From Laetmonice hystrix (lineage: Eukaryota), in contig OZ249436.1 of assembly GCA_965235115.1 (NCBI GenBank), positions 5,458,001 through 5,522,000 of the forward strand: DNA of 64,000 bases. The letters are read 5' to 3'. Position 1 is the stretch's first letter; each line of letters begins with the position of its first letter. A model generated the notes under the pieces. That model was not told the origin of the DNA and searched no databases. It saw nothing but the letters and a program-made list of their open reading frames with translations. The position numbers and the translations under genes were made by a program. Shown piece after piece: positions 1-64,000 of this stretch.

Positions 1-3000
1 TTTGCCCATCATTTTGTCCAAAATTAGAATGGAAACTTATCATTTTTAAAGTTTATTTTCAACTCTATACCATGTTATACACACAAAATAGAATTTTGGT
101 ATTACTTTAATTTTTTTTTCGTCTATCACGCAAGTTTCACTTTAATGTTTAATGAGGGACTATTATAGCTTCGGGGTCACCGGTCTTTTCTGCAGCCAGC
201 AGGGAGCTAGCGGTAATGACGCGTGATCTACAGCGGAGACATAGTTTCCTTTTTTCTCTTCCGTTTTAAAAATCCTTTAGCCTAATTGAGTTTAGCTTAT
301 CGCTCGAACTTGAAATTTTAACATGGTATCACTGTGGTTCAAAGGTAAGTATTTGAGGATTTTTTGGTGCCACTTTAAGAACGTTAAACAGCCACCCTCT
401 AGTTTGACGATGATAGGGGTGAAAAATAAGGGGGGGGGGGACAGACTCCGAATTTGATTAGTCTGACTACCCAGAGCCAGCGTGTACCCCTGATACGGCT
501 GGGCCTGGGGGAATTACCCCCCCCCCCCACCCCCACCCCCACCCCCTCCCGGTGCTACTGAGGACAAAATAATTTGCTTGACACAAACGTTGTTTATTCA
601 GGTTTTTGGCGGCAGTCGGACTCTAGAACCAGCAGAAGTACCTACCAAATATCCTTCCCAGCATCTTTCTCATGTGAAATTGGCACACCAAGGACAGCAG
701 GCGCACCAGCCTTGGCATTCACACTACAAGAATATCTACTTTAATAAACCGACTGACACAGTAGGTTCTTGTTTGCAATAGCCACAGAGGTCATAGTAGT
801 AATTTGTGCTATTCAGCAGTTTTTTTTGGTTACATTCCTGGCCTTTACTTTATTTTCTTAGATAATCCTCACAATTATCAATTTTAATATATAAGCCTGA
901 TAGTTTGTTCTGTTTGATCATTTAAAATATTTTCATAATGTTAGGCAGTATCCTGTTGCCTGTTGGCCTATAAGGCCCTATCTTAAGTCAATCGCTTGCG
1001 TACCATGAAAGTTATTTATAGCTTGATTCTTATCTCGATTTGTGTTTTTTTATACCGCGTAATAATGAGAAGTGCCGTTTTATTTTCTCTATCAGCCCAG
1101 CAGACTACACTTCCCGACATTTGAGAACAAAATGAACAACACCGAAGGAAGCGATATCAAATCAGTGCTCAAGGTGTCCGATGGCAGTGGCGCTTACGTC
1201 ACGCAGTACGCGAGAGTTCACGAGAAGCTGGGCGTTCTGCTCGGGCCGGGTGTGGGGCGCGACCTGGCGGTCAGGAAGGAGTACAATCTACTGACAGGTG
1301 TGTACTGTTACAGGTGGTAAGGGAAACGTCCCCGTATGTGGGAGCACAGCTGGTGTCGGCAGGTCATGGCGGCCATGATTCCAGCTCCGACTGGATGCTG
1401 CAGCCATCAGCAATTTTATGTGACGGCCTGGGTTGATGGATCGGTAGGGTCGCCTCGTGTCCCTCGACACCGTGCATAGAGAATGACAACATAAAAACTT
1501 CTCCTCAAGCTTTCAACAGTCCCATCTGTCCAAGTATAAATGTATTCAAGGGGAAAAGTAAAATGGAAACCAAAACTAAAAGCTCTGTAGTGCGCGGGCA
1601 TGGAGATCGAAAACACTTTTCTTATTAGACATTTATTTATAGATCGAGTCCCATTCGATACAAGTGCACTGAAAAACACTTCTGATTGAGCTGTTGCTTG
1701 TTGTGGTCGTTCTTCTTCTTCTTCAAGTGCATAAATTAATCTCTTTGTCTGATCTTTCTCAGGGGAGCAGCTGGGTCCAGCTTGGAAGGCCGAAAACAAG
1801 AGGATATCAGGCAACAGGATACTGTATAACAACTACCGGAAGGACGCTAACCAACATTTTGTTCTTGGCTAGCTGAGCTGAACGTCAAAGACCATGCAAC
1901 CTATCCTTCCAGTTGCCACAAATAATTTGGTCATTGATGAACTTCGTCAAGCGACATTGTTCACCCGTTGTCATTTAGGCCAATGCATGCCCCTCGTTTT
2001 TATGCTACGTGAATTGTTGAGGCACAATGTAACACTGGTGTTTAACTCACCTAACGCCCCCTCCCCTTTTCCCAACAGAATGTAATCGTTTGAAACGGCA
2101 TTTATGAATAATTACCTACGATAATGAATTTATGTATTCTTTTACCGAATGTGAGCACTTTGTCTTTGAGCCTCGTGCCCCTGACCCTGTATTTAAGGTT
2201 TTTATACCCAACCCCCTCCCCTATTCCGTTACACTCTAAAGACGTGTTATATACATTGAAAGAGGTGTAACGTCCCCGTGGCTGTCTGGGGCATGTTTTA
2301 CAGATACCAAACACATTTTTTGTTTTCCAGCACTGTGAATATCACCTTGTAACATCATATATGGCTGACGTAGTTTTTAACCAATCACAGCTTGGCTTCT
2401 TGGCCAATCACGGGTTTCCGTAGAAGCCAGATTTGTACGATTTGCCGAGGACGTATTATGTGACTGCCTAACGCAGCTGATCGAGTATTGTGGTCGGTGT
2501 ATGAACGCATGCAAGGTGCCCGTGAATTATTACTATTGGATCGGCCAGTATGCATAGAGATGCTCAGATCTGAATTGACAGGGAAAAGAATCTCATTGTT
2601 GAAATTTCTTTCAAAAAACAAGCCCAGTAGAGTATTAGATCGAGTTCAACGTTAGTTCAGATTAAGTAATCGAAGAAGGTCTTAGGAAATTAAGTTGTTT
2701 TAGTTGACCATGTAGAAAAAATGCGTATTTTTTGCCAATATCATGTGGAAAACAACCGATTTTTGTTGTTAACTATTACATAATTGTTTATCACTGTTAA
2801 TCCTGGTCGGTATGGTTGGTTTTTTTTTTGGGGGGGGGGGGGTATTTGTTTTGCACTGATATGCCACAGTGAAATGCACACGTGAAAAGGTACTCTTTAA
2901 ACTGTAATACACAGGGATGGGTTTTATCGTGGAATCTTACATTTGTAATGGATTGTGGCGAGAAGGAGTCTATTAATGCAAGCAATGCATATCAAGCATA

Positions 3001-3484
3001 TACACTGTATATCTGTGATATTTCATGATTACTGTATCTGAGATAAATAAGGCGCCAACAATAATCAGTGTTATTGTACTGATTTCTCTCTACCATTTTG
3101 TAAAGCCATATTCATAAGGAGCGCATTTTAACATTGCCTATGGAAGATAATCATGACTTTGTACGCAAATGCATAAATTAAAGGTAAATGTGTGTGAGAT
3201 TATGTACATCTCCAGTGTGATTTCTGTCATTTTAATAAAAAGCCATAAAACATCCCTAGACGACTCGCTCTATATCATAGATCTGCTTGTCTTCCTCCCT
3301 GCTTTTTGGCTTCACTGTCATGTAGGGGACTACCGTTATTGGATTGGTGGCTTTGTAATGTCATAACATGACAGACGTCTTAGGCGGTCGCGATGTTCCA
3401 TAATTCTGTAAGCCATTGAGATAATTTGATCTAACGTCCTTTCGAAATCTCCGACCAATATGGTCATATGCTGATTTTTTCTAC

Positions 3485-3800
3485 CGTTCCACCAATAATG
3501 TAACGTCATATCCTGACTTTTTCAACCGTTCCACCAATGTAACGTCATATTCCACCAATGTAACGTCATATTCCACCAATGTAACATCATATTCCACCAA
3601 TATAACGTCATATTCCACCAATGTAACGTCATATCTCGACTTTTTCAACCGTTCCACCAATGTAACGTCATATTCCACCAATGTAACGTCATATTCCACC
3701 AATGTAACGTCATATTCCACCAATGTAACGTCATATTCCACCAATGTAACGTCAAATGCTGACTTATTCAACCGTTCTGGACACCAATAATGTAACGTCT
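3485..3800. repeat. 21-bp minisatellite (TTCCACCAATGTAACGTCATA)
   Basis: About 13 tandem copies with occasional longer variants; explains the repetitive ORF 3481..3771. Confidence 0.95.
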
Positions 3801-4262
3801 GTCATAATTAGGCGTTACTGTCGGACGAACATGATTAGCTTTTGCTCCTTTCGGTCGTGTAGAAATATCGAGCCATGTCGCTCATAACATCCACTAGGGA
3901 GAAAATGAGACATGCACATATGTTAGAAGACGACGGAACACGCCAGAACAAACGGAGACGAGAAGGAATTTTGGCAATTGTTCCACTCGCACATTTATTG
4001 ATTTGGGCCCGGTCTCATTGGTGAAAGTGCAAGCCCCTTACGGCGCCAGTGGCGGTCATGGTGCTCGACGAAACCACCCGTAATGGGACGGAATCCTGGT
4101 TTGTGTTTGGTTTGTAAAATTATCGTTCAGTAGCAGCCGTCACTTGTTTTAGCCGCAAGTCCTGTCGTGGTGGCTATGGCAAGCGGAATGGGTAAGTTTC
4201 GAAAAACAGTATCAATCAGAAAATGCCTGCCAAATGTTACAAAGCTCAATCATACCCTGGCA

Positions 4263-4432
4263 AATCTCTCTGTTCTCCTTTAATAGTCTGAAGTCTGAGA
4301 GTGACGTTTCTCCTTGATTTTAATCTCTCTGTTCTCCTTTAGTCTAAAGTCTGAGAGTGACGTTTCTCCTTGATTTTAATCTCTCTGTTCTCCTTTAATC
4401 TAAAGTCTGAGAGTGACGTTTCTCCTTGATTT
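4263..4432. repeat. ~57-bp tandem repeat, 3 copies
   Basis: TCTCTCTGTTCTCCTTTA...AAGTCTGAGAGTGACGTTTCTCCTTGATTT occurs three times in tandem. Confidence 0.9.
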
Positions 4433-4588
4433 GAAAGCCATAATTCGAGGAATTAAAAATCCGAACAAAATCTGCACACGGCACTCATTATGTACATCTC
4501 GTCTGGCAAGCTTATATCGCCAGGTGTGATTGGTTGCACGTTAGGCCCAAAGTTCGCATATAGTGCATAATTTATGTTGTCTGCTGTA

Positions 4589-5325
4589 CATTCTAAAAAC
4601 AGATTGGTTGGAAAAATACCAATCATTGGTTGAGCCGGTACTGGTTGTTTTAACCAACAATTTGGCTAAGTCACAACCAATACGTTGGTTATTGGGTAAT
4701 CAATCACATTGGTTGCGATTAAAAACTAATGTGGTTGGTTACTGGATAACCAACACAGTGATCACGTGATGACTCTCACCTGCCCCTTTCTTTGTTTATA
4801 CCCTGAAGTGTCATACCTGTGATAGTCGTCTAATTAAACCGTGGGCATAAATGAACAATAATAATACAGTCTTTATGATAGTGAGTAGAGTGTTATGTCA
4901 AACCCGGGCCTAATTAAGTGGGATTTGTTGACATTGCTCATGGAAACACCATCTTTGGATGCTAGAGAACATAATAATTAACTCTTTTGTAAAAGCAGTC
5001 GGTATTATTATGCGGAGTAGCCTCTTAGGTTGCAGACGTTTGCATTTTCCTCGAATGGCCCTGTCTAAAATCATCAGGCCATACGAATCTAAACTAAAAA
5101 AAACAGTTGTTTGTTCATCGCTTATCATAACTTCATTAGTGCACTGTACAATTAATTTTCTTGGTTAATTGGTTAAATCTACCAATTCTAAATGGTTATA
5201 AGTCCTCCAATCAGGATTGTTGTTCCAACGGTGAACCAATGTATTGGTTGGACTCATTCCAGCCAACAAAATTGCTTAAATTTAACCAATATTTTGGTTA
5301 GATTAACCCATTTGTTTTTAGAGTG
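4589..5325. mobile_element. Non-autonomous TIR element, EnSpm/CACTA-like termini
   Basis: Ends CATTCTAAAAAC and GTTTTTAGAGTG, each flanked by TA; subterminal TTGGTT/AACCAA repeats at both ends. Confidence 0.7.
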
Positions 5326-6092
5326 TATAATGTAGGGTACATAATTTTATAAGCAGGAGTGGACTGGAATTATCTGAAGATGGGGCAGCCATTAGAAATC
5401 ATAGAACCCCACCCCCTACCCCACCCCCACCCCCACCACCACCAATATCAATGTACGTAGACGCTATACATGAAGTCTGATTACATGTGCACCGTGATGA
5501 TTTGTTTGTGCAAATCAAGGGGTACATACATGTATATTATTTTCCTGTCAAAATACTGTGTATTTATTATGGGGCCTTTAATAAACAGAGGGATAGTGAT
5601 CGAGTCTAATACTAGTATCCGCTTAATGTTTTCTAACGTTGAAATCTATAGAAATATAGGGGACTAAACCTTGATGGACCTTTACCCTGGATCTTCTGTA
5701 CGTACCTGAAAGGGAAAATTGTAGCACAATTCTGAACAACATGCATGGACCTCGGCTTAAACAGGCGGGAAATCCTCTCTGGCACAAGAGGATTTCGTAT
5801 GGCTGCAGGTTGGAGAGCCTTTGATATCCCCAGGTGCCGCATAACTGACTGAACACGACGTGGATTAGTGCGCGTCGCACGTGCTTGCTATTTATGTTAA
5901 GTCGTGCCAAGTAATGGACGTCCATTTGTATGTCCATGTCGTAGTGACCATGTGATGGCTGAATGGACGTAACGACTCGTATCGTAATATACAAGGGTAA
6001 AGGTTAAGCGAATTTGGGTGATCATCAGCTGACGCCTAACGACACATTAGGCTAGTTATAGGCCTACCATAATTAGGCCTATGTGAGACTAA

Positions 6093-6503
6093 TGGCCCAT
6101 TCACACCGCAGCCGATACCGATACCGATGCGATACCGATGCCGAGGGCGACACCGATGTCCACACCGACCTCGGCGGCAGTGTGAATGATGCACCGATGC
6201 CCGACACCGATGCCGACATGTAGATCCCGACTGGTCCCCGACACCGGCCCGGCTGGCGGCCGTCCTCCGCGTCGGTGAGGGATTGCTCCGATCCAGATGC
6301 ACGGGAACCTCCCGGTCTCCAAAACATCGGTGGCCGACGTTTGAAAAATAGAACATGTTCTATTTGCCTCGCCGACGTCGGTGTCGGCCACAGACGTCGG
6401 CGTCGGTATCGGCCTTGGTGTGAATGCTCCCACTGGAAATAATGTGGTTTTTTTTTTAAACATCGGTGTCGCCGTCGGTATCGGCTGCGGTGTGAATGGG
6501 CCA
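6093..6503. mobile_element. PIF/Harbinger-like MITE
   Basis: TIR TGGCCCATTCACACCGCAGCCGATACCGA with its reverse complement at the right end; flanked by TAA and TTA. Confidence 0.85.
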
Positions 6504-7343
6504 TTAGGTTTACTTTTTCAAAGTAGACCTTGGGCTTTCGGAGAAACATCAGATATCTTTCAGACCCACATCTCTGGTGTTTAGTCGGAAGAAATTTCTG
6601 ATAGACCCGACCTTTTTACTCGAGCAAACCCCGCTGCCTATAGATATACTGTGGCCTTCTCTGGTATTCTGTGGGTAATGAGATATCCCAGAAATACGAA
6701 TCGTTTATGCCTATAATGTATAGGCTTAGGTTGATGCTGTCTTTGGGGGCAATCGCTCTATGCCCCTAAGGACATCCTGTTGGTGCGGTGCACGGCCGTA
6801 TAGGAGCATGTTCACTCTCCTGATCCAGAGAAAAGGCCGGCTGTTGCTTTCGCTTCGTCGACCAAAACACTTAGTGTTTATGTCTATTTACCACTGACGC
6901 GTCGCTGAGTTTTTCTCGGCTTCAAGCAACATCGATTCCCGTATACCGGGGTTGTGCTGGGGATTGTAGTGTGTTCTCTGCTCATTTGGAAATTACTCGT
7001 ACTGACATCACTGGAAATCTCTCACCAGCATGCAGATATTTCTCCCGAGAGCCTAAAAATAATAAGCCCCTATATATAGCAGCGAGAAATGTTGTATCTA
7101 GAAAAATGCGTACCCCCACAAAAATATGGGCTTTATAGTCATTATGGTGCCAGAAAATGTGTCATTCAGGTTTTTAATTTGCATGTATCCGTAAACAACC
7201 TGATGCATGTTGTCAGCCAGACATCCAGTTATACAACTATTTAAATGTAAAGCATGCGAGTTACCATGTGAATACAGAGTATTTTACTCACATAAGTATG
7301 CGCACGCACATAGAAGTAGGCGTAATATTGTGCACGTAAATGG

Positions 7344-7429
7344 CAGGGCCGTTTCCTGGGTGCATACAGGATCCGGCCGCCAACAGCAAACGGCCGCCAA
7401 CAACAAACGGCTGCCAACTCTATTTATTC

Positions 7430-7493
<64 letters not shown>

Positions 7494-7774
7494 ATACTCA
7501 TATATGTGTATATATACTCATAGCCTAATTTGTATACTGGCCTCTCGGCGGCCGTTTGCTATCGGCGGCCGGATCCTGCTGTGACCGTATCCTGGGGGGG
7601 GGGGGGGGGGGGGGTTACAGGGTGTCTGCAACCCCCCTTGGGTCCAGCCGTAAAAATAAATTTTTTTTTTTTAAATAGGCCTATCTAACCTTTATTGGAG
7701 CCACACAAAGGGTGATGCGGTCTCAGACTTTGTAACCCCCCCCCCCCCAGGCCACTTGGCAGGATACGGTCCTG
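7344..7774. mobile_element. hAT-like MITE with 5-bp TSD, host of a nested element
   Basis: Termini CAGGGCCGT and TACGGTCCTG; AATGG on both sides (7339-7343, 7775-7779). Confidence 0.75.
7359..7586. mobile_element. Nested MITE with GG...CC termini, 8-bp TSD and internal (CT)n
   Basis: Inverted arms CAGGATCCGGCCGCC..AGCAAACGGCCGCC; TSD GTTTCCTG/GTATCCTG (one mismatch). Confidence 0.75.
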
Positions 7775-8160
7775 AATGGCCTGTAAGTGCACCTATGTCG
7801 AGCCTGTAAGGGAACCTATGTCGAGCGAGCGAGGCATGACTGAGAAAGAAGAGGCCTCTGAGTGTCTGCAAGTCCTCCCAGAATATGAATATTTAATATA
7901 TCTACACCTATAAACCTATACTCTCCTTCTATATGAATAAATGTTAATGAATATAAACACGCGAACACACGCCGTCGGCCGATTGGACTCATCGCAGAAG
8001 GAGGAGACGCACCTTTTCGACATTGTTGCGATCGCTGTGGTTGCGGGCTGAGGTTTCGTGGCAGTAATCATGTCCAGCATGATACAAATTGTATTTTTGT
8101 GTAGATGGAATAGTTCAGGGTTTACAACAGACAGCAACTGTCCCATGACGATGCCCTCTT

Positions 8161-8565
8161 CACTGGCGGATCCAGGGGGGTTCAGGGGGTTCGAACCCCC
8201 CTAAAATTTTGCAGATACACACATTTTAACTTAACATTATAATTTAGAAGTTTTTTTCTTTTAGTCGCAAGATAAAAACCACCTAAAAAAAATTTTTGCC
8301 TCGCTACGCTCGGCATGATTTCAAGCTATAGCCAAAGATACTATTGGACTTGAGGAGGCCCTTTTGCCCTTGGTCGCATTGGTCATTGAATAGCTTATTT
8401 TGTGCTCCAAAATGCATCGGATTGCAACAAATTACACCTTGAATTTCCCCCGGACCCCCCTAGGAAGGCTTCGCGCCTTCGGCGCTCGTACGGTCATGTC
8501 TCTGTTACCCCTAAACACGTTGAACCCCCCCCCCCCCCTAACGGAAAAAGCTGGATCCTCCCCTG
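8161..8565. mobile_element. hAT-like MITE (CA..GGCGGATCC type) with 5-bp TSD
   Basis: CACTGGCGGATCCAG ... CTGGATCCTCCCCTG; CTCTT on both sides. Confidence 0.8.
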
Positions 8566-8773
8566 CTCTTTCGCTCTCTTCTATTCGATATGTACACATC
8601 AAACCCCCTGGTCATGCATGCAGACCGCTTCAACTACAGTTTCATGGCTAATTAATTCACACACGAACTATTATAAGGCCTTTACGTTGCCATTTTCATA
8701 TTGGAATACCGTGTACATCGTGTAGGCCTACCAGTATAGAGAGGCTACCGTAACTATAAGTTCTACAGCAGTC

Positions 8774-9125
8774 ATGAGAACTGCCTACATCCCGCTCACT
8801 ATACTGTGTGGATTCGCAGTGTTCATGATTGTAATTCGGTTTCCCCCACTGTATCTGGTTGGGTCATACTATGAAAGAGCCTTTCGTTTCCTTCGGAAGG
8901 ATCAACCTGGCGACGATGACCGTTCAACATTTAGTCAAGCCGAGATTCATCAGTTACAACAGGGCTTTGACCGACCTGACAACGGACGGTTTGTAACTTA
9001 TATTAGGAACTATTGGATCAGCCATCCATCACCGCTAACCAAACATGTGTTGGCTAGTCCAACGTGGGATACGTCTCAACATGGTCAATCAGCATTTATT
9101 GACAAAGAGCTGTCAAAACGAACAG
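8774..9125 (+). CDS. FkbM-family (Star-like) methyltransferase, coding exon 1 with N-terminal membrane anchor
   Basis: ATG, hydrophobic segment, then SQHGQSAFIDKEL motif; donor CAG|GTAACC at 9126 (phase 1) joins in frame to GGFFVECGA. Confidence 0.9.
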
Positions 9126-9324
9126 GTAACCCATATGACAATGACAATGACAGACCTAAATACTATGACAATAATAGTGACAACGACAATGATAAAATGG
9201 TTTATTTGTCTAGCATTTACAATGTACATTTACAATGTATGTGTTTGTCGGCAGGTGTAGCAGGATCGCCACAACCCTAACTTTTTACTGAGTGATATCG
9301 GACCAGAACACTATAGATTGCTCT

Positions 9325-10607
9325 AGTCCTCGGTTCGGATCACTCTAGAGGGATTTTGTCCTAGGTTCAGAGCACTCTGGAGTGATTTTGTCCTATAGGT
9401 TCAGAAAACTCTAGAGCGATTTTCTCCTAGATTTAGAAAACTCTAGAGTGATTTTGTCCTAGGTTCAGAAAACTCTAGAGTGATTTTGTCCTAGGTTCAG
9501 AAAACTCTAGAGTGATTTTGTCCTATAGGTTCAGAAAACTCTAGAGCGATTTTCTCCTAGATTTAGAAAACTCTAGAGTGATTTTGTCCTAGGTTCAGAA
9601 AACTCTAGAGTGATTTTGTCCTAGGTTCAGAAAACTCTAGAGTGATTTTGTCCTAGGTTCAGAAAACTCTAGAGTGATTTTGTCCTAGGTTCAGAAAACT
9701 CTAGAGTGATTTTGTCCTAGGTTCAGAAAACTCTAGAGTGATTTTGTCCTATAGGTTCAGAAAACTCTAGAGCGATTTTCTCCTAGATTTAGAAAACTCT
9801 AGTGATTTTGTCCTAGGTTCAGAAAACTCTAGAGTGATTTTGTCCTAGGTTCAGAAAACTCTAGAGTGATTTTGTCCTAGGTTCAGAAAACTCTAGAGTG
9901 ATTTTGTCCTAGGTTCAGAAAACTCTAGAGTGATTTTGTCCTAGGTTCAGAAAACTCTAGAGTGATTTTGTCCTAGGTTCAGAAAACTCTAGAGTGATTT
10001 TGTCCTATAGGTTCAGAAAACTCTAGAGCGATTTTCTCCTAGATTTAGAAAACTCTAGAGTGATTTTGTCCTAGGTTCAGAAAACTCTAGTGATTTTGTC
10101 CTAGGTTCAGAAAACTCTAGAGTGATTTTGTCCTAGGTTCAGAAAATTCTAGAGTGATTTTGTCCTAGGTTCAGAAAACTCTAGAGTGATTTTGTCCTAG
10201 GTTCAGAAAACTCTAGAGTGATTTTGTCCTAGGTTCAGAACGCTCTGTGATTTTGTCCTAGGTTCAAAGCACTCTAGAGTGATTTTGTCCTATACATTCA
10301 AAGCACTCTAGAGTGATTTTGCCCTAGGTTCAGAGCACTCTAGAGTGATTTTGCCCTAGGTTCAGAGCACTCTAGAGTGATTTTGCCCGAGGTTCAGAGC
10401 ACTCTAGAGTGATTTTGCCCTAGGTTCAGAGCACTCTAGAGTGATTTTGCCCTAGGTTCAGAGCACTCTAGAGTGATTTTGTCCTTGGTTCAGAAAACTT
10501 TAGAATGATTTTGTCATAGGTTCAGAACGCTCTGTGATTTTGTCCTAGGTTCAGAACACTCTAGAGTGATTTTGTCTTAGGCTCAGAGCACTCTGGAGTG
10601 ATTTTGT
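9325..10607. repeat. 32-bp intronic minisatellite (GAGTGATTTTGTCCTAGGTTCAGAAAACTCTA)
   Basis: About 40 tandem copies filling most of intron 1 of the methyltransferase gene. Confidence 0.97.
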
Positions 10608-10657
10608 ATAGGCAGTATTACCGGTTAGGTAACTTAGATATTCTTACTCTTCGACAG

Positions 10658-10886
10658 GTGGTTTTTTCGTCGAATGCGGGGCTCACAACGGAAAATATCT
10701 CTCCAACACTCTTTTCTTGGAGCGGGAACGAGGCTGGACGGGCCTGTTGATTGAACCAGAACCGTCCTCGTACAAGTCCCTTCAGGCCATGCAACGGAAC
10801 ACGTTTTCTGCTAATGTATGCCTTAGCTCAGCCAACCAGACAATGCGCGTCAAGTTTATGCCCATGGGAACGCATGGAAGACTGCT
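10658..10886 (+). CDS. FkbM/Star-like methyltransferase, exon 2, 5' part (interrupted by transposon)
   Basis: Acceptor CTCTTCGACAG|G; encodes GFFVECGAHNGKYLSNTLFLERERGWTGLLIEP, the family's SAM-binding signature. Confidence 0.92.
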
Positions 10887-12277
10887 GGTCACAATTCATG
10901 AACTGGGGTATCAAAAATGGGGGATTGTAACACATCTGACAAAGTTGTCCCATTCAAATCGAACTTTTACTCAGAAGAATAGGGCTACAACAACAAACTA
11001 GGTATATTCTGAAAGCTTATCATGTCACCTTTCTACTGATGTCACATTTATCACAGTTTGATTCAATGCAACCAAGTTCTTGTGTTGTGAATGAAATGAG
11101 TACCTGGGGGATCGGAGGAGGCGGTCGGAGGAGGCGGTGCATTTTCAATACAGACTTCAATGTGTGGTTCTGTTATTAGTCTCTAGGTTTCCAAGAGGGT
11201 CAAAGAGAGGCCAGTAGAAGGAAGCTATTTTAGTAGTGGACAGATCTTACAAATTGGCCTTCCAGTTCTACAATCTTGTCAACTAGTGATCGTGAGATTT
11301 TTAATCCCCTTGTAATTGTTGGTGTACATGGGAATGAGAAAATTGGAACAGGCACGTGGGTGTTTAGTTTGCATTTTGATCCCTATATATGAGGATTTTA
11401 TGCATAAATAGTCATGAAGGGTATACAGCTGGGACTGCCAATAGATCCCAGGATCCATTTTAGGTGACTGTGGTGCCGTAGGACACCAGGGCCCATGCAT
11501 AAAACTACTTAAGTCTAAGTAATACACCTATGTATTGTACTCGAACATGCCAAACAAAAGATAAGGGTTATACTTTGACTTAAGTAGTTTTATACATATG
11601 GGCCCAGAATCGCCCGCTTCACCCCTTAGCACAACCCTTGGTAGTTGCCAGTATTATTAGGTTATTATTTCACTGTATTTGTACTAAGTCAGTACACTTT
11701 GTTGCGAGGTCAGAGGTGCAAGATGGTGCTAATTACAATTATTTAATAATTATTTATTATCTTAAGAGATTTATTTTCTCATTGTTGGCTTTTATTCAAC
11801 TTTACACAGTCACGGATTGCCCGAGGGCTCTAAATATAAAAGCTGATCATTTCCATTGCATTTTTCATGATTTTCACGCATTTTTCATGATTTTCACCCA
11901 CCTGATTTTCAAAGTTCTTTTTTGTAGTCATTTTGGTGTGGGACATCACAACATTAGGTCTCACTTGAAAGAACATTTTCTTGTCTGCATTTTGCCACCA
12001 GTTTGGTGAAATTCGGTTGAAATAAAGGGAAGTTAGGCTTATTTTTGTCAAACCATGTCCGTTTTGAGAAAATCAATAAAAAAGGTTGGAGTCCCAATGC
12101 ATTATCCTATTGATTACGGTAATTCAATTGTACATTATTCATTAACGGATGGGAATAATAGAGTCAGTCTATGTGCAATTAAGAGACCTTCATTTGTTTA
12201 TTTCACAGGATGAATATTGAAAAATTGACCATTTTGACCCTGTTACACTTTTTGCCCCCAGTTCATGAATCACGACC
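10887..12277. mobile_element. 1391-bp non-autonomous TIR transposon, copy A (inside exon 2)
   Basis: ~22-bp imperfect TIR GGTC(ACA/GTG)ATTCATGAACTGGGG; 4-bp TSD TGCT (10883-10886, 12278-12281); removal restores the frame ...GRLLQKMRG... Confidence 0.95.
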
Positions 12278-12281
12278 TGCT

Positions 12282-12639
12282 ACAGAAAATGCGAGGAGAC
12301 CTCCAGTCTAGAAACCATATTATCGTCCAGTGTTTCCCCCTCCTCTCCCTGATGCTAGCCCTGGGAAGGACACACATAGACTACTTTTCCCTTGATGTTG
12401 AAGGAGCTGAACTGGGGATCTTGAAGACCATTCCATTTAGAAAGATCACTATTGACATATTGACAGTCGAGTACCGCGACCTGTCAGGAAGAGTCGCACA
12501 GAGTATCAGTAAGTTGAACAAGTTGCGGCAGTTTTTTGAAAGCACCAAACTTTACAAAGAAATTGCAATAATCCCGTACCACCCAGATAACGCGAAACGC
12601 GAACAAAACGGTGTCGATGTGGTCTTTAAGCGCGTCTAG
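12282..12639 (+). CDS. FkbM/Star-like methyltransferase, exon 2, 3' part
   Basis: VQCFPLLSLMLALGRTHIDYFSLDVEGAELGILKTIPF..IDILTVE motif; TAG at 12637-12639. Reconstructed protein is 312 aa. Confidence 0.92.
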
Positions 12640-12896
12640 ACTGGTACGAACAAGCCGTGACAAAATATCTATATGAGAATTATGGATGCAGGGATATATA
12701 AGTAGGCTAATCCAGTCGTCTTGCTGCCTATAGGTCAGATCATTAGTAATTAGTCATCACTTTAATAACATGATAACAGTGCTCCTATCTCCTGTAGGCT
12801 AAATGTAGGTGGTGCCACCAACGAGATGCCGTTATAACAAGTAGGCCTAAATTAAAGATTTTAAATTATTACGTCATCAAACCCACCATGTCATAC

Positions 12897-14287
12897 GGTC
12901 GTGATTCATGAACTGGGGGCAAAAAGTGTAACAGGGTCAAAATGGTCAATTTTTCAATATTCATCCTGTGAAATAAACAAATGAAGGTCTCTTAATTGCA
13001 CATAGACTGACTCTATTATTCCCATCCGTTAATGAATAATGTACAATTGAATTACCGTAATCAATAGGATAATGCATTGGGACTCCAACCTTTTTTATTG
13101 ATTTTCTCAAAACGGACATGGTTTGACAAAAATAAGCCTAACTTCCCTTTATTTCAACCGAATTTCACCAAACTGGTGGCAAAATGCAGACAAGAAAATG
13201 TTCTTTCAAGTGAGACCTAATGTTGTGATGTCCCACACCAAAATGACTACAAAAAAGAACTTTGAAAATCAGGTGGGTGAAAATCATGAAAAATGCGTGA
13301 AAATCATGAAAAATGCAATGGAAATGATCAGCTTTTATATTTAGAGCCCTCGGGCAATCCGTGACTGTGTAAAGTTGAATAAAAGCCAACAATGAGAAAA
13401 TAAATCTCTTAAGATAATAAATAATTATTAAATAATTGTAATTAGCACCATCTTGCACCTCTGACCTCGCAACAAAGTGTACTGACTTAGTACAAATACA
13501 GTGAAATAATAACCTAATAATACTGGCAACTACCAAGGGTTGTGCTAAGGGGTGAAGCGGGCGATTCTGGGCCCATATGTATAAAACTACTTAAGTCAAA
13601 GTATAACCCTTATCTTTTGTTTGGCATGTTCGAGTACAATACATAGGTGTATTACTTAGACTTAAGTAGTTTTATGCATGGGCCCTGGTGTCCTACGGCA
13701 CCACAGTCACCTAAAATGGATCCTGGGATCTATTGGCAGTCCCAGCTGTATACCCTTCATGACTATTTATGCATAAAATCCTCATATATAGGGATCAAAA
13801 TGCAAACTAAACACCCACGTGCCTGTTCCAATTTTCTCATTCCCATGTACACCAACAATTACAAGGGGATTAAAAATCTCACGATCACTAGTTGACAAGA
13901 TTGTAGAACTGGAAGGCCAATTTGTAAGATCTGTCCACTACTAAAATAGCTTCCTTCTACTGGCCTCTCTTTGACCCTCTTGGAAACCTAGAGACTAATA
14001 ACAGAACCACACATTGAAGTCTGTATTGAAAATGCACCGCCTCCTCCGACCGCCTCCTCCGATCCCCCAGGTACTCATTTCATTCACAACACAAGAACTT
14101 GGTTGCATTGAATCAAACTGTGATAAATGTGACATCAGTAGAAAGGTGACATGATAAGCTTTCAGAATATACCTAGTTTGTTGTTGTAGCCCTATTCTTC
14201 TGAGTAAAAGTTCGATTTGAATGGGACAACTTTGTCAGATGTGTTACAATCCCCCATTTTTGATACCCCAGTTCATGAATTGTGACC
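12897..14287. mobile_element. 1391-bp TIR transposon, copy B, inverted relative to copy A
   Basis: Reverse complement of 10887-12277 (same length; identical 123/82/73-aa ORFs on opposite strands); its own TSD ATAC (12893-12896, 14288-14291). Confidence 0.95.
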
Positions 14288-17200
14288 ATACATGTCTATA
14301 TAAAATATAACCAACAGGCTTGCAGAAATTTTGTCTGTTATTTTTATTTCCATGACTTTGCACTTGGGGATCCAGGGGACTCAAATTTAGGCCCCCTCCT
14401 CCCTTATCAAATTCCTGGATCCCCGACTGCACATGTTTGTATCAGCCTACAGTGGACCAGTTCACTGCAGAGTGGGCCTAGGTTGCTCGGTAACAGTAAA
14501 TGTGTGTTTCTTTTCCATTTGTTCCTTTCGGATTTCCAAATGCATGCATACAATATCACAACCCCAAAAACGGACTATGTTGAAGAAATATCATGTCAGT
14601 GTGAAGAGCTGAAGTATGATTACCACGGTGATAATTTCACTGGACGCAGCAGCCCGTGGCTGGAAGCACCGTATGCGGGTAGGATCGAGTGGCTGGGGTC
14701 GGTACAGGGCGTTAGACCCCACTTTGGTATAGACACGCATTTTTGCGGAGCAAGTAAGAGTCAGTGTGTAATTAATCATGCCACTTCCCATTGAGCTTGG
14801 TATGGGATCACGGATAGGGCCACGGTGATGGCCTCTCCCTGCTCCAAGGCAACATGGACCCGGGCCGATAAGGGCAGGCCTGCCTAACGCCTTCCATCTC
14901 GTTAGCGTTGGCTGATGTGGGGAGGGATTCTGGCAGAACCTGCCTCTCCACGTAGGCCTACACGTACTGCAGACAGTCCAGATGTCTTCAAGTCATAGAA
15001 CCCATGGCATGACTGAGGACCTATAGAAGCAATGAATCGCAGTCGGCATTTTGTGCTGAAGATAACGGTTTCCCAGTTGTTCCCGTTCTGGCGAATCCAA
15101 AACAATGTGGGAAGAAACAATAGTCATAGATACTTAATAACTCTTTTATTAAACCCTTACCACAATTAGAGCGCATGGCCTATAAGGTGTGTTAGTAAAA
15201 TATTGAGAACCATTCCCATATAATATCCGTACATATAAGGCCTACCTGACGGCTAACATTGATAGGCACGTGCAATTGTGGTTTTCTAAAGCTTGCAAGA
15301 TCTCTGATCCCCATAGGTACCTATCAATCCGTAAATCGTCCATTCAATGCCAAAAGGGCGTCCGCCCGCCCCGCCAAACTGTCTACGTCATCACGTCGCC
15401 CCCCCCCCCCCCCCCACCCCCACGCAATACGAACGCCGACTCCGGACGCCCACGCACGCGGCAAATCCAATTTGAAGCTTGTGTCGTGTAATACGGAATG
15501 TGGGTCGAGCTCACACACCGTCACCATGCATGTTAGTGATATTTGGCATCCCGGCCATTCGGACTCATGATGCCTGCGCCAGTTTCTGGCCAGTCAGTCA
15601 AGGCCAATGTATAGGAATACGAATGGCTTGTTTCTGTCTGCACGACGGTCGGGTCGAATGCTCAGGGTTAGAACGTGTGTGGACAACATCATCAGCACGG
15701 TAGTGATACCGTCTGACATGCTCAGGCATCGGAATCAAGAGATAAGAGATACATTGGCGTATACTCTCGTTTATGTCTGGATCGCCAAGAAGTATACCTC
15801 CCATTTACGAACTATATATACTACCTCCGCTAATGGCGCATTCCAAACAGTTAGGTCGGCACCAGTCAGCCTGTGGCCGAATAGTCCGGGCGTAGGTAGG
15901 CCTATACTTCCCTTCCATAACGCCATGGATTGGACCTGATAACACCCAAGCGATATTTTTTCTCACATTCGCGCCCATTTGTTAAAGGAGAAGTCCAGTC
16001 ATAAATCACATTTGGACAGCTGCAAGGCCTCTGTACATACACTCACCTTTCAGAGTAGTGGTTGGAAATAAATGTCCCCCCATTCCAAGAAGTCATATGT
16101 TGAACATGACAACCGTGTCAAAATCACTGGCTTCAGCGGCGCAGCCATTTGGCCGGAAGTAAGTGACGTCCTTGTGCCCATCTATTGCATGCCGGGGCTA
16201 GGCTAGACTAGACTAAAGTAAAGGCAGCCGAGGCGGGTGGGCAAATCGACGGGGGTCAGTCCCACAGTCACAGGCACAGGCACAGTCACAACTAAGCGCA
16301 ACAGGTCTGTGCTGACCACAGGAGTCTGACACTGCCAGTGCCCGCGGGTGGAGTCAGAGTGGGGCCCGTCCCTGGGCCCAGTGGCCCTGGGCTCCGTCAA
16401 CATCACACCTCCGAGCGGGAATGCAGGCGGCCGAAACCCACGGCTGCCCAGATCCGTGTCCACCCTGATATATCCCCTGACATCGGTAGGCTTAATTCCT
16501 AGCCATTCCTCGTCACTATGATCGATGGTTTTCGTCTATGTTCTAACAAATTTTGCTTATATAAGCTGTCAACGTTCGCTACCTTTCGAATCGCTCAACG
16601 CAGTCAGGTGCGTCAGTATTTCGTTCCTTCCAAACTGGAGAGCAGTGGTCGAGCATGCGCAGTTTGAGATTAGCCCAAGGAGCAGACGCTATGGCGGCCA
16701 ACACCAGCGGAGCAGGCTCTAAGCAGGCTCCGGCACTAAAGTGCTTATATCTTAACTATTTGAGCACCAATTGTGTTCAAATCTTTTTTAAATTGCTTAA
16801 AGAATATCACGGCCTGTGTGCCTGGCCTGTACACACTTGCGGTGGACGTTTCTTTTAAATGAACGCTCACATATCCTGCACGGGACCCTGGGTAAGCCGC
16901 AGGGGACCAGGCTAACGAGGACACCGCTTGCCGAACTAGGCTTATTTCTTTTGGGAAGCTATATGGCGGATTTCTCCGTGATACCAGCCGAACCAGTGGG
17001 TAATCCAAAGACAAACACCCACCGTAAGTTTAATTAAAGAAATATCACTGCTTAATGCCCCTCTTCGATAGGCCTAGGCCTACTTTATGTCACTGGTGTA
17101 GTAAGCTAAGGTGAGTGAGGTGGCGCGCATGTTCCTATTTGGGCCGTGAGTAATATGTAATCTTTGAGAGTGCTTTCCCCGAAGATTGCCTATACTTCTA

Positions 17201-17610
17201 AGCCATAAAAAGTAGTGCAAGTAGACTCTATAGCTGGAAACTGTACACCCAATATTATTCGGTCGAATCGTCCGACAGCGATTGGATCGTGGCCGATTAC
17301 TTTTATGTTATCGTGAAATATGAACTCTTTCGCTGGTATGCACACCATTTAGTTATCTGGTGCCAATAGGCAATAATTTGTCCATGTTCTGGAAGAATAT
17401 ACCAATTACCGCTTTCTCTTTTAGACCTACCTCGCGATCCGAGGCAGTCTGACTGGGGTCCTGCCGAAAAGGATTCTTCAAAGGGACAGCTCCAGGCCCA
17501 ATCGGAACTTCCGAGGTCATTTCCGGTTCAGAAATAACCTCGGATGTAAGTCAGGCCCAAAGCTACAGACGTCGATGTGACGAGGCTCGACCACGTGACC
17601 GCTCATGTTA

Positions 17611-17778
17611 GAAGAAGAAGAAGAAGAAGAAGAAGAAGAAGAAGAAGAAGAAGAAGAAGAAGAAGAAGAAGAAGAAGAAGAAGAAGAAGAAGAAGAAGAA
17701 GAAGAAGAAGAAGAAGAAGAAGAAGAAGAAGAAGAAGAAGAAGAAGAAGAAGAAGAAGAAGAAGAAGAAGAAGAAGAA
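17611..17778. repeat. (GAA)56 microsatellite
   Basis: Uninterrupted trinucleotide run. Confidence 0.98.
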
Positions 17779-17904
17779 CCTGATTTCCTGACAAATTATC
17801 CCCTCTGAACCAACCCACTTCAAATAAAAGAAACTTGATAGATCGCAGACGGTGGTTGCTGGCGCGTGATCACGTGATCACCTGCGGTCCGGTAAGGTTC
17901 CATC

Positions 17905-18058
17905 GTCAGCAATGGCCGCCTCGCGAAAACCCTCACAACATCTAGAGATTCTGTAGTCAGCAATGGCCGCCTCGCGAAAACCCTCACAACATCTAGAGAT
18001 TCTGTAGTCAGCAATGGCCGCCTCGCGAAAACCCTCACAACATCCAGAGATTCTGTAG
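17905..18058. repeat. 51-bp tandem repeat, 3 copies
   Basis: GTCAGCAATGGCCGCCTCGCGAAAACCCTCACAACATCTAGAGATTCTGTA three times. Confidence 0.95.
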
Positions 18059-19412
18059 TAATTTATGTGTATTTAAAATCTCCACGACACAGATCTGAGA
18101 CGATGGATCTGACTAATAAAAAAAGTTGTGTGTCTTTGGTTGAGCAGTTGTATCTCCGCTCGCTTAAACTCAGAACTAATACTAGCGGAATCATGCAATG
18201 GCGCCAATTGTTTGGACTCCCCCTCAGACAAGTGGGATTCTACCAATTTCCTTTGGATTTCTCTTTCATCGGGGTCTCAGATTTCATATTATGTCCCCAA
18301 TCATACTGTCCCTGTTACAGACCCTGGGTTGTATCTAATTTACAAATCCTAATGTACACTAATATAAATCAGTTCGCCTTCTAGTGGCGGTCGAGTCACG
18401 TGGGGAGGGACGCTGTGAATGGATGCATAGATGAATACTGGGTGCAGGGATACAGTGCCACACTGTGGGCGTTTTCTATTAACCCGATTACGTCATATAC
18501 ATCAGCTAAGTGAGATTTAGAACGGCGGTCGATTCAGAAGTGCCCTATTCGCTACCAGGAATGGCCAACGATAGAGCCGACTCAACAGTTTAGATGGCAG
18601 AAATGGCAAAAACAAGGTTGATAAAGAGTAGGGTGTAATATTTCGTGCCAGAGCAAATATTTACATCCAAGGATCGGCTTTGAATATCTATACGAAGGGG
18701 ATCAGGCATGCGTTGGTACTCGGGATGGACAGAAGCTGGTCTGGTATACATAACCACACATTCATCGAAAACCAAAATATTGCTACATGTTGGAAACAAT
18801 TAACGATGAATAGTCACGTCCAATGAATATTACATTATTTGCCATTCGTCACCATGTTCGGCAAAAACTTAATGATACGGAAGAAAATGGTAAAAAAAGT
18901 AAATAGTGACTATATACGAATCCTGCTTGTTTCGCTGCGGTGCTGGCGGTCATAACAAGTCGGCCGACTGCATGCAGGCGGGGTCCGTCAGTGTACACTC
19001 CCAGTCAAGGTAGTTATAAAGTAAATAGCATTAGGAACCAAGTATGGATGGACACATACGAATTAAGAATATACAAAACAAACATGATCAACGTCGGCTT
19101 TTCTCTGATCTTTGGCTGTATCATCGAACTGAAATCGAATTGGCGATTTATAAAACCAGATTTATGTCAGAAACACAGACGCCAAGACTTTGAACTAATA
19201 GCCGCCAGATTGTGACCCTTCGCTTCTCGCCAAAAGTTCCCACCCCCTTAAAGTTGTTGTCTTTTTCTCTCGTCTGTTTTTGTTTCGATTGTATTACTTT
19301 TTCCTTATCCCCCTGTTAATTAATTGCAAACCTGATCCCTGGGGCGACTTAAGGGACATTTTAACAAGACCACTTCTTTCTGTAACGGATCTCTTATATA
19401 AATGTCCATATA

Positions 19413-20266
19413 TCGGGTGGATAAAAAAAAAACGCCCCGAACTTTAAACTTCAATATTTCAAAAAGTAATGATTGTAATTCAATGAAAGTTTTCTTAATA
19501 TCACTTCATGATGTTGTCTCTTAGTTGTTAATGTTACAACTCAATAGCTTGGATAATATTTCTGCGGGGCTAAAAACAAAAATCATTGTACAAAAACGCA
19601 ATGCCGGGTTAAAGCGAGTTGTAGTCGCACCCAGAGTCCCTGGCCTCACATTAGATTGGGTGGTGAATCGGTCCCCCGTTTTCACTCCCTACTGCTCTCA
19701 GTCTCTTTTTCCATGAGCCAATGCACTTCCTGATCTCTGATACGGAAATATCTTTCCAACATTGGGAAATACGCAACGTTTTGAATGTGTTTCTAAACGT
19801 GATAATGATACGATTTCCCTTGAACTTCTTGTTACAGCCATATCGTCCTAATGTTGCAGTTTCTCTGTAGGGTTTGGCACATTAAACATCTGTTTTTCTT
19901 TAAAAGTACTAGTAATAGCACATATTTTATTATATCTAGTGGTCCACAACATGAAACATATTGTAAAACATGCAAAAACTAAATACTTAATTTTTTTTAC
20001 CCAAGGTACAATGCGGTGCATCAAACAAGTGTCAAATTGGACACCTGGCAGCTGCATGATATCTGACCTAATTCCGGCATTGCGTTTTTAGACACTGATT
20101 TTTGTTTTTAGCGCCACGGGATTAATATCAAAGCTATTGAGGTGAAACTTTAACATAACATAGATAATATCATGAAGCGATATTAAGAGAAATTTTATTG
20201 AATTATAATGCATAGTTTTTGAAATATTAAAGTTTAAAGTTCGGGGCGTTTTTTTTATCCACCCGA
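19413..20266 (-). mobile_element. Tc1/mariner internal-deletion derivative
   Basis: Long TIRs starting TCGGGTGGATAAAAAA..CGCCCCGAACTTTAAAC after TA; minus strand near 19650-19790 reads CWKDISVSEIRKCIGSWKKRLRAVGSENGGPIHH, a Tc1-type transposase C-terminus. Confidence 0.85.
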
Positions 20267-20342
20267 AATATATGCTAGCTTCTGCACAATTTTGGCGACT
20301 TTCAAAGATTCTATTATTGAAATTATGTACATTTCCTACGTG

Positions 20343-20344
<2 letters not shown>

Positions 20345-20389
<45 letters not shown>

Positions 20390-20394
20390 TGCCA

Positions 20395-20427
<33 letters not shown>

Positions 20428-20543
20428 TGCCACTCTCTCTCTCTCTCTGTCACACTCATACACACACCCTCTCTCTATCTCTTTCTCTCTTTCTCTCTTT
20501 CTCTTTTTCTCTTTCTCTCTCTCTCTCTCTTCCCCTCTCTCTC
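20345..20543. repeat. (CT)n/(CTAT)n compound microsatellite
   Basis: Directly visible low-complexity run. Confidence 0.95.
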
Positions 20544-22847
20544 AGATTATTGTGATTGAGAATTAGACCGAATGTAGAAGGCGTTATCTTTTTTCTTTGA
20601 CCGATGTTCGCCTCATGCAGCTAGGGAGCACCGCACTAACCGAACGTGACAAGACATCTATGAAGACGCGAATTCCTGCGTCGCTGCGTCCCGAGGGAAC
20701 GCAGTACTCGGCCTGAGTGAGCACATTCTCATCCCCGACACTTTTTATTCGAATACGCTCTCACCTTTATGTTTTTATTCGACATCATGGCGTTCCGGCA
20801 TGCAGCGTTCGTGGGTATGTGGGCATGGGCGGCACAATAACTGCAGAGTGTGAGATAGAAAGGTTCACCCAAAGATGCTCAGCCAATGTATTGCTCACAA
20901 GGGAACACTAAATAATGGCGAATCAATCTTTAGAGTGGTGCTAAGTCAATTTTACCCAGACAGCTCTGTCTACTATAGCGTTTTATTCGGTCAGCACTGC
21001 AGTTGAAACAAGACATCATATTGGCTGTTCGCCCACGGCTAATAGCAGGCGATGTATTAAAGAGCAAAGGCAATGCCATTCCAGTGGAAAGCATTGTTGA
21101 TTCAGCAATGACGAACCAAGTTAATCGGGTTGCATGCATGAATGTATACGGGTTGAATTACCTTGTGTAAGCCTTGTTCATCACACTGGCTTGGAGACGT
21201 TTGCCCAGATGATATTCTATAATCTCCGGGGAGCGAAATTGGGACTGATACTGGGAATTGGTTCGCATTTGGTGCTGGAAGTTTAGGCGGGCACTGCGTC
21301 ATTTATCACTGTCAGCCGCAAGATCTTACCACCATCTGACCGTGCACACAGCCCCCTCACCCGGCGTTCTGTCGCCTTGCTGCCGCCGGACCTTCCGTCA
21401 CAGGGGAGCCGGCGACCGGTGAGGCACAGCCAAAGACAACGTGGACCAAGCCGGTCAGCATCTTAATGGAAAACAAATAATGGCATGAAGGCGAAAAATC
21501 TCGATGTCTGATGGATGAATGGCAGGCGATTGTGGTTGGGAGGAGAGCATCTGATTGGTGGGTTGGATGAATGGACCGTCACAATGAGCCCGTGTAGGGT
21601 TTACCGCTGGAGTAGTCTGGAACAGGTTCCACACCAGCCAGCCAGTCGCTGGAGACGGCACGTCACAGCAGGGTAAGGATGCTGGCGCATGCTACGACGG
21701 CTACGTCGTGCTGAACTAGTTCAGGTGCCACGGGAAGAGGTGCCGAGCCTGCAGACAGCAGGAACAGTGCGTGCCCTCGCTGACGAACGGGAGACGGGCA
21801 ATACCTTCAGCCTTGGTTCCTGTAGACAGAGCTACCATCGGCCTTCTCGCACGTCACCCTCGTCCTCCTTCATACGTCAACCAAGCCGTCAGGACAGGAA
21901 CCCCGCACCTACAGAGGGCCGACCGGTACATTGTATTACGCACCGATTCTAATTATGGGAATGACTATAGATTGCCTGTAGAAGCAGGACCCAACCTTTC
22001 ACCCATGGAGATAAAGTACCGACAACTTTAATGAGGTGCAAGATGGCAATGCTTACGAGGCGTGTTGATAAGGCACGGATGGTCACGAATCAATGACACG
22101 GGTCTTGATAAAGACCTGGTAGGGATGGATGACGTTTGAAACCGGCCTGTCGGTTCGGCTCGGGCCGAGTAGAGACAGTCTCTACGAAACGATCACAACA
22201 TATTCCAGATGTTACGTCTGGCAGCGGCGGAATCTGGTAGTATAGGACGTCCATCTTGGTGATACATGCTACTATTGTAATTGGAGCAGAAAATACAGGT
22301 AAGATTTTAAATATTTGTCAGGAATCTGGCTAGAAGCCTTAGAAATTTACTGCTGTGAAAAGGGGAAAAGTGCGCCTGGAAAATATTTTTAGTCCAAACG
22401 TACGTAGCAAGAGAGATTGTAACGATCTGGGAGTGATTTTATAGAACAAGCACGCTACTTGGATCCCGTCAGACGGCATCTCTAGGCAGAAAAAAACGAC
22501 ACATTTTCTGGACCATGCGCATACTGCTGAGATAGGGAGAAGTGGCGGACGTGCAGTCTGGGACGCACACAAACTTTCATGTTTTATGCAGTTATTATAC
22601 AGTCTCAGGGTAAACTCTTCCTATCCATTGCCATCTGGCCGCCCGGAGACGGGGCGGCGTGCATTAGCCCTGTTCGGACCAATAGGTCTGAATGATTTAT
22701 AACCCTTCAACTACAGTTCTTCATTCTCAGATTGGTTATAAGGGATTCCCTCATGGAGATAATGGCACTTCATTTAGTCCAGGGAAACTCCCAGTCAGTC
22801 TGCACACGATTCATGGCTGATTATGTCCGCCACATCGCGGAGCGTGG

Positions 22848-23710
22848 GCCCAATCACTGTGCCCATTCCGACTGAAGCAAAGGCCCAATGACTTCCCCCA
22901 TTCCAACTGGAGCAAGAGCCAAACCACTGGACCCATTCCGACTGGAGCAAGAGCCAAACCACTGTACCCATTCCGACTGGAGCAAGAGCCCAACCACTGT
23001 ACCCATTCCAACTGGAGCAAGAGCCCAACCACTGTACCCATTCCGACTGGAGCAAGAGCCCAACCACTGGACCCATTCCGACTGGAGCAAGAGCCAAACC
23101 ACTGTACCCATTCCGACTGGAGCAAGAGCCCAATCACTGTACCCATTCCAACTGGAGCAAGAGCCCAATCACTGCACCCATTCCAACTGGAGCAAGAGCC
23201 CAATCACTGCACCCATTCCGACTGGAGCAAGAGCCCAACCACTGGACCCATTCCGACTGGAGCAAGAGCCCAACCACTGTACCCATTCCAACTGGAGCAA
23301 GAGCCCAATCACTGGACCCATTCCAACTGGAGCAAGAGCCCAATCACTGCACCCATTCCGACTGGAGCAAGAGCCAAACCACTGGACCCATTCCGACTGG
23401 AGCAAGAGCCCAACCACTGGACCCATTCCAACTGGAGCAAGAGCCAAACCACTGTACCCATTCCAACTGGAGCAAGAGCCCAATCACTGCACCCATTCCA
23501 ACTGGAGCAAGAGCCAAACCACTGTACCCATTCCAACTGGAGCAAGAGCCCAATCACTGTACCCATTCCAACTGGAGCAAGAGCCCAATCACTGGACCCA
23601 TTCCGGCTGGAGCAAGAGCCCAATCACTGTACCCATTCCAACTGGAGCAAGAACCCAATCACCCTACCCATTCCGGCTGGAGCAAGAGCCCAATCACTGC
23701 CCCCATTCCA
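22848..23710. repeat. 35-bp minisatellite (CCCATTCCRACTGGAGCAAGAGCCCAAYCACTGNA)
   Basis: About 24 tandem copies. Confidence 0.97.
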
Positions 23711-24590
23711 TCTGCTAATCTTCATCCTCTTTTGCTTGACAGGACAGGCCGCCAAGGGAAAACCAAATGCGGCAACTCATTTAAGGTCTGTGTTCAATGT
23801 GAATTTAACCTGACATCAAAAAGGATTCCCTTTTTTATAATTTACGATGATTAAAGCCAAGTAATGGCACGGTCTGTCATTGCCTCGCGGACTTTTTGAC
23901 TAACATAATATGCACGGTCTGTAAAAGTATGACAGTTGCCGTACGGGTCTAATTGAAAACAGCTAAAGGATTTCCCTGAGGCGTCGTGCGCGTCCGTCCC
24001 GGTAGAGAAGACCTTTATATCGGTGCAGTCCGTAAGTGTACCTAGACCCTGAGGAGCTGACAGCGCCGTTTTGAAAAACCGATAGCTCTGAAAGCAGGAT
24101 CTGCTGTCAGACTGAACGATCGACGTTATGGTCAGAATAATCCGTTTAATTACGGCCTTGAAAACAAACCAGACGTAAAAAACATTATAATTATCTCCTT
24201 AATACATTTGCTTGTCTTTAGGAGAATTTAAGTGAGGCAACAAGAGAAAATCACAGAAACAGCGATATTTGCTGGCTTTAATTTGCCCCAACGCGATAAT
24301 AATAGATCCTCTTATCCTCTTATAAAATAGGCCTACGTGTGGGAATCCTACTCCGCCTTATCTAAAAAAATCGAATACTTGCCCAGGTATAGAGCTGTCG
24401 TCTGGCAGTGTTTTCGCGTACTCACAACTGATTCACAACATATCCGTGAAGGAAAGAATGATTTCCATATTTCATGACTGCTCTCTTATCAAAGTCGGAC
24501 TAGGCAGACATTATATCGACAGATGACAGTGGAGTAGGAGGCCATATAAACTCAGTGGTATCTATTATGACGGTAATAACGATATCGTAA

Positions 24591-24902
24591 TAAAACCAGT
24601 AAAATACAGGTCAGGCGACAGCGCTGGATAACGTCATTAAACCAGTAAAATACAGGTCAGGCGACAGCGCTGGATAACGTCATTAAACCAGTAAAATACA
24701 GGTCAGGCGACAGCGCTGGATAACGTCATTAAACCAGTAAAATACAGGTCAGGCGACAGCGCTGGATAACGTCATTAAACCAGTAAAATACAGGTCAGGC
24801 GACAGCGCTGGATAACGTAATTAAACCAGTAAAATACAGGTCAGGTGACAGCGCTGGATAATGTAATTAAACCAGTAAAATACAGGTCAGGCGACAGCGC
24901 TG
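24591..24902. repeat. 46-bp minisatellite
   Basis: TAAACCAGTAAAATACAGGTCAGGCGACAGCGCTGGATAACGTCAT, about 7 copies. Confidence 0.95.
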
Positions 24903-25533
24903 CCTCATGGGTAGACGTTCATCAGTTAAAATATTCGACTTGAAAATAAATCGACAAATTGGCATGCATTCAAGTATGTCTTTGGTATGTCGTTCTTTAA
25001 TACCCGACTTAACTTACCCAGGCATAAAACATTTAAAACACAATAGATATATTAAATATAGATGCATACTCTATTGCAATCATTAGGAAGTGATCAATGT
25101 AAAATTAGAGCTGTGTTTAACAACTGGAAACGGAAATGAGAGAACTGTGAAGTATGCATACTCATGAGTTAATACCAGTGTCTCGCACAGCTATAAGAGT
25201 AGGCCTAACAATTAGAATGGCCCAGTATCTCCGTTAGGATGTGATATGTCTCCAGCGCCGGAGTGGTTCGACGTGGATAAAACATTATCGTAATATCACC
25301 TTAAATTCTATGTGAGGTTTTTCATTTTATAACTTTTTTATTATTTTTATTATACATAATTTAGCAATGTCAGTTTCGTAAAAGGTTGACATGCAGCGGG
25401 TCGGATGTATAAAAAAACACATTCATCCCCTCCACGATAAGGGCACAGGCAGTGTCTGTCACTCTTTTAAATCTTAATATTTATAAATAATGAAATGCAG
25501 CACTAAGTACCCTCTCTTGTAGTCCTACCCCCA

Positions 25534-25929
25534 CCCCAAGCCCCCACAAAGACACACAGACAGTGGCTCAGCTACCCCAAGCCCCCACAAACACACACAG
25601 ACAGTGGCTCAGCTACCCCAAGCCCCCACAAACACACACAGACAGTGGCTCAGCTACCCCAAGCCCCCACAAAGACACACAGACAGTGGCTCAGCTACCC
25701 CAAGCCCCCACAAACACACACAGACAGTGGCTCAGCTACCCCGAGCCCCCACAAACACACACAGACAGTGGCTCGGCTACCCCAAGCCCCCACAAACACA
25801 CACAGACAGTGGCTCAGCTACCCCAAGCCCCCACAAACACACACAGACAGTGGCTCAGCTACCCCAAGCCCCCACAGAGACACACAGACAGTGGCTCAGC
25901 TACCCCAAGCCCCCACAAACACACAGCAG

Positions 25930-25964
<35 letters not shown>
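25534..25964. repeat. 41-bp minisatellite running into a (CAG)n tract
   Basis: CCCCAAGCCCCCACAAACACACACAGACAGTGGCTCAGCTA, about 9.5 copies, then about 13 CAG units. Confidence 0.95.
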
Positions 25965-25966
<2 letters not shown>

Positions 25967-27512
25967 TGAGACCAATTTATAGCGGCACTTCTATGAATGT
26001 TGGTTTAATTATATCGATCTAACTGTCGAGGTGACACGGCGAGTTCATTTTGGTGCCTTCTGAAGAATTTCGATTAGAGTAAATTTTAATAACCGGTCCG
26101 CGGTGTCATGCCTACTTGTGTTTCGTTCATTCAATCATGGTCTCAGTGTGAAAATACTGGAAGCCTGTTACTTTACTTTAGTCCCGTTCGAATCGATACC
26201 CTGCTTCACTCGAATGTTTTTCCGCATCTCCGATTTCGTTGTTACATTGCAAATGAAAATCCCTTTGTTGTTGCATGGATCCAGCCGGTACCACTATTAC
26301 AGATATCATGTAAGGTGTTTGTCTATGAGAACCTTACACAACAGTTGAACGGTGGCTGAGACCCTTTACCGACCGAAACTCGCATCCTGAAACAAGCGGA
26401 AACAACCTTCACCCAGGAGCCATAATAGAAAGGGGGAACCCAAAATAATTATGTCAACGTTTTCTCAAATGTCAACATGACCTCTTAACATAAGGTAGGG
26501 CATGATTTAAAAAAGCTTTTCGATATGAAGACCCCCCCCCCCCCAGCAGGTTCACAAATGAGATTTTTCCCCTCTCTTACCACACCTACAGACTAGCTGG
26601 TGTGGTAGGTCCCACACAAATGTAAGCATTTCTTCTGTATAACCGAGCGTAGATATCTCCTGACGTCATCGCTTTTACACCGAATCTATGGGATATATGA
26701 GGTTAGTAAAATAATGTAATGAGTGATGGGGATACAATATTCACATTTCTGCCCCAAATGACAATAAACCATTTTCAGGTTAAAACCCTTCCTGTAGAAG
26801 TGATATGGAACTTCTATGTGCGGAGAGAAAGGCTTTCTCTGCTCGAATAAGAGTACTTTTACCGGGCACAAATGTACATATCACATTCACTACTATATTT
26901 ATCTGTGCCTGTGCTGCCCTGTTTCAGGCCAACGATCTGGAACTTCAATTACCAGGGGATATGAGTAGAATAAGGCTCTGAAACAGGCGATCTCAGTATC
27001 CTCAGTGCCGCTTCAACCAAACAAGGCTGGAATCCCGCGGGAGCGTGCGGCCTGCGGTCAGCTTCATATATAGAGATATCGACCTGACAGGTAGATCTCA
27101 TTCGTACTTCATGACAAGTAGACCATCCATAGAATGAGCGGGGTTCCCAGTATACTAGCTGACATCAGGACAGAAAGGCTAGCGTTTCAATGAGACATCT
27201 GCCAATAGGTAGGACTCGCTTAAAGCGACAGTCTCGTCCGCTAGACCATGCTCGCAGCCACCTAGTGGCCTATTTGATAAATACGACCTCCTATGCTGTG
27301 GCATATAGGAACTGACGTCTATAAATAGCACATCGTAGGATGGCCTCCCTATTGCACACTGCTGAAGGTTAGCTAGGTCGCTGACAGTATGTCCTAATGA
27401 TTGCTATGTTATCTATGTGTCATACGGTTACATTTTTCCTGGGAGTAGGGGCCTATACATGTGTAGGCCCTACCGACCATTCGAGGGTAATAAATCACTG
27501 GCCAATGTCCTG

Positions 27513-27731
27513 GGGGTGTTTCACTAACGTTTACTTGTCCGACCGGGTCGGACCGTCCGTCAGACGAAAAGTCGGAATGGTCACGGACAATGCCCGTGAG
27601 GTGTTTCACTAACGTGGTCCGTGCGTATTCCGACCGGGTCCGACCGGGTCGGACAGTTTAGTGAAACACTTTTTTAAACTGGGTCCGTCGTCCGGTCGGA
27701 CTGTCCGTCGCCGTTAGTGACCCCCCCCCCC
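27513..27731. mobile_element. Small palindromic MITE, Harbinger-like
   Basis: GGGGTGTTTCACTAACG ... CGTTAGTGACCCC, with internal inverted TCACTAA/TTAGTGA and CCGAC/GTCGG motifs; CTG on both sides. Confidence 0.65.
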
Positions 27732-27948
27732 CTGCTCCTCCCACTGAATGACGCGTTGGGTCACATGACCACTTATTGGTAAATTCAAATTGGCAAACAC
27801 ACAGAGAACATAGATTTTCTGTCATATATATATGAAAAGGGGGTTGGTTAATTGCATCTTCTGCATTTAATAGAACAGTTTTGAAGTGTCTGTTCTCTGT
27901 CTCTGGTTATTCTGCAAACATTTGAAAAATGGGGCGGAGACCTGTCGC

Positions 27949-28202
27949 CATGGGCGTCGCGGGGGAGGCAAGGGGGGCCCATTGCCCCTGAAACATAAGA
28001 GAAAAAAATGAAATGTATTAACGTGTATTAAAATCAACGTGAAAGGCCAATGTGATTGGCTCTGCCATCCATATCACGTTGTGTGCGCCCCCCCCCCAAA
28101 AATCAACGTGAAAGGCCAATGTGATTGGCTCTGCCATCCATATCACGTTGTGTGCGCCCCCCCCCCCCCCCCCCCGGAAAAGAAATCCAAGCGTTGCCCA
28201 TG
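27949..28202. mobile_element. hAT-type MITE with 8-bp TSD
   Basis: CATGGGCGTCGC ... GCGTTGCCCATG; TSD CCTGTCGC/CCTGTCAC; internal ~68-bp duplication. Confidence 0.8.
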
Positions 28203-28587
28203 CCTGTCACATTTGTTGCGCTCCTGACTATTTATAGTCAGGGTTCCCCTTTTAACCTGGTCAAGCCACCCTAACTTGGTCAAGCCACCCTATCCTGGTC
28301 AAGCCACTTTAACATTGTCCAGCCTATATCAGTTTCATATTTATTGATTGAATTGTCTCTGCTTGTTATTTCATGTGAAGGTCGGACGATGGGAAAAGGA
28401 GCTAAGAAGATCCATGTCATTCTTAGCGCCTGCTGAAGATGCGATACAAGAAACCACCTGTGAACGCTCCTTTTGGAGACTTTCTGTGTAGTTTCAACAG
28501 CAACAGACAATACTGTCCGTATGTATCAATACATCAAGTGATCTAGACTTCCAACTACTTCCGGCTTTATTTGATAAACATACTATC

Positions 28588-29577
28588 ATGGATGACGAAA
28601 TGGTATGGAATTTGAAGATTGCTTATTATGTTATTGCTCCGCCCCTTGTTATTCTGATTTTCGCGACTAATATTCTCATATTGGTGGTGATATTTAACAC
28701 AGAGACACTTCGTGTGAGAACTAACGTGTTTGTGTCCAGCTGGGCAATCTGTGACCTGCTCATGGGATTCATCTTATTGGCACATGTCGGAGTTCTTGCT
28801 GTAAAAGGTTTAACCCATGTGACGTCACAGAACGAACAAATAGACAGCGGCCTTGGACAGAACTCTACAGGCCCAGAAACCACCTCTACTGGTAACCTAT
28901 ATCTGTGTGTGTTCTGGGCGGTCTTACAACTCGTTCCTGTTCTGGTGTCCTGTCTACACTGGGTGATTTTAGCCTTCGACCGGATGCTGGCCATCATTGA
29001 TGCTGTCCACTACGAAGAACGACTTACGTGCAAGCGTCTCAAGTACTACGTTCTCTCTGTGTGGCTTTACGGCATAGTTTGGACCATGATTCCGTTTGTC
29101 TGGCATAACAACGTTACCAGCAGCAACGGCACTCAGGCATGTAACCTGAGCATGGTACTGTCCAAGTATTACTTCCTCCTGATCGCCATTCTATATTTCC
29201 TTCCATGTTTGCTGATAACGGCGGGTATATTTACGAAGATGTTTGTCCACGTGCGCGCGCACCAGCGTCAGGTACACGTGACCCACACTATGACGCAGGA
29301 CAAGTTACTCGAAGATTTCGAAGTGGCACGGACATACCTCATGGTTTTCCTCTGTTCCGTCGTCTTCTGGAGCCCTTTCTTCATTTGCTCTCTGGTTGGA
29401 GTTGCGCAGGATTTCCCGATGTCCCTCCAAACTGCGCTCAGTGCATGTATGCTGGCCGGCGTCGCATGCAGTGGACTAAAACTACCTATTTACGTCTTTG
29501 CACATAAAGCTTTTCGAAAGGCATTTAAAGAGGTTTTCGAAAAGAAGAACCAACATGGATTGCGCCACCGGTATTAA
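28588..29577 (+). CDS. Class A (rhodopsin-like) GPCR, intronless CDS, 329 aa, ligand unknown
   Basis: Seven hydrophobic segments; TM1 N, TM2 WAICD, TM3 C and DRM, TM4 W, TM5 P, TM6 FWSPF, TM7 KLPIY, helix 8 FRKAF. Confidence 0.95.
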   Translation: MDDEMVWNLKIAYYVIAPPLVILIFATNILILVVIFNTETLRVRTNVFVSSWAICDLLMGFILLAHVGVLAVKGLTHVTSQNEQIDSGLGQNSTGPETTSTGNLYLCVFWAVLQLVPVLVSCLHWVILAFDRMLAIIDAVHYEERLTCKRLKYYVLSVWLYGIVWTMIPFVWHNNVTSSNGTQACNLSMVLSKYYFLLIAILYFLPCLLITAGIFTKMFVHVRAHQRQVHVTHTMTQDKLLEDFEVARTYLMVFLCSVVFWSPFFICSLVGVAQDFPMSLQTALSACMLAGVACSGLKLPIYVFAHKAFRKAFKEVFEKKNQHGLRHRY

Positions 29578-30299
29578 GAGAGACGCAGAGAGCTAGAAGG
29601 ACGACAGAACGAAAGTGTTCCATGTTCGACCTATTGCCTATTGACAGTATTTTTCTGAACGACCCAAACCTTGTGCCCCTTGAGTTAAGAAGCCAATCTG
29701 CGGGAGTGAGCCCTTATTATGTCACGTATATATCCTTTATATGTAGTATATCTATTAACGTGTTGTGTTATATAACGTGTTGTGTTATATTTTATCGCGT
29801 GCTATGCAGTAGCAATCCATCACGCTTGTGGTACGTATTGCGCTATGGCATTACGACTAACAAAAAGTAGGCCTATGCCTTTCCACACGGATTTTCTAAA
29901 GTATATGACCTATAGCGTTGGAGGATTGATGTTTTGAATGCCAACTATGTGCCAATCATAATATTAAAAAGCCAGTGATATGTGCAAATTAGCTCTCCAT
30001 AACATCGAAGTTTTATAGGAAGTGATTTTGCGGAAATGGCGTATGTTGTCTTATTGGTAACAATAGTTGTAGGTATAGGAGAATCAAACTATATATTTGT
30101 ATTCGTAGAGCTATGTGACATCGTGAATGTGACTTAATGTCATATCACCAATATACGTCAGCCGCTATACATTATATTACTAATAAGTGGAAGGCCAACG
30201 AATTATATATATTGTGTACATTATGTTATATGACTATAGGTCCACTAAAATACATCAGCCTAACCGCCCCATCGTGAAGACAAATAAACTATGGTAAAA

Positions 30300-31577
30300 C
30301 TACGTCATTCTGTGTGATGATGTGTTAGAACTCACCCTACACTGTATGTCGTCCAACAAGCTGGGTTATATCTATGTGATGATGTGTTAGAACTCACCCT
30401 ACACTGTATGTCGTCCAACAAGCTGGGTTATATCACTATCAACACTTTCCCATCACTGCGTCATTCTGTGTGATGATGTGTTAGAACTCACCCTACACTG
30501 TATGTCGTCCAACAAGCTGGGTTATATCAGTGTCAGCACTTTCCCATCACTACGTCATTCTGTGTGATGATGTGTTAGAACTCACCCTACACTGTATGTC
30601 GTCCAACAAGCTGGGTTATATCAGTCTCAGCACTTTCCCATCACTGCGTCATTCTGTGTGATGATGTGTTAGAACTCAGTCTACACTGTATGAGAACTCA
30701 GTCTACACTGTATGTCGTCCAACAAGCTGGGTTATATCTGTGTGATGATGTGTTAGAACTCACCCTACACTGTATGTCGTCCAACAAGCTGGGTTATATC
30801 ACTATCAACACTTTCCCATCACTACGTCATTCTGTGTGATGATGTGTTAGAACTCACCCTACACTGTATGTCGTCCAATAAGCTGGGTTATATCACTATC
30901 GACACTTTCCCATCACTACGTCATTCTGTGTGATGATGTGTTAGAACTCACCCTACACTGTATGTCGTCCAACAAGCTGGGTTATATCTGTGTAATGATG
31001 TGTTAGAACTCACCCTACACTGTATGTCGTCCAACAAGCTGGGTTATATCACTATCAACACTTTCCCATCACTGCGTCATTCTGTGTGATGATGTGTTAG
31101 AACTCACCCTACACTGTATGTCGTCCAACAAGCTGGGTTATGTCAGTCTCAACACTTTCCCATCACTACGTCATTCTGTGTGATGATGCCGTGTTAGAAC
31201 TCACCCTACACTGTATGTCGTCCAACAAGCTGGGTTATATCTGTGTGATGATGTGTTAGAACTCACCCTACACTGTATGTCGTCCAACAAGCTGGGTTAT
31301 ATCACTATCAACACTTTCCCATCACTGCGTCATTCTGTGTGATGATGTGTTAGAACTCACCCTACACTGTATGTCGTCCAACAAGCTGGGTTATGTCAGT
31401 CTCAACACTTTCCCATCACTACGTCATTCTGTGTGATGATGCCGTGTTAGAACTCACCCTACACTGTATGTCGTCCAACAAGCTGGGTTATATCTGTGTG
31501 ATGATGTGTTAGAACTCACCCTACACTGTATGACGTCCAACAAGCTGGGTTATATCAGTCTCAGCACTTTCCCATCT
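30300..31577. repeat. Minisatellite with mixed 62-bp and 94-bp units
   Basis: Core TGTGATGATGTGTTAGAACTCACCCTACACTGTATGTCGTCCAACAAGCTGGGTTATATC with or without a ~32-bp extension. Confidence 0.95.
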
Positions 31578-32030
31578 TATAGAAGTCTCATGCAATGCAA
31601 TTAACACAGGTCGACGGCGCAAACAGGAATATTATCCTCTTCATGTATTTAGTCAATAAAATAACGGATGTAGGAGTGCGCTATAGATTACCTGTGTCAA
31701 CAATCAGGAACCTCCTGCTCGAAGCTTTCAATCCCATGCCTGATTGGGTTATACGCCAGCTGTTGGTCTGTTGGCGTCCCTAGCGTCCTTCGGTCGTAGA
31801 TTACCGTGCGTTCTAAGGTTGCCTGATGTCTCCTCCGTCCTCCGTGTCATCCAATCGGACTGCGATCCTGACTGCATGTCCGTCACTATAGGACCCGGGC
31901 AATGTTCCCGTAAACACTGCGCTCAATGTTCCCGTAAACACTGCGCTCAATGTGAGTGTCGTTTACGTCCATTGACACGGTTAAGATGTGGTTTAAGAAA
32001 ATACTGAAACGTTGAAGAAGGAGCCATTTA

Positions 32031-33532
32031 CAGGGATGAAAGTTTTCAGGAAATTTCCTGAAATCAGGAAATTTGAAAAAATCCCCCCCCCCCCCAAGAA
32101 ATAACACCCAAAAAAGGAAATAGGCCTAGATCTATAGGCAAAAGAGGTAGGCCCTAGGCCTAAGCCAAGGCTAAGTATTGCCCTGGACTGTGTGGTGGGC
32201 AATTTTATTTGTTAATATCAAATGGAACAATATCCCCTTCCAGGACGTTTTTTTACACCATGCAGCTCAATATATCTCTACCTGCCAAAGTTCGTTTATA
32301 GATGGGGATATTAGAGTGTCTCAAACCCGTCCAGTGTCACGGGTGCCGCCGTGCATAGGCCGGTCTGCCGGGGGTGCTGGGCTGCTGCCCGCGGTCCCTG
32401 TAGCTGTGGTCACATCGCTCACAGAGACCAGCCCGCGTGGGCTGACTTCTACCGGCACGCGGTGGCGTCTGTCCCGTCTGGCAGGCACGGCCCCGTGTCG
32501 CTGTGGTGAGAGCGACTCACCTCAGGTAATGACTTCAGGCAAAACTGATGGTCAGGCAGCTGCGAAGCCCGTTGATTCAGGCTTGCCATTATGCCATATC
32601 CATGCGCGAGTTTTGCCTGAGCGCTCACTTAGTGATAGCAACGAGACTATAGACAGACCGGTCTGTCTAGTCCCGGTGATAGTGATTAGGCTGACGAACT
32701 ACGCACCATCACAATGTCACTCCTCACAGGAAACTGGGTCAATTTAGTTCCATGAATCTGCCTAGTATATATGTCAGTAAGTTCTCATAATGTTTTCTTG
32801 CATATATAAATTTGAGGATAATGGCATTACGTAAGTGGTTTTCACTGAAGTTTTGGGGTTGTCAGGACTTTTCATTACATTTGTCGATCAGTGCAGGTGT
32901 CCTGGTAAGACCGGAAGTGACAATTATTCACAACATGAGTGGCACATGGACACACGGGCTGAACCACTCGACTCAGCGACTGTGTTGCTTGGCTGAGAGC
33001 CGCTGAGGGTCGTGACTGCTGAGGGTCAAGACTGATGGACAGCCTGTGTGGTCAGTCTAACACATGGAAGCTGTTTGACAAGTAATCGGGTGCATTTTGG
33101 ACGCTAAAAGCCGACTGGATTCCAATGTTGGAGAGAGACGGCAGAGCCAGGCAGAGGTTGACGACTGAGTGACAGGCAAGCAACAGCCTTGAACATGGAC
33201 AGGGGCATGGACTGATGAGTGATGGAGTCTATCCAGCAAATTTGCAGGGGTTGGGGGGTGGGGGGGGGGTGGGGGGGGGGTGGGGTGGGGTGGGGTCGGG
33301 GGGGGGGTGGCGACTAAATACTGAGGGCTAGGCCCTATAATATATAATAGCTAGGAGGCCTTATCGGATCATGATTGTCTGCTGTTCCTAGCCTGACTTT
33401 TTTTAAGGGGGGGGGGGGTAAGCCTTGGATGTGCGCATGAACAAATATTAATTATGGACATTGCCCCCCCCCCCCCCGTTCCCCCCCGGTCAGAATTTCA
33501 GGAAATTTTACAGCTGGCCACTTTCATCCCTG
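32031..33532. mobile_element. hAT-like non-autonomous element with 6-bp TSD
   Basis: TIR CAGGGATGAAAG ... CTTTCATCCCTG; subterminal TCAGGAAATTT repeats; CATTTA on both sides. Confidence 0.85.
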
Positions 33533-33654
33533 CATTTAAATCTTGGGGGTTGGGCCTAAATAAAAGATTCATTGCTTCGCATTAGAATGATCGACACGAG
33601 GTAGACTTGTCCAACTAATCTGCAGAGGACAGCAATATGAGGCTCGATAACGGG

Positions 33655-35303
33655 CCAGTCAACATGTTCTACTTGCTTTCTGTCCTTATTGATGCCAGAC
33701 AACATGTTCTACTTGTTTTGTTTTCTGTCCGTATTGATGCCAGTCAACATGTTCTACTTGTTTTCTGTCCTTATTAATGCCAGTCAACATGTTCTACTTG
33801 TTTTCTGTCCGTATCGATGCCAGTCAACATGTTCTACTTGTTTTGTTTTCTGTCCGTATCGATGCCATTCAACATGTTCTACATGTTTTGTGTTCTATCC
33901 GTATTGATGCCAGTCAACATGATTTGTTCTACTTGTTTTGTTTTCTGTCTGTATTGATGCCAGTCAACATGTTCTACTTGTTTTGTTTTCTGTCCGTATC
34001 GATGCCAGTCAACATGTTCTACTTGTTTTGTGTTTTATCCGCATTGATGCCAGTCAACATGTTCTACTTGTTTTGTTTTCTGTCCGTATTGATGCCAGTC
34101 AACATGTTCTACTTGTTTTGTTTTCTGTCCGTATTGATGCCAGTCAACATGTTCTACTTGTTTTGTTTTCTGTCCGTATTGATGCCAGTCAACATGTTCT
34201 ACTTGTTTTGTTTTCTGTCCGTATTGATGCCAGTCAACATGTTCTACTTGTTTTGTTTTCTGTCCGTATTGATGCCAGTCAACATGTTCTACTTGTTTTC
34301 TGTCCGTATCGATGCCAGTCAACATGTTCTACTTGTTTTGTTTTCTGTCCGTATTGATGCCAGTCAACATGTTCTACTTGTTTTGTTTTCTGTCCGTATT
34401 GATGCCAGTCAACATGTTCTACTTGTTTTGTTTTCTGTCCGTATTGATGCCAGACAACATGTTCTACTTGTTTTGTTTTCTGTCCGTATTGATGCCAGAC
34501 AACATGTTCTACTTGTTTTGTTTTCTGTCCGTATCGATGCCAGTCAACATGTTCTACTTGTTTTGTTTTCTGTCCGTATCGATGCCAGTCAACATGTTCT
34601 ACTTGTTTTGTTTTCTGCCCGTATTGATGCCAGTCAACATGTTCTACTTGTTTTGTTTTCTGTCTGTATTGATGCCAGTCAACATGTTCTACTTGTTTTG
34701 TTTTCTGTCCGTATTGATGTCAGTCAACATGTTCTACTTGTTTTCTGTCTGTATTGATGCCAGTCAACATGTTCTACTTGTTTTGTTTTCTGTCCGTATT
34801 GATGCCAGTCAACATGTTCTACTTGTTTTGTTTTCTGTCTGTATTGATGCGAGTCAACATGTTCTACTTGTTTTGTTTTCTGTCCGTATTGATGCCAGTC
34901 AGCATGTTCTACTTGTTTTGTTTTCTGTCCGTATTGATGTCAGTCAACATGTTCTACTTGTTTTCTGTCCGTATCGATGCCAGTCAACATGTTCTACTTG
35001 TTTTGTTTTCTGTCTGTATTGATGCCAGTCAACATGTTCTACTTGTTTTGTTTTCTGTCCGTATTGATGTCAGTCAACATGTTCTACTTGTTTTGTTTTC
35101 TGTCCGTATTGATGCCAGACAACATGTTCTACTTGTTTTGTTTTCTGTCTGTATTGATGCCAGTCAACATGTTCTACTTGTTTTGTTTTCTGTCCGTATT
35201 GATGCCAGTCAACATGTTCTACTTGTTTTGTTTTCTGTCCGTATTGATGCCAGTAAACATGTTCTACTTGTTTTGTTTTCTGTCCGTATTGATGCCAGTC
35301 AAC
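33655..35303. repeat. 45-bp (40-bp variant) minisatellite
   Basis: TGATGCCAGTCAACATGTTCTACTTGTTTTGTTTTCTGTCCGTAT, about 37 copies. Confidence 0.97.
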
Positions 35304-37393
35304 CCGTCCAGGTTCATGTATTCTACATTGGCCCCCGCTGACGTAGCCACCTAATCGCCATTATTAAAAAAAAAAACGTTGGCAAATGCGATTTTTATTC
35401 CGATATTTGGTAATTCGATTCCACTTCAGTTATCTCAGGGTCCCCTTCAGGTTAACGGTGCTATTTCTTTTTATAAGAAATTGTCATCGCTACGGTTTTG
35501 AATTGGGGAAGCAAATACCAACTCGAACAGCTTTTCTTCTTGGAGGGAAACCGTATACGTACTACTCCAGGCACACGTCCGCGTCTTCTATGATGTCGTC
35601 AAAAATCGGAGCCGGGCAGAGTCCGTAGATTATGCCTACTAAAGTAGGATGGTGACCTTTGTTTATCAGCGCTTCAGATCGGAATGACGACAAGCTTCAC
35701 CGGCGGGAAATGAAGGCACAAGAGGTAGGTGTTCGACCTTTACTCAGGGTCGAGAGCCTCGTTTTCATCGTTTTCTGATAATTGTAGACCTACAGAAAGT
35801 CCACAACGTTCTTCTCTACCTATTTTTGTTATCTCCTTAGTATGCAGTGCCAATTTATTTATTGAAGAACAAGTTGCCCTGCCTCTGTTATTATTTGCTT
35901 CATTAGAACGGGTAGAATTTAAATATTACAGTCGGTCCGCCCAGCATATTCATATACAAGGTGAGCTTTGTTGACTGCCGGCTGGCGAGCTGGGTGCTGG
36001 AGACTACCCACGTGTTGGGGGCAGCACATGGTTTGACCACAGGCAGCCAGCTCTGCCGGCCACTGTCACTGAACCTGTACACACTGGTTTGAATGACGGG
36101 CCCCTCGCGTCCCCCATTGGCCGGTATTGGGTTACGTCAGCACTGGGCCAACCCCCACTGTTAATGAGACCCCGCCCCGGGCTCGAGTTATCGCGGACAG
36201 ACTGTAATGGTCCGCAAAGATACGCGATCTCACTCGGAACATCAGTGCCTTGAAGCCATGCCCGGAATGGAAAGGTCAATCAACCAGCTCGCCCCTCGGG
36301 ATTTTTAAAACAAGACAATGAGGAACATCAAATGACAACTGCCGTTGAACTTTGACAGTATCAAGGCAATCGTCACAGCGCCACAGCGAGTCTCTGTGGG
36401 ATTAGAAATTGGTGCCAGGTGATTAGGTGGGAATGGCAATCATTCGGAGTCTCAAGTCTCTCAACAGTCTCGAAGGTACTCCTCTCAATGAGAAACAGCA
36501 TAAATCCGAGTTGTAATTTCCGTTACGGCGGATATCGACGTCTTGATTTAAACTGTCACGTGATCATCTTCGTGCTATATTATCACCAGTGAACTCAATG
36601 TGGTGGGCTAGTGGTTTCATATCCTGTCGTAAACCCAATGCAGACATATTTCTGTGAAACGCCACGTATGATTTCAAATTCGTGAGATACTCCCTTTATG
36701 GACATTCATATTACATTCCCCTTTAAATTTTTAACAAACATTTAGAGGTTAAAAGATTTATAGTGGGTTATATTTCAGAGAGCAATAAAAATATAATACA
36801 AATACTGCGTTGGTTGACATGTGCACAGTTTATGCATAGATAAATAGATGGCAAAACTATACAACATTTGTGTTTAAGTACACAATTAAGGAATTTTGCG
36901 GCACTCATGGTTCTGGTAATAAAAACGGAAGAACATATCTTAATTGATTTAACGGGTAGAGATCATACATCTAGCCTTGCTGTACAAACAGCAGTTTGTG
37001 AACCCATTGGCAGTCCATCAAACGAGGCCAGGTGCGCCTGAACAGGTGTACCAGGAAAACAGCTGGCGGCAGCAGCAGCAGCAGCCTTCAAATATCCACA
37101 AGGTATGCGGTACACCATCGATCACCAAGTAACCCTTATTTTCTTGGTGTCAGTGACGCTCCGAGAAACCCCATACTCGGAGTATATCACACAAGTCATT
37201 GCGCTCACTGCATTGATTTTCTTTCGTTCGCTCTCTCTCTCTAAACGCGGAAAATTCCGACAGAGCATTTAAAAAGGCTTAGAGCCTGACCTGATCTATG
37301 CCCGGGAGAACACCCCCATTTTCATATACTACTACCATATGGCGCCAATGGTAACTTCTGGGCAGGGAGTTCTTACTTTGATTTGGACAACTA

Positions 37394-37875
37394 GGTGTTA
37401 CATAATCGGGACTATATTCACATTCACATATTCATTACTCCCACGTGTTACATAATCGGGACTCTATCTCACATTCACACATTCATGACTCCCACGTGTT
37501 ACGTAATCGAGTCTCCGTACACGCACATTCACACATTCATGATCCCCAGGTGTTACATAATCGAGTCTCTATTCACATTCACACATTCATGACTCCCAGG
37601 TGTTACATAATCGGGTCTCTATTCACCTTCACACATTCATGACCCCCCAGGTGTTACATAATCGGGTCTCTATTCACATTCACAATTCATGACTCCCAGG
37701 TGTTACATAATCGGGCCTCTATTCACATTCACACATTCATGACCCCCCAAGGTGTTACATAATCGAGTCTCTATTCACATTCACACAGTCATGACTCCCA
37801 CGTATTACATAATCGGGGTCTCTATTCACATTCATGATCCCCAGGTGTTACATAATCGGGACTCTATTCACATTC
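37394..37875. repeat. ~50-bp degenerate minisatellite
   Basis: GTGTTACATAATCGGGTCTCTATTCACATTCACACATTCATGACTCCCAG, about 10 copies. Confidence 0.93.
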
Positions 37876-38595
37876 TGGTGAGACATCCAATGTCCCAAAT
37901 CACTCAATAATACTAAAGATAAAAAATAGTAAGAAATTAAAAATGAACAGGTGGATCATTTTATTACGCACACCATTCAAATCAATCTTGTAACAATATT
38001 AAGCGACGCTATAATTTGATTGGAGTCACAGCACCTCTAAGCTGGGCACAATCCATTTAGAGAACAATCAAGTGTTCCTTCCGTGTACCGAGTACATTTT
38101 GCTGGAATCAATGGAATAACGGCCCTTCGTCAAACAGCTAGATTGGTTCATATAAAAAAAACCTTATGTTCGCATTTATTTCAAACAAAGTGGACAAATG
38201 CTGAGTTTGAGAGAATTCTCCTTAACATTAGCTCTCTCCATGTCCACGTTATCTAAATTATCAGGTGCCAACATAGAGAGCTTGCCTATGACTTGCATGA
38301 AAGGGGGGGGGGGAGCTATTACTTCTTTTTTGGGACTCGATTATATGGCAGCGATCTGCAGCAGAGTTTGTTGTCTACACGTATTTGCTTAATCATAATA
38401 TAGCTACGAGCAAGGTCGGAAAGCTGCCACTCTGTGGGGGGAGGGGGGGGGGCTGAAGATTATTTCAAGTGGCTAGGGGATGCATTTGTCAATTCAGTTG
38501 AAAAGGGATAGAAAGAGTCTTGTTTGCCCCCTTTTCTGCAGTTTGACATGTTCTCGGAGACCTTACGTTTCAGGTCGCAATGGGAGCGCCAGCGT

Positions 38596-39345
38596 GATCA
38601 CGGCTAGGTGTGACAGGGGTAGGCCTATTACAGCGGGACTACAAGGAGGCGCTAGCCTGGCTAGATCACGGCTAGGTGTGACAGGGGTATTACAGCGGGA
38701 CTACAAGGAGACGCTAGCGTGGCTAGATCGCGGCTAGGTGTGACAGGGGTATTACAGCGGGACTACAAGGAGACGCTAGCGTGGCTAGATCGCGGCTAGG
38801 TGTGACAGGGGTATTACAGCGGGACTACAAGGAGACGCTAGCGTGGCTAGATCACGGCTAGGTGTGACAGGGGTATTACAGCGGGACTACAAGGAGGCGC
38901 TAGCGTGGCTAGATCACGGCTAGGTGTGACAGGGGTATTACAGCGGGACTACAAGGTGGCGCTAGCGTGGCTAGATCACGGCTAGCTGTGACAGGGGTAT
39001 TACAGCGGGCTACAAGGAGGGTGGGACTACAAGGTGGCGCTAGCGTGATCGCGGCTAGGTGTGACAGGGGTATTACAGCGGGACTACAAGGAGACGCTGG
39101 CGTGGCTAGATCACGGCTAGGTGTGACAGGGGTATTACAGCGGGACTACAAGGTGGCGCTAGCGTGGCTAGATCACGGCTAGCTGTGACAGGGGTATTAC
39201 AGCGGGACTACAAGGAGGGTGGGACTACAAGGTGGCGCTAGCGTGATCGCGGCTAGGTGTGACAGGGGTATTACAGCGGGACTACAAGGTGGCGCTAGCG
39301 TGATCGCGGCTAGGTGTGACAGGGGTATTACAGCGGGAGTACAAC
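38596..39345. repeat. 62-bp minisatellite
   Basis: GGCTAGGTGTGACAGGGGTATTACAGCGGGACTACAAGG...GCTAGCGTGGCTAGATCAC, about 12 copies. Confidence 0.95.
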
Positions 39346-39544
39346 GAGGGGGCAGCGTGGCTAGCACGTGGCAACAGCGTGGCCGAATTTTGCAACATTT
39401 TTTCAGAATGTGACACTATGACTGGGGCAGTAGCCTACTTGGTTCATGTATTACTACTCCCTGATTTTATTGTTCATTCAATTTTTTGATTATTTATTTG
39501 CACTTTCAATTATAATCTTAATGAGGCAGTAGCCGATCGTCCTT

Positions 39545-39712
39545 CCACCATTTGACCATTAAGTTTGATGCAATCTGCCTCGTCTTTCTCTATCATTGTG
39601 CGGTATCGCTAATCATTCTCCTGAGAATATGAAAAAGTCTCTGATTCTCGGTTCCATATCTTTCAAATGTTTCGCCGTCTAATGGAGTGAGATCTGATGA
39701 GCGAAGTGGGAA
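39545..39712 (-). pseudogene. Degenerate mariner-like transposase C-terminal fragment
   Basis: EFPLRSSDLTPLD (compare WPPRSPDLTPLD) followed, across frameshifts, by CIKLNGQMVE (compare C-x3-NG-x-HFE). Confidence 0.65.
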
Positions 39713-41997
39713 TTCTGTAGTTGAACCAAGACCTGCCTGCCAGTGCCATGTATAGATTCTGTAGTTGAACCAAGACCTGCCTGCCAGTGCCATGTATAGA
39801 TTCTGTAGTTGAACCAAGACCTGCCTGCCAGTGCCATGTATAGATTCTGTAGTTGAACCAAGCCCTGCCTGCCAGTGCCATGTATAGATTCTGTAGTTGA
39901 ACCAAGACCTGCAGTGCCATGTATAGATTCTGTAGTTGAACCAAGACCTGCCTGCCAGTGCCATGTATAGATTCTGTAGTTGAACCAAGACCTGCCTGCC
40001 AGTGCCATGTATAGATTCTGTAGTTGAACCAAGACCTGCCTGCCAGTGCCATGTATAGATTCTGTAGTTGAACCAAGACCTGCCTGCCAGTGCCATGTAT
40101 AGATTCTGTAGTTGAACCAAGCCCTGCCTGCCAGTGCCATGTATAGATTCTGTAGTTGAACCAAGACCTGCAGTGCCATGTATAGATTCTGTAGTTGAAC
40201 CAAGACCTGCCTGCCAGTGCCATGTATGGATTCTGTAGTTTAACCAAGACCTGCCTGCCAGTGCCATGTATAGATTCTGTAGTTGAACCAAGACCTGCCT
40301 GCCAGTGCCATGTATAGATTCTGTAGTTGAACCAAGACCTGCCTGCCAGTGCCATGTATAGATTCTGTCGTTGAACCAAGACCTGCCTGCCAGTGCCATG
40401 TATAGATTCTGTAGTTGAACCAAGACCTGCCTGCCAGTGCCATGTATAGATTCTGTAGTTGAACCAAGACCTGCCTGCCAGTGCCATGTATAGATTCTGT
40501 AGTTGAACCAAGACCTGCCTGCCAGTGCCATGTATAGATTCTGTAGTTGAACCAAGACCTGCCTACCAGTGCATATATGGATTCTGTAGTTGAACCAAGA
40601 CCTGCCTGCCAGTGCCATGTATAGATTCTGTAGTTGAACCAAGACCTGCCTGCCAGTGCCATGTATAGATTCTGTAGTTGAACCAAGACCTGCCTGCCAG
40701 TGCCATGTATAGATTCTGTAGTTGAACCAAGACCTGCCTGCCAGTGCCATATATGGATTCTGTAGTTGAACCAAGACCTGCCTGCCAGTGCCATGTATAG
40801 ATTCTGTAGTTGAACCAAGACCTGCCTGCCAGTGCCATGTATAGATTCTGTAGTTGAACCAAGACCTGCCTGCCAGTGCCATGTATAGATTCTGTAGTTG
40901 AACCAAGACCTGCCTGCCAGTGCCATGTATAGATTCTGTAGTTGAACCAAGACCTGCCTGCCAGTGCCATGTATAGATTCTGTAGTTGAACCAAGACCTG
41001 CCTGCCAGTGCCATGTATAGATTCTGTAGTTGAACCAAGACCTGCCTGCCAGTGCCATGTATAGATTCTGTAGTTGAACCAAGACCTGCCTGCCAGTGCC
41101 ATATATGGATTCTGTAGTTGAACCAAGACCTGCCTGCCAGTGTCATGTATAGATTCTGTAGTTGAACCAAGACCTGCCTGCCAGTGTCATGTATAGATTC
41201 TGTAGTTGAACCAAGACCTGCCTGCCAGTGCCATGTATAGATTCTGTAGTTGAACCAAGACCTGCCTGCCAGTGCCATGTATAGATTCTGTAGTTGAACC
41301 AAGACCTGCCTGCCAGTGCCATGTATAGATTCTGTAGTTGAACCAAGACCTGCCTGCCAGTGCCATGTATAGATTCTGTAGTTGAACCAAGACCTGCCTA
41401 CCAGTGCATATATGGATTCTGTAGTTGAACCAAGACCTGCCTGCCAGTGCCATGTATAGATTCTGTAGTTGAACCAAGACCTGCCTGCCAGTGCCATGCA
41501 TAGATTCTGTAGTTGAACCAAGACCTGCCTGCCAGTGCCATGCATAGATTCTGTAGTTGAACCAAGACCTGCCTGCCAGTGCCATGTATAGATTCTGTAG
41601 TTGAACCAAGACCTGCCTGCCAGTGCCATGTATAGATTCTGTAGTTGAACCAAGACCTGCCTGCCAGTGCCATGTATAGATTCTGTAGTTGAACCAAGAC
41701 CTGCCTGCCAGTGCCATGTATAGATTCTGTAGTTGAACCAAGACCTGCCTGCCAGTGCCATATATGGATTCTGTAGTTGAACCAAGACCTGCCTGCCAGT
41801 GCCATGTATAGATTCTGTAGTTGAACCAAGACCTGCCTGCCAGTGCCATGTATAGATTCTGTAGTTGAACCAAGACCTGCCTGCCAGTGCCATGTATAGA
41901 TTCTGTAGTTGAACCAAGACCTGCCTGCCAGTGCCATGTATAGATTCTGTAGTTGAACCAAGACCTGCCTGCCAGTGCCATATATGGATTCTGTAGT
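39712..41997. repeat. 44-bp minisatellite (GATTCTGTAGTTGAACCAAGACCTGCCTGCCAGTGCCATGTATA)
   Basis: About 52 highly similar tandem copies. Confidence 0.98.
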
Positions 41998-42551
41998 CTG
42001 TACGGAATCTGAATTAGATCTGAACACTTCAGATTACGACGCACAAAAACTCTGCACAGGATGAAGTCTGTCTCTCGTACAAAGTGAGGAAATGACCGAA
42101 AACCGACATTTCTAATGGCCTTACCCTCACAAATCAATACATAGCTTACATTGTATACTATAAGGGAATAGTGCTTGTCACGGGGTAATAGCTAGGATTA
42201 ATGATGCCAGCATGTAGATATAGAGGTCTATAATATGGGGAGGACATCGATACAATGCCTGTTACTCCTCCTATATAAATGACCCAATTGTACGTGGGCT
42301 GCAAATCATACGTTCTCTATCAAGCCGAACGCATCAGGAATCATTTGTCTCCACCATGGAAGCAGGGGTTGTATAGAAGCTTTTCATTTTGGTACCCCGA
42401 TCACCGTTTTTCAAGTACCCCTCACCCCGAAAAAAGGAAGAAGAAGAAAAAAGACATTCATAGAGACGGTCAGCGACACGGTGTTTCAAAGACCACAAAG
42501 TGCTACGTTTGCTATCCTATCGAAGCCCAAATCTCTGGTCCAAACATCTGG

Positions 42552-43123
42552 CTGTCGCTCACATAAATGTCCAGACAAAGCTGTCTCATCTCGGTCACAC
42601 TATCTGTCGCTCAAATAAATGTCCAGGCAATGCTGTCTCACCTTGATCACACTGTCTGTCGCTTACATAAATGTCCAGGCAATGCTGTCTCATCTCGGCC
42701 ACACTATCTGTCGCTCACATAAATGTCCAGGCAATGCTGTCTCATCTCGGTCACACTATCTGTCGCTCACATAAATGTCCAGGCAAAGCTGTCTCATCTC
42801 GGTCACACTATCTGTCGCTCAAATAAATGTCCAGGCAAAGCTGTCTCATCTCGGTCACACTATCTGTCGCTCACATAAATGTCCAGGCAATGCTGCCTCA
42901 TCTCGGTCACACTATCTGTCGCTCACATAAATGTCCAGGCAAAGCTGTCTCATCTCGGTCACACTATCTGTCGCTCACATAAATGTCCAGGCAATGCTGT
43001 CTCATCTCGGTCACACTATCTGTCGCTCAAATAAATGTCCAGGCAATGCTGTCTCATCTCGAACACACTATCTGTCGCTCACATAAATGTCCAGGCAATG
43101 CTGTCTCATCTCGGTCACACTAT
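42552..43123. repeat. 52-bp minisatellite
   Basis: TGTCGCTCACATAAATGTCCAGGCAATGCTGTCTCATCTCGGTCACACTATC, about 11 copies. Confidence 0.95.
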
Positions 43124-44259
43124 TTCATGTTGAATGCAGAACTGGAAGTCGATTTGAGTAGTGTCTCTTCATGTATTGCTCTCATTCTTTTCTCGCAATC
43201 AGAACATTTCTCAAAAAAAATCATAGGCCTAAGTTTGTGTGGCCATATACAGGGAATCGTAGTGGACTCTCCGTACAAAGGATTATCAGGCAAACATCCA
43301 TTCTTATTGTAATATTATTGTAAGATTAACTCAAGACTCGTTCTTGTAGACAAAGATATATGGATACCGGCGTAATAATACTACTTGGAATAACATATCA
43401 ATTTACGCCAGTCGTCCTGCTTACACTCCATGGTGGTGCATGGCTCCATGCCAGTTCAATAAGTATTCGATGAACTTATGTTTCCTCCCGATTACTAATC
43501 CAAAAGTTTCTAGATTGCAATGAGTCATACTGTTGATTTCTTCATGGACCGTCTCATTTTACACGGGGGTGGGGGGTAGAACACTTCTCCTCAACCGGAA
43601 AACACTACAAATTGCTGATAACTTGCCTCCATGTTCAAGGTTATTTGATTTCGTTAAAATGCGTCCTCCAATGCAGTTTCTTAAATGAGGCGGCTGAGGG
43701 GAGTGAAAAGAATGATTGGTGATCAGTGGCAGCCTGAAGTCTCGCTGAATTCCCGGTAAGTAGATCTGGGAACCCCATTAGAGTCTACCACCACTTCTGT
43801 GTCCCACTGACCATGCGCAGGCCAGCGCGTTGACGGGGAGGAGTGTGCGTGACTGTAAAGACGTGATGGCCGTTTCCTAGAGAAAACTATTCGGAACTCC
43901 TCGGCCTTTACAGTCAGTTTCTGTCATCGAGAAATAACTTCGCCATAAACGGACGTTCACCATTCATGTCCACTTTCTGTGGATCTATATGATAAATACG
44001 TAAATTTTACACAAAGGAATAATTATACTAGATGACGTTACGACGTATCGCCAGTTTCGAAGGGTTGATTGTGTGAAGTCCCATTGGCCTGGTCGAAGTA
44101 ATTATGTGCTACAACTGGGATGTAAGGAGGTAACTAAAAGCCGAAGGCCTGTTGGGGGTTGGGATGAAATTTAGTAAGTGATTAGTGTGGCTTACAGGCG
44201 AGAGGTCTCACGTTTATTTGTTGTTAATTCTTGTTTACTGCTGGCTCTTTTCCTCAAAT

Positions 44260-44518
44260 TAGAAATAGACGTTCCGGGATGAGGGTCCTTCATTGAGGGA
44301 AGTAGGCCTATGGAACTCGATGCCTGGCGCATGAATACGGCACTCCACCTTCGGTGTCGTGCTGTATTCATGCGCCAGGCAGGGCCGTGCCCAAAGATTG
44401 GTCTTTGGCACCCAGAGGGGTTACAGACACCCCCCCCCCCCTCTGGGCACGGCCCTGCCAGGCATCTCGTTCCATACTTCCCCCCAATGAAGGACCCTCA
44501 TCCCGTTACGTATTTCTA
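44260..44518. mobile_element. Palindromic MITE containing a nested 78-bp mini-element
   Basis: Arms CGGGATGAGGGTCCTTCATTG...GATGCCTGGCGCATGAATAC pair with the right half; nested CAGGGCCGTGCCCA...TGGGCACGGCCCTG (44380-44457) with TSD CCAGG. Confidence 0.85.
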
Positions 44519-46372
44519 TCCCTCTACAAGTAAGATACATATCTATGCCCTTCAAAAGCTATGTTCAGAAGGACAAAGGAGGTAGGCCTACTGGTTAGTG
44601 GTACTACATCCATTTAGAAGAGCCATGTCGTACTTTTCTCAGCCTTGCACCCTCCCGGCTCCAAGTGGACACTGTGTGACTCATCATACTGTCAGTGTTT
44701 GACCATCAGCACGTATTGCCAGACTACGACAGAACGTGGATCCATGGACTACTTCCGGTCCAATCACCAGTTCATGGGAGACAGACCCGAGTTTATCTAT
44801 CGGCGATACTTTCAGACGTGACCATTCACTACATGTTACCAATGGTAATGGTACCAATGGTACCCATGGTACCAATGGCAATGGTAATGGTGCCAATGGT
44901 GAGCCTTATAGATCTAGAGAGAGAAGGTTCCGCTGGACCTCCAGGGAGGTGTCCCATAGAACCGTCTTGTTTTGGTAAGATGTAACCATTGTGCCTACCA
45001 CAACCAATATCTTGCAGGAGTTAACATCTTCCGAGGCACTAAAAATGTGAAGGCTAGATTTGATTCTTACAAACAATAATTATTTTTCAAGATATTAATT
45101 ATAATTATCAAGATCAGGGTAACAAGGACTGGCACCAACGTGCCCTAGACGAAAGGCGTCACTTCGCGTCAAAGTCCACCTAGTTGCAGCCATTGGTGGT
45201 AAATTCGGGTCGTACGTCCGGAACCAATATTGTACATTGCTGTCTGAAATTGTTGTGGTTCTTTATCACAAGGAATTGTAAGCTTTCACTCGCACAAAAG
45301 AAGATTATTTGGACAGGCTCGCATGTCTATTAATCAAGACACCGTTTTCAGCCTCCTGTCTATCCAACTGAAATGACACAAAACGTTAACTAAATTGGCC
45401 ATGACACCGGTTAAAAATCAAATTGGACTAAAAGCAAAAACTTTTTCGCTGTCAATTTTAATTTTAATAGGGAGATGCTGTTTGTCGAAAGGATACTAGA
45501 TTGAACTGTATGCCTCTCGTCACTTAAGTTTTAACATGCCAACTTGTGAATTGCCATCGCACACTCAGGCAGCATAATGACAAGTTGACACAGAGATTTA
45601 TATGAATATCAATCACACTACTTACACACCAGCCAAACAGAGTAAGATTAAATTCGCTTACTTTGCAAAATTATCCTGAAAATTATACGAAATCACATTA
45701 TGTTGAACGAAACGATCAACTGAACAGCTCTCTGTAGGGAATGTAAGACCAGGACGAACCTTTTACTGTCTGGAGAAAAGTGCAGGTCGCATTAGGATAA
45801 ACACTATTGATCAACAGTGCCTGTAAATCCTGATACAAATAACCAACTCTTATCACTGCTTACATCCCCCCCCCCCCCTCCGCGGCAGGCAAGTCGGGAA
45901 AACTCGGCCAGCATTCAGCCATTACCATAGAAACTGAACCCGGGTCCAGGCCGAGAACGCGGGTCCAGGCCCCGGTTAGAATATTCCTTAAAGGGAACTC
46001 CTGGCATGCTTTCAACAAGTGCGGCATGTCTAGGGGAAGCGGGTTACTAAGGTCCCTGAATGAAACAGGCAGGGCCCATTGTGAACCGGCTCTGGGTGGG
46101 AGATGGCGACTAGTTCCGACAGGAAGGAAAGAGCTTCTCAATTTAAGCTGCACAATATGGAAGGACTGTGGCAGCGTATAGAAGAATAGCATTGTCTTTA
46201 CCGGCAAACCACCAGGACAAGAACTGTGAGAGTCGGCAGGAAACGCGGAGGTGGCCGAGACTTCTTCTCGGCGTCGATAAGAAAGCTGGTCACCTGAGAG
46301 ACGCCCGTCCTTATAAATCGAAATCGATCGAATAGATGTTTTAGTAGTGAATGACAAACCTAGCTATTCATA

Positions 46373-46514
46373 GAAATGGTAAGGTGAAAAAATGGATTTC
46401 CTGTGTCATACAAATGGTAAGGTGAAAAAATGGATTTCCTGTGTCATACAAATGGTAAGGTGAAAAAATGGATTTCCTGTGTCATACAAATGGTAAGGTG
46501 AAAAAATGGATTTC
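46373..46514. repeat. 38-bp tandem repeat, about 3.7 copies
   Basis: AAATGGTAAGGTGAAAAAATGGATTTCCTGTGTCATAC. Confidence 0.92.
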
Positions 46515-46946
46515 CAACAGGACTCTCTCTCTTGCCACGTTCGTCTATTCGTTAGTATTCAGTCAAACCGCTATGGCTGCTTATAAATAGGAATCTTTCT
46601 TTCCTTCTTATGTTCTAATTTCAACTTATAGGACACAAAATATTCCACCCATTCCCAAATCACTCATCTTGAAGAGGGTAGGATGGGCTCGTATTTCCTC
46701 TCTGCAAGGTTCCGGGAGAAATAACGTTGGCGACAACATCAAGATGTACGAGTAGGTCTACGTTTATTTCAAACCACACCGAAATTACACAGGCGTTGAC
46801 CAGGACAGAAAAGAACCTTTTAATTCTAAGCTGAAAAAGAACATGTTTCATTACACAAAGTTAGTAAGTGATATTTTGTGGGGTGGATAACTACATAACT
46901 CCGGGCGTGACAGATATACCTACGACCCATACGTTACAGGGAAAGC

Positions 46947-47112
46947 TCTGTGTGGCCAGACCCAGCCCTGTGTGTGGCCAGACCCAGCCCTGTGTGTGGC
47001 CAGACCCAGCCCTGTGTCTGGCCAGACACAGCCCTGTGTCTGGCCAGACCCAGCCCTGTGTCTGGCCAGACCCAGCCCTGTGTCTGGCCAGACCCAGCCC
47101 TGTGTCTGGCCA
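46947..47112. repeat. 22-bp minisatellite
   Basis: TGTGTCTGGCCAGACCCAGCCC, about 7.5 copies. Confidence 0.93.
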
Positions 47113-48969
47113 TTCTCCTGTCAACCCCACAGAACGCCATGTTGACTACACGCTGGCGTGATTGGTTTCCTGACAATCACGTGACTGGTGACGTCACAGT
47201 GAGACAGTGACCTTCGTTCCATAGTTCTTTACTGTGTACTTCCGCTACACCACGCATTAAGTGATGACGTCATAATGTTGGTCTACACACTCCATGATTG
47301 ACAGAATGGAAATATCTCCACCAATCACCTGGCCGTTCATTAATATACCACCAAACAACGGTCCTTCCCCCCTTCTCTTGTACTTTAGTCCCCTCCCATT
47401 TTGTTTGGTAAGATGTACAAGATCCACTCGTCATCACCCACGATCTGATGGTATACACCCTTTAAATACACGCCTCGATGGCAATACACTAATATCGAAT
47501 TGCTGGAAGCTGATACATAACATGTTTGTACTTTCAAACATAATCCGCACTTAGAAAAAAATTAATATGTAGAAGAATTAAAAACTCTAGGAATCTGGAA
47601 TAGACATTAGTTATGAATATATTTAGGCCTATATTGGTCTGAAATGTTAACGACTGCTATAGGAATCACATTTGCAAGAATGTAAGCAGGATTACTCGGC
47701 GTTCTGGTTGTGGCGTGACTGTTCAGTCGTGTCTTTACTAACGATTTATCTCTCTCCTAGTGGCGGTAACTGCTGCCGGCCCGACAAATAAATCCCTACA
47801 AGCTACTAAAAAGTTACCAACTACTGAAAAGGGACAATATTTACAACTACGCGGGGCTTAATCAACAATACAACACAACTTAGGAGGCTAATAATGTGCT
47901 GGGAACGACCGTCGGGGGTCCAGTAGGTGGCCACCGTGCGACGAGCTCTCAGGCCTCAATATCCATCAACTCTCCGCGTTATAACAATGTGCTGGCGCCA
48001 AGCCAGCCGGCCTTCGCTGAGCTGAACATGGCAAAAAATGATTAGACGTGTACGTGGGACCAAGCAGGGGAAGTCGTGCTCCACCATCAACAGTCCCCAC
48101 CAGTCCCGACCACCACCAACAGTCCCCACCAGTCCCCACCGCCACCAACAGTCCCCACCACCACCAACAGTCCCCACCACCACCGCACCACCTCACTGCG
48201 CGCCTCCTAACCTCTCCCTCCACGACACGCCACTTATTCATATACCTATATATTTAAGGCTGTTGGTTTGTGAAAGAAACGGCATGAGGATATTAAAACG
48301 GCATCAGGATATTGAAACAGACACAACACATCTCCATTTTAGCGGATGAAAATTGTTATTTGCTAGAAGCCAAATAACGTCAATATCCAGTCAAGCCTTT
48401 GGGGGACTTCCCAGAAATCACACCTCCGTCCTTACATACAAGGTTAGCTGAGTGACAACTGATGTAGCGTTGACCTTGGGCAAACGGAGACAGCATCCAT
48501 TGCGAGGATTCCGTCTGTCAGGTACAAAATGAATATCGTATTCTGATACAATATTACACGCACCGCCGGAGTATCAATACACCTCATTGAGAACACTCTC
48601 TGATCAGGAGGTGTGGCCGGGTAGCTTGTCCCGAGAATTGACCCATCCGAGGGTTTGGTCGGCAGGCGTATAGAGTGTCAGGTCAGAGTGTCCGGGTGCC
48701 TGCGATTCGCCGCCAAACGTCAGCTGAATTACCACGCCCTTGTGACAAGTGGCCATCACGGAATGTGCCCTGATCGGGCCTCACCCTCCCTCCCTCCTCG
48801 CCCGCTCGGCTGGCCGCCTCACGCGCTTCATACGGTCCACCAATAATGTTCTTGGTGCAGCTCCCTGATCTACAGCCACCTGCCTGGTAATAAGCCACGT
48901 GTTCGTTACACAGGACAACACATGACCCCCTGGCCTTCCCCGGCGGGGTCAGGGCGGCGCCAGTAATAC

Positions 48970-49866
48970 AATCAACTGACCACCACAAGAAATATATCCT
49001 GTGGTCTCAGAGAGAGAGAGAGAGGCAGAGACAGGGAGGTGCTCGTCACCAGTACAACACATGACTGGCCTACAAGAAATATGTCCTGTAGTCTGATAGA
49101 GAGAGGCAGAGACAGGAAGGTGCTCGTCACCAGTACAAAACAAGACTGGCCTACAAGAAATATGTCCTGTAGTCTGAGAGAGAGAGAGGCAGAGACAGGA
49201 AGGTGCTCGTCACCAGTACAAAACAAGACTGGCCTACAAGAAATATGTCCTGTAGTCTGAGAGAGAGAGAGGCAGAGACATGGAGGTGCTCGTCTGGAGT
49301 ACAAAACATGACTGGCCTACACCTGACTATCAATCAACTGACCACCACAAGAAATATATCCTGTGGTCTCAGAGAGAGGCAGAGACAGGGAGGTGCTCGT
49401 CAGCAGTACAAAACAAGACTGGCCTACAAGAAATATGTCCTGTAGTCTGATAGAGAGAGGCAGAGACAGGGAGGTGCTCGTCACCAGTACAAAACAAGAC
49501 TGGCCTACAAGAAATATGTCCTGTAGTCTGAGAGAGAGAGGCAGAGACAGGGAGGTGCTCGTCACCAGTACAAAACAAGACTGGCCTACAAGAAATACGT
49601 CCTGTAGTCTGAGAGAGAGAGGCAGAGACAGGGAGGTGCTCGTCAGCAGTACAAAACATGACTGGCCTACAAGAAATATGTCATGTAGTCTGAGAGAGAG
49701 AGAGGCAGAGACAGGGGGGTGCTCGTCACCAGTACAAAACAAGACTGGCCTACACCTGACTATCAATCAACTGACCGCCACAAGAAATATATCCTGTAGT
49801 CTGAGAGAGAGAGGCAGAGACAGGGAGGTGCTCGTCACCAGTACAACACATGACTGGCCTGACTAT
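48970..49866. repeat. ~81-83-bp minisatellite with embedded (GA)n
   Basis: ACAAGAAATATGTCCTGTAGTCTGA(GA)nGGCAGAGACAGGGAGGTGCTCGTCACCAGTACAAAACAAGACTGGCCT, about 10 copies. Confidence 0.93.
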
Positions 49867-52495
49867 CGGAATCATACTGACGACTTGCCCTCGGCTTCAG
49901 AGGCCGCGGCAGTCGACAACAGCCGTGACAAGGAATTAATCAACGTTGTATAGAAGTTGTCTGAGGACTGGCAGTCGAGGCCAGTTCAATCAGCTTCAAA
50001 CAAAGAGTCCAGCAGCCATGTGAAGACATCATTCGGTCCTCGCCCCCCTGGGTAAGAACTGCAGTTGAAGGCAACTAAAGGTTGGCGCATTGCATGACAA
50101 TCAGTGGGACACCAACGGCCTGACCTCCACAGCCATGTCATCCCCTACATCACACTCAGCCCACAACAACTTCACAAACTTTGCTTCGTGCTTGAAACAA
50201 CCGCCCCCTTCCCAGCACTACACCTAACTCTATATATAGGTCTATTCATCATGACTTGTAAACCATAAGTTGTTCTGAAACACGTGGGCATGGGATCTCA
50301 GACGAAGATATCAATCAAGTTACTCTAAAATGTAATGGAAGGACAACCAAATAATTCAAACAACTTGGAAATGGCACAACCGAGCACGTTCTTATGTAGG
50401 TTGTCAGAGGGCACACCAGAACAGCTCTGCCAAGTGCAGTTCCGTTTTTAATCTTCTGGCTTCTTTGACAATGCGAAGAATATAGCGTCACGCAGCTTCC
50501 TGCTTACTCAAATGAGGGACTTTGGGCACAAACAAACCCTGTCCTAAATAATCAAAAGAATAATAACATCATTTATGATTTTAAACACTAAGGGAAAGAT
50601 TGAACATAAAAAAGGTTTCAAATAAATCTCAAGAAATCTGTCAAGAAGACTGTTGTATGCCAATTGCTCAAAGTTCAAATTTAACATCGCCTATACACCA
50701 CTCAACCTTAACTATAACCTTGAACTCGGTCAGTACACCATTGTAATCTACATTTGTAACATAGGGCGCCATGCAATACAGGCGTATTCCATTCTAAGTG
50801 TCTTGGGGACCACAGCTAATCCCACATACTTGCAACCGAATTGTGCACCGCCAGTCTGCGATTGCATGCCAGTCAGGCTGACCCTGAAGGTCAAGCAAAA
50901 ACACCTTATAGAATCGGTTTCTTGTTACTATGACGACGTAAAAGATGTAGCAAACAGTTACACCGACTGAGCACACTACGCCACAATGAACCGGGACACC
51001 TGACCCGAAAGGTCCACACGTTATGACGTCACTGACTGCAGACGACCTGCTGATATCCGGCCGACGTGACGTGCGTCAGATACGGCATACAATATAACCG
51101 TACAGAACCATTCGACGACAGAACCTTCAAGCCTGAGTAAACTGTCAATTCCTTGGCGCTTCTAGTAAAGCGATGGCCCTGGAGCTAGTTTTGGTGTGTG
51201 TGAGGTGGGCAGCTGATGTGTCGTTAGAGTTAGCAGAATGGGCTGGCTCACCGAAACACTTGCAGCGTGCCTCACGTCAGCCTGCCAATATGGCCCTAAT
51301 TCGTCTCCATGCCCACTATCTCTGAGTGCCGGTAATTTGAATATCTAAAAGCAAACGTACAACAAACCCGATGTAAGGAAAGCGCACCGTTACTCTAAAA
51401 CGGTCGTGCAAATTTCTGAGAGCAACGTACGGGGCGCTATTACTCACATCGGCACAAGAAACATACCTATCAACTTAACCCCCTGAAAACCTTTTCAATG
51501 CATATTAAGAAATGAGGTTCTATTTTTATATTGACATTATCCATTAAAACTAAGTTAATTGTTCCCCCTAACAAACCAAGACCCGTTATCTCAGTTCTTT
51601 TCCTCCTGATATTAGTGCTATAATCTCCTACAGGCCTGTAACACCTATTTATGGCTGCCGTTGTGGGAAACGGTCTGAACATACAGCGATACAAACCGAC
51701 GATATCTGGGTATATTTACATTTGACATGTCATGAAGGTCATCTTGACATCTGGAGCCAGGCCGGTTTAGTGTGGGATCGCCTCCTGATAGCTCACAGCA
51801 GGCTCTGTCAGTTCGGCCACAGCCCAATCCCACCGACTTAGTGGTAAAACAACATACAACTATCATATATATACGAAATTATATACACTGGGTTAAATCG
51901 ATCTTTCCTCGTTTGGTTAATAGTCTCACGTTGTGAGCTCAAATAGAACCACTGACTACTTTGTGCTCATGGCGGAGAATGGTAACACGTCCTTCCATAC
52001 GATACCTCCACCGTTCATCAACCGGTGCTGATGGCAAGTAGTCAACTCATCAGGTGATGATTTGTTTTCGTGTCGAGTGACGACTAAATCATACGCGATT
52101 TCTTGTTGGAGATCCCTATGGGAACTCCAAAACACCAGCAACAACCATTACATACCGATTTGGCCAACTTAACTGACAAAACTTCACGATCATCTGCAGC
52201 TCAATATAATACAAGGCTTTGAATCGCCTGAGCCGAATTCTCTTAAACATCCTTCATCTCTAGCAGCGGAGTGCAGCAATACTGAAGCCTTTTCATAAAT
52301 ATTTCCACGTAATAAAGACATAGCGTAAGTTCAGCATGGCTAACTGATTATAACTGAATATTTCTAACGAATCAGCCGTCTATCTCATTTGTATGTTTCT
52401 GGTATAATGTCAAAACTTTGTTATTTTCAAGTAGTTGTCTACGGACTTGATTCTAATGAGATTAGATTAACCGAGGCGTTTTTGCAGTAGGCAAT

Positions 52496-52501
52496 TTTAT
52501 T
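52496..52501 (-). promoter_or_regulatory. Candidate SMG1 polyadenylation signal (AATAAA)
   Basis: AATAAA on the minus strand about 830 nt after the SMG1 stop; the UTR may extend further. Confidence 0.4.
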
Positions 52502-53325
52502 TTAATAAAATATTCCTGTGTCAGAAATAAAATAACATGATCCGAAACAGTTATACTGGTTTCCAATAATCATAATCTACTAGGTAAGCATTAATTCGGT
52601 TCGGGAAGCCAGAGGCTGTTTTCTCCTGCTATTATTATGTCTTACTGGATCTATCCACCATCTGTATTTTTCCTGGGCGCACCTGTGCCCTCTCTCGTTA
52701 CGATCTCCCAAAACAAATGATATTTGCACCGCTATATAACCTCTCCAACCCATCGCCTCAGTAATTGCTATCATGCTTGATTTGAAGACAAATTCGTTAG
52801 TTCCACTGCTGGCCGCCAGGGTGTTGCTGTGGCCACAGAACACGTCGAGCGTTAGAAGTGGGGCGTTATCATTGTACACTTTCACTCCTCGTCCTACCAG
52901 GTACACTTGTAGCATGGGACGTCCGACGTGTTTAAGCAGATCGACAAGGTGAACAGCAGTCGGAGCATCACTCCGTATCATTACCAACACAAGCCTGTCC
53001 TCAGTAGGAGGTCTAACAAAGCGTTCATTTGCTCCTTTTATAGGCCCATCTGGCCGGGCCGCGGAGCCCCACTTTGCTGACCCCCATTTTATCTGGACAG
53101 AGGAATACTTCCCACTGATGGCGGTATGTCGCCTGAGCTTGGCTGTGTTTTCTTACTGGGGGCGCTCTTGTTGCTTGCTTGGTGACGGCTGATTCCAGCC
53201 GTGCCAGTATCTCAGAATCTCTTGCGGCCCGCTGTACGGCGGTTACTTCTGCTGCGAGATTGCTGCTAGGAGATACTGGGTTTGTGTGTATGAGGGCGCG
53301 CTGGCGCCGGTCATGTCAGGGCAGC

Positions 53326-53970
<645 letters not shown>

Positions 53971-56381
53971 TTGAGAGGATCTCATGGGTAACAACCTGTT
54001 CCCATATTAACTCTATCAATCCACATTAAATACACAACAGTTTTTGCTACACACACTCTGGTACTTTATAAATAATAAAGGCACCCACAGCCTGGTATGG
54101 GAAGGCAGTAGTAATATGTTTTGGTATGAAGGATCGGCAGTTCACCTGATATTATAAAAGAAATCGGTCCGCTATTGTACGCTGTTTTCTAATCGTTAAA
54201 TACGTTTGGATGTGGATCTGGACTAACACACATACACAAGCACACTTGTTATGGCAGCCTCGGGAAACAACTGATATCATTTCATATCTCCATATTGTCA
54301 TTAACTACCATTAAATATTTCTCAGTAATATTGTTATGTATAATTAGGATTTCCATGCGTATAACACAAGCAACCAATCACATCTAATCATTCAGTCTAA
54401 ATACGACCTTCAATCCAAGTAAGAGTAATTGGTGCTCAATTAACGAAGCCTTGTAGCGTACAAATTGAAATTGATTGTTCAATAATTAGTTTTGAGAAAC
54501 AGTTGAAAACCTTCCTACTAATAACAAATAATTGGATATACCTGCTGACAAACTCTCATTCCCAGAGCACGACAAATGGATTTTTATGACTATGAAGGGG
54601 TTAATAAGATTATGCAGCATTCGTATAAAAATATTATGTTTTAATTCATTCTTTATGGCTTCACGGATTAAGGATGCCAGACAATACGTGGCTGCCAATT
54701 TAATTTCGTCCTACCTATTGAAGTTAACCTTCTGTCACTTGGAAACAGATAAATTATTTATTTCAGCTTATGGAAAGGACAGCTAAAAGTCTGCCTTGTT
54801 TGAGAAGAGACAATTTCAGTGTTAGACTCAAGTAAAAAGATAGACCTTCGGCACGACTGAAATCTTACGCAAATGATGCATTTGATTTCGTCAGAAATTG
54901 ATTTAACTTTCCTGGAGGGAGATGTTCCGATGGGCAGCCTGTCAAATTATTCATCCAATAATAAATTGATTTACCTTCCTGGACTGGGATGGGCTGATGA
55001 GCAGTCTGTCAAATTATTCCTGCATTTCCTTATAAAAAAGGTCGTGAGAATAAAGTTAGTCCTGATCATCTCATAGATTCATCTCATGGCGAGTTTTAAC
55101 CTGTGTCCATCCAAGCCGACAAGGAGAGTGTTCACATAGTCACAAGGTTTACTGTACACCTGTTAGCAGCAGTTGCTTACAGTGGGGCTAGCTCGGGATG
55201 CGCGTCATGCTGGCAAGATACGACTCCAATTAAATGGTGTCGAATAATGTACAATCTTCGCCTGACAGTAAATCACGCCTGGCATTCATGTGCGTTCCTT
55301 TATGAAGGACGCTGTGGGAAGCTGCGTCTGAAATGAAACTTAGCAGGTCTAAGCTGCCGATAGCACCCCCGAGTCGCAGCCTACTGCAGCTGGCGTGATT
55401 TGTATGAAACGGAACCCACATTTTATTGTTCCAAGGATTAAGGTTGGTACTTTCCTCACTACATGTATGACAATGCCCTCTGATCATCCCCCCTGACGCT
55501 ACATAAACTGAACAATTCTATTGTAGGTAATCATTCTATGAGGTGATATTTCATGCACACTGCAGTCATTAACGACTCAACATACAGTTGTGTTGCATAG
55601 TAACAGCAATACATTCTTCATTCACTCAGATTATAGCCGGTAACTTGTCACGGCTAAACTAATCAACTGTCACATATAATATACTAATTAATTCACAATG
55701 CCTATCGCAACCGCCTCTCTTAACAGCATTTAAGGCTATATCACACTGGATGTACTAATTAGCTGTGACATTACATACATGCAAATTGCTACACATAATA
55801 TTGTTCGACACATTTCAACTTTGACAAATGCATTAGCTGAGAAATGTCGATGTTATAAAACTATTACATGGATCTACAGGTGATGGATTACACTAACTGG
55901 ATTTGATGTGTAAAATTCCAAACACAAATTTCAAGGTGAAAACCCCTCATGCTTGGTTGACGAGACATGAAGAATATTTTTAAAATTGTCGATGCTGACA
56001 ATATTCTATAATGTTAGTAGCACACCTGTGAACAGAAAACAACTCCCATGAGTTCTCACACCAAAACCATTAGTCACCTGACCCCAGTTCCAGGAAGGCT
56101 TCATGCAGGCAGGGCTACGGTGGCCCACGAGGACACAAACACTTTTAAAACTTCCTACACTGATTTTCAAGAATATTTTCATGGTAGTGGAAATATCACC
56201 ATGGTGAAAAATATTACCACCACGGTTAAAATATTATTACTGTGCGAATATCGATGAAAATCAATCTAGAAGGTTAAAAACACTAACGGTCTATGTCCCT
56301 ATGGGCCGCCGCAGCTCTGATTAGCGTAAAACTTGCTGCTTAGGGGCTTTCTAAAACTGGGGCCAGGTCTGTGTGGGATTA

Positions 56382-56585
<204 letters not shown>

Positions 56586-56958
56586 TTACATGAGCGCAGT
56601 TTTTAAAATGATATCATGATCAATAGAAGAAATGATGCAATAGTACGGCTTAGAGGAAAATGATGCCCAAGTTCATGTGAAAATACATGTTGTCTACACC
56701 ACGAATAACAATGACAAAAAAGGCGACTAGTCAGAATTTTCCTTTCAAACTTTTCTACGAGGCATTTCTAGGCCAGGAGATAATTTAAATGATCTCTAAT
56801 GCTCCTACTTCATGGAGAGTCTGCTTACAAAGAAAATAATGCATTTGTATGAAAATAGGCTCTGTAGACGAAATTCATATCCCTCCTCGACGTTCCTGTT
56901 TGTTACCATTAATACACAAAACCTTAGAATAAACTGAGGTAGAGAAACGTGCTGGTAC

Positions 56959-57012
56959 CTTTGCCAGTGCGTGGATCCCTTGCTACTTTCTCAGTTCGCC
57001 TGATGGTAGGAG
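56959..57012 (-). CDS. SMG1: SMG1 exon
   Basis: (T)PTIRRTEKVARDPRTGK; phase 1-1; TTTCAG and GTACC boundaries. Confidence 0.93.
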
Positions 57013-57526
57013 CTGAAAGGAAGGATTCAGTTGGGACAATTTAATCTCATTAATGCACAATTATTTTACGGGACCCTTAGGTAATACTTATTAAAATACA
57101 CCAACTTATTGTTCATGTTTGAGTGGAACCCTTACCATACTAAATTTTTATAACCTTATCTGAATTTGCGGCACAAAGAGAGAAATCAGGTGCTGCCAAA
57201 CATTTTTCAGGCAATACTAGCCCACGTCATCTACAATTTACTACGTCTTTTCTAACAGAATCTACGCCTTTAATCAAGGATGTGTGTGTACCACAGCTCT
57301 CCGAACTTGGAAATCCAGGCGCCTCTTTATTTATTATTTATGCGAGGATTTCCTTGTAAACTGTGGGGTTCCTTCCTGGGTAGACAATAGCTGCAACCTG
57401 GGGGGTGTAACTTCATTTAGAGGTGTGACTTCAATAGAGTACAGACGGCATCCTGTAAGTGACAATACACCAGGCAGGAAGGACATGCATCCAGGACGAC
57501 GTGCGTCTGTGGTGGAGCGGGGGGAG

Positions 57527-59324
57527 GTGTGGTACTTACTGCTGATCTCGGTGGTCGAAGAACTGGGACTGGGCTGCAGTGGTTGGGGAGGGGGAGGGGC
57601 GTGTGGTACTTACTGCTGATCTTGGTGGTCGAAGAACTGGGACTGGCCGCAGCGGTTGGGGAGGGGGAGGGGGTGTGGTACTTACTGCTGATCTTGGTGG
57701 TCGAAGAACTGGCTGCAGCGGTTGGGGAGGGGGAGGGGCGTGTGGTATTTACTGGTGATCTTGGTGGTCAAAGAACTGGCAGCAGTGGTTGGGGAGGGTG
57801 AGGGGCGTGTGGTACTTACTGCTGATCTTGGTGGTCGAAGAACTGGCAGCAGTGGTTGGGGAGGGGGAGGGGCGTGTGGTACTTACTGCTGATCTTGGTG
57901 GTCGAAGAACTGGGACTGGCCGCAGCGGTTGGGGAGGGGGAGGGGGTGTGGTACTTACTGCTGATCTTGGTGGTCGAAGAACTGGCTGCAGCGGTTGGGG
58001 AGGGGGAGGGGCGTGTGGTACTTACTGTTGATCTTGGTGGTCGAAGAACTGGGACTGGCTGCAGCGGTTGGGGAGGGGGAGGGGCGTGTGGTACTTACTG
58101 CTGATCTTGGTGGTCGAAGAACTGAGACTGGCCGCAGCGGTTGGGGAGGGGGAGGGGCGTGTGGTACTTACTGCTGATCTTGGTGGTCGAAGAACTGGGA
58201 TTGGGCCGCAGTGGTTGGGGAGGGGGAGGGGCGTGTGGTACTTACTGCTGATCTTGGTGGTCGAAGAACTGGGACTGGCCGCAGTGGTTGGGGAGGGGGA
58301 GGAGCGTGTGGTACTTACTGCTGATCTTGGTGGTCTAAGAACTGGCTGCAGCGGTTGGGGAGGGGGAGGGGGGTGTGGTACTTACTGCTGATCTTGGTGG
58401 TCGAAGAACTGGGACTGGGCCGCAGTGGTTGGGGAGGGGGAGGGGCGTGTGGTACTTACTGCTGATCTTGGTGGTCTAAGAACTGGCTGCAGCGGTTGGG
58501 GAGGGGGAGGGGCGTGTGGTACTTACTGCTGATCTTGGTGGTCTAAGAACTGGCTGCAGCGGTTGGGGAGGGGGAGGGGCGTGTGGTACTTACTGCTGAT
58601 CTTGGTGGTCTAAGAACTGGCTGCAGCGGTTGGGGAGGGGGAGGGGCGTGTGGTACTTACTGCTGATCTTGGTGGTCTAAGAACTGGCTGCAGCGGTTGG
58701 GGAGGGGGAGGGGCGTGTGGTACTTACTGCTGATCTTGGTGGTCTAAGAACTGGCTGCAGCGGTTGGGGAGGGGGAGGGGCGTGTGGTACTTACTGTTGA
58801 TCTTGGTGGTCTAAGAACTGGCTGCAGCGGTTGGGGAAGGGGAGGGGCGTGTGGTACTTACTGCTGATCTTGGTGGTCTAAGAACTGGCTGCAGCGGTTG
58901 GGGAGGGGGAGGGGGGTGTGGTACTTACTGCTGATCTTGGTGGTCGAAGAACTGGGATTGGGCCGCAGTGGTTGGGGAGGGGGAGGGGCGTGTGGTACTT
59001 ACTGCTGATCTTGGTGGTCTAAGAACTGAGACTGGGCCGCAGTGGTTGGGGAGGGGGAGGGGCGTGTGGTACTTACTGCTCATCTTGGTGGTCGAAGAAC
59101 TGGCTGCAGCGGTTGGGGAGGGGGAGGGGCGTGTGGTACTTACTGCTGATCTTGGTGGTCGAAGAACTGGGACTGGGCCGCAGTGGTTGGGGAGGGGGAG
59201 GGGCGTGTGGTACTTACTGCTGATCTTGGTGGTCGAAGAACTGGCTGCAGTGGTTGGGGACGGGGAGGGGCGTGTGGTACTTACTGCTGATCTTGGTGGT
59301 CGAAGAACTGGGACTGGCCGCAGC
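57527..59324 (-). repeat. 67/73/74-bp array of an SMG1 exon/intron donor junction, about 26 copies
   Basis: Unit on -: ...CCAGTTCTTCGACCACCAAGATCAGCA|GTAAGTACCACACGCCCCTCCCCCTCCCCAACC. Confidence 0.97.
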
Positions 59325-59416
59325 AGTTGGCGGTGTGGCCAGCCGGTCTGCCTTCGTAACTAGGGGGAACTTCTTGGGAGACAAGGGGTAGAAAGAATCC
59401 GCGGGTTTCTTCACAG
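59285..59416 (-). CDS. SMG1: SMG1 exon (low-complexity linker)
   Basis: (A)VKKPADSFYPLSPKKFPLVTKADRLATPPTAAASPSSSTTKIS; phase 1-1 links the neighbouring exons in frame. Confidence 0.85.
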
Positions 59417-60283
59417 CTGGAAGGATCAGGCCCGTTGGGAGAATGAACACAACATGCAGTAACAGTCAGTACACCAGCAGAGTGTCCAGACCGTCATAAA
59501 TCCGGACTTAAATTGATAGGGAAATCTTTTAAATCTGAAAGCCCTGAAACACCATTCCAGCACTGACAGACAAATATTTCTGTCAAAAAGGCTCGGTAAA
59601 TTGATCGTTATTTTAGGCTTGTTTTCCATAAAAAAAAAACATTATTACAATAAAATTCTCATCATTCGTTTCCTGGTATGAAAATTTGACAAAAATATCT
59701 TTCTGGGGATTTTGAAGCCTAATCGGGATAATCACAATCCCGACGAAATCAGGATGGTTGGACACTCTGCACCAGTGAATAGGGTAGATCCACAAATACC
59801 GTGCAATGTGTATGTGTCAAAGGGGTCTTACTAAAACATGTATACACCTTGTTAAGAGAACCGGTCGTTCAGATTCCTCTGTATATAAGAAGTCAAGCTT
59901 CTGTCAAACCGGAAAAATGAGCCATTTAGCCTCATATCAATACCACGAGTGGCTACATCAACTTTCACGGTCATCTGTAAATTGGTAGCGGATCTGAAGA
60001 TGAAACCTCTATAGACACGATACTCCTGAAGATTTGGCAACTCTGAACTGAACATTAATGGACTGCTACCAGTTCATATTTCATTTTCACAGTCATCATC
60101 TAGTGATATTTTGAGGCATGATGTCTGCAAGAAATGGAGTGAAAATCCAAATTCAAAAGGACAACACAGAAAATCCATTCCATGCTCTAGATGCACATTT
60201 CAACCATGACTGACGGAGGGCACATACTGTCAGACACTCGGACTGAGAGTAAGTTTTGACCTTGTAATTACGGATACACTAAC

Positions 60284-60375
60284 CTGTAGCAAAGCTGGTC
60301 TGGTCAGCATCTCCATCTTGTTCACCCACCATCAGTGTCAGAGGGGGTGCAAACTGTAGCAGGTCCGCATATATT
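60284..60375 (-). CDS. SMG1: SMG1 exon
   Basis: IYADLLQFAPPLTLMVGEQDGDADQTSFAT; phase 2-1. Confidence 0.9.
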
Positions 60376-60723
60376 CTGGAACCATTCACATATAATCTGT
60401 TAAATACTGAATCTTACTCCAACACGTGGGGAGGGAATTAAACTCAGGCTTTCAACGGTACTTTCAGGATTCCAGGGAGGTTTACATGAACTACTAGTGA
60501 GACTCCTTTGTAGTTAATCCCTATTCACTTATAGATATTCAATTCAAGAAACAATTTTTAATGTCATGAAGGTTACATGTAAAAAAATGCCAATAAATGA
60601 TACCTAAATCGTTCTGCTGCTGGGTGTGCTGTGAGGCAGCACGTGAAATATGGGTATTTAGTCCTCAAACAGCCCCCCCCTCAACCAGCCCCCCCCCTCC
60701 CGACACACACACCATCTACTCAC

Positions 60724-60908
60724 ATATTAATCTGATCTTTTAGCGTTCCCATCATGTTCGTGATCTCGGAACCTGCAGCCGGGGTCAGGTCATCTCCCAT
60801 CACCGTCTTTAGCATGGTGGTGAAGTTCTCGGAGAACGTCTTGTACGTGTTTACGTACTCACGGATTCCACCGGGCACTGGTTCGAGGCCAAAGTCATGC
60901 TCTTCTTG
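60724..60908 (-). CDS. SMG1: SMG1 exon
   Basis: QEEHDFGLEPVPGGIREYVNTYKTFSENF...KDQIN; CAG and GTGAGT boundaries. Confidence 0.9.
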
Positions 60909-61247
60909 CTGTGTCAGGCAAGAATTACAGTCACCGTTAAATTTCATTCTTTTAACAGATTCAGCATCAACATTGTGACAAACTTTGGGGATGGTTACAA
61001 ATATTAAAGATGAATAAACTGTAAACCATTAGGGAATACATTTTGACAATCACATTATCTGGTCTATTTAGGTCAGGATAGCATGTTGCCATTACAGCGG
61101 AAATCTGCAACTGACAAAATCACTAAAAAATTGATAACCATGTGTGCCCTGCATAAATCTTACAGCCTCCTGCCATCACCTTGAGAGAAAAAACAAATGG
61201 TCTCTACTCGATACTATCTCGGGACCAGAACCTCGACTTGTACATAC

Positions 61248-61346
61248 CTTGGCCATGGACTTCAGGATAGTCCGGATATCTGACATCAACTTGTGATGGG
61301 TTGCCAGGATACCACGGATAGAAGATACTTGTTGTTTGACACCTTC
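61248..61346 (-). CDS. SMG1: SMG1 exon
   Basis: EGVKQQVSSIRGILATHHKLMSDIRTILKSMAK; phase 0-0. Confidence 0.93.
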
Positions 61347-61499
61347 CTGTAACCATGGAAACACATAATCTCACATATATAGGATGATCTCAGCTGTTAT
61401 TAGTATTTCCAATTATTTCCACATTCAAACACAAATTAAGATCATTTTGTAACTGATGTCATCAGATTTTCTCACGGGTCTCTTACAAGAATAACTCAC

Positions 61500-61625
61500 C
61501 TTGGCCGTTTCTGAGGTTACGTTCAGCTTGTTCAGCTTGACTTCGAGTTCAGCTCGGGCTGAAGAAACCAACTCCTGGGCAGAAGTCAGCCACTGAGTCG
61601 TCACACATTCTCCAGGAGAAAGGGG
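61500..61625 (-). CDS. SMG1: SMG1 exon
   Basis: PLSPGECVTTQWLTSAQELVSSARAELEVKLNKLNVTSETAK; phase 0-0. Confidence 0.9.
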
Positions 61626-61837
61626 CTGGAATGGATAGAGGCTGGAGGTCAGTACACTGGAGAACACTTACATCACGAATTACCTCTTAACTTATACTCT
61701 CCGGACCGTAATCACCCTCCATTTTTCTTTTAAATGCATCAGTTGAAGTTTATGAAAAATACTTCAGTTCTCCTTTACTGAACTCTACGGGCAGGTCCTC
61801 TAATGGTTCAGTAATTTCTCCCATCATTTTTACTGAC

Positions 61838-61916
61838 CTTCAGATCATAAAGTGCCTCTTCAACCTCACTGACACTGCTGCTACACGACTCCAGCAGCAT
61901 ACAACTTTCCTCACAC
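61838..61916 (-). CDS. SMG1: SMG1 exon
   Basis: CEESCMLLESCSSSVSEVEEALYDLK; phase 2-0; TAG and GTCAGT boundaries. Confidence 0.88.
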
Positions 61917-62065
61917 CTAGAAGTCAACAACATTCACAATCATCCTTATATTGTCTTAGCTGTACGACTAAACAAAACGGCATCTCGAATACCCAGATAC
62001 CTAAAACTGGGTTAAAATGATGATAAACATTTCGAGTACAAGACTGACTGTTTAAATATTTGTAC

Positions 62066-62190
62066 CTATTCATGATCTGAAGAAAGCTGGTGTCAGCCGA
62101 GATGGCCTCCGGCGTCCGTGTCCTCAGGGCCTCAAAATGTAGGATGGCATTACAAACAGTCATCACCTCATTAGCCAGGCCATTCTCTGT
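62066..62190 (-). CDS. SMG1: SMG1 exon
   Basis: TENGLANEVMTVCNAILHFEALRTRTPEAISADTSFLQIMN(R). Confidence 0.95.
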
Positions 62191-62345
62191 CTGAAATATA
62201 GAGTAACATTTATCACAAGGGATCACTGAGTTATTATGGATAGGTCCATGTAAAAGTAACCTGTAGAACAGCTTCCACTCGGGAATTATAAAGTCAATAC
62301 TTATTAAAGTCATGGGAAATTGTGCCGACACCTGGATAATAATAC

Positions 62346-62460
62346 TTAAGATTTTGCTTCAGCTTAACGTTTCTGATTGGCTGGTCTAAGCAGAACAGCC
62401 AATCAGAAACGTTAAGCTGAAGATTAAGTAAGATCTTAACTTTGTATGAACTGGGCCCAG
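62346..62460. mobile_element. Palindromic MITE remnant in an SMG1 intron
   Basis: CTTCAGCTTAACGTTTCTGATTGGCTG and CAGCCAATCAGAAACGTTAAGCTGAAG form perfect inverted arms; ends ATGAACTGGGCCCAG. Confidence 0.7.
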
Positions 62461-62545
62461 AGCGAGACCCACTGATCAGACCCTCTAAGTGGACATTTAC
62501 TCATTCTTCTACAGTAGAGAATTAGACCTGAGCGTGTACGAGTAC

Positions 62546-62722
62546 CTGTATGAGGATGTTGCGGGTTGTCAGAGCTTCTTCAAACTGCTCTACCACCTGG
62601 TTCAGGGATGGGTTGGCCCCCGCCGCCCACTTCAGTCTCTGGGTGATACTACCTTCTAACGCCAGGTGGCGCTCCTGTATGGCGCCCACTGCAGATTCAT
62701 GAGACATCAGTGTCTGCATGTC
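62546..62722 (-). CDS. SMG1: SMG1 exon
   Basis: DMQTLMSHE...LEGSITQRLKWAAGANPSLNQVVEQFE; contains the conserved QRLKWAxGANP motif. Confidence 0.96.
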
Positions 62723-62952
62723 CTGAAACAAATCATAAGTTTTACTTTTACTCAGTGAACAAGGTCTCTCGGGTTCCTTCATTTGTTATGGGTTTCAACA
62801 TTTGTTATGTCATCATGCTAACCTCAGATGATATATGAAAACATCTGAAGTCCAAATAAAACGATTTATTGTGATTTATTTAAAATGATCGATGGTGCAT
62901 GGATGAGTAAGTCAGAATAGTGGTAATTCTTGTAAGGATTGATCTGAGTTAC

Positions 62953-63118
62953 CTTCCTGAGCTCTGACATGACTGAGGTACGACCTGGAATGTACATATG
63001 TGCGGCTGTACGGCCAGCCTTGGTGAGAAGGTCTTCATGTAGCCACTGGTAGCGGGACAGAGCCAGCTGACTCCGCTGGACACTTCCCTTCAGTAGGGTG
63101 ATGTTGCTATCCAGACGT
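62953..63118 (-). CDS. SMG1: SMG1 exon
   Basis: RLDSNITLLKGSVQRSQLALSRYQWLHEDLL...RTSVMSELRK. Confidence 0.95.
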
Positions 63119-63265
63119 CTGGGGACGACAGAAAAAATGTTATTTGTCTGGTCAATTCAATCACTGGGAATAAACCTGCATATTGCATACTACCAAAGTT
63201 AAACCACTTCAGGTTCATAGGCAAGTTTTCCAGCCACCATTATTGTTAGGCTTCAGGTCATAACC

Positions 63266-63325
63266 GGCTGGAGGCCTAGTGGTGCCATCTTAGCTGTCAT
63301 GGAAATCTGGGTTCGAACGTCGCCA
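63266..63325 (+). mobile_element. Possible tRNA-derived SINE head remnant
   Basis: A-box-like AGGCCTAGTGG and B-box-like GGTTCGAAC about 30 bp apart; no cloverleaf. Confidence 0.35.
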
Positions 63326-63588
63326 TAGAAACCATCAAAACAAAACAGATTTTACAAAACAGTAAAATCATACAGCAGGAAGTTTCTTTTAAAAAATTAA
63401 AAGTTCTCAGCAGCAAATATTCATGCTTCACTGGCAAAATCTAACTTGAATTCAGTAAGTCATTTGTTTGAAAGGTCTTAGGGGCTATGAACCATTATGG
63501 AAACAGAACACAGTTAACATGAACATGAAGTGGTTACAAAATGCACATCGTACTGAAGGAACACTACCTCGAATAGTGAGTGCCTTAC

Positions 63589-63839
63589 CTGGCCAGGTCC
63601 GACTTACGCCAGGCGACGTCGACGCTACCAATGAGGCTGGAGGCTCTGGTCAGATGGGTGTGGCCGAAGGCACCATTCTTCAGGTTTGTATCTACCGCCT
63701 TCTTACACAGGTCCTCGAGTGCTACCTTCGACTCCGCTCCGATATCGTGCAGCTCGATCTCAGCAGTCACGTCCACATGAAGTGCATTCACAAAGAGACA
63801 CAGGACCTGACCGAGCATCTGGCTGGGTAGACCAATCAA
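63589..63839 (-). CDS. SMG1: SMG1 exon (gene continues beyond the window)
   Basis: LIGLPSQMLGQVLCLFVNALHVDV...GAESKVALEDLCKKAV...AWRKSDLA(R). Confidence 0.96.
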
Positions 63840-64000
63840 CTGAAAACAAATAGTAACAAATAACAGAGACTGATTCTGTTCCTCAGATTGACTTTGCTAT
63901 ATGCGGGAATTCGTTATGTGCGTGTTCGTTATAACCGGACTCCACTGTGTGTGTATTGAGTCTAGATAAAAGATGTTGATACCAAATGTACTTACGTGCT

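Follow-up and report, generated by a model that had tools for sequence, protein, structure and literature searches.

In a 64,000-nt stretch of the Laetmonice hystrix genome (contig OZ249436.1, positions 5,458,001 to 5,522,000; here termed the window, with positions counted from its first letter), the second exon of a methyltransferase gene is interrupted by a non-autonomous terminal inverted repeat (TIR) transposon. We consider it probable that this insertion is a recent allele, null or largely null, of a redundant gene. There is likewise good reason to think that the transposon entered a dispensable member of the FkbM-type methyltransferase family and additionally made a local hop, and that both insertions are still segregating. 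The likeliest reading is an ordinary case, in which an active non-autonomous DNA transposon disables a redundant gene and hops locally. From the assembly and from sequencing reads, we established the anatomy of the element, its family, its heterozygosity and the broken state of the transposon-free haplotype.

In the gene model built from the sequence, exon 1 (8774 to 9125, forward strand) starts with ATG, encodes a hydrophobic N terminus and ends at the putative donor CAG|GTAACC; searched alone against Pfam, it gave no match. The native phase-1 intron (9126 to 10657, forward strand) consists largely of a 32-bp minisatellite (9304 to 10607, 40.8 copies) that stops ∼50 nt upstream of the exon 2 acceptor; such arrays are numerous in the window (72 rows in the repeat listing). 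The 5′ part of exon 2 (exon 2a, 10658 to 10886, forward strand) encodes the N-terminal half of an FkbM (Methyltransf_21) domain and matched the Pfam profile over the cut-off (E 1.8e-05, profile positions 1 to 51), as did the 3′ part (exon 2b, 12278 to 12639, forward strand; E 4.3e-08, profile positions 91 to 166), which ends with the stop codon TAG at 12637 to 12639. An open-frame check found both halves free of stops, and removal in silico of the element and one target site duplication (TSD) restored an open reading frame of 312 amino acids (aa). The sequence ATTAAA at 12851 to 12856 (forward strand) is a candidate poly(A) signal. With both halves matching PF05050 and a hydrophobic N terminus, the gene resembles FkbM-domain methyltransferases; we take it to be what is labelled "protein Star-like."

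The inserted element (copy 1, 10887 to 12277, forward strand, 1,391 bp) is flanked by the TSD TGCT, which forms the 3′ end of exon 2a (10883 to 10886) and is repeated at the start of exon 2b (12278 to 12281). Its termini, GGTCACAATTCATGAACTGGGG and GGTCGTGATTCATGAACTGGGG, match at 19/22 bases; the left TIR (10887 to 10908, forward strand) contains the candidate donor GT at 10888 and 10889 (CTG|GTCACA), and the right TIR (12256 to 12277, reverse strand) is predicted to pair with it at −35.9 kcal/mol. No transposase open reading frame is present in copy 1, the longest frame (141 aa) giving no Pfam match, and an Rfam search of 10600 to 14400 returned no match. Two AATAAA signals, recognized from sequence, lie on the forward strand at 12021 and 12075 (within 12021 to 12080), and an imperfect inverted repeat of ∼120 nt in the interior (11489 to 11605) is predicted to form a long hairpin. 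A first-pass annotation of this DNA had described a 1,391-bp TIR element with the TSD TGCT that splits the methyltransferase domain into two halves lacking stops and frameshifts, all of which held. Its coordinates were likewise correct, but it had missed an identical inverted copy (copy 2, 12897 to 14287, reverse strand) that begins 619 nt downstream of copy 1 and ∼40 nt beyond the candidate poly(A) signal. Copy 2 is 100% identical to copy 1 and has its own TSD, ATAC (12893 to 12896 and 14288 to 14291). Among the 30 best copies of the family, a 10-bp deletion is common to these two only, which points to a local hop.

Searching the 627-Mb assembly (35 contigs) for the termini recovered 60 left ends and 62 right ones, corresponding to ∼60 elements; the controls gave 0 hits. 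The 30 best copies differed from their own consensus by 0 to 12 substitutions and were mostly 1,401 bp long. Of the ∼60 elements, 38 loci were examined, which gave 32 independent sites once duplicated flanks had been merged. At 26 of these 32 sites the TSD was exactly 4 bp, and in none of the 26 was it 5 bp; its last base was T in 20/26 and its first base A or C. Over the 32 independent sites, the preference in the target flanks was palindromic (A/G, C before; G/A, T after), and the TSD itself was asymmetric. Given its TIRs, fixed 4-bp TSD, near-identical dispersed copies and empty sites, the family is a young non-autonomous TIR DNA transposon. No transposase frame was recognized in the element, in 12 longer or one-ended loci or in 2 loci with variant ends, which held nested inserts instead, and relaxed terminus patterns recovered known copies only among the matches listed. 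Four tandem units with 3.6-kb spacing (L008, L009, L010 and L014, G000:C4:23416587-23428801) each carry an element, and two distant copies (L003 and L016) have the same flanks; this set represents a single insertion in a GGCTCTT-type repeat that was then multiplied. Another copy lacks a matching TSD and sits beside an open reading frame with a NADAR domain and a LINE-type frame; another left end lies at a distance of 4.9 kb, and the whole resembles a rearrangement (L020/L049, G000:C4:22718225-22724526). An older copy, 90% identical and without its left 22 bp, is contained in an exact duplication with 26.6-kb spacing (L055 and L056, G000:C1:2492000-2528500).

The domain DUF7869, which we take to be tied to Sola transposases, had 27 matches in the genome, with none near the family termini among those listed. 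In the accessible part of PMC3845634, Sola1_NA resembles the present family in its GG...CC ends (GGAC in Sola1_NA, GGTC here) and in a 4-bp TSD mostly ending in T. The Sola1 target given there is the 4-bp AWWT/AWDT, in contrast to the present family, in which it was found in only 1/26 independent TSDs and for which no transposase-bearing relative was found; Sola1 was rejected as the superfamily because of this target mismatch. The portions available of PMC4455052 and PMC5199201 contained no table that fixes the superfamily of the element.

Three sequencing runs of one sample (X1, X2 and X3), DNA-like and possibly the source of the assembly itself, were mapped to 10610 to 12920, with thousands-fold depth over the element. 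A run search with 12278 to 12896 listed no RNA run, a result that we count neither for nor against expression, and in reads that behave as DNA the lack of the joins 10887>12262 and 10887>12286 is uninformative. A junction contig covering 10610 to 10914 showed no differences in 3/3 runs. An X2 contig joined 10876 directly to 12280 with the element absent, and in X1 and X2 loose ends behind 12896 ran into the flank beyond copy 2, which together indicate that both copies are heterozygous. Differences between the alleles stood at about half depth (28.4/71 in X1, 26/51.3 in X2 and 15.1/29.1 in X3). The reads also bear on whether the insertion pair might be an assembly artefact, be it a misplaced repeat or a false inverted duplication. 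Two 100% identical copies with 619 nt between them could arise in this way, the more so as the assembly may have been built from these very runs and the 12896/12897 junction of copy 2 was in no contig listed. However, the copies have different 4-bp TSDs, contigs from all three runs agree with the assembly across the left junction of copy 1, and each empty site shows a single target of TSD length; we give such an error almost no credence. Dividing the element depth (∼3,000 to 3,900) by the single-allele depth (∼35) in X1 suggests ∼90 to 110 copies, near twice the assembly count, albeit as a rough estimate, summed depth not being copy number. This estimate argues against a collapsed paralog as the origin of the second sequence, an option we rejected; moreover, the assembly contains the 619-nt stretch just once, and the best paralog is only 63% identical.

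The transposon-free haplotype was itself broken. A 2-bp insertion behind 12456, present at about half depth in 3/3 runs, leads to a stop at 12461, and a net 4-bp duplication at 10876, seen in one contig of X2 only, leads to a stop at 12309. The duplicated bases (10873 to 10876) lie ∼10 nt from the insertion site; as pure speculation, they might be the footprint of an earlier element with a 4-bp TSD that inserted and was then excised. In exon 2b, this haplotype carried 5 nonsynonymous and 2 synonymous changes, and SNPs at 12434 to 12666 tell the two alleles apart. Exon 2a was covered at single-allele depth in 3/3 runs (34.7 versus 75, 14.3 versus ∼51 and 12.9 versus 28.3) and is probably missing from the transposon-free haplotype, depth holes being suggestive rather than proof. 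A second allele in this condition indicates that the animal tolerates nulls of this paralog. Conversely, the inserted allele might have to be the functional copy, its counterpart being dead.

Nineteen further matches to the methyltransferase family were found in the genome, the best being 63% identical and several containing stops. Seven of 11 fetched paralogs were full length, and all 7 were continuous across the insertion site; since the empty allele is present in the same sample as well, any intron at this position would be a gain. Counted from one conserved anchor to the next, the segment around the site is 36 residues long in the empty allele and 44 to 49 in the paralogs, which makes it 8 to 13 residues shorter than in 7/7 paralogs; a form spliced to 12262 would have 43. 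A scar of 7 residues would therefore probably be tolerated. The short segment, apparently shared by both haplotypes, could also mean that both haplotypes already carried a silent gene or a decaying pseudogene when the element inserted, which would make the fate of its transcripts moot; the several lesions of the other allele and its 5:2 ratio of nonsynonymous to synonymous changes would fit such decay. In contrast, the 312-aa frame, the splice sites and the conserved motifs of the assembled allele are intact, and we hold prior decay on both haplotypes to be very unlikely.

As had been proposed at first pass, two acceptors could join in frame to the GT at 10888, which directly follows the codon CTG. 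The join 10887>12262 (AG at 12260 and 12261) would give 319 aa, with 7 residues added, and the join 10887>12286 (AG at 12284 and 12285) would give 311 aa, with only Gln lost. Retention of the element, as was also stated correctly, would bring in a premature TAG at 10999 to 11001 (forward strand), codon 232, after 231 aa, with a stronger donor (TAG|GTATAT, at 11002) right behind it. Donors were scored with a general frequency matrix that is not species specific; by this measure the donor CTG|GTCACA, already suspected of being weak, scored −2.8 compared to +3.5 for the native donor and ranked 31st of the 98 GTs in exon 2a and the element. The four best donors (11464, 12119, 11709 and 11002) all lie at or after the premature stop and were much stronger than GT 10888. 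The donor was weak at all 38 loci scored (best, −0.8), and the preferred last base of the TSD, T, places an unfavourable base at donor position −2. At the other end, the right terminus holds a pyrimidine-rich acceptor, ...TTTTTGCCCCCAG (12240 to 12261, forward strand), with 15/19 pyrimidines compared to 12/19 for the native acceptor; the second acceptor, CTACAG at 12285, has 10/19.

Splicing via 12261 would leave a scar of 1 + 16 + 4 = 21 nt at every site and in either orientation, stop-free in 2/3 phases. That the scar would stay in frame throughout the family is a genuine property of the element. Since its length is the same wherever the element inserts, the codon-boundary position of the GT is not special: the first-pass annotation had placed it correctly, but as an argument for splicing the position carries little weight. 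We also placed 3,000 random 1,391-bp fragments of the window at the focal site. In 41% of them, some GT and YAG close to the ends could be joined in frame with no stop; a donor at least as good as the real score together with an acceptor of at least 10/19 pyrimidines occurred in 10.7%, and such a donor with an acceptor of at least 15/19 pyrimidines, a threshold set post hoc, in 0.4%. An in-frame pair is thus common by chance, whereas the quality of the acceptor is not. CCCCAG is complementary to the TIR's CTGGGG box and is present at both ends; transposase binding could therefore explain the AG with its run of C. In the predicted fold, GT 10888 and AG 12261 are both paired inside the TIR stem (−35.9 kcal/mol), and, if copy 2 is transcribed, the pairing predicted between copies 1 and 2 is far stronger (−177.5 kcal/mol for 100 nt).

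One candidate reading is an incipient Introner-like intron, in which the spliceosome would use GT 10888 with AG 12261 (or 12285) and leave a 7-codon scar. According to the available sections of PMC9860276, Introners of Aureococcus bring both splice sites and add codons, with family median lengths of 30 to 654 nt; those of Aureococcus sp. resemble the present element in having GT and AG inside the termini and a scar that is a multiple of three, and the Symbiodinium TIR Introners in being non-autonomous TIR elements with a 4-bp TSD. As summarized in the parts seen of PMC12130899 and PMC11282704, Introners derive from many kinds of transposable elements and are recognized as families of spliced introns. 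Besides this precedent, the in-frame GT and AG, the strong acceptor at 12261, the site-independent 21-nt scar, the intronless paralogs and the spliced length of 43 residues, near the 44 to 49 of the paralogs, all speak for such an intron. Against it stand the uniformly weak donors and the burial of both splice sites in the predicted stem. With respect to the Introners of the same source, the present element also differs in its length (∼1.4 kb compared to medians of 30 to 654 nt), its heterozygous, unfixed state and its single exonic copy compared to at least 4 introns, with splicing at this locus being a prediction. We judge an Introner-like origin improbable.

The family as a whole was informative here. 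At the focal empty site, the stop-free frame extends 84 and 119 codons to either side. At 32 other loci (with 5 duplicates of one flank left out and a single duplicate pair retained), the shorter of the two stretches reached at least 50 codons in 2/32 in the sense and 0/32 in the antisense orientation, compared to 6% of random flank positions. Among 55 frames next to junctions, each 38 aa or longer and taken from 30 loci (8 of the 38, being window copies or duplicates, were skipped), two exceeded the Pfam cut-off: L020 matched NADAR and L028 matched RVT_2, in each case in a mobile-element-type frame antisense to the element; matches at L005 fell below the cut-off and were treated as noise. A host exon was clearly interrupted at 0 of the 30 other independent sites, within frames of at least ∼38 codons, leaving 1 exonic copy among the 32 independent sites examined (of ∼60 elements) and no second one to support an intron family. 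Among the sites examined, the expectation that copies would coincide with exons was accordingly not borne out; copies elsewhere sit in non-coding sequence or inside other mobile elements. If a few percent of the genome is coding, 1 in 32 is about what random insertion would yield. At L013 (G000:C8 near 9654400), an apparent acceptor lies 50 nt past a sense-oriented element and is followed by a CARD match below the cut-off, so that this copy appears to sit within an existing intron, which also speaks against intron birth by the family. At the apparent CARD-domain exon (L013:2951-3110), the acceptor of the element might be used in competition with the native acceptor. Under the working criterion available from PMC9860276, an Introner family comprises at least 4 similar introns in unrelated genes; the sites examined supplied one exonic copy. 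The initial view that splicing-out and a null allele were equally possible therefore stands on one side only: the null allele gained support from a heterozygous insertion opposite a broken haplotype, whereas an Introner went unsupported at the family level.

A different form of RNA-level removal is SOS-type rescue, in which the TIRs would pair in the mRNA and a system of AKAP17A, CAAP1 and RTCB would excise the element imprecisely, with some in-frame products working. In the sections available of PMC12779559, DNA transposons that lie in exons are cut out in C. elegans and in human cells when their TIRs pair, and the cuts seldom fall at GU-AG; this SOS splicing is imprecise and spliceosome independent, rescue needs an in-frame product and a tolerant, poorly conserved site, and SOS-spliced alleles appear to be purged with time. 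As described in that source for Tc1, Tc3 and Tc4 of C. elegans, the present case is a recent exonic TIR transposon with paired ends in an animal gene, at a site that tolerates length differences; homologues of AKAP17A and CAAP1 are indicated by genome matches over the cut-off to CAAP1 and RBD_AKAP-17A. Unlike those elements, ours is not Tc1/mariner (its 4-bp TSD is variable), its TIR is short and imperfect, and a second inverted copy lies nearby. Rescue of this kind is consistent with the precedent, the TIR pairing in the predicted fold and the varying length of the site among paralogs. However, the TIR duplex comprises just 15 continuous pairs plus flanks, the inverted repeat features required for SOS splicing being not yet determined according to the text seen of PMC12779559; copy 2 would be a far stronger partner for copy 1 (−177.5 versus −35.9 kcal/mol), and exon 2b could be removed too, if copy 2 is transcribed; and an internal AATAAA could end transcripts upstream of the right TIR. 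Such rescue is in our view doubtful. Should the element leave the RNA at all, however, we infer that it does so more probably by imprecise SOS-type excision, which fits paired ends and a weak donor better than Introner splicing does.

Taking both routes together, the ends might be splice-ready by design: in either orientation the element offers a GT at +2 and, 16 nt in from its other end, an AG behind a pyrimidine-rich tract. RNA-level removal, spliceosomal or SOS-type, would then add 7 residues and turn the inserted allele into the only working one, a heterozygous intron birth; we see only a slim chance of this. If true, it would be a rare catch of a polymorphic newborn intron in an animal, and the locus would allow spliceosomal excision to be tested against the SOS type in an organism beyond nematodes and human cells; its empty allele, known insertion site and second inverted copy would serve as built-in contrasts.

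In the preferred reading, that of a null or near-null allele, a young non-autonomous cut-and-paste DNA transposon would have entered exon 2, with the insertion still segregating, and a local hop would have left an identical inverted copy beyond the 3′ end of the gene; either copy may have been the first. Most transcripts would keep the 5′ part of the element and stop at 11001. Alternatively, they may use the stronger donors past the stop or end at the AATAAA signals of the element, or copies 1 and 2 may fold into a long duplex that hides the acceptor at 12261 and loops out exon 2b. Any of these outcomes would result in a null or near-null allele, whose persistence is presumably due to the redundancy of the gene rather than to splicing of the element. 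The resemblance of the ends to splice sites would be a by-product of the TIR sequence, namely, its GGT start and CCCCAG. Some points run contrary to this null reading: the transcript fate it assumes is deduced from signals among which the acceptor at 12261 beats the native one by pyrimidine count, the two reading frame halves of the inserted allele are intact, and the dead state of the other allele leaves this one as the sole allele able to work.

Copies 1 and 2 flank the 619-nt stretch with exon 2b such that their left ends face outward (10887 to 14287). A pair in this arrangement could give rise to composite movement or rearrangement, or to an RNA circle of exon 2b.
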